Below are positions 1 to 64,000 of a DNA stretch of 64,000 bases, piece by piece. The notes under the pieces are model-generated. The model did no database searches and was not told the origin of the DNA. It saw only the letters and a list, made by a program, of their open reading frames with translations. How positions within the stretch are numbered: position 1 is the first letter of the stretch; each line of letters opens with the position of its first letter. Source of the DNA: Mayamaea pseudoterrestris (Eukaryota); assembly GCA_027923505.1 (NCBI GenBank), contig BROI01000001.1:744001-808000 (forward strand), read 5' to 3'. The position numbers and the translations under genes were made by a program.

Positions 1-3000
1 CGGCCTCCACGGTGGGTATGGCCAACACCACAAGTTGTCGATTCTGACCTGTCAAACGCCCCATGCCCTGGCCACCCAAATACCCAATGAGTCAGGCTAA
101 ACATGTCCAGGGTTTGCCATTGACAGGTGCAGAGTCTCAAATGGTGCAAAAAGGACTGCCTGGAGGCTGACACCATGGGTACGGCCTCCACGGTGGGTAT
201 GGCCAACACCACAAGTTGTCGATTCTGACCTGTCAAACGCCCCATGCCCTGGCCACCCAAATACCCAATGAGTCAGGCCAAACATGTCCAGGGAATGCCA
301 TTGACAGGTGCAGAGTCTCAAAGAAAAAGGACTGCCTGGAGGCTGACACCATGGGCACGGCCTCCACGGTGGGTTGCACACCGACTGCCTGTCAAACGCC
401 CCATGCCCTACCCAAATACCCAATGTCGGCAAAACATGTCCAGGGTATACCATTGACAGGTGCAGAGTCTCAAATGGTAAAAGGACTGTCTGGAGGCTGA
501 CACCATGGGTACGGCCTCCACGGTGGGTATGGCCAACACCACAAGTTGTCGATTCTGACCTGTCAAACGCCCCATGCCCTGGCCACCCAAATACCCAATG
601 AGTCAGGGCAAACATGTCCAGGGTATGCCATTGACAGGTGCAGAGTCTCAAATGGTGCAAAAAGGACTGCCTGGAGGCTGACACCATGGGTACGGCCTCC
701 ACGGTGGGTATGGCCAACACCACAAGTTGTCGATTCTGACCTGTCAAACGCCCCATGCCCTGGCCACCCAAATACCCAATGAGTCAGGCCAAAACATGCT
801 CCAGGGGAGCCACAGGGCAGAGTCTCAAATGGCGCAAAAAGGACTGCCTGGAGGCTGACACCATGGGTACGGCCTCCACGGGGGGTATGGGGCACAACAC
901 CATCTCTCGTCAAACGCCCCATGCCCTGGCCACCCAAATACCCAATGAGTCAGGCAAACATGTCCAGGGTATGCCATTGACAGGCAGAGTCTCAAATGGT
1001 GCAAAAAGGACTGCCTGGAGGTGACACCATGGGTACGGCCCCACGGTGGGTGTGGCTCCAACACCAAAGTTGCCGATCACCCTGTCAAACGCCCCGCCCG
1101 GGGGCCAAATACCCAATGAGTCAGGCCAAACATGTCCAGGGTATGCCATTGACAGGTGCAGAGTCTCAAATGGTGCAAAAGGGACTGCCTGGAGGCTGAC
1201 ACCATGGGTACGGCCTCCACGGTGGGTATGGCCAACACCACAAGCTGTCGATTCTGACCTGTCAAACGCCCCATGCCCTGGCCACCCAAATACCCAACGA
1301 GTCAGGCCAAACATGTCCAGGGTATGCCAATGACAGGTGCAGAGTCTCAAATGGTGCAAAAGGACTGCCTGGAGGCTGACACCATGGGTACGGCCCCACG
1401 GTGGGTAGGGGGCCAACACCACAAGTTGTCGATCCTGACCTGTCAAACGCCCCATGCCCTGGCCACCCAAATACCCAATGAGTCAGGCCAAACATGTCCA
1501 GGGTATGCCATTGACAGGTGCAGAGTCTCAAATGGTGCAAAAAGGACTGCCTGGAGGCTGACACCATGGGTACGGCCTCCACGGGGGGTATGGCCAACAC
1601 CACAAGTTCGGCGGCGGGAAGGTCTGGGGGGGCGGCCAATTCTGACCTGTCAAACGCCCCATGCCCTGGCCACCCAAATACCCAATGAGTCAGGCCAAAC
1701 ATGTCCAGGGTGGGCCCAATGACAGGGCAGGAGTCTCAAACGGGCAAAAGACGCCTGGAGGCCGACACCATGGGTACGGCTCCACGGTGGGTATGGCCAA
1801 CACCACAAGCTGCGACTGACCTGTCAAACGCCCCATGCCCCGGGCCACCCAAACACCCAATGAGTCAGGCAAAACATGTCCAGGGTATGCCATTGACAGG
1901 TGCAGAGTCTCAAATGGTCCAAAACTGCCTGGAGGTGACACAGGGTACGGCCTCCACGGGGGATGGCCCAACACCACAAGTGCGATTCTAACCCTGTCAA
2001 ACGCCCCATGCCCTGGCCACCCAAATACCCAATGAGTCAGGCCAAACATGTCCAGGGTATGTCTTTGACAGGTGAAGAGTCTCAAATGGTGCAAAAAGGA
2101 CTGCCTGGAGGCTGACACCATGGGTACGGCCTCCACGGGGGTGGCGGCCAACACTGCCGACCTGACCTGTCAAACGCCCCATGCCCTGGGCCACCCAAAA
2201 CCCAATGAGTCAGGCAAACACGTCCAGGGGACGCCACGACAGGGCAGAGTCCAAATGGTGCAAAAGGACCGCCTGGAGGCCGACACATGGGCACGGCTCC
2301 ACGGGGGTATGGCCAACACCACAAGCTGCCGATTCTGCCCTGCAAACGCCCCATGCCCTGGGCCACCCAAATACCCAATGAGTCAGGCCAAACATGTCCA
2401 GGGTAGGCCATTGACAGGAGCAGAGCCTCAAATGGTGCAAAAGGACTGCCTGGAGGCTGACACCATGGGTACGGCCCCACTGTGGGTAAGGCCACACCAC
2501 AAGTTGCCGATCTGACCTGTCACCAACGCCCCATGCCCTGGCCACCCAAATACCCGAGAGCAGGCCAAAACATGTCCAGGGTATGCCATTGACAGGGGCA
2601 GAGTCTCAAATGGTGCAAAAAGACGACTGCCTGGAGGCTGACACACAAGGACGCCCCCACGGGCGGGTATGGCCAACACCACAGTTGTCGATTTGACCTG
2701 TCAAACGCCCCATGCTCCCGGCCACCCAAACACCCAATGAGCCAGGCCAAACATGTCCAGGGTATGCCATTGACAGGGCAGGCGGGGTGCAAAAGGACCG
2801 CCTGGAGGCTGACACCATGGGTGCGGCCCCACGGGGGTAAGGGGCCAACACCACAGGCGATCGACCTGTCAAACGCCCCATGCCCTGGCCACCCAAAACA
2901 CCAATGAGTCAGCCAAACATGTCCAGGGCATGCCATTGACAGGTGCAGAGTCTCAAAATGGTGCAAAAAGGACCGCCTGAGGCTGACACCCGGGTGCGGC

Positions 3001-6000
3001 CCCACGGTGGGTGATGGGCCAACACCACAACTTGTCGATTTCTGACCTGTCAAACGCCCCACGCCCTGGCCACACCAAATACCCAATGAGTCAGGCCAAA
3101 CATGTCCTGGGTATGCCATTGACAGTGTGCAGAGTCTCAAATGGTGCAAAAAGGACTGCCTGGAGGCTGACACCACATGGGCACGGCCCCCACGGTGGGT
3201 ATGGCCAACACCACAAGTTGTCGATTCTGACCTGTCAACTGCCCCATGCCCTGGCCACCCAAATACCCAATGAGTCAGGCCAAACATGTCCAGGTTATGC
3301 CATTACAGGTGCAGAGGCTCAAAATGGTGCAAAAGGACTGCCTGGAGGCTGACACCAGAGTACGGCCTCCACGGTGGGTGGCGCAACACCACAAGTTGTC
3401 GCTGACCCCCGTCAAACGCCCCATGCCCGGCACAAATACCCAATGTCAGGCCAAACATGTCCCAAGTATGCCATTGACAGGCAGAGTCTAAATGGTGAAA
3501 AAGTGACTGCCTGAGGCTGACACCATGGGTACGGCTCTCCACGGTGGGTGGCGGGCCAACACCACAAGTTGTCGATTCCGACCAAACCATGCCCTGGCCA
3601 CCAATACCCAATGAGTCAGGCAAACATGTCCAGGGTATGCCATTGACAGGTGCAGAGTGCAGAAAGGACTGCCTGGAGGCTGACAATTACGGGTACGGCC
3701 TCCACAGTGGGTATGGCCACACACGTGCTGTCGATTCTGACCTGTCAAACGCCCCATGCCCTGGCCACCAAATACCCAATGAGTCGGTGCCAAACATGTC
3801 CAGGGTATGCCATTGACAGGTGCAGAGTCTCAAATGGTGCAAGACGCCTAGGCCACGACGGCCCACGGTGGGTATGGCCAACACCACAAGCTGCCGATTC
3901 TACCTGTCAAACGCCCCATGCCCTGGCCATCCAAATACCCAATGAGTCAGGCCAAACATGTCCAGGGTATGCCATTGACAGGTGCAGAGTCTCAAATGGT
4001 GCAAAAAGGACTGCCTGGAGGCTGACACCATGGGTACGGTCCACGGTGGGGCACAACACCACAAGTTGTCGACGGACCCGTCAAAGCCCCTGCCCTGGCC
4101 ACAAATACCCAATGAGTCACAGGCCAAACATGTCCAGGGTATGCCATCGACAGGTGCAGAGTTCCTGCACGAAGGGTACGGCCAGGGGTAAGAAGGACAG
4201 GGCCCAAACGCCCCATGCCCTGGCCACACCAAATACCCAATAAGGCAGCCAAACATGTCCAGGGGTATGCTATCATTGACAGGTGCAGAGTCTCAAATGG
4301 TGCAAAAGGGACTGCCTGAGGCTACACCTCTGTGCGGGTCGCCCTCCAGGGTGGGTATGGCCAACACCACAAAAGTTGTCATATCTCTGACCTGTCAAAC
4401 GCCCCATGCCCTGGCCACCCAAATACCCAATGAGTCAGGCCAAACATGTCCCGGGTATGCCATTGACAGGTAGAGTCTCAAATGGGCAAAAAACTGAAGC
4501 TAGGCTGACACCATTGGTACGGCCCACGGTGGGTGTGGGCCAACAGCACAGCTAGCCGCATCTCTGACCTGTCAAACCGCCCCCATGCCACCCAAATACC
4601 CCGATGAGCCAGGCCAAAACATGTCCAGGGTATGCATTGACATGCAGAGTCTCAAATGGTGCAAAAACGACTGCCTGGAGGCTGACCACCAAGCGGGTAC
4701 GGCCACGGGGGGTATGGCCAACACCACAGCAAGATCTGACCTGTCAAACGCCCCATGCCCTGGCCACCCAAATACCCAATGAGTCAGGCCAAACATGTCC
4801 AGGGTATGCCATTAACAGGTGCAGAGTCTCAAATGGTGCAAAAAGGACTGCCTGGAGGCTGACACCACTGGTACGGCCCCACGGCGAACTAACACCACGG
4901 TCGATCTGACCTGTCAAACGCCCCATGCCCCCACACCAAACACCAATAGAGCCAGGCCAAACATGTCCGGGTATGCCATTGACAGGTGGCAGTCTCAAAT
5001 GGTGCAAAAGGACTGCCTGGAGGCTGACACCCCACGGTGGGTATGGCCAACACCACAAGTTGTCGATTCTGACCTGTCAAACGCCCCATGCCCTAGCCAC
5101 CCAAATACCCAATGAGTCAGGCCAAACATGTCCAGGGTATGCCATTGACAGGTGCAGAGTCTCAAATGGTGCCAAAAGGACTGCCTGGAGGCTGACACCA
5201 TGGGTACGCCTCCACGGGGTGGGTAACGGGCTGCTAACACCACAAGTTGTAGATTCTGCCCTGTCAACCACCCCATGCCATGGGCACCCAAATACCCAAT
5301 GAGTCAAGCAAACATGTCCAGGTCCACAGGTGCAGAGTCTCAAATGGTGCAGCGACCGTCCTAGGCTGACACCATGGGCACGCCCCACGGGTGGGGTATG
5401 GCCAACGACCACCAAGCTGCAGATTCTTCCCTGTCAAACGCCCCATGCCCTGGCCACCCAAATACCCAATGAGTCAAGCCAAACATGTCCAGGGTATGCC
5501 ATTGACAGGTGCAGAGTCTCAAATGGTTGAAAAAGACTGCCTAGGCTGACACCATGGGTAAGGCTCTCCACGGTATGGCCAACACCACAAGTTGTCGATT
5601 CTGACCCGCGCCCCATGCCCTGGCCACCCAAAATACCCCAAAGAGTCAGGCCAAACATGTCCACGGTGGCGCATTGACAGGTGCAGAAAGGCCCCAATGG
5701 TGAAAAGGACCGCCTGACGCTGACACCATTGCACGGCCTCCGGTGGGTATGGCCAAACACCAGCGGTTGTCGATTCCTGACCTGTCAAACGCCCCGCATG
5801 CCCTGGCCACCCAAATCCAGGGTATGCCATTGGGTGCAGACTCCTCAAACGGGAAAGGACTGCCTGAGGCTGACACCATGGGTACGGCTCTCCACGGTGG
5901 GTATGGCGCACCACCACAAGCTGTCGACACCCGTCAACGCCCCATGCCCTGGGCCACCAATACCAAGCGAGCGTTGGGCAAACATGTCCAGGGTATGCCA

Positions 6001-9000
6001 TTGACAGACAATGGTGCAAAAGGACTGCTGGAGGCTGACAACATGGGCGGGGGCGCCAACACCACAAGTTGTCGATTCACTGTCAAACGCCCCATGCCCT
6101 GGCTCACCAAATACCAATAATTCAGGCCAAACATGTCCAGGGTATGCCATTGACAGGTGCAGCCCAATGGGCAAAAAGACTGCCTGGGAGGCTGACACCA
6201 TGGGTACGGCTCCACGGTGGGTGCGGCCACACCCAAGTTGCTCGACATTCTGACCTGTCAAACGCCCCATGCCCTGGCCACCAAATACCAATGAGTCAGA
6301 CCACATGTCCCGGGTATGCCATGACAGGCAGAAGTCCCAAATGGTGCAAAAAGGACTGCCTGGAGGCTGACACCATGGGTACGGCCTCCACGGTGGGTAT
6401 GGCCAACACCACAAGTTGTCGATTCTGACCTGTCAAACGCCCCATGCCCTGGCCACCCAAATACCCAATGAGTCAGACCAAACATGTCCAGGGTATGCCA
6501 TTGACAGGTGCAGAGTCTCAAATGGTGCAAAAAGGACTGCCTGGAGGCTGACACCATGGGTACGGCCTCCACGGTGGGTATGGCCAACACCACAAGTTGT
6601 CGATTCTGACCTGAAAAACGCCCCACGCCCTGGCCACCCAAATACCCAATGAGTCAGGCCAAACATGTCCAGGGTATGCCATTGACAGGTGCAGAGTCTC
6701 AAATGGTGCAAAAAGGACTGCCTGGAGGCTGACACACACGGCCTCCACGGTGGGTATGGCCAACACCACAAGTTGTGGATTATGACCTGTCAAACGCCCC
6801 ATGCCCTGGCCACCCAAATACCCAATGAGTCAGGCCAAACATGTCCAGGGTATGCCATTGACAGGAGCAGAGTCTCAAATGGTGCAAAAAGGACTGCCTG
6901 GAGGCTGACACCATGGGTACGGCCTCCACGGTGGGTATGGCCAACACACAAAGTTGTCGATTCTGACCTGTCAAACGCCCCATGCCCTGGCCACCCAAAT
7001 ACCCAATGAGTCAGGCAAAACATGTCCAGGGTATGCCATTGACAGGTGCAGAGTCTCAAATGGTGCAAAAAGGACTGCCTGGAGGCTGACACACACGGCC
7101 TCCACGGTGGGTATGGCCAACACCACAAGTTGTCGATTCTGACCTGTCAAACGCCCCATGCCCTGGCCACCCAAATACCCAATGAGTCAGGCCAAACATG
7201 TCCAGGGTATGCCATTGACAGGTGCAGAGTCTCAAATGGTGCAAAAAGGACTGCCTGGAGGCTGACACCATGGGTACGGCCTCCACTGTGGGTATGGCCA
7301 ACACCACAAGTTGTCGATTCTTCCCTGTCAAACGCCCCATGCCCTGGCCACCCAAATACCCAATGAGTCAGGCAAAACATGTCCAGGGTATGCCATTGAC
7401 AGGTGCAGAGTCTCAAATGGTGCAAAAAGGACTGCCTGGAGGCTGAAAACATGGGTACGGCCTCCACGGTGGGTATGGCCAACACCACAAGTTGTAGATT
7501 CTGACCTGTCAAACGCCCCATGCCCTGGCCACCCAAATACCCAATGAGTCAGGCAAAACATGTCCAGGGTATGCCATTGACAGGTGCAGAGTCTCAAATG
7601 GTGCAAAAGGACTGCCTGGAGGCTGACACCATGGGTACGGCCTCCACGGTGGGTATGGCCAACACCACAAGTTGTCGATTCTGACCTGTCAAACGCCCCA
7701 TGCCCTGGCCACCCAAATACCCAATGAGTCAGGCAAAACATGTCCAGGGTATGCCATTGACAGGTGCAGAGTCTCAAATGGTGCAAAAAGGACTGCCTGG
7801 AGGCTGACACCATGGGTACGGCCTCCACGGTGGGTATGGCCAACACCACAAGTTGTCGATTCTGCCCTGTCAAACGCCCCATGCCCTGGCCACCCAAATA
7901 CCCAATGAGTCAGGCAAAACATGTCCAGGGTATGCCATTGACAGGTGCAGAGTCTCAAATGGTGCAAAAGGACTGCCTGGAGGCTGACACCATGGGTACG
8001 GCCTCCACGGTGGGTATGGCCAACACCACAAGTTGTAGATTCTTCCCTGTCAAACGCCCCATGCCCTGGCCACCCAAATACCCAATGAGTCAGGCAAAAC
8101 ATGTCCAGGGTATGCCATTGACAGGTGCAGAGTCTCAAATGGTGCAAAAGGACTGCCTGGAGGCTGACACCATGGGTACGGCCTCCACTGTGGGTATGGC
8201 CAACACCACAAGTTGCAGATTCTTCCCTGTCAAACGCCCCATGCCCTGGCCACCCAAATACCCAATGAGTCAGGCAAAACATGTCCAGGGTATGCCATTG
8301 ACAGGTGCAGAGTCTCAAATGGTGCAAAAAGGACTGCCTGGAGGCTGACACCATGGGTACGGCCTCCACTGTGGGTATGGCCAACACCACAAGTTGTAGA
8401 TTCTTCCCTGTCAAACGCCCCATGCCCTGGCCACCCAAATACCCAATGAGTCAGGCAAAACATGTCCAGGGTATGCCATTGACAGGTGCAGAGTCTCAAA
8501 TGGTGCAAAAGGACTGCCTGGAGGCTGAAAACATGGGTACGGCCTCCACTGTGGGTATGGCCAACACCACAAGTTGCAGATTCTTCCCTGTCAAACGCCC
8601 CATGCCCTGGCCACCCAAATACCCAATGAGTCAGGCAAAACATGTCCAGGGTATGCCATTGACAGGTGCAGAGTCTCAAATGGTGCAAAAAGGACTGCCT
8701 GGAGGCTGAAAACATGGGTACGGCCTCCACTGTGGGTATGGCCAACACCACAAGTTGTAGATTCTTCCCTGTCAAACGCCCCATGCCCTGGCCACCCAAA
8801 TACCCAATGAGTCAGGCAAAACATGTCCAGGGTATGCCATTGACAGGTGCAGAGTCTCAAATGGTGCAAAAGGACTGCCTGGAGGCTGACACCATGGGTA
8901 CGGCCTCCACGGTGGGTATGGCCAACACCACAAGTTGTAGATTCTTCCCTGTCAAACGCCCCATGCCCTGGCCACCCAAATACCCAATGAGTCAGGCAAA

Positions 9001-12000
9001 ACATGTCCAGGGTATGCCATTGACAGGTGCAGAGTCTCAAATGGTGCAAAAAGGACTGCCTGGAGGCTGAAAACATGGGTACGGCCTCCACTGTGGGTAT
9101 GGCCAACACCACAAGTTGCAGATTCTTACCTGTCAAACGCCCCATGCCCTGGCCACCCAAATACCCAATGAGTCAGGCAAAACATGTCCAGGGTATGCCA
9201 TTGACAGGTGCATAGTCTCAAATGGTGCAAAAAGGACTGCCTGGAGGCTGACACCATGGGTACGGCCTCCACGGTGGGTATGGCCAACACCACAAGTTGC
9301 AGATTCTTCCCTGTCAAACGCCCCATGCCCTGGCCACCCAAATACCCAATGAGTCAGGCAAAACATGTCCAGGGTATGCCATTGACAGGTGCAGAGTCTC
9401 AAATGGTGCAAACGGACTGCCTGGAGGCTGACAACATGGGTACGGCCTCCACTGTGGGTATGGCCAACACCACAAGTTGTAGATTCTTCCCTGTCAAACG
9501 CCCCATGCCCTGGCCACCCAAATACCCAATGAGTCAGGCAAAACATGTCCAGGGTATGCCATTGACAGGTGCAGAGTCTCAAATGGTGCAAAAAGGACTG
9601 CCTGGAGGCTGACACCATGGGTACGGCCTCCACTGTGGGTATGGCCAACACCACAAGTTGCAGATTCTTACCTGTCAAACGCCCCATGCCCTGGCCACCC
9701 AAATACCCAATGAGTCAGGCAAAACATGTCCAGGGTATGCCATTGACAGGTGCAGAGTCTCAAATGGTGCAAAAGGACTGCCTGGAGGCTGACACCATGG
9801 GTACGGCCTCCACTGTGGGTATGGCCAACACCACAAGTTGTAGATTCTTCCCTGTCAAACGCCCCATGCCCTGGCCACCCAAATACCCAATGAGTCAGGC
9901 AAAACATGTCCAGGGTATGCCATTGACAGGTGCAGAGTCTCAAATGGTGCAAAAAGGACTGCCTGGAGGCTGACACCATGGGTACGGCCTCCACGGTGGG
10001 TATGGCCAACACCACAAGTTGTCGATTCTTCCCTGTCAAACGCCCCATGCCCTGGCCACCCAAATACCCAATGAGTCAGGCAAAACATGTCCAGGGTATG
10101 CCATTGACAGGTGCAGAGTCTCAAATGGTGCAAAAAGGACTGCCTGGAGGCTGACACCATGGGTACGGCCTCCACTGTGGGTATGGCCAACACCACAAGT
10201 TGCAGATTCTGCCCTGTCAAACGCCCCATGCCCTGGCCACCCAAATACCCAATGAGTCAGGCAAAACATGTCCAGGGTATGCCATTGACAGGTGCAGAGT
10301 CTCAAATGGTGCAAAAAGGACTGCCTGGAGGCTGACACCATGGGTACGGCCTCCACTGTGGGTATGGCCAACACCACAAGTTGCAGATTCATCCCTGTCA
10401 AACGCCCCATGCCCTGGCCACCCAAATACCCAATGAGTCAGGCAAAACATGTCCAGGGTATGCCATTGACAGGTGCAGAGTCTCAAATGGTGCAAAAAGG
10501 ACTGCCTGGAGGCTGACACCATGGGTACGGCCTCCACTGTGGGTATGGCCAACACCACAAGTTGCAGATTCTTCCTGTCAAACGCCCCATGCCCTGGCCA
10601 CCCAAATACCCAATGAGTCAGGCAAAACATGTCCAGGGTATGCCATTGACAGGTGCAGAGTCTCAAATGGTGCAAAAAGGACTGCCTGGAGGCTGACAAC
10701 ATGGGTACGGCCTCCACTGTGGGTATGGCCAACACCACAAGTTGCAGATTCTTACCTGTCAAACGCCCCATGCCCTGGCCACCCAAATACCCAATGAGTC
10801 AGGCAAAACATGTCCAGGGTATGGCATTGACAGGTGCAGAGTCTCAAATGGTGCAAAAAGGACTGCCTGGAGGCTGACACCATGGGTACGGCCTCCACTG
10901 TGGGTATCACCCAAATACCCAATGAGTCAGGCCAAACATGTCCAGGGGATGCCATTGACAGGTGCAGAGTCTCAAATGGTGCAAAAAGGACTGCCTGGAG
11001 GCTGAAACCATGGGTACGGCCTCCACGGTGGGTATGGCCAACACCACAAGTTGCAGATTCTTCCCTGTCAAACGCCCCATGCCCTGGCCACCCAAATACC
11101 CAATGAGTCAGGCCAAACATGTCCAGGGTATGCCATTGACAGGTGCAGAGTCTCAAATGGTGCAAAAAGGACTGCCTGGAGGCTGACAACATGGGTACGG
11201 CCTCCACTGTGGGTATGGCCAACACCACAAGTTGCAGATTCTTCCCTGTCAAACGCCCCATGCCCTGGCCACCCAAATACCCAATGAGTCAGGCAAAACA
11301 TGTCCAGGGTATGCCATTGACAGGTGCAGAGTCTCAAATGGTGCAAAAGGACTGCCTGGAGGCTGAAAACATGGGTACGGCCTCCACTGTGGGTATGGCC
11401 AACACCACAAGTTGCAGATTCTTCCCTGTCAAACGCCCCATGCCCTGGCCACCCAAATACCCAATGAGTCAGGCAAAACATGTCCAGGGTATGCCATTGA
11501 CAGGTGCAGAGTCTCAAATGGTGCAAAAAGGACTGCCTGGAGGCTGACACCATGGGTACGGCCTCCACTGTGGGTATGGCCAACACCACAAGTTGCAGAT
11601 TCTTACCTGTCAAACGCCCCATGCCCTGGCCACCCAAATACCCAATGAGTTAGGCAAAACATATCCAGGGTATGCCATTGACAGGTGCATAGTCTCAAAT
11701 GGTGCAAAAAGGACTGCCTGGAGGCTGACAACATGGGTACGGCCTCCACTGTGGGTATGGCCAACACCACAAGTTGCAGATTCTTCCCTGTCAAACGCCC
11801 CATGCCCTGGCCACCCAAATACCCAATGAGTTAGGCAAAACATGTCCAGGGTATGCCATTGACAGGTGCAGAGTCTCAAATGGTGCAAAAAGGACTGCCT
11901 GGAGGCTGACAACATGGGTACGGCCTCCACTGTGGGTATGGCCAACACCACAAGTTGCAGATTCTTCCCTGTCAAACGCCCCATGCCCTGGCCACCCAAA

Positions 12001-12030
12001 TACCCAATGAGTAAGGCAAACATGTCCAGG
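1..12030. repeat. Tandem satellite array, 180/181-bp monomer, about 66 copies, open at the left edge of the window
   Basis: Monomer cggcctccacggtgggtatggccaacaccacaagttgtcgattctgacctgtcaaacgcc...ctggaggctgacaccatgggta recurs at 1, 182, ... up to ~12030. About 55% GC with only 4 CpG per monomer. Units are near-identical at 6340-12030 and carry many private indels at ~300-6300. Confidence 0.99.
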
Positions 12031-12100
12031 GTGGTTGAGGGTGGTGCAAAAGGCTGCCTGTGACATGGGGTTGCTGGAATTGGCAACACTTGCAGCATAT
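12010..12100. repeat. Degenerate terminal copy of the satellite monomer
   Basis: ccagggt...tggtgcaaaaggctgcctgtgacatggggt...tggcaacacttgcag is collinear with monomer segments ccagggt/tggtgcaaaaaggactgcctg/tgacaccatgggt/tggccaacac/ttgcag. Confidence 0.7.
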
Positions 12101-12381
12101 GGCTCATATGTGTCTCCTGTCCCCTCATGGCATTTAGCCTGCCACTGGGATGGCTCATTTCATCTGTGCGGCAAACACATAAGTGACACCCTTCAACTTT
12201 GAGTTTTGCTGCAGCTTTCCACCTCCTCTGCACCAGCACACACCACCATTATGGCAGTCCTATGTACCTTGAACACATGATTATACTACTACAACAATTC
12301 TGCATAATTTTTAAATCCATTACATAGCCTGGATTACATTTTTTCCCATCCATTCGCTCACAGTTTTTGGAGCTTGCAGCA

Positions 12382-13334
12382 CTACATATTATTGTAGTTT
12401 ACATTGAACAAGGGCTCACCATTCTCGATTGCAAGCTGAGTGACTACGGCAACAGCACGGAACATTGAAGATTGTTTTGATGGATCATGCCGAAAGACTT
12501 GCTTCAAGCAGCCCCATTGCTTGAAACGCTTGTTCACGGTTTCATGCCTCGCCCGCACTCGCTTGGTCAAGGCAACACGTGCAGCACCTTCAGCAAACCG
12601 ACGTGGTGCCACCACAAACTGAGGACACTCTCCAGCATATCCATCATCAGCCTCCACCCTTTCACCTTGGCTCAGCATTCCCTTCAAAGCCTGGCGAAAA
12701 ATCTTGATGTCAGGCCAGTCACCGCAAGGAAACGGTCCAGAAATCCACACAATATGACCTGTAAGAATGCAAAGCGCAACTTCCCAGCGCAGGCCTGGCC
12801 CATTAAATTTATGGGAGTACCACCCTTTCCAAAATGGTTGAAACTGTTGAATGCGAAAGTCAGTGCCATCCACTGAAACCAGGCAATCATTTCCAACGTC
12901 ATTTTGAAGGCGGTTTTCCCAAAGAATCTGTGGAGCAGCATGGGAATAACTGCATGAGAATTGAAAGAAACAAGTAGACAAATTGGAGCTTTACCAGCCA
13001 AACTTACCACTTGATTCTCCGAGAATGAGATTTGATCAATGAAAAGCCAGCTCCACTTTGAAAAGGTCTTCTCGTCAACTCCACCAGCCAAGGAAACTAT
13101 TGCACGCTCAGGGAGATAGAGTTTCATATGCATCAAGCCCCATAACAGATGCTTTGGTTTGGCTCTCTTGTGTATGAACCTTTCAGGTTCAAGTTTGGCC
13201 CAAAGGATGCTGCAAATTGCAGGTGTGGTTCCAAATGTCGAGCGGAAGCGTTGGTCAGTTTGGCCAGTGACGCGGTGGCCATGGCGCGACATTATCTCAT
13301 TGCCAATGCCAACAAAATGCTCTAATGGAACCAT
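12382..13334 (-). CDS. PIF/Harbinger-superfamily DDE transposase (DDE_Tnp_4-like), 2 exons, ~290 aa
   Basis: Exons 13334-13008 and 12927-12382 are joined by an 80-nt GTAAGT...CAG intron (ENQV|ILWENR). Motifs: FRSTFG, VSVDGTD (D1), YSHKF, GPFPCG, EADDGY (D2), RARHETVNKRFK (E). No stops or frameshifts. Confidence 0.88.
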
Positions 13335-13533
13335 TCTAGCTGCTGCACTAGTGACAAGTTAAAAGAAGCTTAGTAAAGTTTGTGGATGCCTCATCAATGG
13401 CATGATGGTCTGCACGATCAAGTCTTCGATGCGATGGCATCGTTCACGACGGCAAGGAATCGAGCGTGGAAGGCGTGCGCGTCGCTCTGCCACGCACTCT
13501 TGTGAACGAGCACTTCTCACGGACCACGACACA

Positions 13534-13966
13534 AATTGACATTTTTACATATGCCTGATTAAGTGGCATATGTGCCAAATGACGTCATAAGTGACATATG
13601 TGACTCATGCTGACAGGTGTCGCATGTGAGGCATATGTCGACATATGTCACATGTGTCGCATATGTCACATATGCGATTTTTCAAGCAGCATAAAGTCTG
13701 CAACAAAACAGCTACAACCAAAAAGTAAATAGGTGATTATTTACCTCTACCATTGCTTTATCTGATGACATATTGCTGGTTGCAATCAGAGGTCTATAGG
13801 TGACAAAATGGTGGATTGAAAATGGCTGTTTTTCATGCATCGACATAAGTCGCATGTGTGACACCTGTTGACACGTGTCACATATGTCACATATGTCAAC
13901 ATATGCCCCTTGCGTCACATGTGATGTCAATGGCGATAAAAGGCATATCTAAAGAAAATGTCAATT
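13534..13966. promoter_or_regulatory. Imperfect inverted repeat with 10 CATATG motifs in the divergent intergenic region
   Basis: aattgacatttt (13534-13545) pairs with aaaatgtcaatt (13955-13966). gtgacatatgtgac (13591-13604) pairs with gtcacatatgtcac (13877-13890). acaggtgtc pairs with gacacctgt. The arms flank an AT-richer ~150-bp spacer. Confidence 0.8.
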
Positions 13967-14150
13967 CACTTTCGCCGTCCATTGTGACACGTGTTGCACG
14001 GCGAAATGTGACGTGTCGACTGCTGCAGCAATCAAGACTGCGCGGCCGTGTCATCGCTTGTCACGACAGCAACACCATCAGTCGATCAAACACGAACAAG
14101 TTGCTTACTTTTGACCCATTCTCAACAACAGCACACAATATTACTTGACA

Positions 14151-15322
14151 ATGCCTGCTGGGCGCTGGCAATCAAAGGTTGAAGGAGCTAATCTTTGTGC
14201 ATTGTTTGATCGGAAGGAAGCTGACCCACACAAGGCGGACGACACGAATTACATCCACCAAGTCCAGCAGCTCAACAGTCGGCTCTTTGGTCACGTTGAA
14301 CCCCGCAATTGGCTCAACAACTACCGGCGCACGGCGCGAGATTATTTAACAAACAAGCAAGCTCAAGGAGGTCGTCATCAACCTCTGCCGCCTCCAGTTC
14401 TGCCTCCAGGCCATCTTCAACCAAGTGCGCCAGGTAAGTAGCGACTTGCGAAACATCAAAGTGTCATTTTCAAGTACTCACTCATATTAATTCCTCCATT
14501 TCTGCAGACGAGTCAGAAGACGAGTCGTACTCCTTGACCACCGGTAGTGTCGAGTCGGAAGAGTTGACTCAGGTTGACGATATTGACAGCAAGGAACTCG
14601 ACAGCATCGGCCAAGTCAGTGTCATCAACATGCCGTCGCCTCACAAGCCTTCTCCTGGTGTGAATGGTACATTTCACAACCTTGTTTGTGGTCCCTACAT
14701 CAATGAAGTTGGAGATTTTGAATTGCAAGTCCGAGTCCTTGCACACTCTGGCATGCTACCCGAATATGTCACGGTCAAGCTTTCCAATGATCGGCGCTCA
14801 TTGCTTGTTCTGCAGCGTGTACCTGATGAGTTCTATGACGCGCAAATTGTTGCGGCAGAATTCTTTGGGCCTTGTGGTATGGGATCAGCAGTGACAGCCG
14901 CCTTTCGTCAAGCTGTACAGCGAGTTCGTGCCACCGACAAGGAGCCTGTCTTTGTTGGGAATGGCGACTACATCTGCCTTGGGCACCAGGTTGAGCAGCT
15001 TTCAGAAAATTCTACTGAGATCATTGTACTGCCAACTAAGAAGGGCAAAACTACCTTGCATGTCATCAAAGTAACACTTCAGCTGCCTCGAACTGGTTAC
15101 AAGACGCCAAACGCACCAGTGCTGCGAGTCATTCATCCGTATGCATCACCGCCAGCCGCTGCAGCTGCAGGGCCAGTTCTGCCGGACGTTCCAAGAGGCT
15201 TATTTGCAGCTGGGCAGGCAAAATTGGAACGGGTGATAGAAGGCGTGGTGCCTTTTTTTGCCACTCTACTGTTCTGCTACTTTTTCAATTTGGTTTACGG
15301 TTGGTCAAAATACGTGTTTTAG
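14151..15322 (+). CDS. Unknown ~365-aa protein, probable second ORF of the Harbinger-like element, 2 exons
   Basis: ATG at 14151. Exon 1 ends at 14433, intron GTAAGT...TGCAG spans 14434-14507, exon 2 is in frame to 15322. It is divergent from the transposase, and Harbinger elements typically carry a second gene. N-terminal W/F-spaced helical segment, acidic linker, hydrophobic C-terminal tail. Confidence 0.65.
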
Positions 15323-15396
15323 GAAACCAATCAATGTCGCTTTCAAACATTGTTGAGATAGATTGTATGTAATTAGCTATCTCTATAACAATAAAG

Positions 15397-16107
15397 TTGG
15401 ACGAATACGCTCGCGTCGATATTACAGCATCACTCTCAGCCGAGGACTTAGCGCAACTCGAAATTGTTTCCAAAACAACCCAAGCGAAAAGACAAACACC
15501 GGCCACCGCAGACAAAGCACGCAAGCGCCCGCCGCCAACAGACCTCTTGACGGATCTGATTCGCGAGCGGTTTCAGACACAAGCCTCCAGTCCATCGCTA
15601 GTCAAGCATCACGCCGAGCAGCAGGCGACTCAAGCAAACCTTGTGGATCAGCCGCAGAAGGAGTCGGCATGGCTCGCAATTGAACGCAAGCGGAAGGCAG
15701 ACGGGAGTTCCAGTTTAGCAAAGAAACTGCAATACAACGAGCATTGGGACGACAGCGATGGCTCAGTGGAAGTTACAGATGTACGTCGCCCACCGACACA
15801 CCCAGCTACACCACCACGAGTCCAACTTCGCCAGCACCATTCTCAAACCGCAGCCAAGCCCTTTAGCTCATCGGGCCTCTTCCTCCCATACGAACAAGAA
15901 AGGTCGCTTCCGCAAGTCCTTTCTTACACGACAACGCTCAATGCAGTCGAGCCTTATACCGATCCTGTTCTACGCGTCGTGTCAAGTATTCGGATTGACA
16001 CGACGCAAGGAATCTGCTCTTTCTCTCTCAATTTCTCGATTCTTTCACTCTTTCTCTTTCGCACAGCTCTCTCAGGTCAAGACAAGCTAGCAAGACTGTT
16101 AATCTGA
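15397..16107 (+). other. Open frame without ATG start; possible gene fragment or atypical upstream ORF of the retroelement
   Basis: 236 codons open with basic patches (KARKRPP, RKRK). No CCHC knuckle or other recognisable domain. Confidence 0.25.
15974..16006. other. Perfect 12-bp stem hairpin
   Basis: gcgtcgtgtcaa-gtattcgga-ttgacacgacgc. Confidence 0.85.
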
Positions 16108-16448
16108 CACGATAATATCAGACGAACCTTTATTCCAGCGACTACAATGGACTCGGAGCGATCAACCTCTTCGTCCAGCGTAAAGCAAACAAACAAACTC
16201 AATTGCTAGAATAGTGCATGTTACTCGCTACTCTACTCGTGCGCTTCTTTCTCGTTCTCACTGGGTTCACGGTCGAGGTTCACTTTGCCCTCGATCGTCA
16301 GCATTTCACTCATGTATGTGATGATCTGGTCAGCAAGTGTGACTCAACCCTGCACGATTAAAAGTACAAAACACAGGTAGCTAACCGCCGTCAGAGACGC
16401 AGGTCAACTCAACTCAATACATATTGTGTCACATCTTCTTCACCAAGG

Positions 16449-19400
16449 ATGCGCTCTACTAAAGTTAAAGTGGAAGTGGGCAGTTGGGCGAACAGTTCAG
16501 TCGCCCCAGAGTGTCAGCCCAGCATGCAACCAAGCGAGTTGCCAGTACCCGTCATGCCGACTTCAACCACTCCAGTTGCTAGTCGAGTGGAACCAGCCGT
16601 TCCTAGTCCTGTCATCTCTGGAATCATGGATCCTTATGTCTTTCTGTTGACTCTAACGCCACAAGAGACTGCAGCTCTGCCTGCTTGGATTCGATCAACA
16701 ATGCGAGCTATCCGCCGCAACGGCCACGCATCCTCTATTGGAGACGACAAATCCTTCAAGGAACGAGTCTTTCCAGTCATTTGGGATACTGGAGCAAGTA
16801 TATCTATCTCATACGAGCGCTCTGACTTTGTCGGTCCCATTGAACCGTCTCCAAACAACGATCGCGTCAGTGGTCTCACGGATGGAGCCAAGATCGAGGG
16901 GAGAGGCTGTGTCGCCTGGACTTTCCTTGATAATGGAGGCATGCTCAGAACATTAAAGCTGCCTGCCTACTACATTCCGGCTGCTACAGTCCGCTTGCTG
17001 AGTATAAGCAGCGTTCTGCAGCAATACCCTGAGGAATTCATCTATGGCGACGAACGAGCCATCTTCCTGAGTGGAACCGTTTCAACCACTCACTCCGACG
17101 GATCCATAACCAACAATGGAATAGAAGTTCTGGTGGATCCTGCATCTAACTTGCCGACCGGGTATGCCTACGATACCTCGTCTCCTTCTGCATCTGCCTA
17201 TCGGGCAAGCGAGTTGTCGGCGCTGCCTGGATCGCCACCAGGCCCCGAGCCAGCTCCAAATGCGTCAAATGCACCTCCAGGCAATACTGGAAGGCATCAA
17301 AATAGCAATCTCGGTGGATCTTGTCAAACAAGGGCGCATGGTTTCTTGCCTGGGTCCGCACAAGGCAGAGGTCCCAGCTCGAATTCACGTCAATTGCCAA
17401 GTGGCCCGCAAGTCTACTCGGTTGCTATGCCTTCTCCATTGCCGCCTCCTGTGGTAGCTTCCAATAATGCTAATATAACGGAAGCAGAGAAGGAGCTTCT
17501 GCGGTGGCATTACCGTCTTGGCCATCTAGCCAAGGCGAGGATCCAGTTCCTAATGAAGGGAGGCATCCTAGCTCAATCAGAGGGACAACGGCGCCTACAC
17601 GCCGCAAGCTCGAGGCTAGTTAATCCTCCTCTTTGCGCTGCCTGCCAGTATGCTAAACAAAGGCTGCGTTCTGCTCCCGGTAACAAGTCAACTGCGGTCA
17701 AGGATCGAGTTGGAGCGTTGCGCCGCAACGACGTGTTTCCAGGGCAACAAGTTAGCGTTGACCATTTCATTTGCTCAACCAAAGGCAGACTCTTCTCCTC
17801 TCGAGGCAAGACGCAAGAAGCTGATCTTTACTGCGGTGGTTGCATCTTTGTGGACCACGCCTCTGGCTACGTCTTCATCTACTTCCAGCGGCATTTAACC
17901 ACCGACGAGACCCTTGCCGCAAAGGAGGCATTCGAGCTATCCTGCCGCGACTATGGAGTCATCCCTCAAGAGTATCTTTCTGATAATGGACGTGCCTTTG
18001 CGTCCAAAGCATTTGCCCAGCATCTTGCAGTGTTCTCCCAGATCAACAAGTTTGCCGGCGTCGGCGCCCACCACCACAATGGAATCGCCGAGCGCTCCAT
18101 TCAAACGATCATGGCAATCACTCGCGCTATGATGCTACACGCCTCTATACACTGGCCTGAGCTATCTGATCTATCGCTCTGGCCAATGGCGTGCCAATAT
18201 GCCGCGTTCCTGTGGAACAAGATGCCCGACTTGCACTCAGGGATCAGTCCACACGACTTGTTTACGCGCACTCGATGGCCTCACTTGCGCTTCCATGACC
18301 TTCATGTATGGGGATGCCCAGTCTATATACTGGAGAAGCGTCTATCCGATGGTCAGAAGCTGCCGCGCTGGTCGCCTCGCTCCAAGCGCTGCGTCTTTGT
18401 CGGTATGAGTGACGCGCACGCAAGCTCCGTTCCTTTGGTCCTCAATCCAGAAACCGGAGCCATTACACCTCAGTTTCATGTGGTCTTTGATGACTACTTT
18501 AGCACGGTATCATCTGATCCTGGCAGCTTGCCAGATTTCGAGACGGACGAGTGGCGCAAGCTCTTTGGCGACAGCTCCTATCAGTATATCCCCATTGACG
18601 AGGATGGAGCCGACCAAGAGACTTCAACTGGCGTGCCTCCTATTCCTGAAGCTGCTATTCAGCAAAAGGATCGAGTGGAAGCCGCCTTTGAAACCAATCG
18701 TCCATCCCATCCATTGCCTGGCGAGCCGGCCCCAAGCGAGCCAACCGGCGACTCATTGCATGATCCCGCCGACACGACCGACGATGGTTCTGGTCTCGCA
18801 AGGGCGCAGGATGACAGTTCTCCGCCTGCAAGGGCGTCAAGTCCAACTTTTGATACCACCGCTTCGGCCATTTCAGCAGACTCGTCTTCAGCTAGCGCAC
18901 CTACACGACATAACGCTGTGACACCAAGTCCATCAAGCTCGCAAATGGACACACCAAGACGATCTTCTCGTTCTAATATGGGCCAACTGCCTCAGCGGCT
19001 TACCTACATTAGTCCTGGGCATCAAGCAAACATTCTCTATCAGTTGCCGTCTGCCGAAGCAGCGCATTTCTCGGCGTTATTCTCCGCCTTCAATGTTTCC
19101 GCCCCTGCTATTTACAAGGCAGCGGCCACTGATCCTGATACACTCACTTGGGATCAAGCTATGCGTGATCATCCTCACCAAGCTGATTGGGTTAAAGCAG
19201 CAGTCGCTGAGATCACGTCTCTCCAGAATAAAGGGACGTGGATCGAAGTGCCCAAGTCTTCCGCCACAAGCAAGATCATCCCTGGCACCTGGGTCTTCCG
19301 CCGCAAGCGCTCGCCTGATGGAGTCATTAAGAAGTACAAAGCTCGCTTCTGTGTTAGAGGAGATTTGGAGGAAGGAACGTTCGATACCTTCTCTCCAGTT

Positions 19401-20711
19401 GTTGCGTGGTCAACGATTCGCCTCCTGTTGGTATTTGCCCTTACGCTCGATTGGCATGCTTGCACCATTGACTTCTCCAGTGCCTTTGTCCAAGCTAAAC
19501 TCGACAAGCCAGTATGGATTCACATTCCTCGTGGTTTTGGCTCAAGCCTTGGCCCCGACCATTGCCTCTGCTTAAAGAAGAGCCTTTACGGACTGTCCGT
19601 CGCCCCGCGCCTTTGGTTTGAACACCTCACCCGCGCATTCAAGTCGCTCGGTTTAAAACAAAGCGAATTTGATCAATGCCTCTTCTTTGGCACTTCTTTT
19701 ATCTGCGCTTGTTTTGTTGACGACATTTTGTTCATCTCTAAGTGCCCCAAGAGCGTCGACGCCTTTGTCGAGCGCCTCAGCTCCATGGGATTCGAGTTAA
19801 CAAAGGAAGACTCGCTTTGCGATTACCTCGGCATTAAACTCGTCCGCGACACTGCCAACGGTTCCTACAAGCTTACTCAGCAAGGATTAATTGACAAGAT
19901 TCTTGTTGCTACTGGTTTGACGGAATCAAATCCAAACGCCGTCCCAGCGACTCAACTCGCGCTCGGTACCGACCCCGACGGGGACTGCATGCGCGAGAGC
20001 TGGTCCTACCCTTCTATCGTTGGTATGCTTCTCTATCTTGCTATCAACTCGCGCCCTGACATTGCTTATGCTGTTAGTCAAGTCGCTCGCTTCAACCACG
20101 GTCCTAAACAGAGCCACGCGAAGGCCGTCAAAACGATCGTCCGTTATTTGCGAGGCACTCGCAACGTGGGGACCGTCATGAAACCAGATGGATCCTTCAA
20201 TCTGGACCTTTATACAGACGCAGACTATGCTGGTCTCTATAAACAAGAACCCGACCATTCAACTATGGCGGTTCGTTCTCGTACAGGCTACATCATTCTT
20301 CTCGGTGGATGCCCGCTCATTTGGAAGAGCCAGTTGCAAACGGAAATTGCACTCTCTACTCTGGAAGCAGAATATTGCTCTTTGTCTCTGGGATTAAAGA
20401 CTCTCCTTCCTCTCAAGCGCATCCTTATTGAGGTACTACAAGTGCTTCGCCTTCCTAGTCCTACGGCTACTTGCGTGAGCGCTCGTGCCTACCAAGACAA
20501 TCAAGGCGCTTATTATCTCGCCACCAACCAGCGCTTAACCAATCGCACCAAGCACATGCTAGTCAAGTTCCATTGGTTCTGGTTGCATTACAAACGAGGC
20601 GAGTTTAGTATCTCCATGGTTAAATCAGCCGACCAATTGGCCGACTACTTGACCAAGGGACTTGCCAAGGATCTGTTCCTCAAGAATCGTCTCAGCGTTC
20701 AACACTGCTAA
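16449..20711 (+). mobile_element. Ty1/copia (CoDi-like) retrotransposon pol ORF, PR-IN-RT-RNase H, 1420 aa
   Basis: Protease WDTGAS. Integrase Zn finger WHYRLGH...CAAC and catalytic VSVDH/SDNG/IAERS. RT YKARFCVRG, LKKSLYGL, FVDD. RNase H YTDAD, STLEAEY, DNQGA, RTKH, LADYLTK. Copia domain order, uninterrupted. Confidence 0.96.
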
Positions 20712-20808
20712 GTATTACGCTATGCACCCACCTTTATATATAAAAGACTCTCTATATCTAGTCTACTTACTTATCTTCTTCGACCTATAGTCGCCTGCAC
20801 TCTAACGC

Positions 20809-20887
20809 AAGGGCGAGTCGAGATTGACTGTGTCCGGGTTCTGTCTGTCCGGTACTTACGTACTTGTCTGTCCGGTACTCCCGTCGA
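20809..20887 (+). repeat. PPT-like tract and probable start of the 3' LTR with short direct repeats
   Basis: aagggcgag at 20809-20817 lies ~100 bp after the pol stop. tgtctgtccggtact is repeated at 20842-20856 and 20865-20879. No upstream copy was found. Confidence 0.4.
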
Positions 20888-21351
20888 TTTGCATTGGATC
20901 GTTGCCATTCCACCATGGCGCTCTGCACGCTCCGTTCTTCATGCTTTCATGCTAACAAGCTCCAACAGCTATAACAACGGCATTATTGTCTGTTCACCAG
21001 ACGTGGGTTCTTCTTTGAGATTTATCATTACAATGATCCTGGATGTTCCTGCCTTTCGAGTCGAATGTCGAGCATTGTGCTCACAATCTGAAACTAGTGA
21101 TTGCATAAAACACTATAAGCTTGCTGTTGCAAAAACAAACATCTTCTTCATTGTTTAACCTACTACTTGCGAAGTAGTCTTCACTGTATGTCATAATGAC
21201 TGCGCAAGAAAGAAACATGTAAGCTATCATGTGCATGATAACTCTAGTCATCTAAGCCGCTGCATTGCTCCCTTGTTTGCCATTTAGAACTTGATCGCTT
21301 GAACGAATCAAGCGAATCACACAGCGACGAAACGTTACAATCTGATTCCAC

Positions 21352-21559
21352 CATGACGGCTCGCCAAGCATTGAAACACAGTCTGCAGTCTCAAATGGAC
21401 TGTTTGAACGCCAAGGAAGAACCGAAAGCGCAACAGCACGTCTTGCAGCAGTGGAAATTGACGTCGGACGAGTCGGAGCTCATGCAACGCGAAACCTTGG
21501 ATCATTCCTACAATCACCATGTCGACTATCTAGCAATTGCTGAGTATGAGAGTCATTAG
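21352..21559 (+). CDS. Short hypothetical ORF or gene fragment
   Basis: ATG-initiated frame MTARQALKHSLQSQ... with coding-like composition; no domain recognised. Confidence 0.2.
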
Positions 21560-22181
21560 AAAGATTACTGTTGCGAGAGGATGCTAGAGAGGTTGGAATG
21601 CAGTCTCGTCATGCGGAAATGGCGTCAACTCTTGAAGACCTAAATGAATGGGCAATGATGCACATCGCCATTACAACGATCTGCACTGCGTACGAAATGC
21701 TATAATTATTACACACGATTTGCGTATTTCACTCTATTGCATGTCGCTTGTAGCAGTTTTATACGCTTTATTGTATTTGACACTTCCTAGGCTTCTCATT
21801 CATAGCTAGCTTCGCTTGACACCCTTCACTCATCGCGCCAGCCGGCATTAGCGCTACGACATGCTGTCACATTCGATGACGACGCGACGATGATGGCTGG
21901 TCCATGATTCGCCGTTTGAGCAAGAACTGGTTCATCATCGACGCGCTACGCTTCCTGCTGCAATCGAATCCTTGCGGTGGTTAACGGAAGCTGTGAAAGA
22001 CTAGAGAGGAGACCGTTTGTTTAGCTGCTAAAACAATAGAAAAGAGAGTCTTTGAGCAAGCAAGAGCAAACTAACCGCAACGATCCAACCAGCAGACGCA
22101 CCGCACCTATCGAACAGTTTTGTCAGATATACAATATACAAACCCTTGGAATAGTCGTTTTGAAGCAATATTCTGTTCATC

Positions 22182-24876
22182 ATGTCGAGTCGAACCAAGG
22201 ACATGGATCAATTTGAGCTATTTCATACCGTTCTTGACGAGTAAGTATTACATGATATGGTGATACAGAATTGACTTGTACATGAACTTGATCCTTCTTC
22301 CAGGACCGAATCTTGTCTCGACCATTGACTCATCTCAACCATTTATATCTTTATTCCTTTGCAGAGCCGCCAAACTCATCATGGCCCAGCTTCCAGTCCT
22401 CCAGCAAGTCAGTTCCGAATTCATTGAAACAATCTTTGTCCCCAAGGCCATGGCCAAGCAACTGGTGCTGCTAATTGCATTAGAAACTGGCATGGTGTCC
22501 GTCAATTTCGTCACTACACTCGTCAACCACTTGCTCGCCAACTTTTCCAGTCGATCGCGACTACTGCGACAGCTCCAGGCGGAGCAATCCGTGGCGTCGT
22601 CGCAGGAGGAGTGGATGGACTTGGCGGAGCGCATGGACGCCATTCAAAACAATGATGTTTGGCGATCGGATCCCAACTGTCCCATTTACGAGCGGGACCG
22701 CATTTCGGCGCGGATTGATGAACTGGTGCACTTGATGCGACGACAGGATATATTTGAACTCATGTTTGTGTTGCGTGGAAGTATTGGACGCAACAAGTTT
22801 GGCTTGCTGCATGAAGGCTTGTTCACCAAGGCACTGGCGGGCACCAAGGTGCTGGTGGAAACGTATCATAACGTTGTCTGCGCGGCACTCGACTTTTGCT
22901 GCGATGCGCCAGTTTTGCCGGGGGAGGATCCCATTCCGACGGATGCGCGATTGGCCTTCTTCAACGAGACACGCCACGCCTATGGGCGGACGGCGTTGCT
23001 GCTGAGCGGAGGAGCGGCGCTGGGGTTTTACCATGTTGGTGTCGTCAAGACGTTGATGGATAACAATTTATTGCCACGAGTGATTGGTGGTAGTAGTGCT
23101 GGATCGATTCTGTGTTCCATGATTGGCACGCGAACAGACGAGGAGTGTTTGAATGACTTGTTTGACGCTAAGGGAACGGATGCTCCTGGCCACTCGGGTG
23201 AGCTGTCGCTCAATTTCTTTAGACCCATGAATAATGATTTGGCTGCCAAGATTGAAAAGGTCTTGCCGCTGGAGCCGCTGAGTGGACTGGCGGAGGTTTA
23301 TCGCAATACGGCGGGGGCGTTTCGCGACGCCAAGCTGACCATTCAGGGCTTTGTTCCAATTCCTTTGCGACGGGCAAGCTCCTTGATGTATGACATTCTT
23401 ACTGGTAAACGTCGCGCGACGGATGCCTTCAAGAATGACACGGAGCATTTTCGCAATTGCGTTCGTCGCAATGTTGGTAACTTTACGTTTCAGGAAGCCT
23501 TTGATCGGACTGGCCGCATTTTGAACATTGTCGTAACGCCAAACAATAGCACGGATCCTCCTCGCCTGCTCAATTATTTGACAGCCCCGCATGTGCTTGT
23601 CTGGTCGGCTGCTGTAGCGAGTAGCTCATTGCCTGGCGTGTTTGAAGCGAATCGACTTGTCGTAAAGGAAGCAGATGGCTGGGAACGATATGAAAGTGGC
23701 GGAGGACAAAGTTTTTCGGACGGTTCCATGGAGCAAGATTTACCCATGCAGCAACTTTCGGAAATGTTCAATGTAAATCACTTTATTGTTTCGCAAGCCA
23801 ACCCGCATGCCGTCATGTTTGCATCGTACAACCAGAAAGTGTCAATTTGGTCGAACCCTGGCAAGGCAATATTTGGGTCTATTGTCACGTTCCTGAAAGC
23901 ATCGCTGCGTTCCTGGATCGTTCACGTTGTTGCCTGCATGGGCGGACACCGCCTGTTGCCCATGTTTGAGACTAGCCGTGGTGTTGGAACGCAGTTTTTC
24001 ACGCAGGAGTACGAAGGACGTCCGTCCGACATTTCGCTCATTCCGTGGTACGGCCATCGCGGCTTGTTGAGTGCCATGCTTCATATTATTTACAATCCCA
24101 GCGAAGCAGAGTTTCGAGAATGGATTCAAGCGGCGGAGCGTGAAACCTGGAAGTATATTCCGGCGATCAAGTCTCATATTGCCGAGGAAGTTACGCTCGA
24201 TCGATGTGTGCAGCGGCTTCGACGACGTCTCATGGAAGAGTCCTGGGAGAAGCACAAAGCCATTAAACAGGAAAATGGAGACAAAATGGGAAGAGTCCCA
24301 AGCTTCTTTTCAAGTGGCAGCGTCGTTAATCTTAGTGGGTTGGGGACAGTCGACCAGCCGAACATTCAGGGCTTGCATGAGTATGCCACGAAACCTCATT
24401 CGTCCTCGCACAATACAAGCTACGTCCCGCCCGTACCTGAAGCGCACGAGGCCGTTGTTAGCATTCCAGAAATTAGCGACAATCATGGGTGGCACGGGAT
24501 GGGTCTCCGTGGGAACCGGTCGAGTGGCAATCTTCGCAAAACCCTTTCTGATGCTTCTGGACTTTTTATTGAAGAAGAGGAAGCTGCCAAGCAGACTGCG
24601 GGAGAGCAACCAGCCATGGAGCGAAAGCCAAGAAGCTCTTCATTGTCCTTGGCCCATTCAAAAGGTAGCGAGGGCAGTTTTAACGCCAACTACATCAAGA
24701 CCACGAGCATGGCAAACTTTTACTATCGACGCGTTGGCAAGACCCAATCTAGTACAGATCTCCACGAGACCTCTACCGGTAGCGCAGCGGCAGATGCAAG
24801 CGACTCAACGACGAAAACGCATAGAAGCCGCAAGAGTAAATCGCATGCGGATCTAGACTCGTCGATGTTTGGCTAG
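22182..24876 (+). CDS. SDP1: Patatin-domain triacylglycerol lipase (SDP1/TGL3-4-like)
   Basis: Exon 1 is 22182-22240 and the intron 22241-22364 (GTAAGT...GCAG) keeps frame. Motifs: GRTALLLSGGAALG, GSSAG nucleophile, TFQEAFDRTGRILNI, LLNYLTAPHV, DGS, FNVNHFIVSQANPH. Confidence 0.9.
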
Positions 24877-25013
24877 TACATAATGAGGGTAAAGCTTGAC
24901 GCGACAATAACCACGCCGCGCCTATCCAGGAGCATGTAGATAATATGTAAGTTGAGGTTTATGCTATATAAAATATGTATCAGATCATTAAACGCAGTCG
25001 CCATTTCATGCGA

Positions 25014-27093
25014 CTAGTCATCAGTCGAAATGGACACGGATCGAACCTGAGGGCGACCAATACCAATCGAGTCGTTTACCGCTGCAGCAGCACTTTCAGT
25101 AGACATGACAGTATCACCATCCATATCATAATTTTCGCCTTCTTGGGTTTCATCTTCGCCAGAGTCATCTTCATCGCTAGCTGTGTCAGTATCGTCTTGG
25201 CCAAGTCTCCGACGTACAACAATGTCCATGATATCCGACAACCGGACGTGCGGAGCCACGTGTGCCAAGGCATTTGCGTCGTCCGACAAAACTGAACCAC
25301 TAGCCTCGTTCGTAGTGCCCAAAAGGCGGCGCCTTAAACGAGCATTTAACGAACGGTAAGCTTCGCGTTCACGTTCCACTTCGCGCACTCGCGACTCCAG
25401 CTCCCCAATCCTTTCCTGGTGCGACTGATTACGCGCCTGCTCCTCACGCAAGCGCTTCCTCAGCAGTTCCTCCTCCGGAACCGCCTTTTCGAACCAGTCC
25501 CGACGGGTATAAGACAGAATCTCCGTCCAGATAAATGCCGGCAACTTGCTGGCCACGTTCTGGCGCTCGGCTAGCACCATAGGCTGAACTTCCTTCGAGT
25601 GCGAGCACAAGAGAATCTGCGTCGTCGCCTTACGAAAGCTTTCCGGGTACAGTGAGTGACGATCAGGGCTCCAAACTCGGGTCGGCAGCGTCACCGGCAT
25701 ATCCGGAAACTCGGAAAGCGGGAAAAATCGAACGCTGGACACCACTCGCATGGAGAAATCAGCTGATAACGTCGGCGGATGGCCATTAATGCTGCGAGGC
25801 ACTGAAATACCGCCAGAGCCCTTAGCACGTCCAATGCGGTGGACCTTGACAAGCTCGTCTTCAACTGCACGGGAAAAACGTAAGATTGGCGGTTAAGTGA
25901 TAGACTGTTTCGTTTAGCCGCAAAACACAGCATTAAGTATACTCACCAGGACCCACGAAGATGCCACCTGGCTTGAGCAACTCCACCAGCTGGTTCATAC
26001 TTTGCTTCTTAATCGCCGCTCCAACATAAATACGGTCAAACCCGATAGCTCCTTCTCCTTGATCAGAGCTAATACAGAGTCCATTGCCATGGACAACTTC
26101 CATCTGCGCCAAGCCCTTGTCGCCATTGGCGCGCGAGTCGAGCCATTCGTCAACCGCTCGAGTTGAATGAGCAAGAACTTGCGCATCAATATCCACTCCA
26201 AACGTCGTCGACGCCGATCCCAAAATATGCGAGACAATGCAGGACAAGTAGCCCGTGCCTGACCCAATGTTCAAAAAGGTCGTGCAAGAGCTTGGAGTCA
26301 AATCCAAAGCCTCCACAATGGCACCATACATGTGCGGCGCTGAAATGTGAACGTTTCCTTCACGCAGCGGCTGATCAATGTGGGCCAAGTGTCTCGTGTT
26401 CTGCATGAGTAATGGAATGAGATGAAATGTCAGCAAACCTGACATGTCCATTCGAGCTAGCATAACAAATGGCCGCGCGCCACGACCAGCCCATCAACGT
26501 ACCGTTGGAACGAAGAAGCGCCGATCCACTGCACGAAACGCCTCTTCCACCGCGGGAGAAGCAATGACGCCAAAGCCTATACAAAACAGATTAGATTGAG
26601 GTAGATGAGTGAGTCGAGTCACGTTTCGATGGAGCGGGCGTCAGCGCGCGCATCAAGCCTTGGATTCCGTCGGCGTGAACCGAATTTCCATCGGAATCAA
26701 GGCAGCATGACCAAGAATAGGCAGACAATCAGCTTGTGAATGGTGCAGACTTTTAACATAACAATAACTGGATTTGGCTTGTGTAATGAGAGTAAGCGAA
26801 TCTTGCTCGTGGAGTTGAGCATGGTTCAAGTTGGATCCAGAACAAAGCCGGGAAGGCTGTTCCCTTGAAATCGCCAGTGAACAAAAAAACACAATCGAGT
26901 AGATTACAATGATGCAGGGCCGAGTCGACGCTCACTCACTACCAGATACAGACGCCGCAAGTATTCATTCACTTTCACCAAGCGAAGCGCCACATCACGC
27001 CGACGGAACCCGCACACGCTAGCAGGATTCGAACTTACGCTTCAAGTTTGAAACCATTTCATCATTGTTCGAGCCCGAGCTGCGCCACGCCAT
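25014..27093 (-). CDS. Protein-L-isoaspartate O-methyltransferase-domain protein with C-terminal coiled-coil/acidic extension, 4 exons
   Basis: Exons 27093-27039, 26576-26503, 26400-25947 and 25864-25014 splice in frame via GT-AG: MAWRSSGSNNDEMVSNLKRFGVI...AFRAVDR...HISAPHMY...FLNIGSGTGY...FDRIYVGA...LLKPGGIFVGP. Confidence 0.87.
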
Positions 27094-27532
27094 GATGACT
27101 GAATCGATTTGCTGGAATGATAAGAGGATTATAGAGCAATGCCAAGCGCGAGGAGGAGACGATGCAGATTCGTGTGTAGTGTTCGAACCGGATATCCGCG
27201 TTTTTGCGAGTGGAAGTTGATGCCGCGTCCTTCGAATGAGCGCTCGAACCAAATTCTATACTCCCTGGCGTGTAGCAATCTGCGTGTCACCTCTTTTTAC
27301 CGGTTGATTGCTCGCGATAGCGAACGCCATCTTTCAGCGATGCCTTGGCGCGCGAGCTCTATACCAGTGCGACGCGACGAGGGGTCAACTTGCTGACGTC
27401 AGCGATGAACGAAGCGCGGCGCGCGGCAGCAGGCCATCTCCAAGCTTCGCAGCACGACAAGCGACGAAACACTTGCCTTTAATATATTGTAGCAGACGAC
27501 CGGATTCTGTGGATATTAATAATACAAGCACC

Positions 27533-30345
27533 ATGAGCAGCATGCTCCGGCCACCGCACGCGGGTCAGCGTCGGTTCCATGTACGTGATAGCGTAGCAAT
27601 GGCACGAGCCACCATTCGTTGTTCCATCGACTCACCGCCTGCATGCCCATGTATATTTTCTGTCGTGATGACATTGTATGTAGGACTATCCAAAATTACG
27701 AGACTTGTATCAGCAGCGTCTCTACTCGTCGTCTCTCCTATCTCTGCCAAAGGGTCTTGCGTCAAGGAATGTTTACTCTAGCCTTGCTCCAAGCAACATG
27801 TTCTCCATCCATTACCATCAGACACGAAGCCTTCACAATCCCTTCTCCAAGGCACTAAAGGACATGCAGCTGAAGCGACTCGAGAAGGAAGCCATTCAAA
27901 ATCCAACTGACGTATCGGCGCAGAGTCGATTCTTGACGGAGCTAGCCCAAGCTTATCCACAAGCGTTCATGTCGCAGGTTGGAAGCAAGGCGAATGCTCA
28001 GTTTGCGCTAGACGCGTCTACCGCAGCCTTGTACTTGCAAATGCTCCAGCAGACGAATCAAGTGAATCAGCTGGATGTTGATTTAATGCTGTCACGCTTG
28101 GAGAATACGGCGAGTCATGGTGGTTTGGGAATGCTGTCGCCCGATGTAATTCATGACTTTCGCAAGGAACTTGCCGCGCAGAAAATGTCCAAAAAGGAGC
28201 AACTGAGTGCGATTATGAACTTTTTGGCGAGTAGTGGTGGAGCTAGTATGACGACTGGCATGCTGGGAGCTGCGGGTGGTGCCAACGCGAGTCGCATGAT
28301 GATGGGTAGTTCCTTTGGTGGTGGAGCGATGGGTGGTCCAATGCTTGGACTCGACCCGAAGCGACCATTGCAGGTGCAAGTGGTACCAGCGGGCGCGGCT
28401 GGTATTCGAGGAGCGGTGATTGGTTTTGTGGCCAAGGCTGCCTTGCTTCTCGTGGCGTTTTCGGCAGTGGGTGCCTTGCTCGACGAGCGCGGATTGGGAC
28501 GAGGCATGGGTCTCAATAGCAACTCGAAGCATGTTCAGGAAGCTGAACACGAAGGCCGTAAGGTTAAGTTTGATGATGTCAAGGGAGTGGCTGAAGCCAA
28601 GGCGGAACTTGAAGAGATTGTTATGTATTTGAAGGATCCAAGTCGTTTCACGCGATTGGGTGGGCGTTTGCCGCGAGGAGTACTTCTGACTGGTCCTCCG
28701 GGAACAGGAAAGACCCTTCTGGCCAAGGCGATTGCAGGCGAGGCTGATGTCCCCTTCTTTTACGCAAGTGGATCTCAATTTGAGGAAGTCTACGTTGGTT
28801 TGGGAGCCAAGCGAGTACGCGAGCTGTTTGGTGAGTTTGACATATCGCTTAAAAAAATTATCTAGGTCGCCATAATCTTGCTCACCCTATTGCATACCCT
28901 TCAAAACTCGCTTACCCATGTTACCGTCTTCAGAGGCCGCAAAGAAGAAGGGCGGGGCTGCCATTATCTTTATAGACGAACTCGATGCCGTAGGTGGAAC
29001 ACGCAAGCTTAAGGATCAATCAGCTCTGAAAATGACACTCAACGAGCTTCTTGTACAGATGGATGGGTTTAATGAGAATAATGGCATCATTGTGATTGGC
29101 GCAACGAACTTTATGGAAAGCCTTGACGATGCCTTGCTTCGGCCTGGACGATTTGACAAGCATGTGTCTGTTCCATTGCCGGATGTTGGCGGGCGCAAAG
29201 AAATTCTCGAACTGTATTGCAAAAAGACAAAGCTCGACAAGAGCGTCGACATTAACGTACTTGCCCGGGGAACGACTGGTTTCAGTGGAGCAGACCTGTT
29301 CAACCTGATCAATCAAGCGGCTCTCAAGGTATGATGTCGTGTGTGTAACCCCGCTTGAGTGTAGCGTTGCCTCTTACTCACAATCTGCATTTCATTGCAT
29401 CAGGCCTCGGTTGACGGATTGAATTGTCTTACAATGGAGGTCTTGGAATACGCAAAAGACAAGATCATCATGGGTGCTGAACGAAAGAGTGCCGTTATTA
29501 CTCCCGAGACTGCCAAGTGCACTGCGTATCATGAAGCAGGGTACGTGCGTGGCGAGTGTGTAATAGAACGTGCATGCTCTGAACTCTGACACTTTTGTGT
29601 TTTGCGGCTTTTTCAAAGGCATGCACTTGTCGCCGTCATGACGGAAGGAGCCCAACCAATTCACAAAGCGACGATCATGCCACGAGGACAAGCACTTGGC
29701 ATGGTCACAACCCTGCCGGATGGTGATCAGACGAGCCAGTCAAAGAAGCAAATGATTGCGTTCATGGATATGGCCATGGGTGGTCGTGTTGCTGAGGAGC
29801 TTGTGTTTGGTAGCGACAATATCACCAGTGGTGCCATGAGCGACATTCAAAGCGCCACGCGGGTGGCGCGGAACATGGTGAGTAATGTCATTGTTTGTCC
29901 AATACACTTCGATATCAAATATTGTTCGTCCTCTCACGTCATCCACAAACTTTTACTATAGGTAACAAAGTGCGGTTATTCTGATGCAGTGGGCGTTGTC
30001 TTTCATGGTGGTGCTGCAGGCGAAGAGAGCGCGTCGGAACACACGCGAGACTTGATTGACGCCGAAGTCAAGCGATTGACGGACGCGGCCTACAAGCGCG
30101 CCAAGGAGATATTGCAGAAGCATAGCAAGGAGCACCAACTACTGGCGGAGACGCTGCTGGAGTATGAAACACTGACTGGCGACGAGGTTCGTGACGTTGT
30201 ATTGAAGCGACAAAAGCCCAAGCGACCAGTCATTAACAAGGAGCAAGGTCAGCGGGGCGACCAAGGCGTCATTGGAGGCAAGAAAGGTGCGCCTGTCAAG
30301 CCCAAGACGCGGATTCCTGGTATGAGCATGGACCGAGGCGAGTAG
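27533..30345 (+). CDS. FtsH/YME1-like ATP-dependent zinc metalloprotease (mitochondrial i-AAA type), multi-exon
   Basis: Walker A GPPGTGKT, Walker [26 protein letters not shown] zinc motif split by an intron, GGRVAEE, GAMSDI. The start exon at 27533 is inferred. Confidence 0.92.
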
Positions 30346-30556
30346 TTGCATTTTAGCTTGTGCCAAAGTTGTTAGCGGCACTTCACAATCGATGTACATA
30401 CATCATATCTTGTCACGCATTTTCAGCTGTACGCAATAAAATAGCAAAACTGATGGCACATCGCCTACTTACAACTTCTTCTACATTTGTGTAATTAGCA
30501 AAAAGTAGTTCACTATCTACAGCGCGAGTTGCATCCTCCCATACGAACTACTCGCC

Positions 30557-31187
30557 TTACGCCGACCCAGCTTTTACTCCATTGATCGCCAATACCTTGA
30601 CATTAAAATCCAAGTCCGCATTCGGTGGAATAGGCCCAATACCTCGCGCTCCATATCCATAGTCGCTCGTAATGTGCAATACAGCCTCCTCTCCAAGGCT
30701 CATGGTCATGACACCTTCATCCCATCCCTTGATCACCTGTCCAATGCCAATGGTGAATTGAAAGGGACGCCCCTTGCGGTGACTCGAGTCAAACTCTTCT
30801 CCATTGGATTGGAGCGTGCCGCTGTAAATAGGTTGTGTTTTCGAAGCAGATGGTGAGAACTATATGACAAAAACTGATCAGAGACAAAAAACTCGCAACC
30901 CAGCGCAGTGGCCAGCCAATTTACTAATAACTCACGTGTAATGCATAGTCAGACGATCTCCCTCTTTTGGATACGTCTGAAATTAGCAGAAAGAGCACAA
31001 CATAGTGAGCAAAGGACGATCTGGATCGGCACTTGCATTGTGAGGGCGAGGAGAAATTGAATTCCAAATCAGTTTCTTGCTCGCTCAACATGCCCACATG
31101 CTATTGTATCCCTATACCGGTACAAGTCCATCCGTTTAAACTCACTTTGTTGTCACCTGGTGCAGTGATTTCCTTGGTGACTCCCAT
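30557..31187 (-). CDS. FKBP12-like peptidyl-prolyl isomerase, 3 exons (not in the ORF track)
   Basis: MGVTKEITAPGDNK|TYPKEGDRLTMHYT|GTLQSNGEEFDSSHRKGRPFQFTIGIGQVIKGWDEGV...DYGYGARG...IPPNADLDF. Introns start with GTGAGT. Confidence 0.9.
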
Positions 31188-31681
31188 GCTGATGGCTGAT
31201 TAAGGACTGATTGTTGTTGGGCACGGCGAGATATTATACTTCGAGTGGCCTTGTACTTAGCGCAAGTCAACGATTCCTTCCACAACGAAATTGAGTGAGT
31301 ATGAAACGATAATGAATGATCCCGCAAGCCGTGCGTTGGTGTTTGACGGATTTGCCAGCGGCCACTCGCGTGAGCCGCAAGATCCAAGCGTGTCGCACCG
31401 ATTCTCGCTGTCCGCGCCGTCGCGCCAAGACGAAACCACATCATACATCATGGTTCCAAAACTAAGCTGCCCAGCAAGTTTACCTCCGTGAACATGCTAA
31501 ATATTCCGACAATCATCGTGAAGACAAAGGAGTACACTATGGTTCGCGATACGAGGCTGTTAGATTTATTACCGATTGCAAAGGACTGAGGGCCAAGATG
31601 CTAAGAAAGATTACAAGAATAAATCTCAAAAGCGCGTAGCTTTGCAGCCTCTGATGTCCTTCGACTCCATAATTTCAGATT

Positions 31682-32451
31682 CTACGAGATTATACAGCAT
31701 CCGCCGCCTTCTTTTGGAATGTTTGCCTTCTTGTCACCAATCTGCAGGAGCTCGACCACAAATTCCAAATCGGCATTGCCTGGAATAACTCCGCCACCGG
31801 CTCCTTCGGCTCCATACCCGTAGTCGCTTGTAATATGCAAAGTTGATTTTTCGCCAAGACTCATCGTCATGACTCCTTCGTCCCAGCCCTTGATTACTTC
31901 TCCTTTGCCAATCTTGAAGCTGAAGGGTACACCTCGATCATACGACGAATCAAATTTCTTGCCGCCTTCCTTCAGCGTGCCAGTGTAGTGCATTGATAGC
32001 TTGTTCCCTTTCTGCCATGCATTGATAAAAGGTGATTATAAAAGTTAGAGGTCGGTAGTTCATGTTTTGTTAGTCCAGATGCAGCTGGCAAGCGACCTGC
32101 CGATAGCCGATAGCCGCGACGGTCCCTCATTGACCAGATGCCGTACCTTGGGAAAAGTTTCGCCATCGCCAGCGCGAATTTCAGTCTGTGATATCGAAAG
32201 TAAATTATTTGTAATGTGAGTAGTCGCGAGTTCACGGCAAGATGTTCCAGCCACCACTATTTAGATTCTTGGACCTTGTTGGTTGGACTATTGCTGCATT
32301 GCTGCATTGCTGCTATTGCCGACGCCGGCGTTTACACCACAAGCACATACGATAGTGCAGTGCCTCGCAAAATCATTTTAGAAGATGCTGCTGCTCTCAA
32401 TCATCTCGCATAGACTCTGTTCAAAGTGCAATGTACCTTGGTCACGCCCAT
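31682..32451 (-). CDS. FKBP12-like peptidyl-prolyl isomerase with C-terminal CaaX-like tail, 3 exons
   Basis: MGVTK|TEIRAGDGETFPK|KGNKLSMHYTGTL...FDSSYDRG...VIKGWDEGV...GGGCCIIS*. Confidence 0.9.
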
Positions 32452-32674
32452 GGTGATTCTCTCGTCGTTTTGTGACGACGGAACGATTTCTCGCTTCGAA
32501 TTTGGGTCATTTCTGATTATTATTGCCCCTCATCTATGACCAAAAGAAGCACAATCACCTAAGTTTACTCAAACATGTTAGCTATGCGTTTACTCTTCTT
32601 TTTATCTAATGTATTCGCCTCGTCTGACTTTTGCATTAAGAGCCGATAACACAGCATAGCCATGGTATATTATT

Positions 32675-34036
32675 CTATTTATTGTCTCTTGTCTCGATGT
32701 GTTGAATCACAAGCTGTCGATCTCGTTCCGTGGCTTCTCGCAACTTTAGTAAGCAAAACACGCGAGGCCTGTGAATGTTTGGATCATAGTGCGAATCAGG
32801 CTGCTGCAGGAATTGCTCATGCAAGTTGTCCAGAGTGGCATAAGTTTGTTCCTGCAGTGCAAGCAGGGGGTTGGGTACATTTGACTGGTCATTCACAAAT
32901 TCCACCACGTTACAAAACCTGTCCCAAGACTGCCCTCGATTTGGCTGACACATCCAAAAGATTCCTCCAACCTTTGTGCACTGTACCAAGGTCCAAAGTA
33001 GCGCCCCGTGATACTCCTGAAAATGCGTGCAGTCCGAAACCAGTGTCCAGTCTGCCGCCGGAGGTCGCGACGAGTCAGGCATGTCCATTGTCCAAAGCAG
33101 CTGCATGGCATGGATTCGAGTATTTCTCTCATTGTTGTTGAGCCTCCAGAGTAGCGCATTGACTTGATTGTTGCGGACGCAGTCAATGTGCCCATCCGTC
33201 AAGTACAAATCTTCAATGTGACTCGACACAGTTGCGCACGTCAAGGCTGCCAAACCAGCCATTCCAACACCCAGTTCCGTCACGATTTTTACGTTCATCA
33301 TGCGATCCTGCTCCTGTAGCATCACCCAGGCAAGGGTCTTTTCCGCGTCCCAGACGCAAACATTGCCAGTATTGTCAATGCCGTCGTGAAACTGGTGGCT
33401 GGCAAGTTCCGTCAATGAAAGTTTCGATGCTCGTCTTCGACTCTTTTGTCGCACCAGAATGGATTGATGCGTATTGGGAAGCAGATACTCCATGATAGCG
33501 TGTGATGATGATACTTCCAACTCGGAGCGATCGACATTGATGCGCAACAGTTGTCTGTTACCATTGGTACCAGCGACCGTGATCCATTCCAAACCAAGTT
33601 TCACTAAAAGTCGACTGCTGAGTGCTGCCTGCAGCGAAACGAGACTAGATTCGTCAAATTGATGATGCGAACAATTGCTGAGCGTAAAGTCAAACGAGAC
33701 TGTGATGCTTGGTTCTTTGCCAGGGGTTTCTTCTAATAAAGCAAGTCGAACGAGGAGGGCAGACTTGATCTGCTCCGTCCAAATTTTCCAATCGCTCGCG
33801 TCTACGACGGAAAATTTTTCGACCAAGACATCTCTTGACTCTTGAGCTAATTTCTGTGCTTGAATCAAGCTGTAACCAGGAAATCGATGAATGCTGTGCG
33901 AATCGTTAGCATGCTCATTGTGGTGCGCTTGATCTTCCGCCTGCTGCCGCTGTTTGGAGGAAAGCAGAGCATCTCGTAGCAGATTCCAACGACCATGCGC
34001 TCGCGCTCGACTCTCGTGTGTAGATTTTGTCGTCAT
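32675..34036 (-). CDS. Calmodulin-lysine N-methyltransferase-like protein (Methyltransf_16)
   Basis: RWNLLRDAL near the N-terminus, DNTGNVCVWDAE, ELGVGMAGLA, LTDGH, VSDCTHF, HYDPNIH. The start at the ATG at 34036 is inferred. Confidence 0.8.
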   Translation of the reverse strand: MTTKSTHESRARAHGRWNLLRDALLSSKQRQQAEDQAHHNEHANDSHSIHRFPGYSLIQAQKLAQESRDVLVEKFSVVDASDWKIWTEQIKSALLVRLALLEETPGKEPSITVSFDFTLSNCSHHQFDESSLVSLQAALSSRLLVKLGLEWITVAGTNGNRQLLRINVDRSELEVSSSHAIMEYLLPNTHQSILVRQKSRRRASKLSLTELASHQFHDGIDNTGNVCVWDAEKTLAWVMLQEQDRMMNVKIVTELGVGMAGLAALTCATVSSHIEDLYLTDGHIDCVRNNQVNALLWRLNNNERNTRIHAMQLLWTMDMPDSSRPPAADWTLVSDCTHFQEYHGALLWTLVQCTKVGGIFWMCQPNRGQSWDRFCNVVEFVNDQSNVPNPLLALQEQTYATLDNLHEQFLQQPDSHYDPNIHRPRVFCLLKLREATERDRQLVIQHIETRDNK

Positions 34037-34261
34037 ACTGTCTTGAGTAAGATGAAGAGTTAGAACGTTGAATGTGGTTCGTCGGCAATCGCCATGGTGA
34101 CGACGACGCACTCATCGCGCTTATCGCATCGGTTCTGAAATCAGAACCTTTCCGACAGCCAGCTATTTCTATTCGGCACGATTTGACGTTGTGTACGAGG
34201 AGGTATCATATTATTTGCAGCAAAGTTAATGTGCATGAACTCATGTATATGTTAAAATGAA

Positions 34262-35737
34262 CTAATCATGTAAAGAAATAGAAGCATCGCCAAGCTCTGC
34301 TTGTTTGCGTTTCTTCCCTACAACCTTCAAAGTTCCAACTTTACAAGCCATTGGATTCTCGCGCAGATGGGTAAACAAACAATTCAACTCGTCGCCAACT
34401 TTAGCAAGCACCTGAATGGCTTGTGACTGATTCAAAGGATCAGTAGCCATATATCCTCGGCCCGCACGATTCAGTCGGGCTAGTGCCTGAATCTGGTCCG
34501 TCGCGACGTACATTGGCCCAAGCACAACTCGTTTCAACGAGAAGTTTGCCTCCATCGCACCACGCACCAAGGGATACATCAAATGCGTTGATTCCGTCAG
34601 GTCTACTGATTTTCGGTACGTGACTTGAATCACTTCGAGCAGCGGACAGCCTGAGATGCAATCCGCCAAAGCGCGATCAAGGAGGGGAGAATATGACGAC
34701 ACATCCAGCTTTACGAAATTTATCCGCGGGCAATTGTTTAAAGCGCGAGCAATGTCAGCCATTGCGCCATCAATAGCGTTGGTATCTTCGCCCACATAAT
34801 TGCTGCGTAAAGGGTCGCAGACGAGTTTCTCCAGTCGCTCCATAGATTGCATTCCTCTTGAAAGAGCGGCCACAAAAGTAGCCACGTCTCCATTTTGAAA
34901 TAAACCATTGGATATTATGAGTTCCTTCAAATGAGAGCTCGCCATCGCGGTCGCGAGTGTTGTTGCGTCTCCGGCAATAAAATAATCAATTTCAAAGGCC
35001 TTGATTCTAGCCCTCACAATTCCTGCACAAAGTATAGTGTGAGACTCTTCAGTAAAGAAAATGCAGTGTAGCCTTAGCCGGAGTTTTGGTTTGTTATCGA
35101 CGAGCATGTTTGCAATAGCTTGGGCGATTTCTGGGTTCAACCGATCATCCCCCATTGAGGTCACACTCACGCTGCCAAGCGACGGCAAAGTTTGAAGCAC
35201 TGGAAGAAGCGTAGGTAATTGTTCAAGAGGAACCTTCAAAACAATGCACTCGAGAACACGGTGATCACGAAGGCAATCTTCAAGCATAAACGCTGCGTAA
35301 GGCGACATAAGCTCCAGCGAAGTATTTTGTGGTAGGCACCTGAGCGCACAGCCGTGCAATGATTTCCAAGTGACATAGCGAAAAACGGCTTTCTTCAAGG
35401 TCGAAATCGTCCCAAGTGTCTCGAACAAAGAGCGATAAACTGTAAATCGTCGCACTTCTTCTCGCGTTCGTGGATTTGCCTTTAAACGAGAGGAAGTTTC
35501 ATCAAGAACCAAACCCGTTATGGGTATCTTCTTTAGCGCAGCGAGAATTCGATTCATCCGATCGTTATCCAGTTCCAGGTACCAATCCACAGAATAATCG
35601 TCTATCTCTAGTGAGATCTCTTGGTTCGGAGGCGGCGTCTGACTCACAGTACTGGCGCTTTGGAGTATGCTCAGAAATATGTCGCAACTTACTCCTGCTT
35701 GCCAATCAATCCACTCAAGCCGTATGTGTCTAGACAT
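34262..35737 (-). CDS. Diatom-type degenerate LRR/RNI-like hypothetical protein
   Basis: 491-aa intronless ORF with a C-terminal LARLNRAGR...LNCLFTHLRENP motif that also occurs in 52158-53405. Confidence 0.7.
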   Translation of the reverse strand: MSRHIRLEWIDWQAGVSCDIFLSILQSASTVSQTPPPNQEISLEIDDYSVDWYLELDNDRMNRILAALKKIPITGLVLDETSSRLKANPRTREEVRRFTVYRSLFETLGTISTLKKAVFRYVTWKSLHGCALRCLPQNTSLELMSPYAAFMLEDCLRDHRVLECIVLKVPLEQLPTLLPVLQTLPSLGSVSVTSMGDDRLNPEIAQAIANMLVDNKPKLRLRLHCIFFTEESHTILCAGIVRARIKAFEIDYFIAGDATTLATAMASSHLKELIISNGLFQNGDVATFVAALSRGMQSMERLEKLVCDPLRSNYVGEDTNAIDGAMADIARALNNCPRINFVKLDVSSYSPLLDRALADCISGCPLLEVIQVTYRKSVDLTESTHLMYPLVRGAMEANFSLKRVVLGPMYVATDQIQALARLNRAGRGYMATDPLNQSQAIQVLAKVGDELNCLFTHLRENPMACKVGTLKVVGKKRKQAELGDASISLHD

Positions 35738-36230
35738 TTTCGATCCAAATGAATATTAGAAAATCTGGAAACAGTGAGAGTTTCACAAAGTACGCGTCGC
35801 GAGTGGCAGCGAACTTTTACTACTACCGGTATAATGTGTTCCGCCTGTTTGCTAGCTGTGGCAGAAAGCTCTGCTGACTGATGACCTAAAGCGGTGTCTC
35901 CGTCCTTGCTATACAAAAATACTCGCGGTTCACGTCTTTCGAAATAATTCGGTTGACAGTGAACTGCTTCAATGATCCTTTACTTTATGAATGCAATGGA
36001 GCAACACAGCAACGGCTTTTATGGTCCTCTGCCACATGCCACATGGTGTTATCTTCGCCAGCCCGCTGTGAGCTTTTCCGGTGAATCGAGTACCGATACG
36101 ATGTATACTAACCCATTTACCGCCTATGGTAAAGCGTCAAGAGAGCCACGCCCGTAATCTAAACAACCCTATTACTGTAACATTCCAATTGCTGATATGT
36201 ATCATTAATGCGTGCGTCAAGCTCAAATAC

Positions 36231-38276
36231 TCACGGCCTGTGTAAGAGCAATCGATTTGGATCTTTCATAGTGACAGCTCGTTTCAAGCATAATCCGCCG
36301 CCAATCGCCAAAACCAGCAAACTCGAGCCACCTATATGAGCGTATAACAACCCTGGGAGCAAGATGCCATAAACAAACAACGGCGCGCAGAGGTAAGCAC
36401 GGAAAATGTCATCCACGGCGTACTGCTTCATGGTCCCAATGAACAAGACGCGCATGCATCGTACACCGTCGTCAGTTTCCTGAAAATGCGAGTATTCGTT
36501 TACGAAGGACGCGATCAGCTCATACAGAAGAAACCAAAACAGCATGCTTTGGAGCGTTCGTGCCCGCCATGCGGCAATCTCGAACCAGTAAGTGGCAACG
36601 TGGGTAAGCGCAATGAAGTGCGAGTGCATTGGGTGCACGAGGACAAAAACCTTGTAGCTGTGGACAATGGTTGTCCACATTGAGTCTGGCGAAAATAATC
36701 CGTCGTTATGCGTGCTCTGCCACTTGTATACTGCGACCAAACAGAGGTACCCAAACACACTCCAAAGTTGATTGCATTCCTTGTTTCCAACAGACAAGTA
36801 TTTGAGCAGGAGTAACACAATGAAAAGACCAGTCGCCCACGGCCAGTCGACTCGGGCCATGACATTGCGCCAATGCGGCTCTCGGTATTGGCCGATTGCC
36901 TGTTTGACGGGTGCACTTGCATTGCGGTCGGTGGCAATGCATTGCAGAGGATGCTTGGCAACGTGTCGAGTTTGTGCAATGCATTTCGCCGCGTCGCTTG
37001 TCGCCAAGTCACGGCATAAATCAGTCGGGGAAGCATGTGCTCTTTGTCGTGCTTGCCGCCAATCCGCTACATTCCTATCGGCTGACCACCACTGGCCGAC
37101 ACTTGCTGCAAGCTCGACGCACGATCGATCGTTAATGACTGATTCCACAAACTCTGGTGTCGGATTCGTCACATTTTCATGTAAAAATGCGTAAAGCAAG
37201 GCGTCCGCAACCACTGGTTCCATCTCCACTCCACAAGAAGTGCTTGTAAATGTGACTTCTGAAAAATATACTGTTTCGTCAAAATCAGACGCATACACAT
37301 CAAGTCGAATCACTCCTGGAATGTGGCGACCGAGTTCAGCAACGCTTTGCAGCATATTACTCCATGACTTTGGCGGTTGCTTTGGTGGATTTAAACACGG
37401 CAGCAAACCTTGCGCCATTTGGAGAGGTTGAAAGCGAGTCGAGTAGTAGGATCCATATTCTCCGCACCGAAGGCAGACAAACAAGACTTGCCCATTGACC
37501 ATCCACCAGTGCCACTCCTGGAGCGAGTCGAGTGGCAAATGTTTCTCCAGTATAATTCGTTTCGGAATGTATTCATACTGCGTTTGTCGTCCCTTGGTTT
37601 TGGCTTCATACTGCTTGTTGGAGTGCATGTGATGCACACTGTAGCGCATGTTTTTGAGCATGATTGCGTAGGCGGCTGGAAGCTGAGCGTTTGTCGCCGG
37701 GTGACGGCACTTTTTGAAGCAAGAGTAGCGAGACCCATTCACGACGCGAGCAACTGCTCCCGATGTGTGTGCCGGCTTGATGATGTAGTTGCTTGGAAGA
37801 TGCTTGGCGTGTTCCTGCAGATCGGCGTCCTCGAGCTGTCTCAAGGTTGTCGCGTTGAACAGTGCAAGGGTTCTAGGGATTCTTATGCCAGATATATTCA
37901 AAGCTCGAAGCAACGTCTTGGTTTGTACCTTATCGGCCCATGGAGCGTGTAGCTTGCCCCAGGTGCTGTTGTATAGATACTTTGAGCGACATTCCTCAGT
38001 GTACGTTCTGTTGCCCGGAATCATGAGTTGTCCTCGAAGCTCCTGGAAGTCATTGCTAGTATCCATACCATGAATAAGTGTTGGTCCATTTACCTCTCGT
38101 AGATTGTTCATACGTTCTTGCGAAATAACGCTCTGGCGTCGACTGCTGCGAAAGACGGTCCACGTAACCGATAACCACGTGACGGCTAAAAGCAATAGCA
38201 TGCTCAAGGAAACCCATAATTTTCTATGCCTGGCGAGCAGGCGGCGTTGGCGAGCATATCTTGATCGAATCGTCAT
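36231..38276 (-). CDS. TupA-like ATP-grasp protein with N-terminal anchor and C-terminal multi-TM domain
   Basis: WADKVQTK, YIIKPAHTSG, IPKRIILEKHL, IRLDVY, YFSEVTFT. One N-terminal TM and about 5-6 hydrophobic segments at the C-terminus. Confidence 0.7.
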   Translation of the reverse strand: MTIRSRYARQRRLLARHRKLWVSLSMLLLLAVTWLSVTWTVFRSSRRQSVISQERMNNLREVNGPTLIHGMDTSNDFQELRGQLMIPGNRTYTEECRSKYLYNSTWGKLHAPWADKVQTKTLLRALNISGIRIPRTLALFNATTLRQLEDADLQEHAKHLPSNYIIKPAHTSGAVARVVNGSRYSCFKKCRHPATNAQLPAAYAIMLKNMRYSVHHMHSNKQYEAKTKGRQTQYEYIPKRIILEKHLPLDSLQEWHWWMVNGQVLFVCLRCGEYGSYYSTRFQPLQMAQGLLPCLNPPKQPPKSWSNMLQSVAELGRHIPGVIRLDVYASDFDETVYFSEVTFTSTSCGVEMEPVVADALLYAFLHENVTNPTPEFVESVINDRSCVELAASVGQWWSADRNVADWRQARQRAHASPTDLCRDLATSDAAKCIAQTRHVAKHPLQCIATDRNASAPVKQAIGQYREPHWRNVMARVDWPWATGLFIVLLLLKYLSVGNKECNQLWSVFGYLCLVAVYKWQSTHNDGLFSPDSMWTTIVHSYKVFVLVHPMHSHFIALTHVATYWFEIAAWRARTLQSMLFWFLLYELIASFVNEYSHFQETDDGVRCMRVLFIGTMKQYAVDDIFRAYLCAPLFVYGILLPGLLYAHIGGSSLLVLAIGGGLCLKRAVTMKDPNRLLLHRP

Positions 38277-38603
38277 GGTCGTAAGCTGTTATAATTGTAT
38301 CCTTTGCTCATGCAAATGGAGCGTGTTGCGAGATTGAGCTTGTGAGACGGCAAACGCCTCCTTGACTCTTCCGTTCACAAGTTTACTTGAACGCAAAGCG
38401 AAAGTGAAAATGTCAAAGAAGCTTTTGACTCATTTGCTCGGCCCGGGGGCATATTAAAAGTTTTGGCACGACCCATTATGAAAAGATGTTTGGAGTGAGT
38501 GACTGTTGGTCGACATACTCCCTCTTTCGTCGTACTCACATTTTAGAGCATGTGAAATTTTAGTTTCCATAAAGCTCATACGAGTACCAATCTACTTAAT
38601 ATG

Positions 38604-39641
38604 TTATGCAAGAAGTTCATACAGTTTTTCAATGACATCCCATGCCACAAGGTCAGGATGCCCGCCTTTTCGGCCCGTGCATCGATGCATGTCGGCCGGG
38701 TTGCGACCACCCTTGACAGCCACGTTTAAACACTCGCCCACTCCAGTCGATTCATCCGAGCCGCATTCTTCTCCAAGCGCCATAATGTGTTTGCGAGCGT
38801 CCACAATGCGAATGTTGGTTCGATTCTCCGTGCGCTTCAAGTTTTCGGCCGTCCGACGAGCATTTTCCTTCACGTCTTGCCCATAGGCGGCAAACATTGG
38901 AACGGCGACAATGGGACCAGTGTACACTTGCGACAAGCGCTCAACGGTTGGTGTAGTAAAGCTAGAGTCAAATAGTTCGGGGTGGTCCTTGGAAAAGTTG
39001 GCAAGAGACCTGCCAAAGTTTGATTGAGTTTCAATGGTGTTGATTCTTCCCATAACAACCGCGTCAAACGATGACAATGAACGTCCCAGCATGCGTTCAA
39101 TTGTTTGAGCCCATTGTTCCTTGTGGTATACAAAGGGTGAGTTGGATAACACAACCATAGTGGCATTGTTTTTGTAGCGCCAAGTGCTTGGAGCATTCTT
39201 TGACCCGCCGAACAAGTCCAAATGGTCCTTGCTAGACGCCAGCTGGCTGTAGTACTGGCAGCGCATGGCGCTGTAGGTTTGTCGCGTATGAGAGTTGCCA
39301 AGCACAAAGACTGATACATTTGGTGGCAGCGGATACTGCCGACGGCCCCACGTTGAATCATTCTTGGCATGTGCGTACTCCCAGAGTCGATTGGTAAAGT
39401 TGTCATAGGCCGGTCCGGCACATTTGTATCCCTTGACTTCCTTTGAGGTATTGGAAAAGGATGATTGGCAAAAATGAAGATTATTGTTTGTTTCTTCTGC
39501 TACTGCTGCCGTCGAGTGGAGAGTATCGGTGCTCAAATTGTCGAGCAGAGGCCGGATGAGTGGATAGTTGAAGACTGCGGTCGCCGCTAAAAAAGCGACG
39601 GCAAGAATCAAAACAAAGCAGAGATAGAAAACTCTGTTCAT
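38604..39641 (-). CDS. Type II membrane SGNH/TBL(PC-esterase)-like protein
   Basis: N-terminal TM, VFVLGNSHTRQ, C-terminal DMHRC...GGHPD. Confidence 0.6.
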   Translation of the reverse strand: MNRVFYLCFVLILAVAFLAATAVFNYPLIRPLLDNLSTDTLHSTAAVAEETNNNLHFCQSSFSNTSKEVKGYKCAGPAYDNFTNRLWEYAHAKNDSTWGRRQYPLPPNVSVFVLGNSHTRQTYSAMRCQYYSQLASSKDHLDLFGGSKNAPSTWRYKNNATMVVLSNSPFVYHKEQWAQTIERMLGRSLSSFDAVVMGRINTIETQSNFGRSLANFSKDHPELFDSSFTTPTVERLSQVYTGPIVAVPMFAAYGQDVKENARRTAENLKRTENRTNIRIVDARKHIMALGEECGSDESTGVGECLNVAVKGGRNPADMHRCTGRKGGHPDLVAWDVIEKLYELLA

Positions 39642-40128
39642 TGTAGCTGTTGTAAAGTTGAGCGATTTGTTGATCTATTTCGGTTGGTTAGATGCAAGAA
39701 GGCAATCCGCTTGAATACGAGTCGTCTCAGTCCTAATAGCAGCCTGCTACTCTTCTACTTTTGTTTGATGCTCAGTGTTTTTCTACCATGGAAGTGATCA
39801 AGGTCGCCAATGGGTGTCTTGAAGCGGCTAATGCCGCATTTCGATGGAACTACGAGGCATGTGGGCAAAGTAGGAAGTCAAGGTCCATTTTGGACAGGCG
39901 AAAGGATCCGATCCGTCATCGCGCCGTTTCAAGCGAAATATTGAATACTGAATACTCCAGCGAAGCGTGACGTTTTCGGTCGTGTCAACTTTTCGACTCC
40001 TTTGCCAATCATGCTACGACATGCATTCGCAGCCACCGAATGTCACGCCTCGTTCCATTGCGATGCAAATCTGCACACCACACCCATCGATAACATCTAT
40101 CCAAGCCTTACAATAGTCTTTTTCAAAC

Positions 40129-43082
40129 ATGAAATTCAACTACAAACTAAAACGCCTATGTGGCGCCTACTATGGACATCCGGTGGCACAAAAGTGGAGC
40201 GGCTCCAATCTGTGTTACGATTCAACTGGCAATCTTCTAATTTCATCCGTCAGCAATCGCATTCAAATACTTGATCTCAAGTCGCAAACAACCAAAACTC
40301 TACCTGTGGAAGCACGATCCAATATCTCATGCATTGCACTATCGCCAGATGATTCACTGCTCATGGTGGTCGACGTTCAGAATCACGCCATGCTGATACA
40401 CTTTGCGCGTGGCATTGTGTTGCATCGCATGGCGTTCAAGCAGCGCGTCCGCCGAGTAATTTTTTCACCAAACAACAAGTACATTGCCGTGACGGTTGGA
40501 AAGCAGCTGCAGGTTTGGTGCTCGCTGATGGCTTCGGCTGTCCGCGAGTTTGCGCCGCTCGTGCTGCATCGCACCTACACGGGTCCGTCGGATCAATTGA
40601 CGTGCGTTTCGTGGAGCGCGGATGCCACCGTCTTGGTGGGAGGGAGTCGGGATGGAACGCTGCGAGTCTGGACGCTGCAAACGACCAAAGACTTTCAACC
40701 AGTCACGCTGGCGGGTCACAAGCGACCAGTCGTGGGAGCATTCTTTGGTAGTGGTGATACTTGTGTTCACAGTGTAAGCGAGGACGGCGCCATGGTCACT
40801 TGGGAATACAAGAAGACGAACAAGACCATTGCGGATAACAACGCTGTTAATGACGATCAGGATGAAGAAATGGCAGATGGCGACGATGCAGTCAACTTTT
40901 TCGCAGGCGGAGACCTTTCTAGTTGTCAAAATCAGCGGCATGCATCCGACCTGGACTTGGCGCATACGCTGGTTGGCGCCACATGGAAGGTCAAGGTTCG
41001 ACACTACTTTCACCAGGATCGAGCTACAGTTTCGTCGTGTCACTTCTGCGTCAGTCAACAACTACTTGCAGTAGGATTTTCGACTGGTGTTTTTGGCTTG
41101 TATGAATTACCCGAATGTTCCAACATTCACACGCTATCCGTCGGAAATGGACAATTTGTCAAGGCCTGCGTCTTAAATAGTATGGGCGAGTGGCTCGCAC
41201 TTGGTTGTCCAGCCTCGCAGCAGCTATTGGTGTGGGAATGGCGGTCGGAAACTTACGTTTTGAAGCAACGCGGACACGCCTATGGCATGCGCTGCATGGC
41301 GTACAGTCCCGATGGAATTGTTGTTTGCACTGGTGGAGAGGATGGCCGCGTCAAGCTTTGGAACGCAACATCAGGCTTTTGCTATGTGACACTTGAAAAG
41401 ACGCACACGGCGGCCGTCACGGGCGTTGTGTTTGCCAATCCAAGCGTTGTACTGTCGGCGAGTTTGGATGGAACAGTGCGAGCGCATGACATGCATCGGT
41501 ATCGGACGTTTCGAACATTGACGACGCCGACACCTGTGCAATTTTTGAATGTTGCAGTGGATCCTAGTGGAGAAATTGTCTTGGCAGGTTCGACGGATCC
41601 CTTTCACATTTACTCGTGGAACCTGCAAACGGGTAAGTTGCTTGATGTTTTCACGGGGCATGCTGGGCCTGTGAGTGCGTTGGCTTTTCAGCCCAACGGA
41701 GGCATGCTATTCAGTGCATCATGGGACGGCACTGTAAAGGTTTGGGACATGTACAAGGACAAGGTTCCCATGGAGAGTCTCCAACACACATCTGACGTCG
41801 TTTGCGTGAGTTGTCGACCGGATGGCAAGGAAATTTGCGCGGGCACAATAGGAGGTCTACTGAGTTTTTGGAATGTGGAGCATTCCAAGCTCAAGTTTGA
41901 GATTGATGGTCGACGAGACATTGCAGGTGGACGCAAAATGAATGATCGCATGACGGCCGACAATAATGCTGCATCGCGCTACTTTACGTCCGTCTGCTAC
42001 TCGGCGGATGGTTCCTGCGTGATCGCCGGAGGTAACTCCAAGTATGTGTGCATCTACGAAGTGTCACAGCAGATCTTGCTTAAGAAGTTTCAGGTCACAT
42101 TCAATCGGAGCCTTGATGGCGTTCTTGACGAGGTAAGGCTTTGCAAGGTGTCGAATTTGCAGTCAAGTATCTATTTCGAACACGATGATGATGAACTTCC
42201 CATAAACGTTTGCAGTATCCGCTGACGGGCACCGTCCCCTGGGGCAAAACAACTTCCTTGGATGTCTGAGTGTTTTCTTTTTCATTTGTCTTTTCACCGG
42301 CACTTTTTTCCTTAGACTAATCCTCGCTTTTCGTCTTTTGTCTTTAGCTTAACTCTAAGAACCTTGTGGATGGTGTGCCTGTGGACGAGGAAGAGGATTC
42401 GGCAGATGAAACGACTTATAATGCGCTTGCCCTCCCCGGGGCTCGTCGCGGCGACGATGGCTCACGAAAGTCACGTGTTGAAGTTCTCACCTCGCAAGTG
42501 GCATTTGCCTCGACCGGCAGGGAATGGGCTGCTGTTTCTGGTGAAGGCCTTCACGTATACTCTTTGGACGATGACATGATCTTTGATCCAATATCGCTGA
42601 CAGAGGACATAACTCCTGCTGCGGTGGAAGTCAAATTGGCAAGCGGCGAATACACGGCTGCCCTGAAGATGGCCATTCACCTCAATGAGTTTGGATTGGT
42701 GAAGCAAGTACTTGAGGATACGCCCTATGACTCCATTCCACACGTAGTTCGATCCCTTCGCGTCGCACTTCCAAATCTTGCACGCTTGATGCAGTTTATC
42801 GCTACAATTGCCAGCGACTCGCCTCACGTTGAATTCTACTTGCAATGGTGCTTGGAAATATTGCAGACGCATGGCATGACCATGGATCGAAATCGTTCCA
42901 TATTCATGCGTTCCTTTCGGGCCATGCACAAGGCTATACAAACGAGGCATGATGAACTAAAGTCAATATTGAACGACAACAAGTACACTTTGGAGTTTGT
43001 TGACGATCATGCCAAGCTCGTTAACGCTCAGCGGGAAGAGGAGGCTGCTCGCGAAGCTACATTACAATTAAGCGAGTCATAA
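40129..43082 (+). CDS. PWP2: Periodic tryptophan protein 2 (Utp1), SSU processome
   Basis: MKFNYKLKRLCGAYY, WD40 repeats, LLVWEWRSETYVLKQRGH, VRAHDMHRYRTFRT, IDGRRDIAGGR. Intron 42133-42347 joins LDE|LNSKNL. C-terminal Utp12-like segment (PHVEFYLQW). Confidence 0.95.
42179..42274 (+). ncRNA. U14: U14 box C/D snoRNA, intronic in PWP2
   Basis: Terminal stem aacac/gtgtt, box C ATGATGA 42185-42191, domain A cgtttgcagt 42207-42216, domain B cttccttggatgt 42253-42265 (antisense to 18S ACAUCCAAGGAAG) directly followed by box D CTGA 42266-42269. Confidence 0.92.
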
Positions 43083-43135
43083 AATTTTCCATGTCCAATT
43101 ACCATATGAAATTACAATGATTGCTATCTATTATA

Positions 43136-44686
43136 TCAATCGTATTCATCGTACTCGTCCTGATCCGCATGCACAATTCCATCATAATCGTCGCTGTCGC
43201 CGCTGTTTGCCTGCTCATTCACTTCACCACCAACAGTATCGCGAATATACTCACCATACATGACTGCCAGGTCATGATCAACGTCAACACTCAGTAAAGC
43301 TTGCTGCGGCGCCGGCAGCAGACTCAGAAAGATACTTGGCGGATGCGTCAGCGCAAAGTACAGCAGCCGGCGCAACCAAACCTTGACGGGCCGCGCCTGC
43401 AAAAAGACTACCGACGGCGCTCCCAGCAACAAAATGGCGCGACTGGTAGGTGATCGACCACCAAAGTAGCCAAAGAATAGAAACAAGCAAATGGTTCGAA
43501 TAGTATCGGCCCAACTCACGTTAAAGTTGCGCTGCATTTTGCGGCGGAGCGTCGTCTTGACGCCGCCTTGGGCTACTTGGCGAATGCGCTGTCCGCGAAC
43601 CTCGCGCTCCTGTAGATTCAGCGTCTTGTGTGCTGGAGGAGTTGTTTCCGCCAAGAGTTCTTGATGCGATGCAGATTGGAATAGTTTGGTTTCCATGTCT
43701 TGACGTAACCGCGCAGCGCGTTCCTTGACGAGAAGCGTTGGCGACACTGGCGTTGAAGAATGCGTTGACCTACTAAAGTCTGCTTCATCGTTTTCCTCTT
43801 CACCATCAGCATTAACATTCTCTACTTGCTGCTGCTGCTGTTCCTCCTGCGCCATGAGCATGGCATTTTGGTACATGGCCGCCTCGGTTGCGGCAAACGC
43901 ATCGAGCAACTGACTGGGTGTCAGCTCCTCCAGCTTGGCTTCCGATACAATGGCCGATTTGACGTCAATGGGCGGAATCATGTCCAATACAAGAGTCAGC
44001 TTGCTGGAAGATGCTGCTTCCGGTTCGTCGTCGTCGTCTTCGTCGTCGTCATCATCCATCAGCTCATCCACCAGCAACTCATCCGAAAGTATTTTCGGTC
44101 CCAGTTTCAGTTGCAACATTGACACTGGCGGTCGTCCGGGAAGTTGTTTAGAAAGGGATGCTTTCAAAAAGCCCACGGATCGACTCCGATGTGCCGTGAT
44201 TTCCAGCGAGTGATCCAAGACGGAACATTGCAGCATGGTGGTGACATTGATTGGAACGGGTTCGTTGGATAATGCGGAATGTAGTGGCTTGGAATTGTCT
44301 ATTGTAGTAGATTGATCATCTTTGTTATCATCATTTTCAATATGTTCATCTTCGTCACTGTCGCTTTCGTCTTGTGCAGCGGAAGATTGAGTCGTTGAAG
44401 TTTGCGTGATCACAGTCTCTGCCTCGTCATCGACATCGACATCGTCATCGTCGTCGTCTTCAAGAGCTCCACCCCGGACACGAAAAATGTAAGAAATATC
44501 AATTAAAGTTCTGCTCCGAGGATGAGGACTGCTTTTTGACGATATTGGTCCAAGTCGTATATGCCGCTGAAGAGCAATGGATGATGATGTATGAAAAGAA
44601 ATACGAGTCGAATTCGATGAAGGCAACGCGACGGCGAGCAGTAACATTGCCAGTTTTGCTACTGGCTGAAATTTTCGTCGGCTCAT
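43136..44686 (-). CDS. Hypothetical secretory-pathway protein: signal peptide, RGG, acidic tracts, ubiquitin-like segment, C-terminal TMs
   Basis: 516-aa ORF with a hydrophobic N-terminus, VRGGA, SVGFLKASLSKQLPGRPP (UBL-like) and a hydrophobic C-terminal block. Confidence 0.7.
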   Translation of the reverse strand: MSRRKFQPVAKLAMLLLAVALPSSNSTRISFHTSSSIALQRHIRLGPISSKSSPHPRSRTLIDISYIFRVRGGALEDDDDDDVDVDDEAETVITQTSTTQSSAAQDESDSDEDEHIENDDNKDDQSTTIDNSKPLHSALSNEPVPINVTTMLQCSVLDHSLEITAHRSRSVGFLKASLSKQLPGRPPVSMLQLKLGPKILSDELLVDELMDDDDDEDDDDEPEAASSSKLTLVLDMIPPIDVKSAIVSEAKLEELTPSQLLDAFAATEAAMYQNAMLMAQEEQQQQQVENVNADGEEENDEADFSRSTHSSTPVSPTLLVKERAARLRQDMETKLFQSASHQELLAETTPPAHKTLNLQEREVRGQRIRQVAQGGVKTTLRRKMQRNFNVSWADTIRTICLFLFFGYFGGRSPTSRAILLLGAPSVVFLQARPVKVWLRRLLYFALTHPPSIFLSLLPAPQQALLSVDVDHDLAVMYGEYIRDTVGGEVNEQANSGDSDDYDGIVHADQDEYDEYD

Positions 44687-45287
44687 TCTGATTCTGTATT
44701 CTCTGCTGTATCTATTCTATACTAAGTATCGCTCTTGACGATATCTTGATTTTCTTGTCTTGTCGTCTCTCGCAAAACTCCATTCGTCGTTTCGTCATGG
44801 CGCGTTTCTGCGGCTGCCGGCGCGGCACGTGTAACATCGTACCGGTACTGAACGAGTCGCATGGGTAACCCTAGCCGTAAGTGTCGCACCGCACGATTCG
44901 CGCGCGCAACGCCTTTGGACGACACTCTGCATCCGTTTGTTCCGTCCGAAGCGAGCTCCGATCCTTGACCTATACCTATTGTCGCATCTCCGCTATACTC
45001 TTTGACTATCGTTAACATGAAGTTTGCGTCCGGTAAGCATTGATGCGAGCGAGCGAGAGAAATTTGCCTTCGACACGAGTTGGAATTTTGCAACGGCTGG
45101 ATTTTCCCTCCGTGTCACGCTTGGAATAGAATTTGCAATCATCATGGAGAAGCTCTGGCTGGAACTGTATCGCTCCTTGTAGGTGCTGATGTCCTTTAGA
45201 TAATCAGGAGCTTGCATTCTGACTTGCCCTCGTTTCTTCTTTTTTACTTCAAATTATGTTTCACCATGATGCGCCACTACACACTAC

Positions 45288-46588
45288 ATGCATCGTCACA
45301 CAAACACCTTAGCCACTCTTGCCTTGATTCTTTCGACACTCGCCGCCACAACTGTTTCGGCTGCGACGACGATTCCCTTGCTCAAGGTTCCCGACGAGGA
45401 AATTATTCAGGCGCATCTAAAAAAGCAAGCCGACTATGTCACGAAACTGCTCCACCAACCAGTCTTGCGCGGCGCCGTGAGTGCTCTTGCGGATCAACCG
45501 GAGGCCATTACCATCAAGGACTACGCCAACGCCCAATACTATGGCGTTGTGAGCATTGGAAGTCCTCCGCAGTCATTTTCCGTCATTTTTGATACCGGCA
45601 GCAGCAACTTGTGGGTCCCCAAGGTTGGATGCTCGCACTGCGGCATACCGTTCATTGGTCAGAAGTCAAAGTATGATCACGACTTGTCTAAATCGTATGC
45701 GGAGGATGGAGGCATCTTTGACATTATGTATGGCAGCGGCAGTGTCAATGGATACTTTTCGCAGGATACAGTCACTCTGGCGGAAGACTTGGCCGTCCAG
45801 GGCCAACGATTCGCCGAGGTGCAGGATGCCGGTGGCTTGGGCATGGCCTACTTGCTTGGCAAGTTTGATGGTATCTTGGGAATGGGATTCACAAGCATTA
45901 GCATTGACAATACGCCCACTGTGTTTGAAAATATGATTCAGCAGAATCTGGTCGATCAACCAATGTTTTCCTTTTACCTTGGAGATAACATGCCTGGTGA
46001 GCTAATGCTTGGCGGATATGATCCCAGCAAGTTTACCGGCGAGTTAACGACGGTCAAGTTGCTGAGTGCCACGTACTGGGAGATTGGATTGGATGCCGTC
46101 GTCGCTGGCGATTACAGCGCCGATCCAAACGCCGATGGTTCGCCGTTGACGGCCATTGTTGATACTGGAACGAGTCTCATGGTTGGACCAAAGGATCAGG
46201 TGACCAAGCTCGCCAAGGCGGTGGGAGCGACGGCCAATTTCATGGGACAGTACAGCGTGGACTGCAGCAAGTTGGATAGCATGCCGGATATTGTCTTTTT
46301 TATTGATGGAAACGAGTACACGATTCCAGGAGCTAGTGCCGTCATTCAGGCTCAGGGAACATGCCTATTTGCTTTCATGGGAGTCGACTTTCCAAAGTAA
46401 GTGAAATTGATGAGGAGTTTGATCGTCTTGGGGCGTGCTGTCGTTTTGTCCTCGCTCACTCACGTTCGCTTTCTCTATTTCCGCACAGGCCCGGCCCGCA
46501 GTGGATTCTTGGAGACGTTTTCATGCGCCAGTATTACACGGTCTTTAACTACCTCGACCAGACTGTTCAGTTTGCCAAGGCGGTTTAA
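45288..46588 (+). CDS. Pepsin/cathepsin D-like aspartic protease (A1), 2 exons
   Basis: Signal peptide, IFDTGSSNLWV, YGSGS, FDGILG, IVDTGTS. An intron starting at 46397 is followed by WILGDVF. Confidence 0.95.
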
Positions 46589-46913
46589 ACGGTCCGACTG
46601 CAAGGGAATGAATAAATGAATTGGTAATTGGAGAGCCAAATATGCATACGTACAATAAAGAAAGAAACGGGCATGTGCAAGTGCTTTTCGCTTCTTTTAA
46701 ACATACGACTACTAGTAATAGGCGCGATATGCATGTTACATTATTTAGTTCTATCGATTTTGACGCGAACATGGACGACTATACTGTAGATTTTGCATTG
46801 CGTCTTTTACAAATATTACATCATCCTTTCACTAGCATTATTGTTCAAATCGCTCCGACCATCCACCATTAAACTACATATACTTCCAAAGTCAAACATC
46901 CCCAAATCGCATT

Positions 46914-47942
46914 CTATACATCCGCCGTCGGCACCTTTTGATAGGAAGCGCCATTTGGACCCGTACTCGTCGTCGTTCCACTTTGCTGTCCACTCGATGC
47001 GCTAAAGCGACTCTGCAGAATGTAAAGCATCAACACCAAAATCGTCAACTCACTCCAATACTTGACAACTGTATACGCATCCCAAATCTCATGCGAAAAC
47101 GCCTTTTGCACCGTTCCATGCTTTTGCCAAAAGAGCAGCAACATACTCGCAAAGACCGTCTCCAGCAAGGCCCGCGTCACAAAGAACAAGTTACCCGTCA
47201 CGGTGATCCACACGATGCGTCTCACTTGCGCCTCGGTGCTGACTTGGTTAATGGCGCCAAGCGTTTGCAGCACGGTGCGAAACCGATGCGAAAAAATGGT
47301 AATTTCGCACACGCACACCAGCGACACGACTGCTAAAACGACGGAATGCACCAGTATCATGCCTTCCGTCGAGTAGACGCGCGCCAAGAACAAGGCGCAG
47401 TTGAGCAGTTCAATGATTGCCAGTGCGCCCACCAAAAAGAAGAATGTCGTCATGGGCAAGTTTCGTCGCGCGCCCGGCGTAAAGTACTTTTTCAAAATGT
47501 CGGCCCAGTATACCAAGATGAGTATGAAAATGGAAAAAAGCGTCAGCGATCCCGCCGTGACTACCAGCTCCGACAGCGCCGCTCCAATCCATACGCGCGA
47601 TGGTTTCGTCCAGCTAAAGACGGGCACTGGCGTATAGGATGGCTGCTGCCAAGCGGCAAGTGGCACTAGAAACCAAAGGGCGCGCAGCAATGAGGTTGCC
47701 AATATGAGAGAGTAAAAGGCTGTCACGACGGTAGTTTCGCCGCCGCCGCTGCTGCTACTGGCGCTGCTTGCTGTCGTGGCGCCGCCGGAACGAGGACGAC
47801 CGCTCAAACGCTTGGCGGAGACAATGGCCGTCACCAAGTAGGCGAGGCCAGTGATAATGTCAAAGTAGGTTTCAAATGCAGTTTCGCCTTGGAAAGGAGC
47901 CATGGCGTCTCCGCCGTCGTCGTAATGATGGGATGGAGACAT
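46914..47942 (-). CDS. 7-TM THH1/TOM1/TOM3-like membrane protein
   Basis: About seven hydrophobic segments; LFSIFILILVYWADIL; C-terminal YQKV. Confidence 0.65.
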   Translation of the reverse strand: MSPSHHYDDGGDAMAPFQGETAFETYFDIITGLAYLVTAIVSAKRLSGRPRSGGATTASSASSSSGGGETTVVTAFYSLILATSLLRALWFLVPLAAWQQPSYTPVPVFSWTKPSRVWIGAALSELVVTAGSLTLFSIFILILVYWADILKKYFTPGARRNLPMTTFFFLVGALAIIELLNCALFLARVYSTEGMILVHSVVLAVVSLVCVCEITIFSHRFRTVLQTLGAINQVSTEAQVRRIVWITVTGNLFFVTRALLETVFASMLLLFWQKHGTVQKAFSHEIWDAYTVVKYWSELTILVLMLYILQSRFSASSGQQSGTTTSTGPNGASYQKVPTADV

Positions 47943-48403
47943 GATTGTTACTGCAATTGTATAATAGCTGTCGTCGGGTCGGGTTCGGTGGAGGATGAAT
48001 CCAAAAAATGCTCAAGTGCAACTACTACCGCAGGCGACGAGAACCTTTCCCCTTCAATCCAATCAATCAGCACTTCTGACCAGCCGATCAGTCAGCTGCT
48101 TGGAGCAAGTAGAATCCAAACGCAACGAGATGCAAGGATTTTGATTGTGGCGTTGCCAGCCAGCGCGACGGCGCGGCATCGTCGTCATCGTCGTTGATTG
48201 CGCGGTTCGTGAGGTCGATGATTGCGCGTCGTTCCGGTACTCAACTCGTCGATTACCGCTCCGACTTTTTCGCATCACATCGGTGCCGACGAACCAAGAT
48301 CACTTTCGTTTTCGAAATTATTTGTGAAAAGGAGCTTCGCATATTCCCCCTCCACAAACAGCTGCCACCAAGAGAAGATCTACTGAAAAGCAGTTAGGTA
48401 ACC

Positions 48404-50420
48404 ATGGAAGCCCTGCGTCAAGCGACAGCAAAAAGGTCAATGCGTCGATGGAAAGACTCGATCGACCTACCGGTACGTTGCCATGATGGAAGATGGAATG
48501 CTCCATGAGCGGGCGACGATGCATCACATTGATGACGATCTGCTTTTTCCGACAGCCACAGCCACAGCCCACAAATGGTGCACATGCTGATCCAGATGTC
48601 GCTACCATTCTGCAAGACAGACTTCAAGAGTTAGAAATTTTCGAGCTGACAAAGGATGGGCACATTGAATACCATAGCTTGACGGTGCGTGGACTCTACA
48701 AGTACGTACTGGATTCCATTGTCGCCCTACGGCATCAAGTTACGTCGAACCTTGCCAGTGTCAATGATGAAGATGATAATGATGATGTTGATGACGTTAA
48801 AGCAAAGGAGGAGGAGTCTAAGAATGTCTTTGGATCACCACTAGCATCGCCCATTGTTCTCGGCGCGTTGGTTCCACCGGTTCATCTTGGAACGACTACA
48901 CCCGCCAAACCTCCGGCAAGCACCGACAACAAGACCAGCAACAAGCCAGAGCAGCGAAACAAGAAGCGCAACAAGAACAAGCGAAACCGATCGCGGTCGC
49001 GGAATGTCACGTACCACGAACGGCTCGGTGGCTTTTTGCATCCGCGCGACATGCGTCGGCTCACCACGCCAGTGTCTTCCAGCAACGAGCCGGAAATCAT
49101 GGTGCGACGGCACGTGATGCTGTTCAACTTTAATCCAGTGCGGGCAATGTAAGTGAAAGATATCAAGATGTACACTTAATACACTTGCATTTCAAGAGTT
49201 GACTGACTACTTGCTGCCTGATCCTGATCATTCACAGCGTTACTCGTGATCGCATGCTTCTCGTCTTGCCGGAAAATAAGCTGGAAGCGGACTGGATCAT
49301 TGACCACTTGGTAAACCAAATTCAAGGCAAGCCGGCTGCTATTCCGGAAAAGGAAACGAACAAGGCTTCCGACGATGGCGAAAATTGTGATAAGATAAAG
49401 AGTGGCATTCACGGTCAGCCGGGGCATGCTTCCGCAAGGAATGTGTTTGGTAAGCTCAAGATACAGTCGACTCGATTCATGCGATCCGAAACGGAGCTGA
49501 CTGCGGACGAAAGCGAGGAAGGCGATAACGGCAGCTCCTACCGAAGCACTGACGGTGGCAAGAACATTAACGATGACGATACCGATGAAGAGGAGTGGGA
49601 CGAAATGAGACGGAATGACTGGATAAAGTTACCCTTTGAGTTGCAGTGCCTTGATTCAGTCCTCTTTTGCGTTAACGAGCTCCATGAGAAGGATACGAAG
49701 GAACTTGTGGACGATTCGTCAGAGTACTTTAACTTTATGGTGAAGCAGAATAAGAATCTCGGTGGAGATCACTTTCGAATCATTCGATGTATCAAGGATG
49801 GTCGCCAGGAAGTGGCATCTCGAGTTAAAGGCTTTTGCGCATCGTTGACTCGTATTTTGAATGAAGGTAAGTAAGTAGTGTGCATCTGGCACATCGCTCT
49901 CATTCCAACTCACGTACACTCACCTTTTCAAAATCTTCATACAGACGAAGATATGGCTTTGATGAATCTTTCAAGACTCTTGACACATCCACAAAATTTT
50001 GTCAGGCCAGTCTCGCAGGAGGTGCTGGAAAATGAATCGGAGGAGCCAGAACTGATTCTTGAGTCGCATTTGCAAGCTGGGTTTTCGCTAATGAACACAC
50101 TTGAATTGATTGATGGTCAGGTTGAGTCAGCATCGGATTATTATGAGCAACAGCTGGACTCAACTCGAAACAAGATTTTGCTTGCGAATATGCTCTTGAC
50201 AACGGGTTCGTTCTGCTTGACCGCTGCGGCAGTTGTGGGTTCATTCTACGGAATGAATGTAGGTGTGCCGGGAGAAGGGGAACAAGGCTTCTTCACGCCT
50301 ATCGTAGTTGCTACCATGGGTGGGTCGCTGCTCCTCGGATTGATTATACTCTTCGTCTTAGCTGCAACTGGCACGATTCAGAGGACTGCAGTTTATGCTA
50401 TCGACGATGACGACATGTAA
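48404..50420 (+). CDS. MRS2/CorA-family Mg2+ transporter, multi-exon
   Basis: LHPRDMRRL, LPFEL, DEDMALMNLS, ELILESH, LDSTRNKILL, FYGMN motif, 2 C-terminal TMs. First exon 48404-48472 is inferred from in-frame GT-AG splicing. Confidence 0.9.
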
Positions 50421-50528
50421 ATAAGTGCTAGTCGGGAGGGAGTGCCCTAGGTACAGATGTGATTGCGTCGAGTATCGAACTGAAGATAGCTATACAGTTA
50501 CTGATAAGTTCCCATTATATACTCATGA

Positions 50529-51806
50529 TCAAGCGATTGCCGTTATTCGACCATCCGTCCTTGCAGCCGTCTGATTGTCGTACCGAATGGCGTCGCCTGC
50601 CGCCAGTGTCGCTGCAAAGTAGGCTTCCATGCGACGAAGCAGGTCAGTGTGACTCTTCTTGACGCACGCAACGTTCGACCAAACATGTATGTCAAAGTAA
50701 TCGAGCCAGCAGTCAGTCAATCGCCAAAGATTCCCTGCCGTTCCCGCCCAGTAACAAACGAAATCCTTGGCGTGAAGGTCGCGAAGGACTCCACTGAGTG
50801 TCTGCTGCTTCCAAGCACCCTTCCAGTTGTATTCAAACTCCAAGTACAAGACATTTGCCAAGGAATCACCAGCACCCGCGAGCACGGCGCCGTCGTAACC
50901 TTCCACGTCAATGCTTAGGAAATCAATGGCACTCGAGTTTTTTGTGACAACGTGTTCCTTGACGTAGGTATCGAGTTTATACATTGGCACTTCCGTACAG
51001 TGAGCGGCTTTCTTGCCGTCACGAGCGTTACAGTCAGCCATTCCTTGACCTTCCGTTCCAACGTTTGCATTGGGAAAGAGTGCCGTTCCGTCGGCGTAAG
51101 ACATTGCGGCGTTGACGACATGCAAGCTTGATTTGTAGTCCATGGCATCGGTGGTGCGAAAGAGTTCCTTGGCGGTTCCTGGCATTGCTTCCACGCAATA
51201 CACGTCAACGTTTGCTTCCGGCATGTTTGATGGAATATCAAAGTTTGCGTCAAACGCTTGGTTGCAGTTTCCGCCATCACCAACTGGTTTGCCATTGAAA
51301 AAGGCATCGCGCCAAAGATCCTTGTCGTAGGATGCATTCATGCTGAGCATGCGCATCGTATTGACGGCATCCATCGCCTTGTTGCAACCGACGTAAATGG
51401 CTTGTCGGTGTCCAGTAGCCTTGGTTTCCGTGTAGTAATCGTGAAGCCATTTCGCCTCGGGGCATCGCGTTGCATATGAGAACGAACACAGTCCTCCCCT
51501 TTTGAACGGCTTGTCGCGAAACTGTAGGCATTCCTCCCGAGGAAGCTGTTTTTCGATAATTGCAAGCTGACTCGCACTGCATGTATATACAGAGTCAGTG
51601 TCAGTGTCAAACAATTCAGTTGTAGTCGCCACCTTGTCGTCCTCAACCAAAATTCTCTCGGAGTGTATCTCGGCAAAACTTGTATCGTTCCATTCGTTTT
51701 GGAGATTATCGATCATATTAAGGTAGCCCAAAAGGCTCCCAACTGATATTACGAGAATCACTAGCATCCATAGCATGTTCTTCATGTGTCGTCGTAAATA
51801 TGGCAT
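50529..51806 (-). CDS. Type II membrane FkbM-family methyltransferase
   Basis: N-terminal TM, IYVGCNK, YCVEAMP, VVNAAMS, FLSIDVEGYD, LEFEY. Confidence 0.8.
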   Translation of the reverse strand: MPYLRRHMKNMLWMLVILVISVGSLLGYLNMIDNLQNEWNDTSFAEIHSERILVEDDKVATTTELFDTDTDSVYTCSASQLAIIEKQLPREECLQFRDKPFKRGGLCSFSYATRCPEAKWLHDYYTETKATGHRQAIYVGCNKAMDAVNTMRMLSMNASYDKDLWRDAFFNGKPVGDGGNCNQAFDANFDIPSNMPEANVDVYCVEAMPGTAKELFRTTDAMDYKSSLHVVNAAMSYADGTALFPNANVGTEGQGMADCNARDGKKAAHCTEVPMYKLDTYVKEHVVTKNSSAIDFLSIDVEGYDGAVLAGAGDSLANVLYLEFEYNWKGAWKQQTLSGVLRDLHAKDFVCYWAGTAGNLWRLTDCWLDYFDIHVWSNVACVKKSHTDLLRRMEAYFAATLAAGDAIRYDNQTAARTDGRITAIA

Positions 51807-52157
51807 GTTATCAGACGATGACGAGAGTACTGTACCAAGTTCCGATGATGGTCTGGTCTTTGTGATGGTCTTTTTGGAACGAACTTCGAATGACCGCTTG
51901 CTCTTGGGATTACCGGAGCGACGGATTTGACTACTACGCCGACTGCCTACCGAACGGTATGAACCGCTGCAACTAGGCCGATAGACTTATTTTCTTTAGT
52001 TTTTGCGACACTTTAATGAAACCATTAACTTTGGTTATAATATGCATATCCAAAAACGAAGCACGATGACCAGACTATGGCATACTTGCCAAGGTCGGAA
52101 AAAGACCATCCATGGCAATTCATTTATTTTTCCTTTTTCAAAGTCTCATTTGCAAAC

Positions 52158-53405
52158 CTAATGCATGGCATAACTCTGAAACATGCGCTTGACAGGCTCA
52201 CTCAGCTCCGCTGCATCATCCGCATCAGCCGGCGTGATCATAATACGTGGAACAGCGTATGGCGCCATGGGTAGCGTATTTAATCGGCGGTTGCAGTAGC
52301 TAGGATTCTTGCGGATCAAGTGATACAAGCATCCCAAGTGGTCGCTCACCAAATTCAAAGCTTCGACAAAGAGTGGACGCGACTCGTCCGATCCAGCGCG
52401 ATTCAAACGCAACTGGAAGGTGAGCGCCTGCATGTATTCCGTGTTGGAATGTCCCTCGGGGACGTTGAATTCGTCCTGGTAGCGACTCAAGACGCCTTCT
52501 AGCTCCAAATTCAACAAGGTTTTATTGTCATGCATGGCATCCGCCAATGCATTCACTCCGCCTTCTGTAATGGCGACTCCGCTCAAATCCAAACTCGTCA
52601 GTGTCGTGTTGGTTCGAATGGCCGATGCAAATGAATACAAGGCATCGTCTGACAACTGGTTATGCTTCAAATCCAGCAGCGACAACGTCTTGTTGCTACC
52701 TGGTGCAAGCTTCAACTGCTCCGCCATGACGTCGCAGTGATCGTCAATGAGCGCGCAACCTTCCAAATACATGCTTGTAATGGAAGTGCTACTCATGAGC
52801 AACGTCAACGCTTCCGGACTAAAGATTGGCTCCTTTTGTCCCAACTGACAGCGAATCGACAAGCACTTTAGCTTTGGCATGCACGCCCATCCCATGGCGA
52901 AAATGTCCATGCCCGCGTACGGCTGACTGCGCGGCAGTGTGAGCGTGACGCGCTCCAAGTTGGGATGCATGCGCATGGCTGCCGCCAGTTCCGGCTCCAA
53001 CGAAAGGTCGGCGAACCCCCAAAGCATGACCACTGTCAGTTTGTGAGCTTGCTGAATGAGTTTGGCGAGACGCGTGCCGGTGATTTGCTCGCACTCGCCG
53101 CGAAAGACGAATAGTTCCTGAAGGTTTGGCAACTGACCAATGGAGGTGAGGAGCGCGTCAATCTGCTCGTTCGTTAGAGTGTCCTCCAAGTCGTCTCCAC
53201 TCAAGTGAACATGAGAAATGACTTTATTCTTGGGTAGTAGTGTTGGAAAATCGTTGAGCTCCCATGTAGTAAATTCGGAAAGGATGGTGTTGGTGACTTC
53301 AATGCGAGTGAGTGTCGGGTCATTTTCGTGGAGGCGGTCGTTCAAATGCTTGGGGACTGGAGCCGCGGCGGCGTTTGGAGATTCGGGAAAAGCAGGAGCG
53401 GCCAT
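52158..53405 (-). CDS. RNI-like leucine-rich repeat protein
   Basis: LSLLDLKHNQL, LTSLDLSGVAI, NDPTLTRIEV, C-terminal LRLNRAG...LYHLIRKNP. Confidence 0.8.
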   Translation of the reverse strand: MAAPAFPESPNAAAAPVPKHLNDRLHENDPTLTRIEVTNTILSEFTTWELNDFPTLLPKNKVISHVHLSGDDLEDTLTNEQIDALLTSIGQLPNLQELFVFRGECEQITGTRLAKLIQQAHKLTVVMLWGFADLSLEPELAAAMRMHPNLERVTLTLPRSQPYAGMDIFAMGWACMPKLKCLSIRCQLGQKEPIFSPEALTLLMSSTSITSMYLEGCALIDDHCDVMAEQLKLAPGSNKTLSLLDLKHNQLSDDALYSFASAIRTNTTLTSLDLSGVAITEGGVNALADAMHDNKTLLNLELEGVLSRYQDEFNVPEGHSNTEYMQALTFQLRLNRAGSDESRPLFVEALNLVSDHLGCLYHLIRKNPSYCNRRLNTLPMAPYAVPRIMITPADADDAAELSEPVKRMFQSYAMH

Positions 53406-53849
53406 GGTGTTGAGTTAATGTTGATGGAGGATATAGTCTTGCAAATCTGGATCAAAAATGTCCTGGTTTTGTCGTCGCCAAGCCCTCTCCTCGTTGATGT
53501 GCTTCTGGTTGGCCGTCTTCTTTGCAATCCTGTTGGTCCCGGATCGTGACCCTCCGAGCGGTCATACGAGTCATTTTCAATCGTTCATGACCCATGACGT
53601 CAAACTTCAATGAGACCAACTTCGAATACCACTCCGACTAAGCTTGGGACACGTGGACAGACGTGGAGCGTGACAGCTTGCGGTGACGCACACACGTTGC
53701 GGTTCCTTGAATCGGCAGGCCAGATTTTTCAACATCAGCGACGGGGGCCGACTTGTTCTTCCTCCTTCCATCGTTGCGGCATAAACCAGCGTCGACGCAG
53801 CTCTCACGCAAGCTTACAAATAATAGTCGCAGCACTATCAGCTAGCAGC

Positions 53850-55489
53850 ATGTGTCGGTGGATCACTGTCCTGTCGTCGGAGCAAATCTCCCTCTCGGTA
53901 CGTTGCGCAAACCAATCGCCAATCACCTGGCGAAGAAAAAAAGAGCGAGATGGAACGAAAAATTATCGGCGGTTGAAATTACGCTCACTCACCTTGTCAA
54001 CTCTCTCAGGATGTTGTCTTGGCACCGACCAATTCACTAGTGCAGCTTGCCAAGGATGCTTCCTTCCATCCTGGTTATTCGGATATGAATAATCACACAA
54101 CAAATGGTGATGGATTTGGAGTTGGTGAGTCTATAGATGCTCGCTGATGTTATTGGCGTTGTGACGACGGATGCACATGATGTAATGTCGAGCCTCTGCT
54201 TCTGAATTCACATTTCTCATTTCATTGTCTCCATATGCTATTACAGGCTGGTACCATTCCAACGCTGCCATTGTTCCTCGCTCTGTCGTTTTGACGAATG
54301 AACCAGTCGAAGGCCATCCAAACATGTACGCTGCCGTCTTCAAGGATACGGCACCCGCTTGGAACAATTGTAACTTGCGCGAAATTTGCTGCGCCACTCG
54401 CAGTCACGCAATCATGGCGCATGTACGAGCAGCGTCTCGCTTTGCCAGCGTGTCGCAGGAAAATACACATCCATTCAAAGTTGGTCGACTCTTGTTTTGT
54501 CACAATGGACGAATCGACAAGTTCCCAAAGATTCGCCGGGCGTTACTGAGTCGATTGACCGAGGAGGCCTTTATCTTGGTGCGCGGCACCACCGACAGCG
54601 AGTGCTTGTTCGCCTTGATTGTCACATTTTTGCAGGAGGATGGCAAGGCGGCGGAGTTGCCAACGGAGCAAGACACGCCGTTTGGACACTCGCGGTTGGT
54701 GAATGCGATCAAAAAGACGCTCAAGCTGATTGAAAAACTATTGACCGAGGCAGATATCACCGATACGTTTTCGACAATGAACTTTGCATTGACGGATGGA
54801 GAGTCGCTCGTTGTCACGCGCTTTTGCGACAAGTCGCCGCATGTCATGCCGCCGTCCCTGTACTATGCCTATGGCAATGTCAAGGAACTCACCGAGGAAA
54901 TTACCAGCAAGGATCCCGAGCGCTACGTTCGTCAGGGAAGTGCCATGGGTGGAGAAACGACGGCGAGTGAAAGTGACTCGGAACTGGATGATGCTGCAGC
55001 TGCCAGTGGCAACAATCCCGCGGCGGATGGCATTGACGGAGGCCATGTTGGAAGTCCGTCGGTTGGAATGCGCTACAATAATCCGGCTTATTCATCGTCA
55101 GCGTCGTTGGAAGGACTCACGTTGGATGGTGACACTACTTGTAAGTATGGGGCGGGCGTGTAGTGATGTCGAACGAAGTACAAGAACGACCTTTTAATTG
55201 ACATTTGTTTCTCTCGCAACTACATTTTACAGACGACGAAATGCCCATTGACTTGCTCATGCGCGAATCACTGCCCGGCCTGCAGTATGGAGAAGTGGAC
55301 TCGTCCAAGGCAACCTTTGTCGTGTCGAGCAATCCCTTGACGAATACGCACACGTGGAACCCCATGCCGCGCAACAGCATCATGTGGTGCACTCGAGGGC
55401 ATGCGCCGGAATTGCGCTTGTTAAGGAGCAAGGCGACGTACAAAAAGTTCAAGAAGAAGCTTTTGAGCGAAAACACACTCATTTTGTAG
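53850..55489 (+). CDS. Class II glutamine amidotransferase (DUG3/EgtC-like Ntn hydrolase), 4 exons
   Basis: MCRW with Cys2 nucleophile, NGDGFGV|GWY, PAWN, AHVRAAS, NTHPF, HNG, GTTDSE, VSSNPLT. Confidence 0.88.
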
Positions 55490-55923
55490 TGTAGAACGAT
55501 TGGACGATGCAGCGTTTACTCGACAAATCACATGCTCTTTGAACATCTTGAATGAGTCTTGATCACGGAATTGGCCGATATTCTAGTGATATGGTGGCGT
55601 CTGCATAGTTTGCGTAAGGCAACAACTCAATGGAAACGCAAAATAGATGCGACGATGGGGAAGAAATTGGCATTGGGCATGGAATTGAAAATCTACAGCT
55701 ATGTTCATCGAGCAACTAAGTTATAAAACATTCTCATAATCTACATGCTAGTAAGTCTAATAGGATAGTGTTGCGCGGTGAGTACGCCTGCCGACGCACG
55801 ACGACGATACCTGCGTTGCAAGTATTAACAGAAGACCGCATTTCATGTATGATTGTTTATGTTCATTTAAAAAATGCTTGATACATTTTCGGTACTCTCC
55901 GTCCAGTGATATTCCAGTGTTCG

Positions 55924-56940
55924 TTACCATCCTGTCGTGGCCTCGGACGACTCGTCGCCGAACTCGACCATGATCTGCTTATAGGCGCTGGAAATGGACT
56001 TGAGCGAGTCACCAAGCGACGTATGCTTGCTGTTGCTGTTGTCCATTGAAGTGTTGATTGTTGGATGGCGCTTGGTGGTTGTTGAAGAAGGCGTGACGCT
56101 AGTTGCCGCTGATGGAAGGTGCTTGTTGGTGGATTGCGTCGTATTCAGCGGCATAGTTTTGACTGGTTTCACCTTGCGACGACTCGACGAAAGGGTTGGT
56201 AAAGTCTCGTACGGATTGCGAAGAGGACTTTTGGGCTTGGACTTGGCCGACGGCACTTCCTTGATAGTCGACTCCTCGTCCCGTGTACTTGTACCATAAT
56301 TCATTTCGGCAAGGAATAGCTGCACCTTTTGGATCGACTCCTTCTTTGATTTGGAGATATAACCCTTCTCCAGCAAATTCTTGTACGACTTGCTTGTTTG
56401 TGGAGCCGATCGAGCCCGACGCAACGATGGTGGAGCAATGGTAGCAGCAGCATCCGTTGAAATGTCAAAGTCCATTGACTTTGGTCCAGACGGCAAGTTC
56501 TCCTCAATGCGAACCAATTTTGGTGCAAAGGACGCAGCCACACTCTTTTGCCGACGAGTCTTTCGTCCCACGGGATTTCGTTCCGCTTGCTTCAAATTGC
56601 GGCACGACTTTGGAGCATCCGTGCGCATCTCCCGTGACGAAAACATTTTGCGAATCGACATTTGCTTGCCACTGGATGGGAGCGAAAGTGGTGGTCGCGT
56701 CGTGCGAGGAGGGCGATTTCCATTGGCGGCAATATTTCGATTGGTTGAAGCATGCTCGGATCGATTGTTGAGAGTGAATGTTGCATTCACGTCGAACTCC
56801 TCTCCATTACTGCCGAACGAAAGAAACTTGCAGCTCTTGGCCTTGTTGCTCCCATTCAATCCAAGCATCCGAGGCTGCTTTACAGGTGAGCCTTCTGATT
56901 GCAGCTGCTGGTAGCATCGAGTTGGTAGCTTGACTCTCAT
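55924..56940 (-). CDS. Hypothetical S/T/K-rich disordered protein
   Basis: 338-aa ATG-initiated ORF; no domain recognised. Confidence 0.55.
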   Translation of the reverse strand: MRVKLPTRCYQQLQSEGSPVKQPRMLGLNGSNKAKSCKFLSFGSNGEEFDVNATFTLNNRSEHASTNRNIAANGNRPPRTTRPPLSLPSSGKQMSIRKMFSSREMRTDAPKSCRNLKQAERNPVGRKTRRQKSVAASFAPKLVRIEENLPSGPKSMDFDISTDAAATIAPPSLRRARSAPQTSKSYKNLLEKGYISKSKKESIQKVQLFLAEMNYGTSTRDEESTIKEVPSAKSKPKSPLRNPYETLPTLSSSRRKVKPVKTMPLNTTQSTNKHLPSAATSVTPSSTTTKRHPTINTSMDNSNSKHTSLGDSLKSISSAYKQIMVEFGDESSEATTGW

Positions 56941-57267
56941 GGTTGCTGGTTGTTAATTGTTGCTTTGTGTTGTCTTGGTCGAAAGAGAAGGTGGATTGTG
57001 AGGAAGTGTGAATGACGACCTCACTTTTTTGTCCCTGCGACCGTGGAACATGGTCTGCGAGAAATAAGCGTCATCTTTACATATGCCTACCTGGCATAGT
57101 TCGCTTACACGATTAACATCCCGCGACCTTCGATGTCCGTCACGTTACTGAGCATATCGTATCGGTACTATTATCTTGTCGCGCGCGCTGACTCGCCGCG
57201 CGATCATCCATCTCGACCATGAGACGATCTTCTTCCATTTAATTTGAATTGTCATTAACTAGACATC

Positions 57268-59558
57268 ATGCCATCTCCAAGAAGAAGATCCGTTTTGCTT
57301 TTAACCTTGTCGCTTGTGACTCGGGCTGTCGCATTCACATCAGCACAAGTTCGCCCATTTTCATCCTCCTTTTTCGCTCGAGGGCGAGGCAAAGGCCGAT
57401 CATCTTTTTCGTATACAACGACGCCGCTATATGCATCTGATTCTGATAATCTCGTCAACAATACAGCAGCACTTGATGTGACAGATAATCGCAATCTACG
57501 CAAACAGTTTCGGCTATTCCAGGACATGGCCTTTCCCTACTTTCAAGAAAGTAGCGAAGGTCGCATGCTGCTAGTTGGCGTCCTTGGATTAACCCTTCTC
57601 AATTCTGGTGTTTCCGTCGCATTCAGTTACTTGTCCAAAGACTTTTGGAACGCCCTTTCGGCCAAGGACGCAGAAGAGTTTTGGTTCGTCCTGCAAAAGT
57701 TTCTGGGCGCCCTTTTACTGGCAGCACCAACCATGGCACTCTTTCGATACCAGCGCGATCAACTGGCAGTGCATTGGCGCGAGTGGATGACGGCGCGAAC
57801 CTTTGATCTCTATGTTCAAAATCGAGTCTACTACAAGCTGAACAATTGCTATAATGGTGACGTTGAGATTGATAATCCAGACCAGCGGCTGACGCAGGAT
57901 GTCAACTCCTTCACCAAGTACTCGCTGCAATTGTGTATTACACTCTTGACAAGTATGATTGATCTGGTTAGCTTTAGTGGAATACTGTGGAGCATTTATC
58001 CCAATCTCTTTGTTGCAATTATTGCATATGCGGCCTTTGGCACTGGAGTGAGTGTTTGGCTGGGACGACTCTTGGTGGGCTTGAACTACAATCAACTGAG
58101 CAAGGAGGCCGACTTGCGATACTCGCTGGTGCGGCTCCGAGACAATGCCGAGTCCATTGCGTTTTATGCGGGAGAAGACATTGAGGGGCAAGCGGTGGAG
58201 GAGCGCGTGGAGCGAGTCATGAACAACAAGCGATCCATCAATGCGCAGGAAAGGAACCTTGAGTTATTCACCACGGCCTATCGGTACTTGGTGCAAGTCT
58301 TGCCAATTGCAGTGGTCGCTCCCCGCTACTTTGCCGGTAACATCCAATTGGGTGTCATTAGTCAAAGTGCCGGCGCATTCAATCACATTTTGAACGATTT
58401 GTCGCTCATTGTCAATCAATTCGAAAGTCTCAGCAGCTTTTCGGCTGGAATAGATCGACTGGCAAGCTTTTACCAGGCCATGCGCGAGGTTGACACTACT
58501 AGATCAAAGGACGCTCCTTTGCTCAGTCTCAATGCTACTGCGGTTGTAGAAAAAGAAGTTGAGGACATGGACATTGAGATGCAACCAATCAACAGCCACA
58601 CCAATACAATCATGGTGTCTAGCATCCAACTTAAACACTTGCCCAGCGCCGTAGCCAATGCGAAATTCGATCCAAAGCGAGCGATTCTGGAAATTAATGC
58701 ATTGGACCTTTCGACGCCGGACCGAAAGCGAACTCTCATCAACAGCCTCAATGTACAACTCCACGAAGGGGAACACTTGCTCATTGTGGGGAACAGCGGA
58801 GCTGGCAAGAGCAGCTTGCTTCGAGCGATTGCTGGCCTCTGGACGAGTGGAAACGGCAGTATAACGCGACCAGTCGATGATGAAGTCTACTTTCTGCCAC
58901 AAAGACCATACTGCACCATTGGGAGTCTCAAAGACCAACTATTATATCCGTCCCTTGACTCGCTTCGCGATGACACAAACGCAACCATGACGGCCAATGG
59001 CAATAGAATTGTACCTCGCGCTCACTGGTTGAAGCAAAAGCTGACGGATCAAGAGTTTTTGGATATTTTGAGACAGGTTGACTTGATTGATGTGGCTACG
59101 CGCGCAGGTGATGGCGATCCTCTGCGAGGCCTTTCCACGACGCTTGACTGGAGCAACATGCTGTCATTGGGAGAGCAGCAGCGACTGGCCTTTGGTCGAT
59201 TACTAGTGAATCGACCTCGTCTGGTTATTATAGACGAGGGAACAAGCGCCTTGGATGTAAGTATTCCTTGTTGGTGTTTGTTGCTCATTCGTGTTATGTT
59301 TCTCATACTCTTCTTCTTCTAATTCTACAGTTGATCGCGGAAGCGCGCATGTATGGCCTGCTGCAAGAAATGGCAAGCAAAACGTTGAATGGAAGTCTGA
59401 CGGCGCCAGGGTTGACTTACATTAGCGTCGGTCATCGACCGAGTCTACTGAATTTTCACTACAAGCGACTAAGACTCATGGGTGGAACTGACTATGAAAT
59501 GACCAACATTGAAAGAACTAGTCAGTCGCAGGGCTTGACTGACGTAGTGAACATGTAA
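57268..59558 (+). CDS. ABCD-subfamily half transporter, probably plastid-targeted
   Basis: Signal peptide ending AVA|F, IDNPDQR, EAA-like loop (RDNAESIAFY), GNSGAGKS, LSLGEQQR, IIDE. One intron ~59257-59330, then SVGHR. Confidence 0.92.
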
Positions 59559-59862
59559 AACAGACAATTTATCTATAACATCGAAATGAACACGTCTGTG
59601 TCTTGGTTGTGCAGCTTGTTTGCTGCGGAGGAACTTTACTGTTAGCTCCATGCATAATCCATTGTCGCACCGTCAATAATGGTCGCGCTGCGACATCGTC
59701 CCAGCCGCATGATTCACCGCGCCGTCGCGCCATGGCGGAAAAAGGCTTCCTTGGCCTGTTGCATTCCCCTCATACAAACGAGTTTCATTTCATTCGCAAA
59801 TACTGACAAAGCTCAAGCAAACTTATACGATACATAAATACATTTTATAGACACATACTGCA

Positions 59863-61668
59863 ATGGTGTCAATCACTCGGAAACGCATCAAGCGACAGCG
59901 CCACAGTCGACAAGTTTCCGAGCGACTGGCCGCCTACGTGTTGGCGGCCATTGGATCCGTATTCTTCACCTACGTTGCCGTCATGACCATGGTTTCGGGT
60001 AGTAGCAGCAGCAAAACCGAATCTACAAATATAAGACTACGAAGCAGCAAGGACCATCCGGATCTGCATGTGAGCGACGAGCAAAACGCGGAATCCTTCA
60101 ACGCCATTGCCTTGGATATTTTGCAAACGCTCGACTGCTTGAAACTACTGAATCAAACAACCACTTCAGTTGGAGCAAGCAACTCCATACTCTATGATGA
60201 AGAAAATGCAAATGCTGCTGCACAGCAACGACGACTGGAGGCTGTGGACGACTTGCTGCAGCCAGTGGTGAAGGAGGATCATGTTCGAGAGATCAATCCT
60301 TTACGAGACAATAACGACAAGAACAACAATAACAATCAGCAAAACAAGGAGCATCAACAATACAATCAAGGCAATATCGAATCACCCGACATGGCCATGG
60401 ACGACATGGCGGCGCGCGACTGGCACAGCGGCGACGCCTACAACTACGACGTGACGCCAACGGCGGCGCACTTGTTTTGCATGGCAGCCTTAGCGGGAAG
60501 TCACGAGGATGAAACGGATCCCTTCGCCATTCCAACCTACTGGACGAGTGCAATCCATTGTCCCGTGGTGGAAAAAACTGGCAGCAAGACGAATAACAGT
60601 CAACTCCAACTGTCGTTATTGAAGCTATGGAGCCAGGCGCGCGGAGACATGACACCAGGCGTGCTACTGAAAACGTTGCAACTGGCGAACGAACATGTGC
60701 GCGCACTGCAGGACAAGTATTTGAATATTTGGGCACCGTCTGGTGACGAAGGGCTCGAGTACATGACGAGTGTGTTGAATGATCCGACAAAGTCGGCGGA
60801 TGATGGAGGCATTCGCGGACTGGGACACAACCTTGGGCCGGGTAAACTTTTCGTTGATGTTGGAAGCTGCTTGGGATTGACCAGCATGGCGGTTCAAATC
60901 ATGTATCCGGGGACGAAAATTGTTAGCATTGAAGCAGCTAGTCCGAATTGGTTGCTTCAGCAAATCAACTGGAAATGCAACGCGGCCGAGCTCGTGGGTG
61001 CTTCTTCGACGAATGCGAATGAAAGTGAGACAGCGGCAAGTACGGCGAAAGATGAGCCCACTATTATATTGGCTGGAGTCGGTCCCGAGACGGGTGGCAT
61101 GGCCAAGCTCATGTGGCGACCACAGGCAACCACCTCGACGCGATCCTGGACACCTGCCAGCGAGCGCAAGGATTCGGACGTGGAGCTATTAGTGAAACTG
61201 CTACCATGGCATTCCATTTTGACGGAAGCAGAGATTCAGCACGCCACAATCGACGTTATGAATGTTGACTGTCAAGGGTGCGAGTACAATTTAATTCCAG
61301 CAATGAAGCCAGACGAGTATAACTCAATTGCAACGGTGCTTGGAGGCGTACATTGGGGTTACATGCCGGAGAATAAGCTCCCTAGCAGCAAGCGTGCCGC
61401 AACGACGCATGAGCGACTGTGTAAGCACGAGAACTTTGCACGAACTGTCAAGGAATGTTGCGCCTTTCCCGACCTGGCAGTGGTCTCTAGTGTTCCAGGT
61501 GAAGTGCTTGTCCAGGATTCAAAAGCGTGGCCTCCCAAGGCGTCAACCGTCAAGGATGTGGCAGGAAGCTTGTGCGACGACTTTGACAAGTGGGCAGAGG
61601 AGAATCACCTCTATACAATCAAGTCTGATTTCAATTGGTTTCGCGTGTCGTCCATGGCAGACTTATAA
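59863..61668 (+). CDS. Type II membrane FkbM-family methyltransferase
   Basis: Reads ATG GTG TCA ATC... on the + strand, so the '-' label in the ORF track is wrong. N-terminal TM, FVDVGSCLG, IEAASPN, IDVMNVDCQGCEY. Confidence 0.8.
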   Translation: MVSITRKRIKRQRHSRQVSERLAAYVLAAIGSVFFTYVAVMTMVSGSSSSKTESTNIRLRSSKDHPDLHVSDEQNAESFNAIALDILQTLDCLKLLNQTTTSVGASNSILYDEENANAAAQQRRLEAVDDLLQPVVKEDHVREINPLRDNNDKNNNNNQQNKEHQQYNQGNIESPDMAMDDMAARDWHSGDAYNYDVTPTAAHLFCMAALAGSHEDETDPFAIPTYWTSAIHCPVVEKTGSKTNNSQLQLSLLKLWSQARGDMTPGVLLKTLQLANEHVRALQDKYLNIWAPSGDEGLEYMTSVLNDPTKSADDGGIRGLGHNLGPGKLFVDVGSCLGLTSMAVQIMYPGTKIVSIEAASPNWLLQQINWKCNAAELVGASSTNANESETAASTAKDEPTIILAGVGPETGGMAKLMWRPQATTSTRSWTPASERKDSDVELLVKLLPWHSILTEAEIQHATIDVMNVDCQGCEYNLIPAMKPDEYNSIATVLGGVHWGYMPENKLPSSKRAATTHERLCKHENFARTVKECCAFPDLAVVSSVPGEVLVQDSKAWPPKASTVKDVAGSLCDDFDKWAEENHLYTIKSDFNWFRVSSMADL

Positions 61669-61735
61669 TAATAGCACTATTTTGTGTCGTGTTGTATCAC
61701 TAATTTACTTTATATCTAACTCATATGCTAAAAAT

Positions 61736-64000
61736 CTACCTCTCGTTACGACCCTGCTTCAGCTTCTCCGCCTCTGCCGCATGCATGTTGAACACTTGCT
61801 CCAGGCTCGTCTGAGAAGCGCCGTATTCCGACAACATCAAGTCTTCTTTGTTTTCTTCAATCGTCGAAAAGATGCTGGCGATCCGCACATTCTTGGAATC
61901 AATCTCATAACGCACCTTGTTATCCTGCCGTTCGCGGAGAATATTGTCAGGATAGTGCTCGTCAATAAAGCGAGCCAGCTTTCGCATGCGAAGCTCCGTT
62001 GTGGCAAAAGCTGCAATATCGTCCAGCGGAGCACCAGTCGGCGAGCTGGCGTCCTTCCACAAATTGTAGCCGAGCGGATCCTCTGAATTGACGGCACTAG
62101 CCAATGTTTCATCGCCACTCAATGCACGCAAGGCAGTCAATGTCTCGTCCAAGGTAAAGAATACTTCGAAAGCTGTTTCGATGTCTGCAGGTGCAGCACC
62201 AGTCTTTGATTTAACTAAAGCGGCGGCATTGGCGATGCAATCGGGATCGTCTTTCTTGGTAAGCCGTACTTTCAATTCAACCTGATATCCCTGACCAAAC
62301 TTGCTCTTCAAATGTTGAGCTGATCCAAGGCACCGTAAGCGACCATTTGCCATGATCGCGATACGAGGACAGAGCGCTTCGCATTCTTCCTGTCACGTAC
62401 AAAAACATTCAAATGTTAGACAGCTTCGGTAATGCCAAAACGAGACAAATTCCGCACACTTGCCATGCTGTGCGTCGTCAAAATGACCGACGTACGCTCC
62501 TCTTCTGGAAAGTCGCCTCCTGCTACCATTTCCGAGATCAGCGCCCAGATCTCCCGACGTGCAACTGGGTCGACTCCGGTCGAGCACTCATCAAGGAAAA
62601 CGATGGCTGGCTGGCCGATTGTTGCACATGCTAACGATAGACGTCGCTTCATACCACCGGAATAGCCGGAGCTCAAACGATCGGCATCCTTAACGCTGAG
62701 TCCGACTTCTGCCAGCTTGGCCGCTGCGGCCTCTTTGATAAACTGACGCGGTATGCCCTTGATAGAAGCGTACAGCTCGACATGCTCGCGTCCCGTTAGA
62801 TTTTCGAAATGGGCATCGAATTGCGGGCAGTATCCTATGCGACGGCGGATCTTTTCGGGCTCTCTGCAGACGCTATGCCCAGCCAACGTTGCATCACCGG
62901 AACTGGGCGGAAATTCGGCCGTAAGTATGCCCATCGTAGTCGTCTTGCCTGATAGAAAGGAGGAAGGGGAGAACATCGCTAATGTGTAAGTTTTCACCTA
63001 AACCAACACCGATTCCGTACATCGACAAGAGGTGATCATACAATAACTTGCCTGCGCCGTTGATGCCCAAAAGGCCAAAGCATTCACCGGGTGCGATACC
63101 GAAGGAAAGATTATTGACGGCCAGCTTGCCCCCGTCATATGTCTTCGTAAGTTGCGAAAGTACAATTTTGTCATCGTTCGCCTGGCCCAACAAAACACGT
63201 TCCTGCTCAGCCATAACATCATCGTCGTCAGGAATCGCCATTGTAATGTCGTCTCCAGATTGTCTGCGTCCAAAGCATCGGCACGTGATAAAACGAAGAA
63301 GCATGTTCCAGTAAGAGAGAACCCTTGGGTTTGTCGACCACTTGTCCAGTTGAATGGCAAGCGCAACATAAATAATTGACTCCCACGCCAAAAATATGAT
63401 TTCGTACAACATCACTGGTTCGCTAAAAACGGTTGTCACGTCATTTCCTTCAAGAAAAGCAATCGTTTCCAAATTCAAAACTGCAAATAATCCTTGACCC
63501 AAATTGAACGTTGGAAAGAAACGGAGAATCCATTTCAAAATATTGGCCGCATCAATGAGATCCTGTTTTGGTGCCCCAGGATCAGTTCCAATGAGAGTGA
63601 GAATGAACGACGCCAAGGGGCCTCCCATTCCAATCAAAAATCCACTGATGATTATGAAAACATTGCAGAGTGAAGGAGATGAAAAGGCAAATGAAACGCA
63701 ATATGTGAAGCCAGCCGCCGCTGGCCCGAACAGAATCAAGAGAATTAAAACGCCATATACAACGTCTTTCTCCGTTTTGATAAACACATCAACCCCAAAC
63801 GCAAAGATGAGAGCCACAGTGATCCACAAAGGAATCTGATAGTTCAAAACATCCCAAAGGTAGGTTGAAAGCCAGTAGCTACTCGGTTCGACACCAGCAA
63901 CAGTCTGCAAATGCTTAGCTTTAGATTGTCTCTCGTTTACAATAAAGGTGGCAAAGGCACCAGCGATGAAGGGGAAACTCAGAATGACGAGAAACCATGC
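61736..64000 (-). CDS. ABCA-subfamily transporter, 3' part (runs off the window)
   Basis: [70 protein letters not shown]. Introns at 63051-62949 and 62463-62390. Confidence 0.95.

Follow-up and report, generated by a model that had tools for sequence, protein, structure and literature searches.

Autonomous PIF/Harbinger elements encode a DDE_Tnp_4 transposase together with a Myb/SANT-like DNA-binding partner. Domesticated Harbinger pairs are found as HARBI1/NAIF1 in vertebrates and as ALP1/ALP2 in plants. Satellites can also be born from mobile elements. Tandem-repeat-containing MITEs have been reported from Donax and Helentron-carried arrays from oyster (PMC3879986, PMC7492417). For diatoms, a study of Phaeodactylum and Fistulifera describes centromeres that are short, low in GC and without highly repeated elements (10.1101/2021.11.10.468027).

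Here we describe a 64-kb stretch of the Mayamaea pseudoterrestris genome, referred to below as the window, in which a satellite array, a putative Harbinger gene pair and a stretch with a high-copy repeat and a copia-type reading frame follow one another. We consider it reasonably probable that these are three neighbours at a border between satellite and euchromatin and not one module.

Results

Positions 1-12032 of the window are filled by a 181-bp satellite arranged head to tail, bearing out the initial annotation, which had seen a tandem array of more than 12 kb. Since the array reaches the left window edge, it may be longer. Tandem Repeats Finder reported a period of 181 over 1-10907 (61.1 copies, 80% matches), a period of 361 over 6055-10907 (13.5 copies, 97%) and a period of 181 over 10908-12032 (6.2 copies, 97%). 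A BLAST search with one monomer returned 71 segments, every one on the + strand and inside 1-12032, and zero segments in 12033-64000. The array comprises an older, diverged half (1-6322, + strand), which begins at the left window edge or before it and has monomers with 79-95% identity to the reference monomer (pairwise mean 84%), and a homogeneous half on the transposase side (6328-12032, + strand), with monomers of 92-100% identity to the reference (pairwise mean 96%). The 361-bp period (97%) corresponds to mostly alternating 180- and 181-nt monomers in the homogeneous half, which contains a single 53-nt deletion joint at 10907/10908. The last good monomer (97%) stops at 12032 and is followed by a decayed terminal monomer with many deletions (12033-12129, + strand), recognised by a local alignment in register with the monomer, which forms the array edge; its decay suggests that the border of the array is old. 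That the most homogeneous monomers adjoin the transposase is unusual at an array edge.

The satellite is GC-rich (54-60%), and every monomer of the homogeneous half carries an imperfect palindrome, CCTGTCAAACG..CCCTGG / CCAGGG..CATTGACAGG. The 16-nt arm of this palindrome gave 59 matches against 0.93 expected, and at up to 3 mismatches it has no full match in the window outside the array. A role of the repeats as structured RNAs, which had been suggested from the sequence, found no case in the folding of a monomer dimer (z = -2.1; 3 of 100 shuffles fold equally well) and was dropped. Over the whole 64-kb window, Rfam gave 0 matches at gathering score and a tRNA scan 0 genes. The words 'satellite' and 'tandem' are absent from the main text of PMC9724779, a paper with supplementary tables on repeat content.

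Next to the decayed monomer lies a low-copy stretch (12130-12381) that forms the 3' flank of a transposase gene on the - strand. Exon 1 of this gene (13008-13334, - strand) codes for 109 amino acids from an ATG at 13334; the 80-nt GT..AG intron (12928-13007, - strand) is placed by the reading frame and splice sites; and exon 2 (12382-12927, - strand) codes for 181 amino acids with the DDE catalytic core, plus the stop codon at 12382-12384. The spliced product has 290 amino acids with intact D/D/E motifs. From the array edge (12032-12129) and the position of the stop codon follows a gap of 250-350 bp, so that the earlier placement of a degenerate terminal monomer about 300 bp past the stop was accurate; the description of the transposase as uninterrupted gives way to two exons. 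An intron at the identical position is read through in several homologous predicted proteins. In tblastn the translated exon 1 aligned to relatives' loci upstream of the place where exon 2 aligns, and inspection of alignment A2 by eye shows the N-terminus in agreement with P0047. D20, D94 and E129 do not vary among the members of A2, and the window transposase carries all three.

Pfam assigned the window exon 2 to PF01609 at 24.2 bits (cutoff 23), not to PF13359. Since it is the homologues in which PF13359 is found, membership of PIF/Harbinger rests on them: many of the homologues (1021 near-length and 43 longer) carry PF13359, among them proteins 55-65% identical to the window transposase, as do 5 of the 12 aligned members. 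Together with the intact D-D-E residues, this homology supports the assignment to the PIF/Harbinger kind and upholds the name given to the gene at the outset. Searches of PDB sequences with the profile of A2 returned nothing meaningful.

The transposase gene shares an 816-bp region (13335-14150) with a divergent gene. Inverted 79-nt arms (13563-13641 and 13840-13918), 72% complementary, are built of short TGTCACATATG-type repeats, and the 421 nt of 13540-13960 hold 10 CATATG and 12 TGTCA/TGACA motifs; the palindromic intergenic region between transposase and spliced gene that had been reported is indeed present. The array, the genes and the intergenic arms are all far above chance. At the equivalent place in many relatives, just upstream of the transposase start, there are tandem repeats of 18-44 nt.

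The divergent gene (+ strand) consists of exon 1 (14151-14433), a GT..AG intron of 74 nt in phase 1 (14434-14507) and exon 2 (14508-15322), with its stop at 15320-15322 and a product of 365 amino acids. The identical splice junction is found in two annotated Mayamaea pseudoterrestris proteins, P0044 and P0045, to which exon 2 has 88% and 55% identity respectively. Exon 1 codes for a conserved N-terminal domain that AlphaFold2 predicted as a three-helix bundle (pLDDT 83.7; helices 8-20, 32-46 and 51-73), whose best Z scores, 5.9 against FF domains and about 5 against homeodomains, fall short of the level that the tool trusts. Foldseek of this domain against the PDB gave nothing at E<=0.001. In a profile search, 21 proteins matched the domain at E<=1e-3, and besides P0045, 19 of the other 20 match this domain alone. 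Exon 2 codes for an acidic linker, a poorly modelled middle domain and a hydrophobic C-terminal tail (Kyte-Doolittle mean 1.76); the AlphaFold2 model of the full protein, built from 4 sequences, was unusable (pLDDT 37). Against Pfam, the partner matched no family at E<=1 beyond noise and no recognisable Myb/SANT domain, a PDB sequence search with profile A3 yielded nothing meaningful, and an ESM Atlas search with exon 2 gave no usable match. Prediction of a complex between transposase P0047 and residues 1-325 of partner P0044 scored 0.00 and gave no answer. The closest Mayamaea pseudoterrestris proteins have consecutive locus tags on one contig (MPSEU_001007100-7400). Paralogues are 85-94% identical within one genus, and these four clustered genes resemble recent copying.

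Relatives of the transposase were drawn from 80 metagenome loci, of which 19, with at least 1300 nt upstream of the transposase, were informative for the partner. In 6 of these 19, a divergent open reading frame with the N-terminal domain is located upstream of the transposase; five were found in the first round (E-values 1e-12 to 6e-5) and L021 in the second round only (0.006). Weak profile matches directly behind the N-domain exon occur in L025, L019 and L001. This recurrence supports the view that the divergent spliced gene truly belongs with the diatom Harbinger transposase, as a partner conserved in the lineage. Flanking inverted repeats were found in 3 of 22 loci of at least 3 kb (L025, 156 nt; L069, 147 nt; L028, 58 nt), and the flanks of L069 and L028 contain no clear target-site duplication. 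Judged by these comparisons, the Harbinger lineage is real and mobile in relatives.

The relatives also bear on the origin of the satellite. By our reading of the rows, about 9 of the 51 loci that extend 300 nt or more downstream have tandem repeats 3' of the transposase. L025 contains a 180-nt palindromic unit; 61 nt of it recur at a 180-nt offset on the transposase side, where the contig ends after about 1.3 copies, and an inverted copy of the unit stands at the far end. A purely ancestral link could be imagined from this, in which a palindromic terminal or subterminal Harbinger unit of about 180 bp was amplified into the satellite, which then spread alone and left the pair as a remnant of its source; the 181-nt window monomer has an internal palindrome, and its array is situated 3' of the transposase. 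Such an origin is decidedly unlikely. The window monomer matches none of the 80 relatives' loci; local alignments of the monomer to both flanks of the pair, to the entire intergenic region and to the relatives' termini stay at shuffle level; there is no inverted monomer on the far side of the pair; a 180-nt period is common in satellites; and the parallel hangs on one relative.

To the right of the pair, a low-copy flank (15323-15905), which resembles neither the monomer nor the left flank, is followed by a dispersed high-copy repeat (15906-16430) that lies outside the Harbinger pair. Its summed depth in public sequencing runs is 2e3-1.9e5, where the gene island reaches tens to hundreds, and in other copies of the repeat the adjoining sequence differs from about 15908 and 16419 outwards. 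A Ty1/copia-type polyprotein reading frame of 1420 amino acids (16449-20711, + strand) carries the Pfam domains RVT_2, rve, gag_pre-integrs and SH3_retrovirus; no direct repeat that would form a matching LTR pair was found in the window. The 22-64 kb part of the window is ordinary gene-dense DNA. No terminal inverted repeats (TIRs) surround the gene pair in the window: the inverted match between 12033-12400 and 15323-15960 scored 17, compared with 19 +/- 2 for shuffles, and the TIR looked for in the 15.3-16.4 kb region is absent. Without termini, this copy would be unable to move itself.

Both reading frames of the pair are intact. The listed differences from the public runs comprise 7 synonymous changes and 5 replacements, mostly conservative ones, with 104 further differences outside that list; intact genes and this 7:5 ratio fit selection better than they fit a dead copy. 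It might be proposed that the pair has been domesticated into host genes whose products may bind the palindromic arms of the satellite, and that the partner, anchored by its tail, may attach the satellite to a membrane. The low copy number of the pair and its want of termini speak for this, as do the preserved frames and D/D/E residues, the balance of synonymous over replacement changes among the listed differences, and the hydrophobic C-terminal tail, which is present in the window protein and both Mayamaea proteins and absent from P0166. Pieces of the arm motif of the monomer also recur in the control region: such 9-10-nt pieces, chosen post hoc, occur at 6 sites outside the array, 3 of them in the 816-bp intergenic region. 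The 85-94% identical paralogues and the recently copied look of the four clustered genes point the other way, as do the termini of relatives elsewhere and the lack of evidence for synteny or orthology; outside the array the 16-nt arm has no full match even with three mismatches, and the motif statistic is post hoc. We regard domestication as unlikely, and the alternative offered by the initial annotation, in which the domesticated genes would act on the satellite, has low odds.

Four public sequencing runs (X1-X4) were compared by summed word depth, which is not a copy number. In the monomer bin the depth was 2.2e6 in X1, 1.9e7 in X2, 1.9e6 in X3 and 1.2e5 in X4, while over 12162-15905 it was 15-152, 340-1084, 86-303 and 0-5, respectively. 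Across X1-X4 the satellite exceeds the low-copy gene island about 10,000-fold in summed depth, a ratio of depths and not of copy numbers. In 4 of 4 runs a single non-satellite sequence stands ahead of monomer position 11978, so the satellite also occurs with other flanks. In the best explanation the 181-bp repeat is the dominant satellite of the genome, and the window contains the edge of one large array of it. The initial annotation had proposed that the array may be a hugely expanded subterminal part of a giant transposon, carried inside the element and moving with it. Adjacency and orientation at one locus are in its favour; the missing TIRs, the lack of any monomer past the pair, the dissimilarity of monomer and flanks, the roughly 10,000-fold excess in summed depth and the other flanks leave it largely refuted and scarcely credible. 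The depth excess and the other flanks agree with a ground for refutation named in the initial annotation, a satellite that is mostly unlinked to the transposase; linkage between satellite and pair was judged directly at one locus of this genome.

The contigs of these runs also inform the junction. Low-copy contigs from two runs of different studies share the end base 12066, where repeat-like words begin, and the right end of the low-copy contigs is 15905 in all four runs. No contig listed for the four runs spans 12032-12066, where short-read contigs break, and none has joints matching introns of the gene pair. One X2 contig linking 11972 to 16105 was set aside as repeat noise, its shorter side being only 27 letters. 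An assembly misjoin at about 12030-12130, fusing a collapsed satellite to an unrelated unique contig, would agree with the want of a bridging contig among those listed. It is nevertheless very improbable, since across 12033-12129 the decayed monomer passes gradually into unique sequence and the low-copy contigs of two different studies end at the same base.

Discussion

In the reading that we favour, positions 1-12129 would be the edge of a large array of the dominant 181-bp satellite, and 12130-15905 a 3.8-kb low-copy island with a coding-intact, TIR-less copy of a diatom-specific PIF/Harbinger lineage. The high-copy repeat, the Ty1/copia reading frame and then ordinary genes would follow from 15906. 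The copy in the window may be a stranded autonomous copy that can still provide its proteins in trans, or domestication of the pair may be at an early stage. Its place next to the satellite would reflect the accumulation of mobile elements where repeat-rich chromatin ends. By analogy with other Harbinger systems, the N-terminal domain of the partner may bind the short repeats and recruit the transposase.

Some observations run against the reading as three neighbours. Relatives have tandem repeats 3' of the transposase, and the homogeneous monomers sit beside the transposase. Half of the six arm-piece sites outside the array fall in the intergenic region, L025 has its 180-nt unit, and both genes are intact. 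A bolder proposal would be that the Harbinger pair made or keeps the major satellite, a palindromic terminal unit of about 180 bp having been amplified and the two proteins, a tail-anchored three-helix protein and the transposase, recognising the arm ATGCCATTGACAGGTG and the control-region pieces so as to organise or tether satellite chromatin. We hold this to be highly unlikely, and a link of binding or ancestry between pair and satellite is altogether a long shot.

The locus resembles autonomous PIF/Harbinger elements in its transposase of the PF13359 kind with invariant D-D-E residues, its second, co-inherited gene, its short repeated motifs and its relatives with TIRs. It differs in that the window copy has no TIRs and its exon 2 reaches PF01609 alone, in that the partner has an unannotated three-helix domain and a hydrophobic tail in place of a recognisable Myb/SANT domain, and in that the repeats sit between the divergent genes. 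With HARBI1/NAIF1 and ALP1/ALP2 it shares transposase-derived and partner-derived genes, low copy number, intact frames and the absence of termini; unlike those pairs, the two genes have kept the side-by-side arrangement of a transposon, and recent paralogues are clustered. As in the element-born satellites reported from Donax and oyster, an array with a palindromic monomer lies beside a transposon whose relatives have short tandem repeats in their flanks. The window monomer, however, has no sequence link to the element, its array is not enclosed by element ends, and the satellite is a major repeat throughout the genome.

A dominant satellite brings centromere function to mind, which is the ground for comparison with Phaeodactylum and Fistulifera; no likeness to their centromeres was seen. 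The window repeat is GC-rich (54-60%), tandem with a 181-bp unit and very abundant. A small diatom genome with so abundant a GC-rich 181-bp satellite contrasts with the diatom centromeres described in that study, which are short, AT-rich and free of highly repeated elements (10.1101/2021.11.10.468027). If a satellite-organising pair did exist, it would act in a lineage of diatoms with relatives whose centromeres lack satellites. A giant satellite-carrying transposon would be striking if true; the data go against it.

What the locus brings to light is a widespread diatom Harbinger lineage of fixed architecture, in which divergent two-exon genes surround a repeat-filled centre. The N-terminal domain of the partner, unnamed in family libraries, is a candidate DNA-binding domain and may serve as an annotation handle for many diatom proteins now listed as 'hypothetical'.

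Structure of the satellite array

The left end of the window falls inside a tandem array, in which Tandem Repeats Finder delimits 61.1 copies of period 181 at 1-10907, a period of 361 at 6055-10907 (97% matches) and a further stretch of period 181 at 10908-12032 (97% matches). By BLAST, a single monomer matches 71 segments, on the plus strand throughout and all inside 1-12032, with zero matches across the remaining 52 kb of the window. A 16-nt core, ATGCCATTGACAGGTG, has 59 matches with at most 3 mismatches, against 0.93 expected, every one in the array. Mean pairwise monomer identity divides the array into two zones, with 84% in 1-6322 and 96% in 6328-12032. The sole register break inside the homogeneous part is a 53-nt deletion joint at 10907/10908, where the monomer halts at position 78 and restarts at 132 (BLAST). 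The last good monomer extends to 12032 and is followed by the degenerate copy described in the initial annotation, which is riddled with deletions and traceable to ~12129; GC content is 54-60% in the array and 45-51% for the 4 kb beyond. Every monomer contains an imperfect palindrome. The suggestion that the repeats act as structured RNAs is not borne out, as monomer RNA folding barely exceeds that of shuffled sequences (z = -2.1) and neither Rfam families nor tRNAs were matched. A published 30.6-Mb assembly contains 19% repeats, chiefly Ty1-Copia, and the words 'satellite' and 'tandem' are absent from the main text of that paper (PMC9724779). Putative diatom centromeres described elsewhere are short and low in GC, and highly repeated elements are missing from them (10.1101/2021.11.10.468027).

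A Harbinger-type transposase adjoins the array

The transposase is encoded on the minus strand by two exons, 13334-13008 and 12927-12385 (stop codon at 12382-12384). Between them lies a GT..AG intron of 80 nt, and the product is 290 aa long. The gene is therefore interrupted, contrary to its first description; its catalytic D, D and E residues are intact, in columns invariant in the alignment. Apart from this intron, the original observation of the locus was largely right. Exon 2 has a weak Pfam match to DDE_Tnp_1 (24.2 bits). At E<=0.001 it has 1021 homologues of near-equal length and 43 longer ones, mostly 50-65% identical, many of which carry PF13359 (DDE_Tnp_4), as do 5 of 12 aligned members; together with the intact catalytic residues, this supports the Harbinger assignment. 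Harbinger-like elements have been noted in Thalassiosira pseudonana (PMC2806351). Several homologous predicted proteins read through the intron at the identical site. Among the metagenome loci encoding relatives, most have a gap of 60-130 nt between the exons; in some, such as L007 and L009, the exons are contiguous, which could reflect intron loss or RNA-derived contigs.

The closest transposases are the Mayamaea pseudoterrestris proteins P0046 (94% identical) and P0047 (85%). They are encoded with the partner-like proteins P0044 and P0045 on one 423,632-bp contig under four consecutive locus tags, 7100-7400. The order of this row, in which each kind of gene occurs twice, is compatible with one pair lying inside the centre of another. 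The window's partner is a mosaic of these paralogues: P0045 is the nearer match to its exon 1 (80% vs 67%), and P0044 to its exon 2 (90% in alignment A1; in a separate comparison 88%, vs 55% for P0045), a pattern that hints at exchange between them.

Evidence against the array as part of the element

Five lines of evidence speak against the proposal of a giant transposon that carries the satellite. Firstly, no ends were found: inverted similarity between the flank below the transposase (12033-12400) and the flank beyond the partner (15323-15960) is absent (score 17; shuffles 19 +/- 2). Flanking inverted repeats (156, 147 and 58 nt) were present in 3 of 22 relatives' loci of at least 3 kb. Secondly, the monomer does not occur right of 12129 in the window in either orientation. 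Thirdly, it resembles neither flank, nor the centre taken as a whole, nor the relatives' termini, and the 80 metagenome loci searched contained zero matches. Fourthly, in four public runs (X1-X4; comparison region 11850-16500) the monomer has a summed depth of 1.2 × 10^5 to 1.9 × 10^7 and 12162-15905 one of 0 to ~1100. Within every run the two differ by roughly four orders of magnitude, although summed depth is not a calibrated copy number. Finally, the pair is followed on the right by a high-copy repeat, a Ty1/copia ORF and ordinary genes. The giant satellite-carrying transposon is thus not supported.

In all four runs, a single non-satellite sequence, ending ...GGAATCATACCACTACAAT, precedes monomer position 11978; it marks either a further border of the satellite or an insertion that the data sets have in common. 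Beyond the partner gene, a high-copy repeat of ~525 bp (15906-16430), with very high depth, immediately precedes an intact Ty1/copia ORF of 1420 aa (16449-20711), downstream of which the window has no matching LTR copy. Contigs from X2 and X3 continue past 15905 with 681 letters that are not on the window; those data sets may therefore lack this insertion or carry a different one. Ordinary gene-dense DNA occupies 22264-64000, with genes for, among others, a patatin/DUF3336 protein (patatin-like lipase), an AAA ATPase, a lysine methyltransferase, a WD40/Utp12 protein, an aspartyl protease and an ABC transporter. The end of the repeat block is thus abrupt.

The reading we favor, as reasonably probable, is a Harbinger pair that lacks ends, still has its coding capacity and would lie where a dominant satellite block meets gene-rich DNA. 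HARBI1/NAIF1 and ALP1/ALP2 are domesticated Harbinger pairs, and domestication of the present pair is an unlikely alternative, to which we give more weight than to an ancestral link between pair and satellite, which is improbable. Both are kept alive by the same points. Both genes are intact, and 7 of 12 coding differences from the runs are synonymous among the differences listed, with 104 more beyond. The youngest monomers adjoin the transposase, and relatives repeatedly show tandem repeats on its 3' side. In the relative's locus L025, a palindromic unit of 180 nt on the side of the transposase (L025:3156-3396) is followed, at an offset of 180 nt, by a repeat of 61 nt of itself that runs to the end of the contig; the opposite end (L025:3-158) has an inverted copy of the unit. 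The period of the unit is like that of the 181-bp monomer and its sequence is unlike it. Three of the six non-array sites with a 9-10-nt piece of the palindrome arm fall in the 816-bp centre, the motif having been chosen post hoc and the centre being rich in TGTCA/TGACA.

The divergent gene is a family-level partner

The intergenic centre (13335-14150) is palindromic as initially annotated, with 79-nt inverted arms made of short TGTCACATATG-type repeats. Many relatives, including L011, L019, L025, L028, L050, L055, L071 and L078, have tandem repeats (18-44 nt) at the corresponding position, immediately 5' of the transposase start, and the palindromic region is therefore a feature of the lineage. 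The centre would provide both proteins with a region for binding and control.

The partner gene diverges from it on the plus strand (exons 14151-14433 and 14508-15322), with a phase 1 intron whose junction is identical to that of P0044 and P0045. A search of 1.84 billion representatives with its profile gave 21 proteins (E<=0.001), and none of these proteins matches a Pfam family. Besides P0045, 19 of 20 match the first ~75 residues alone, corresponding to exon 1; P0166 (472 aa) is matched in two stretches. This N-domain (14151-14433 and database proteins P0166-P0185; consensus RW..EGaaL..LF..G.aDP...RNF.NNYRR.A.eYL..G.RR) forms a protein family without a Pfam entry; gene prediction that ends at the intron has left most database members short. 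It is modelled as a three-helix bundle (pLDDT 83.7, 23 sequences) with generic fold matches alone (Z 5.9 to FF domains, ~5 to homeodomains), and Foldseek returned nothing at E<=0.001; the predicted fold therefore neither shows nor excludes Myb/SANT kinship. The window and Mayamaea partner proteins end in a hydrophobic tail (19-aa Kyte-Doolittle means 1.76-2.21).

An N-domain HMM searched over six-frame translations of the 80 metagenome loci matched seven in round one; in six of these the match is on the strand opposite the transposase and immediately 5' of it. In L001 the domain lies downstream on the same strand, and L076 has a partial match. Weak matches to the C-terminal part follow the N-domain exon directly in L025, L019 and L001. 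Of the 19 loci that extend 1300 nt or more upstream, 6 had the divergent arrangement after one iteration (L021 weakly). The second gene is thus a real partner at the family level, as first proposed, and both the Harbinger assignment and the partner gene extend to a lineage found across diatoms, whose partner domain is unannotated.
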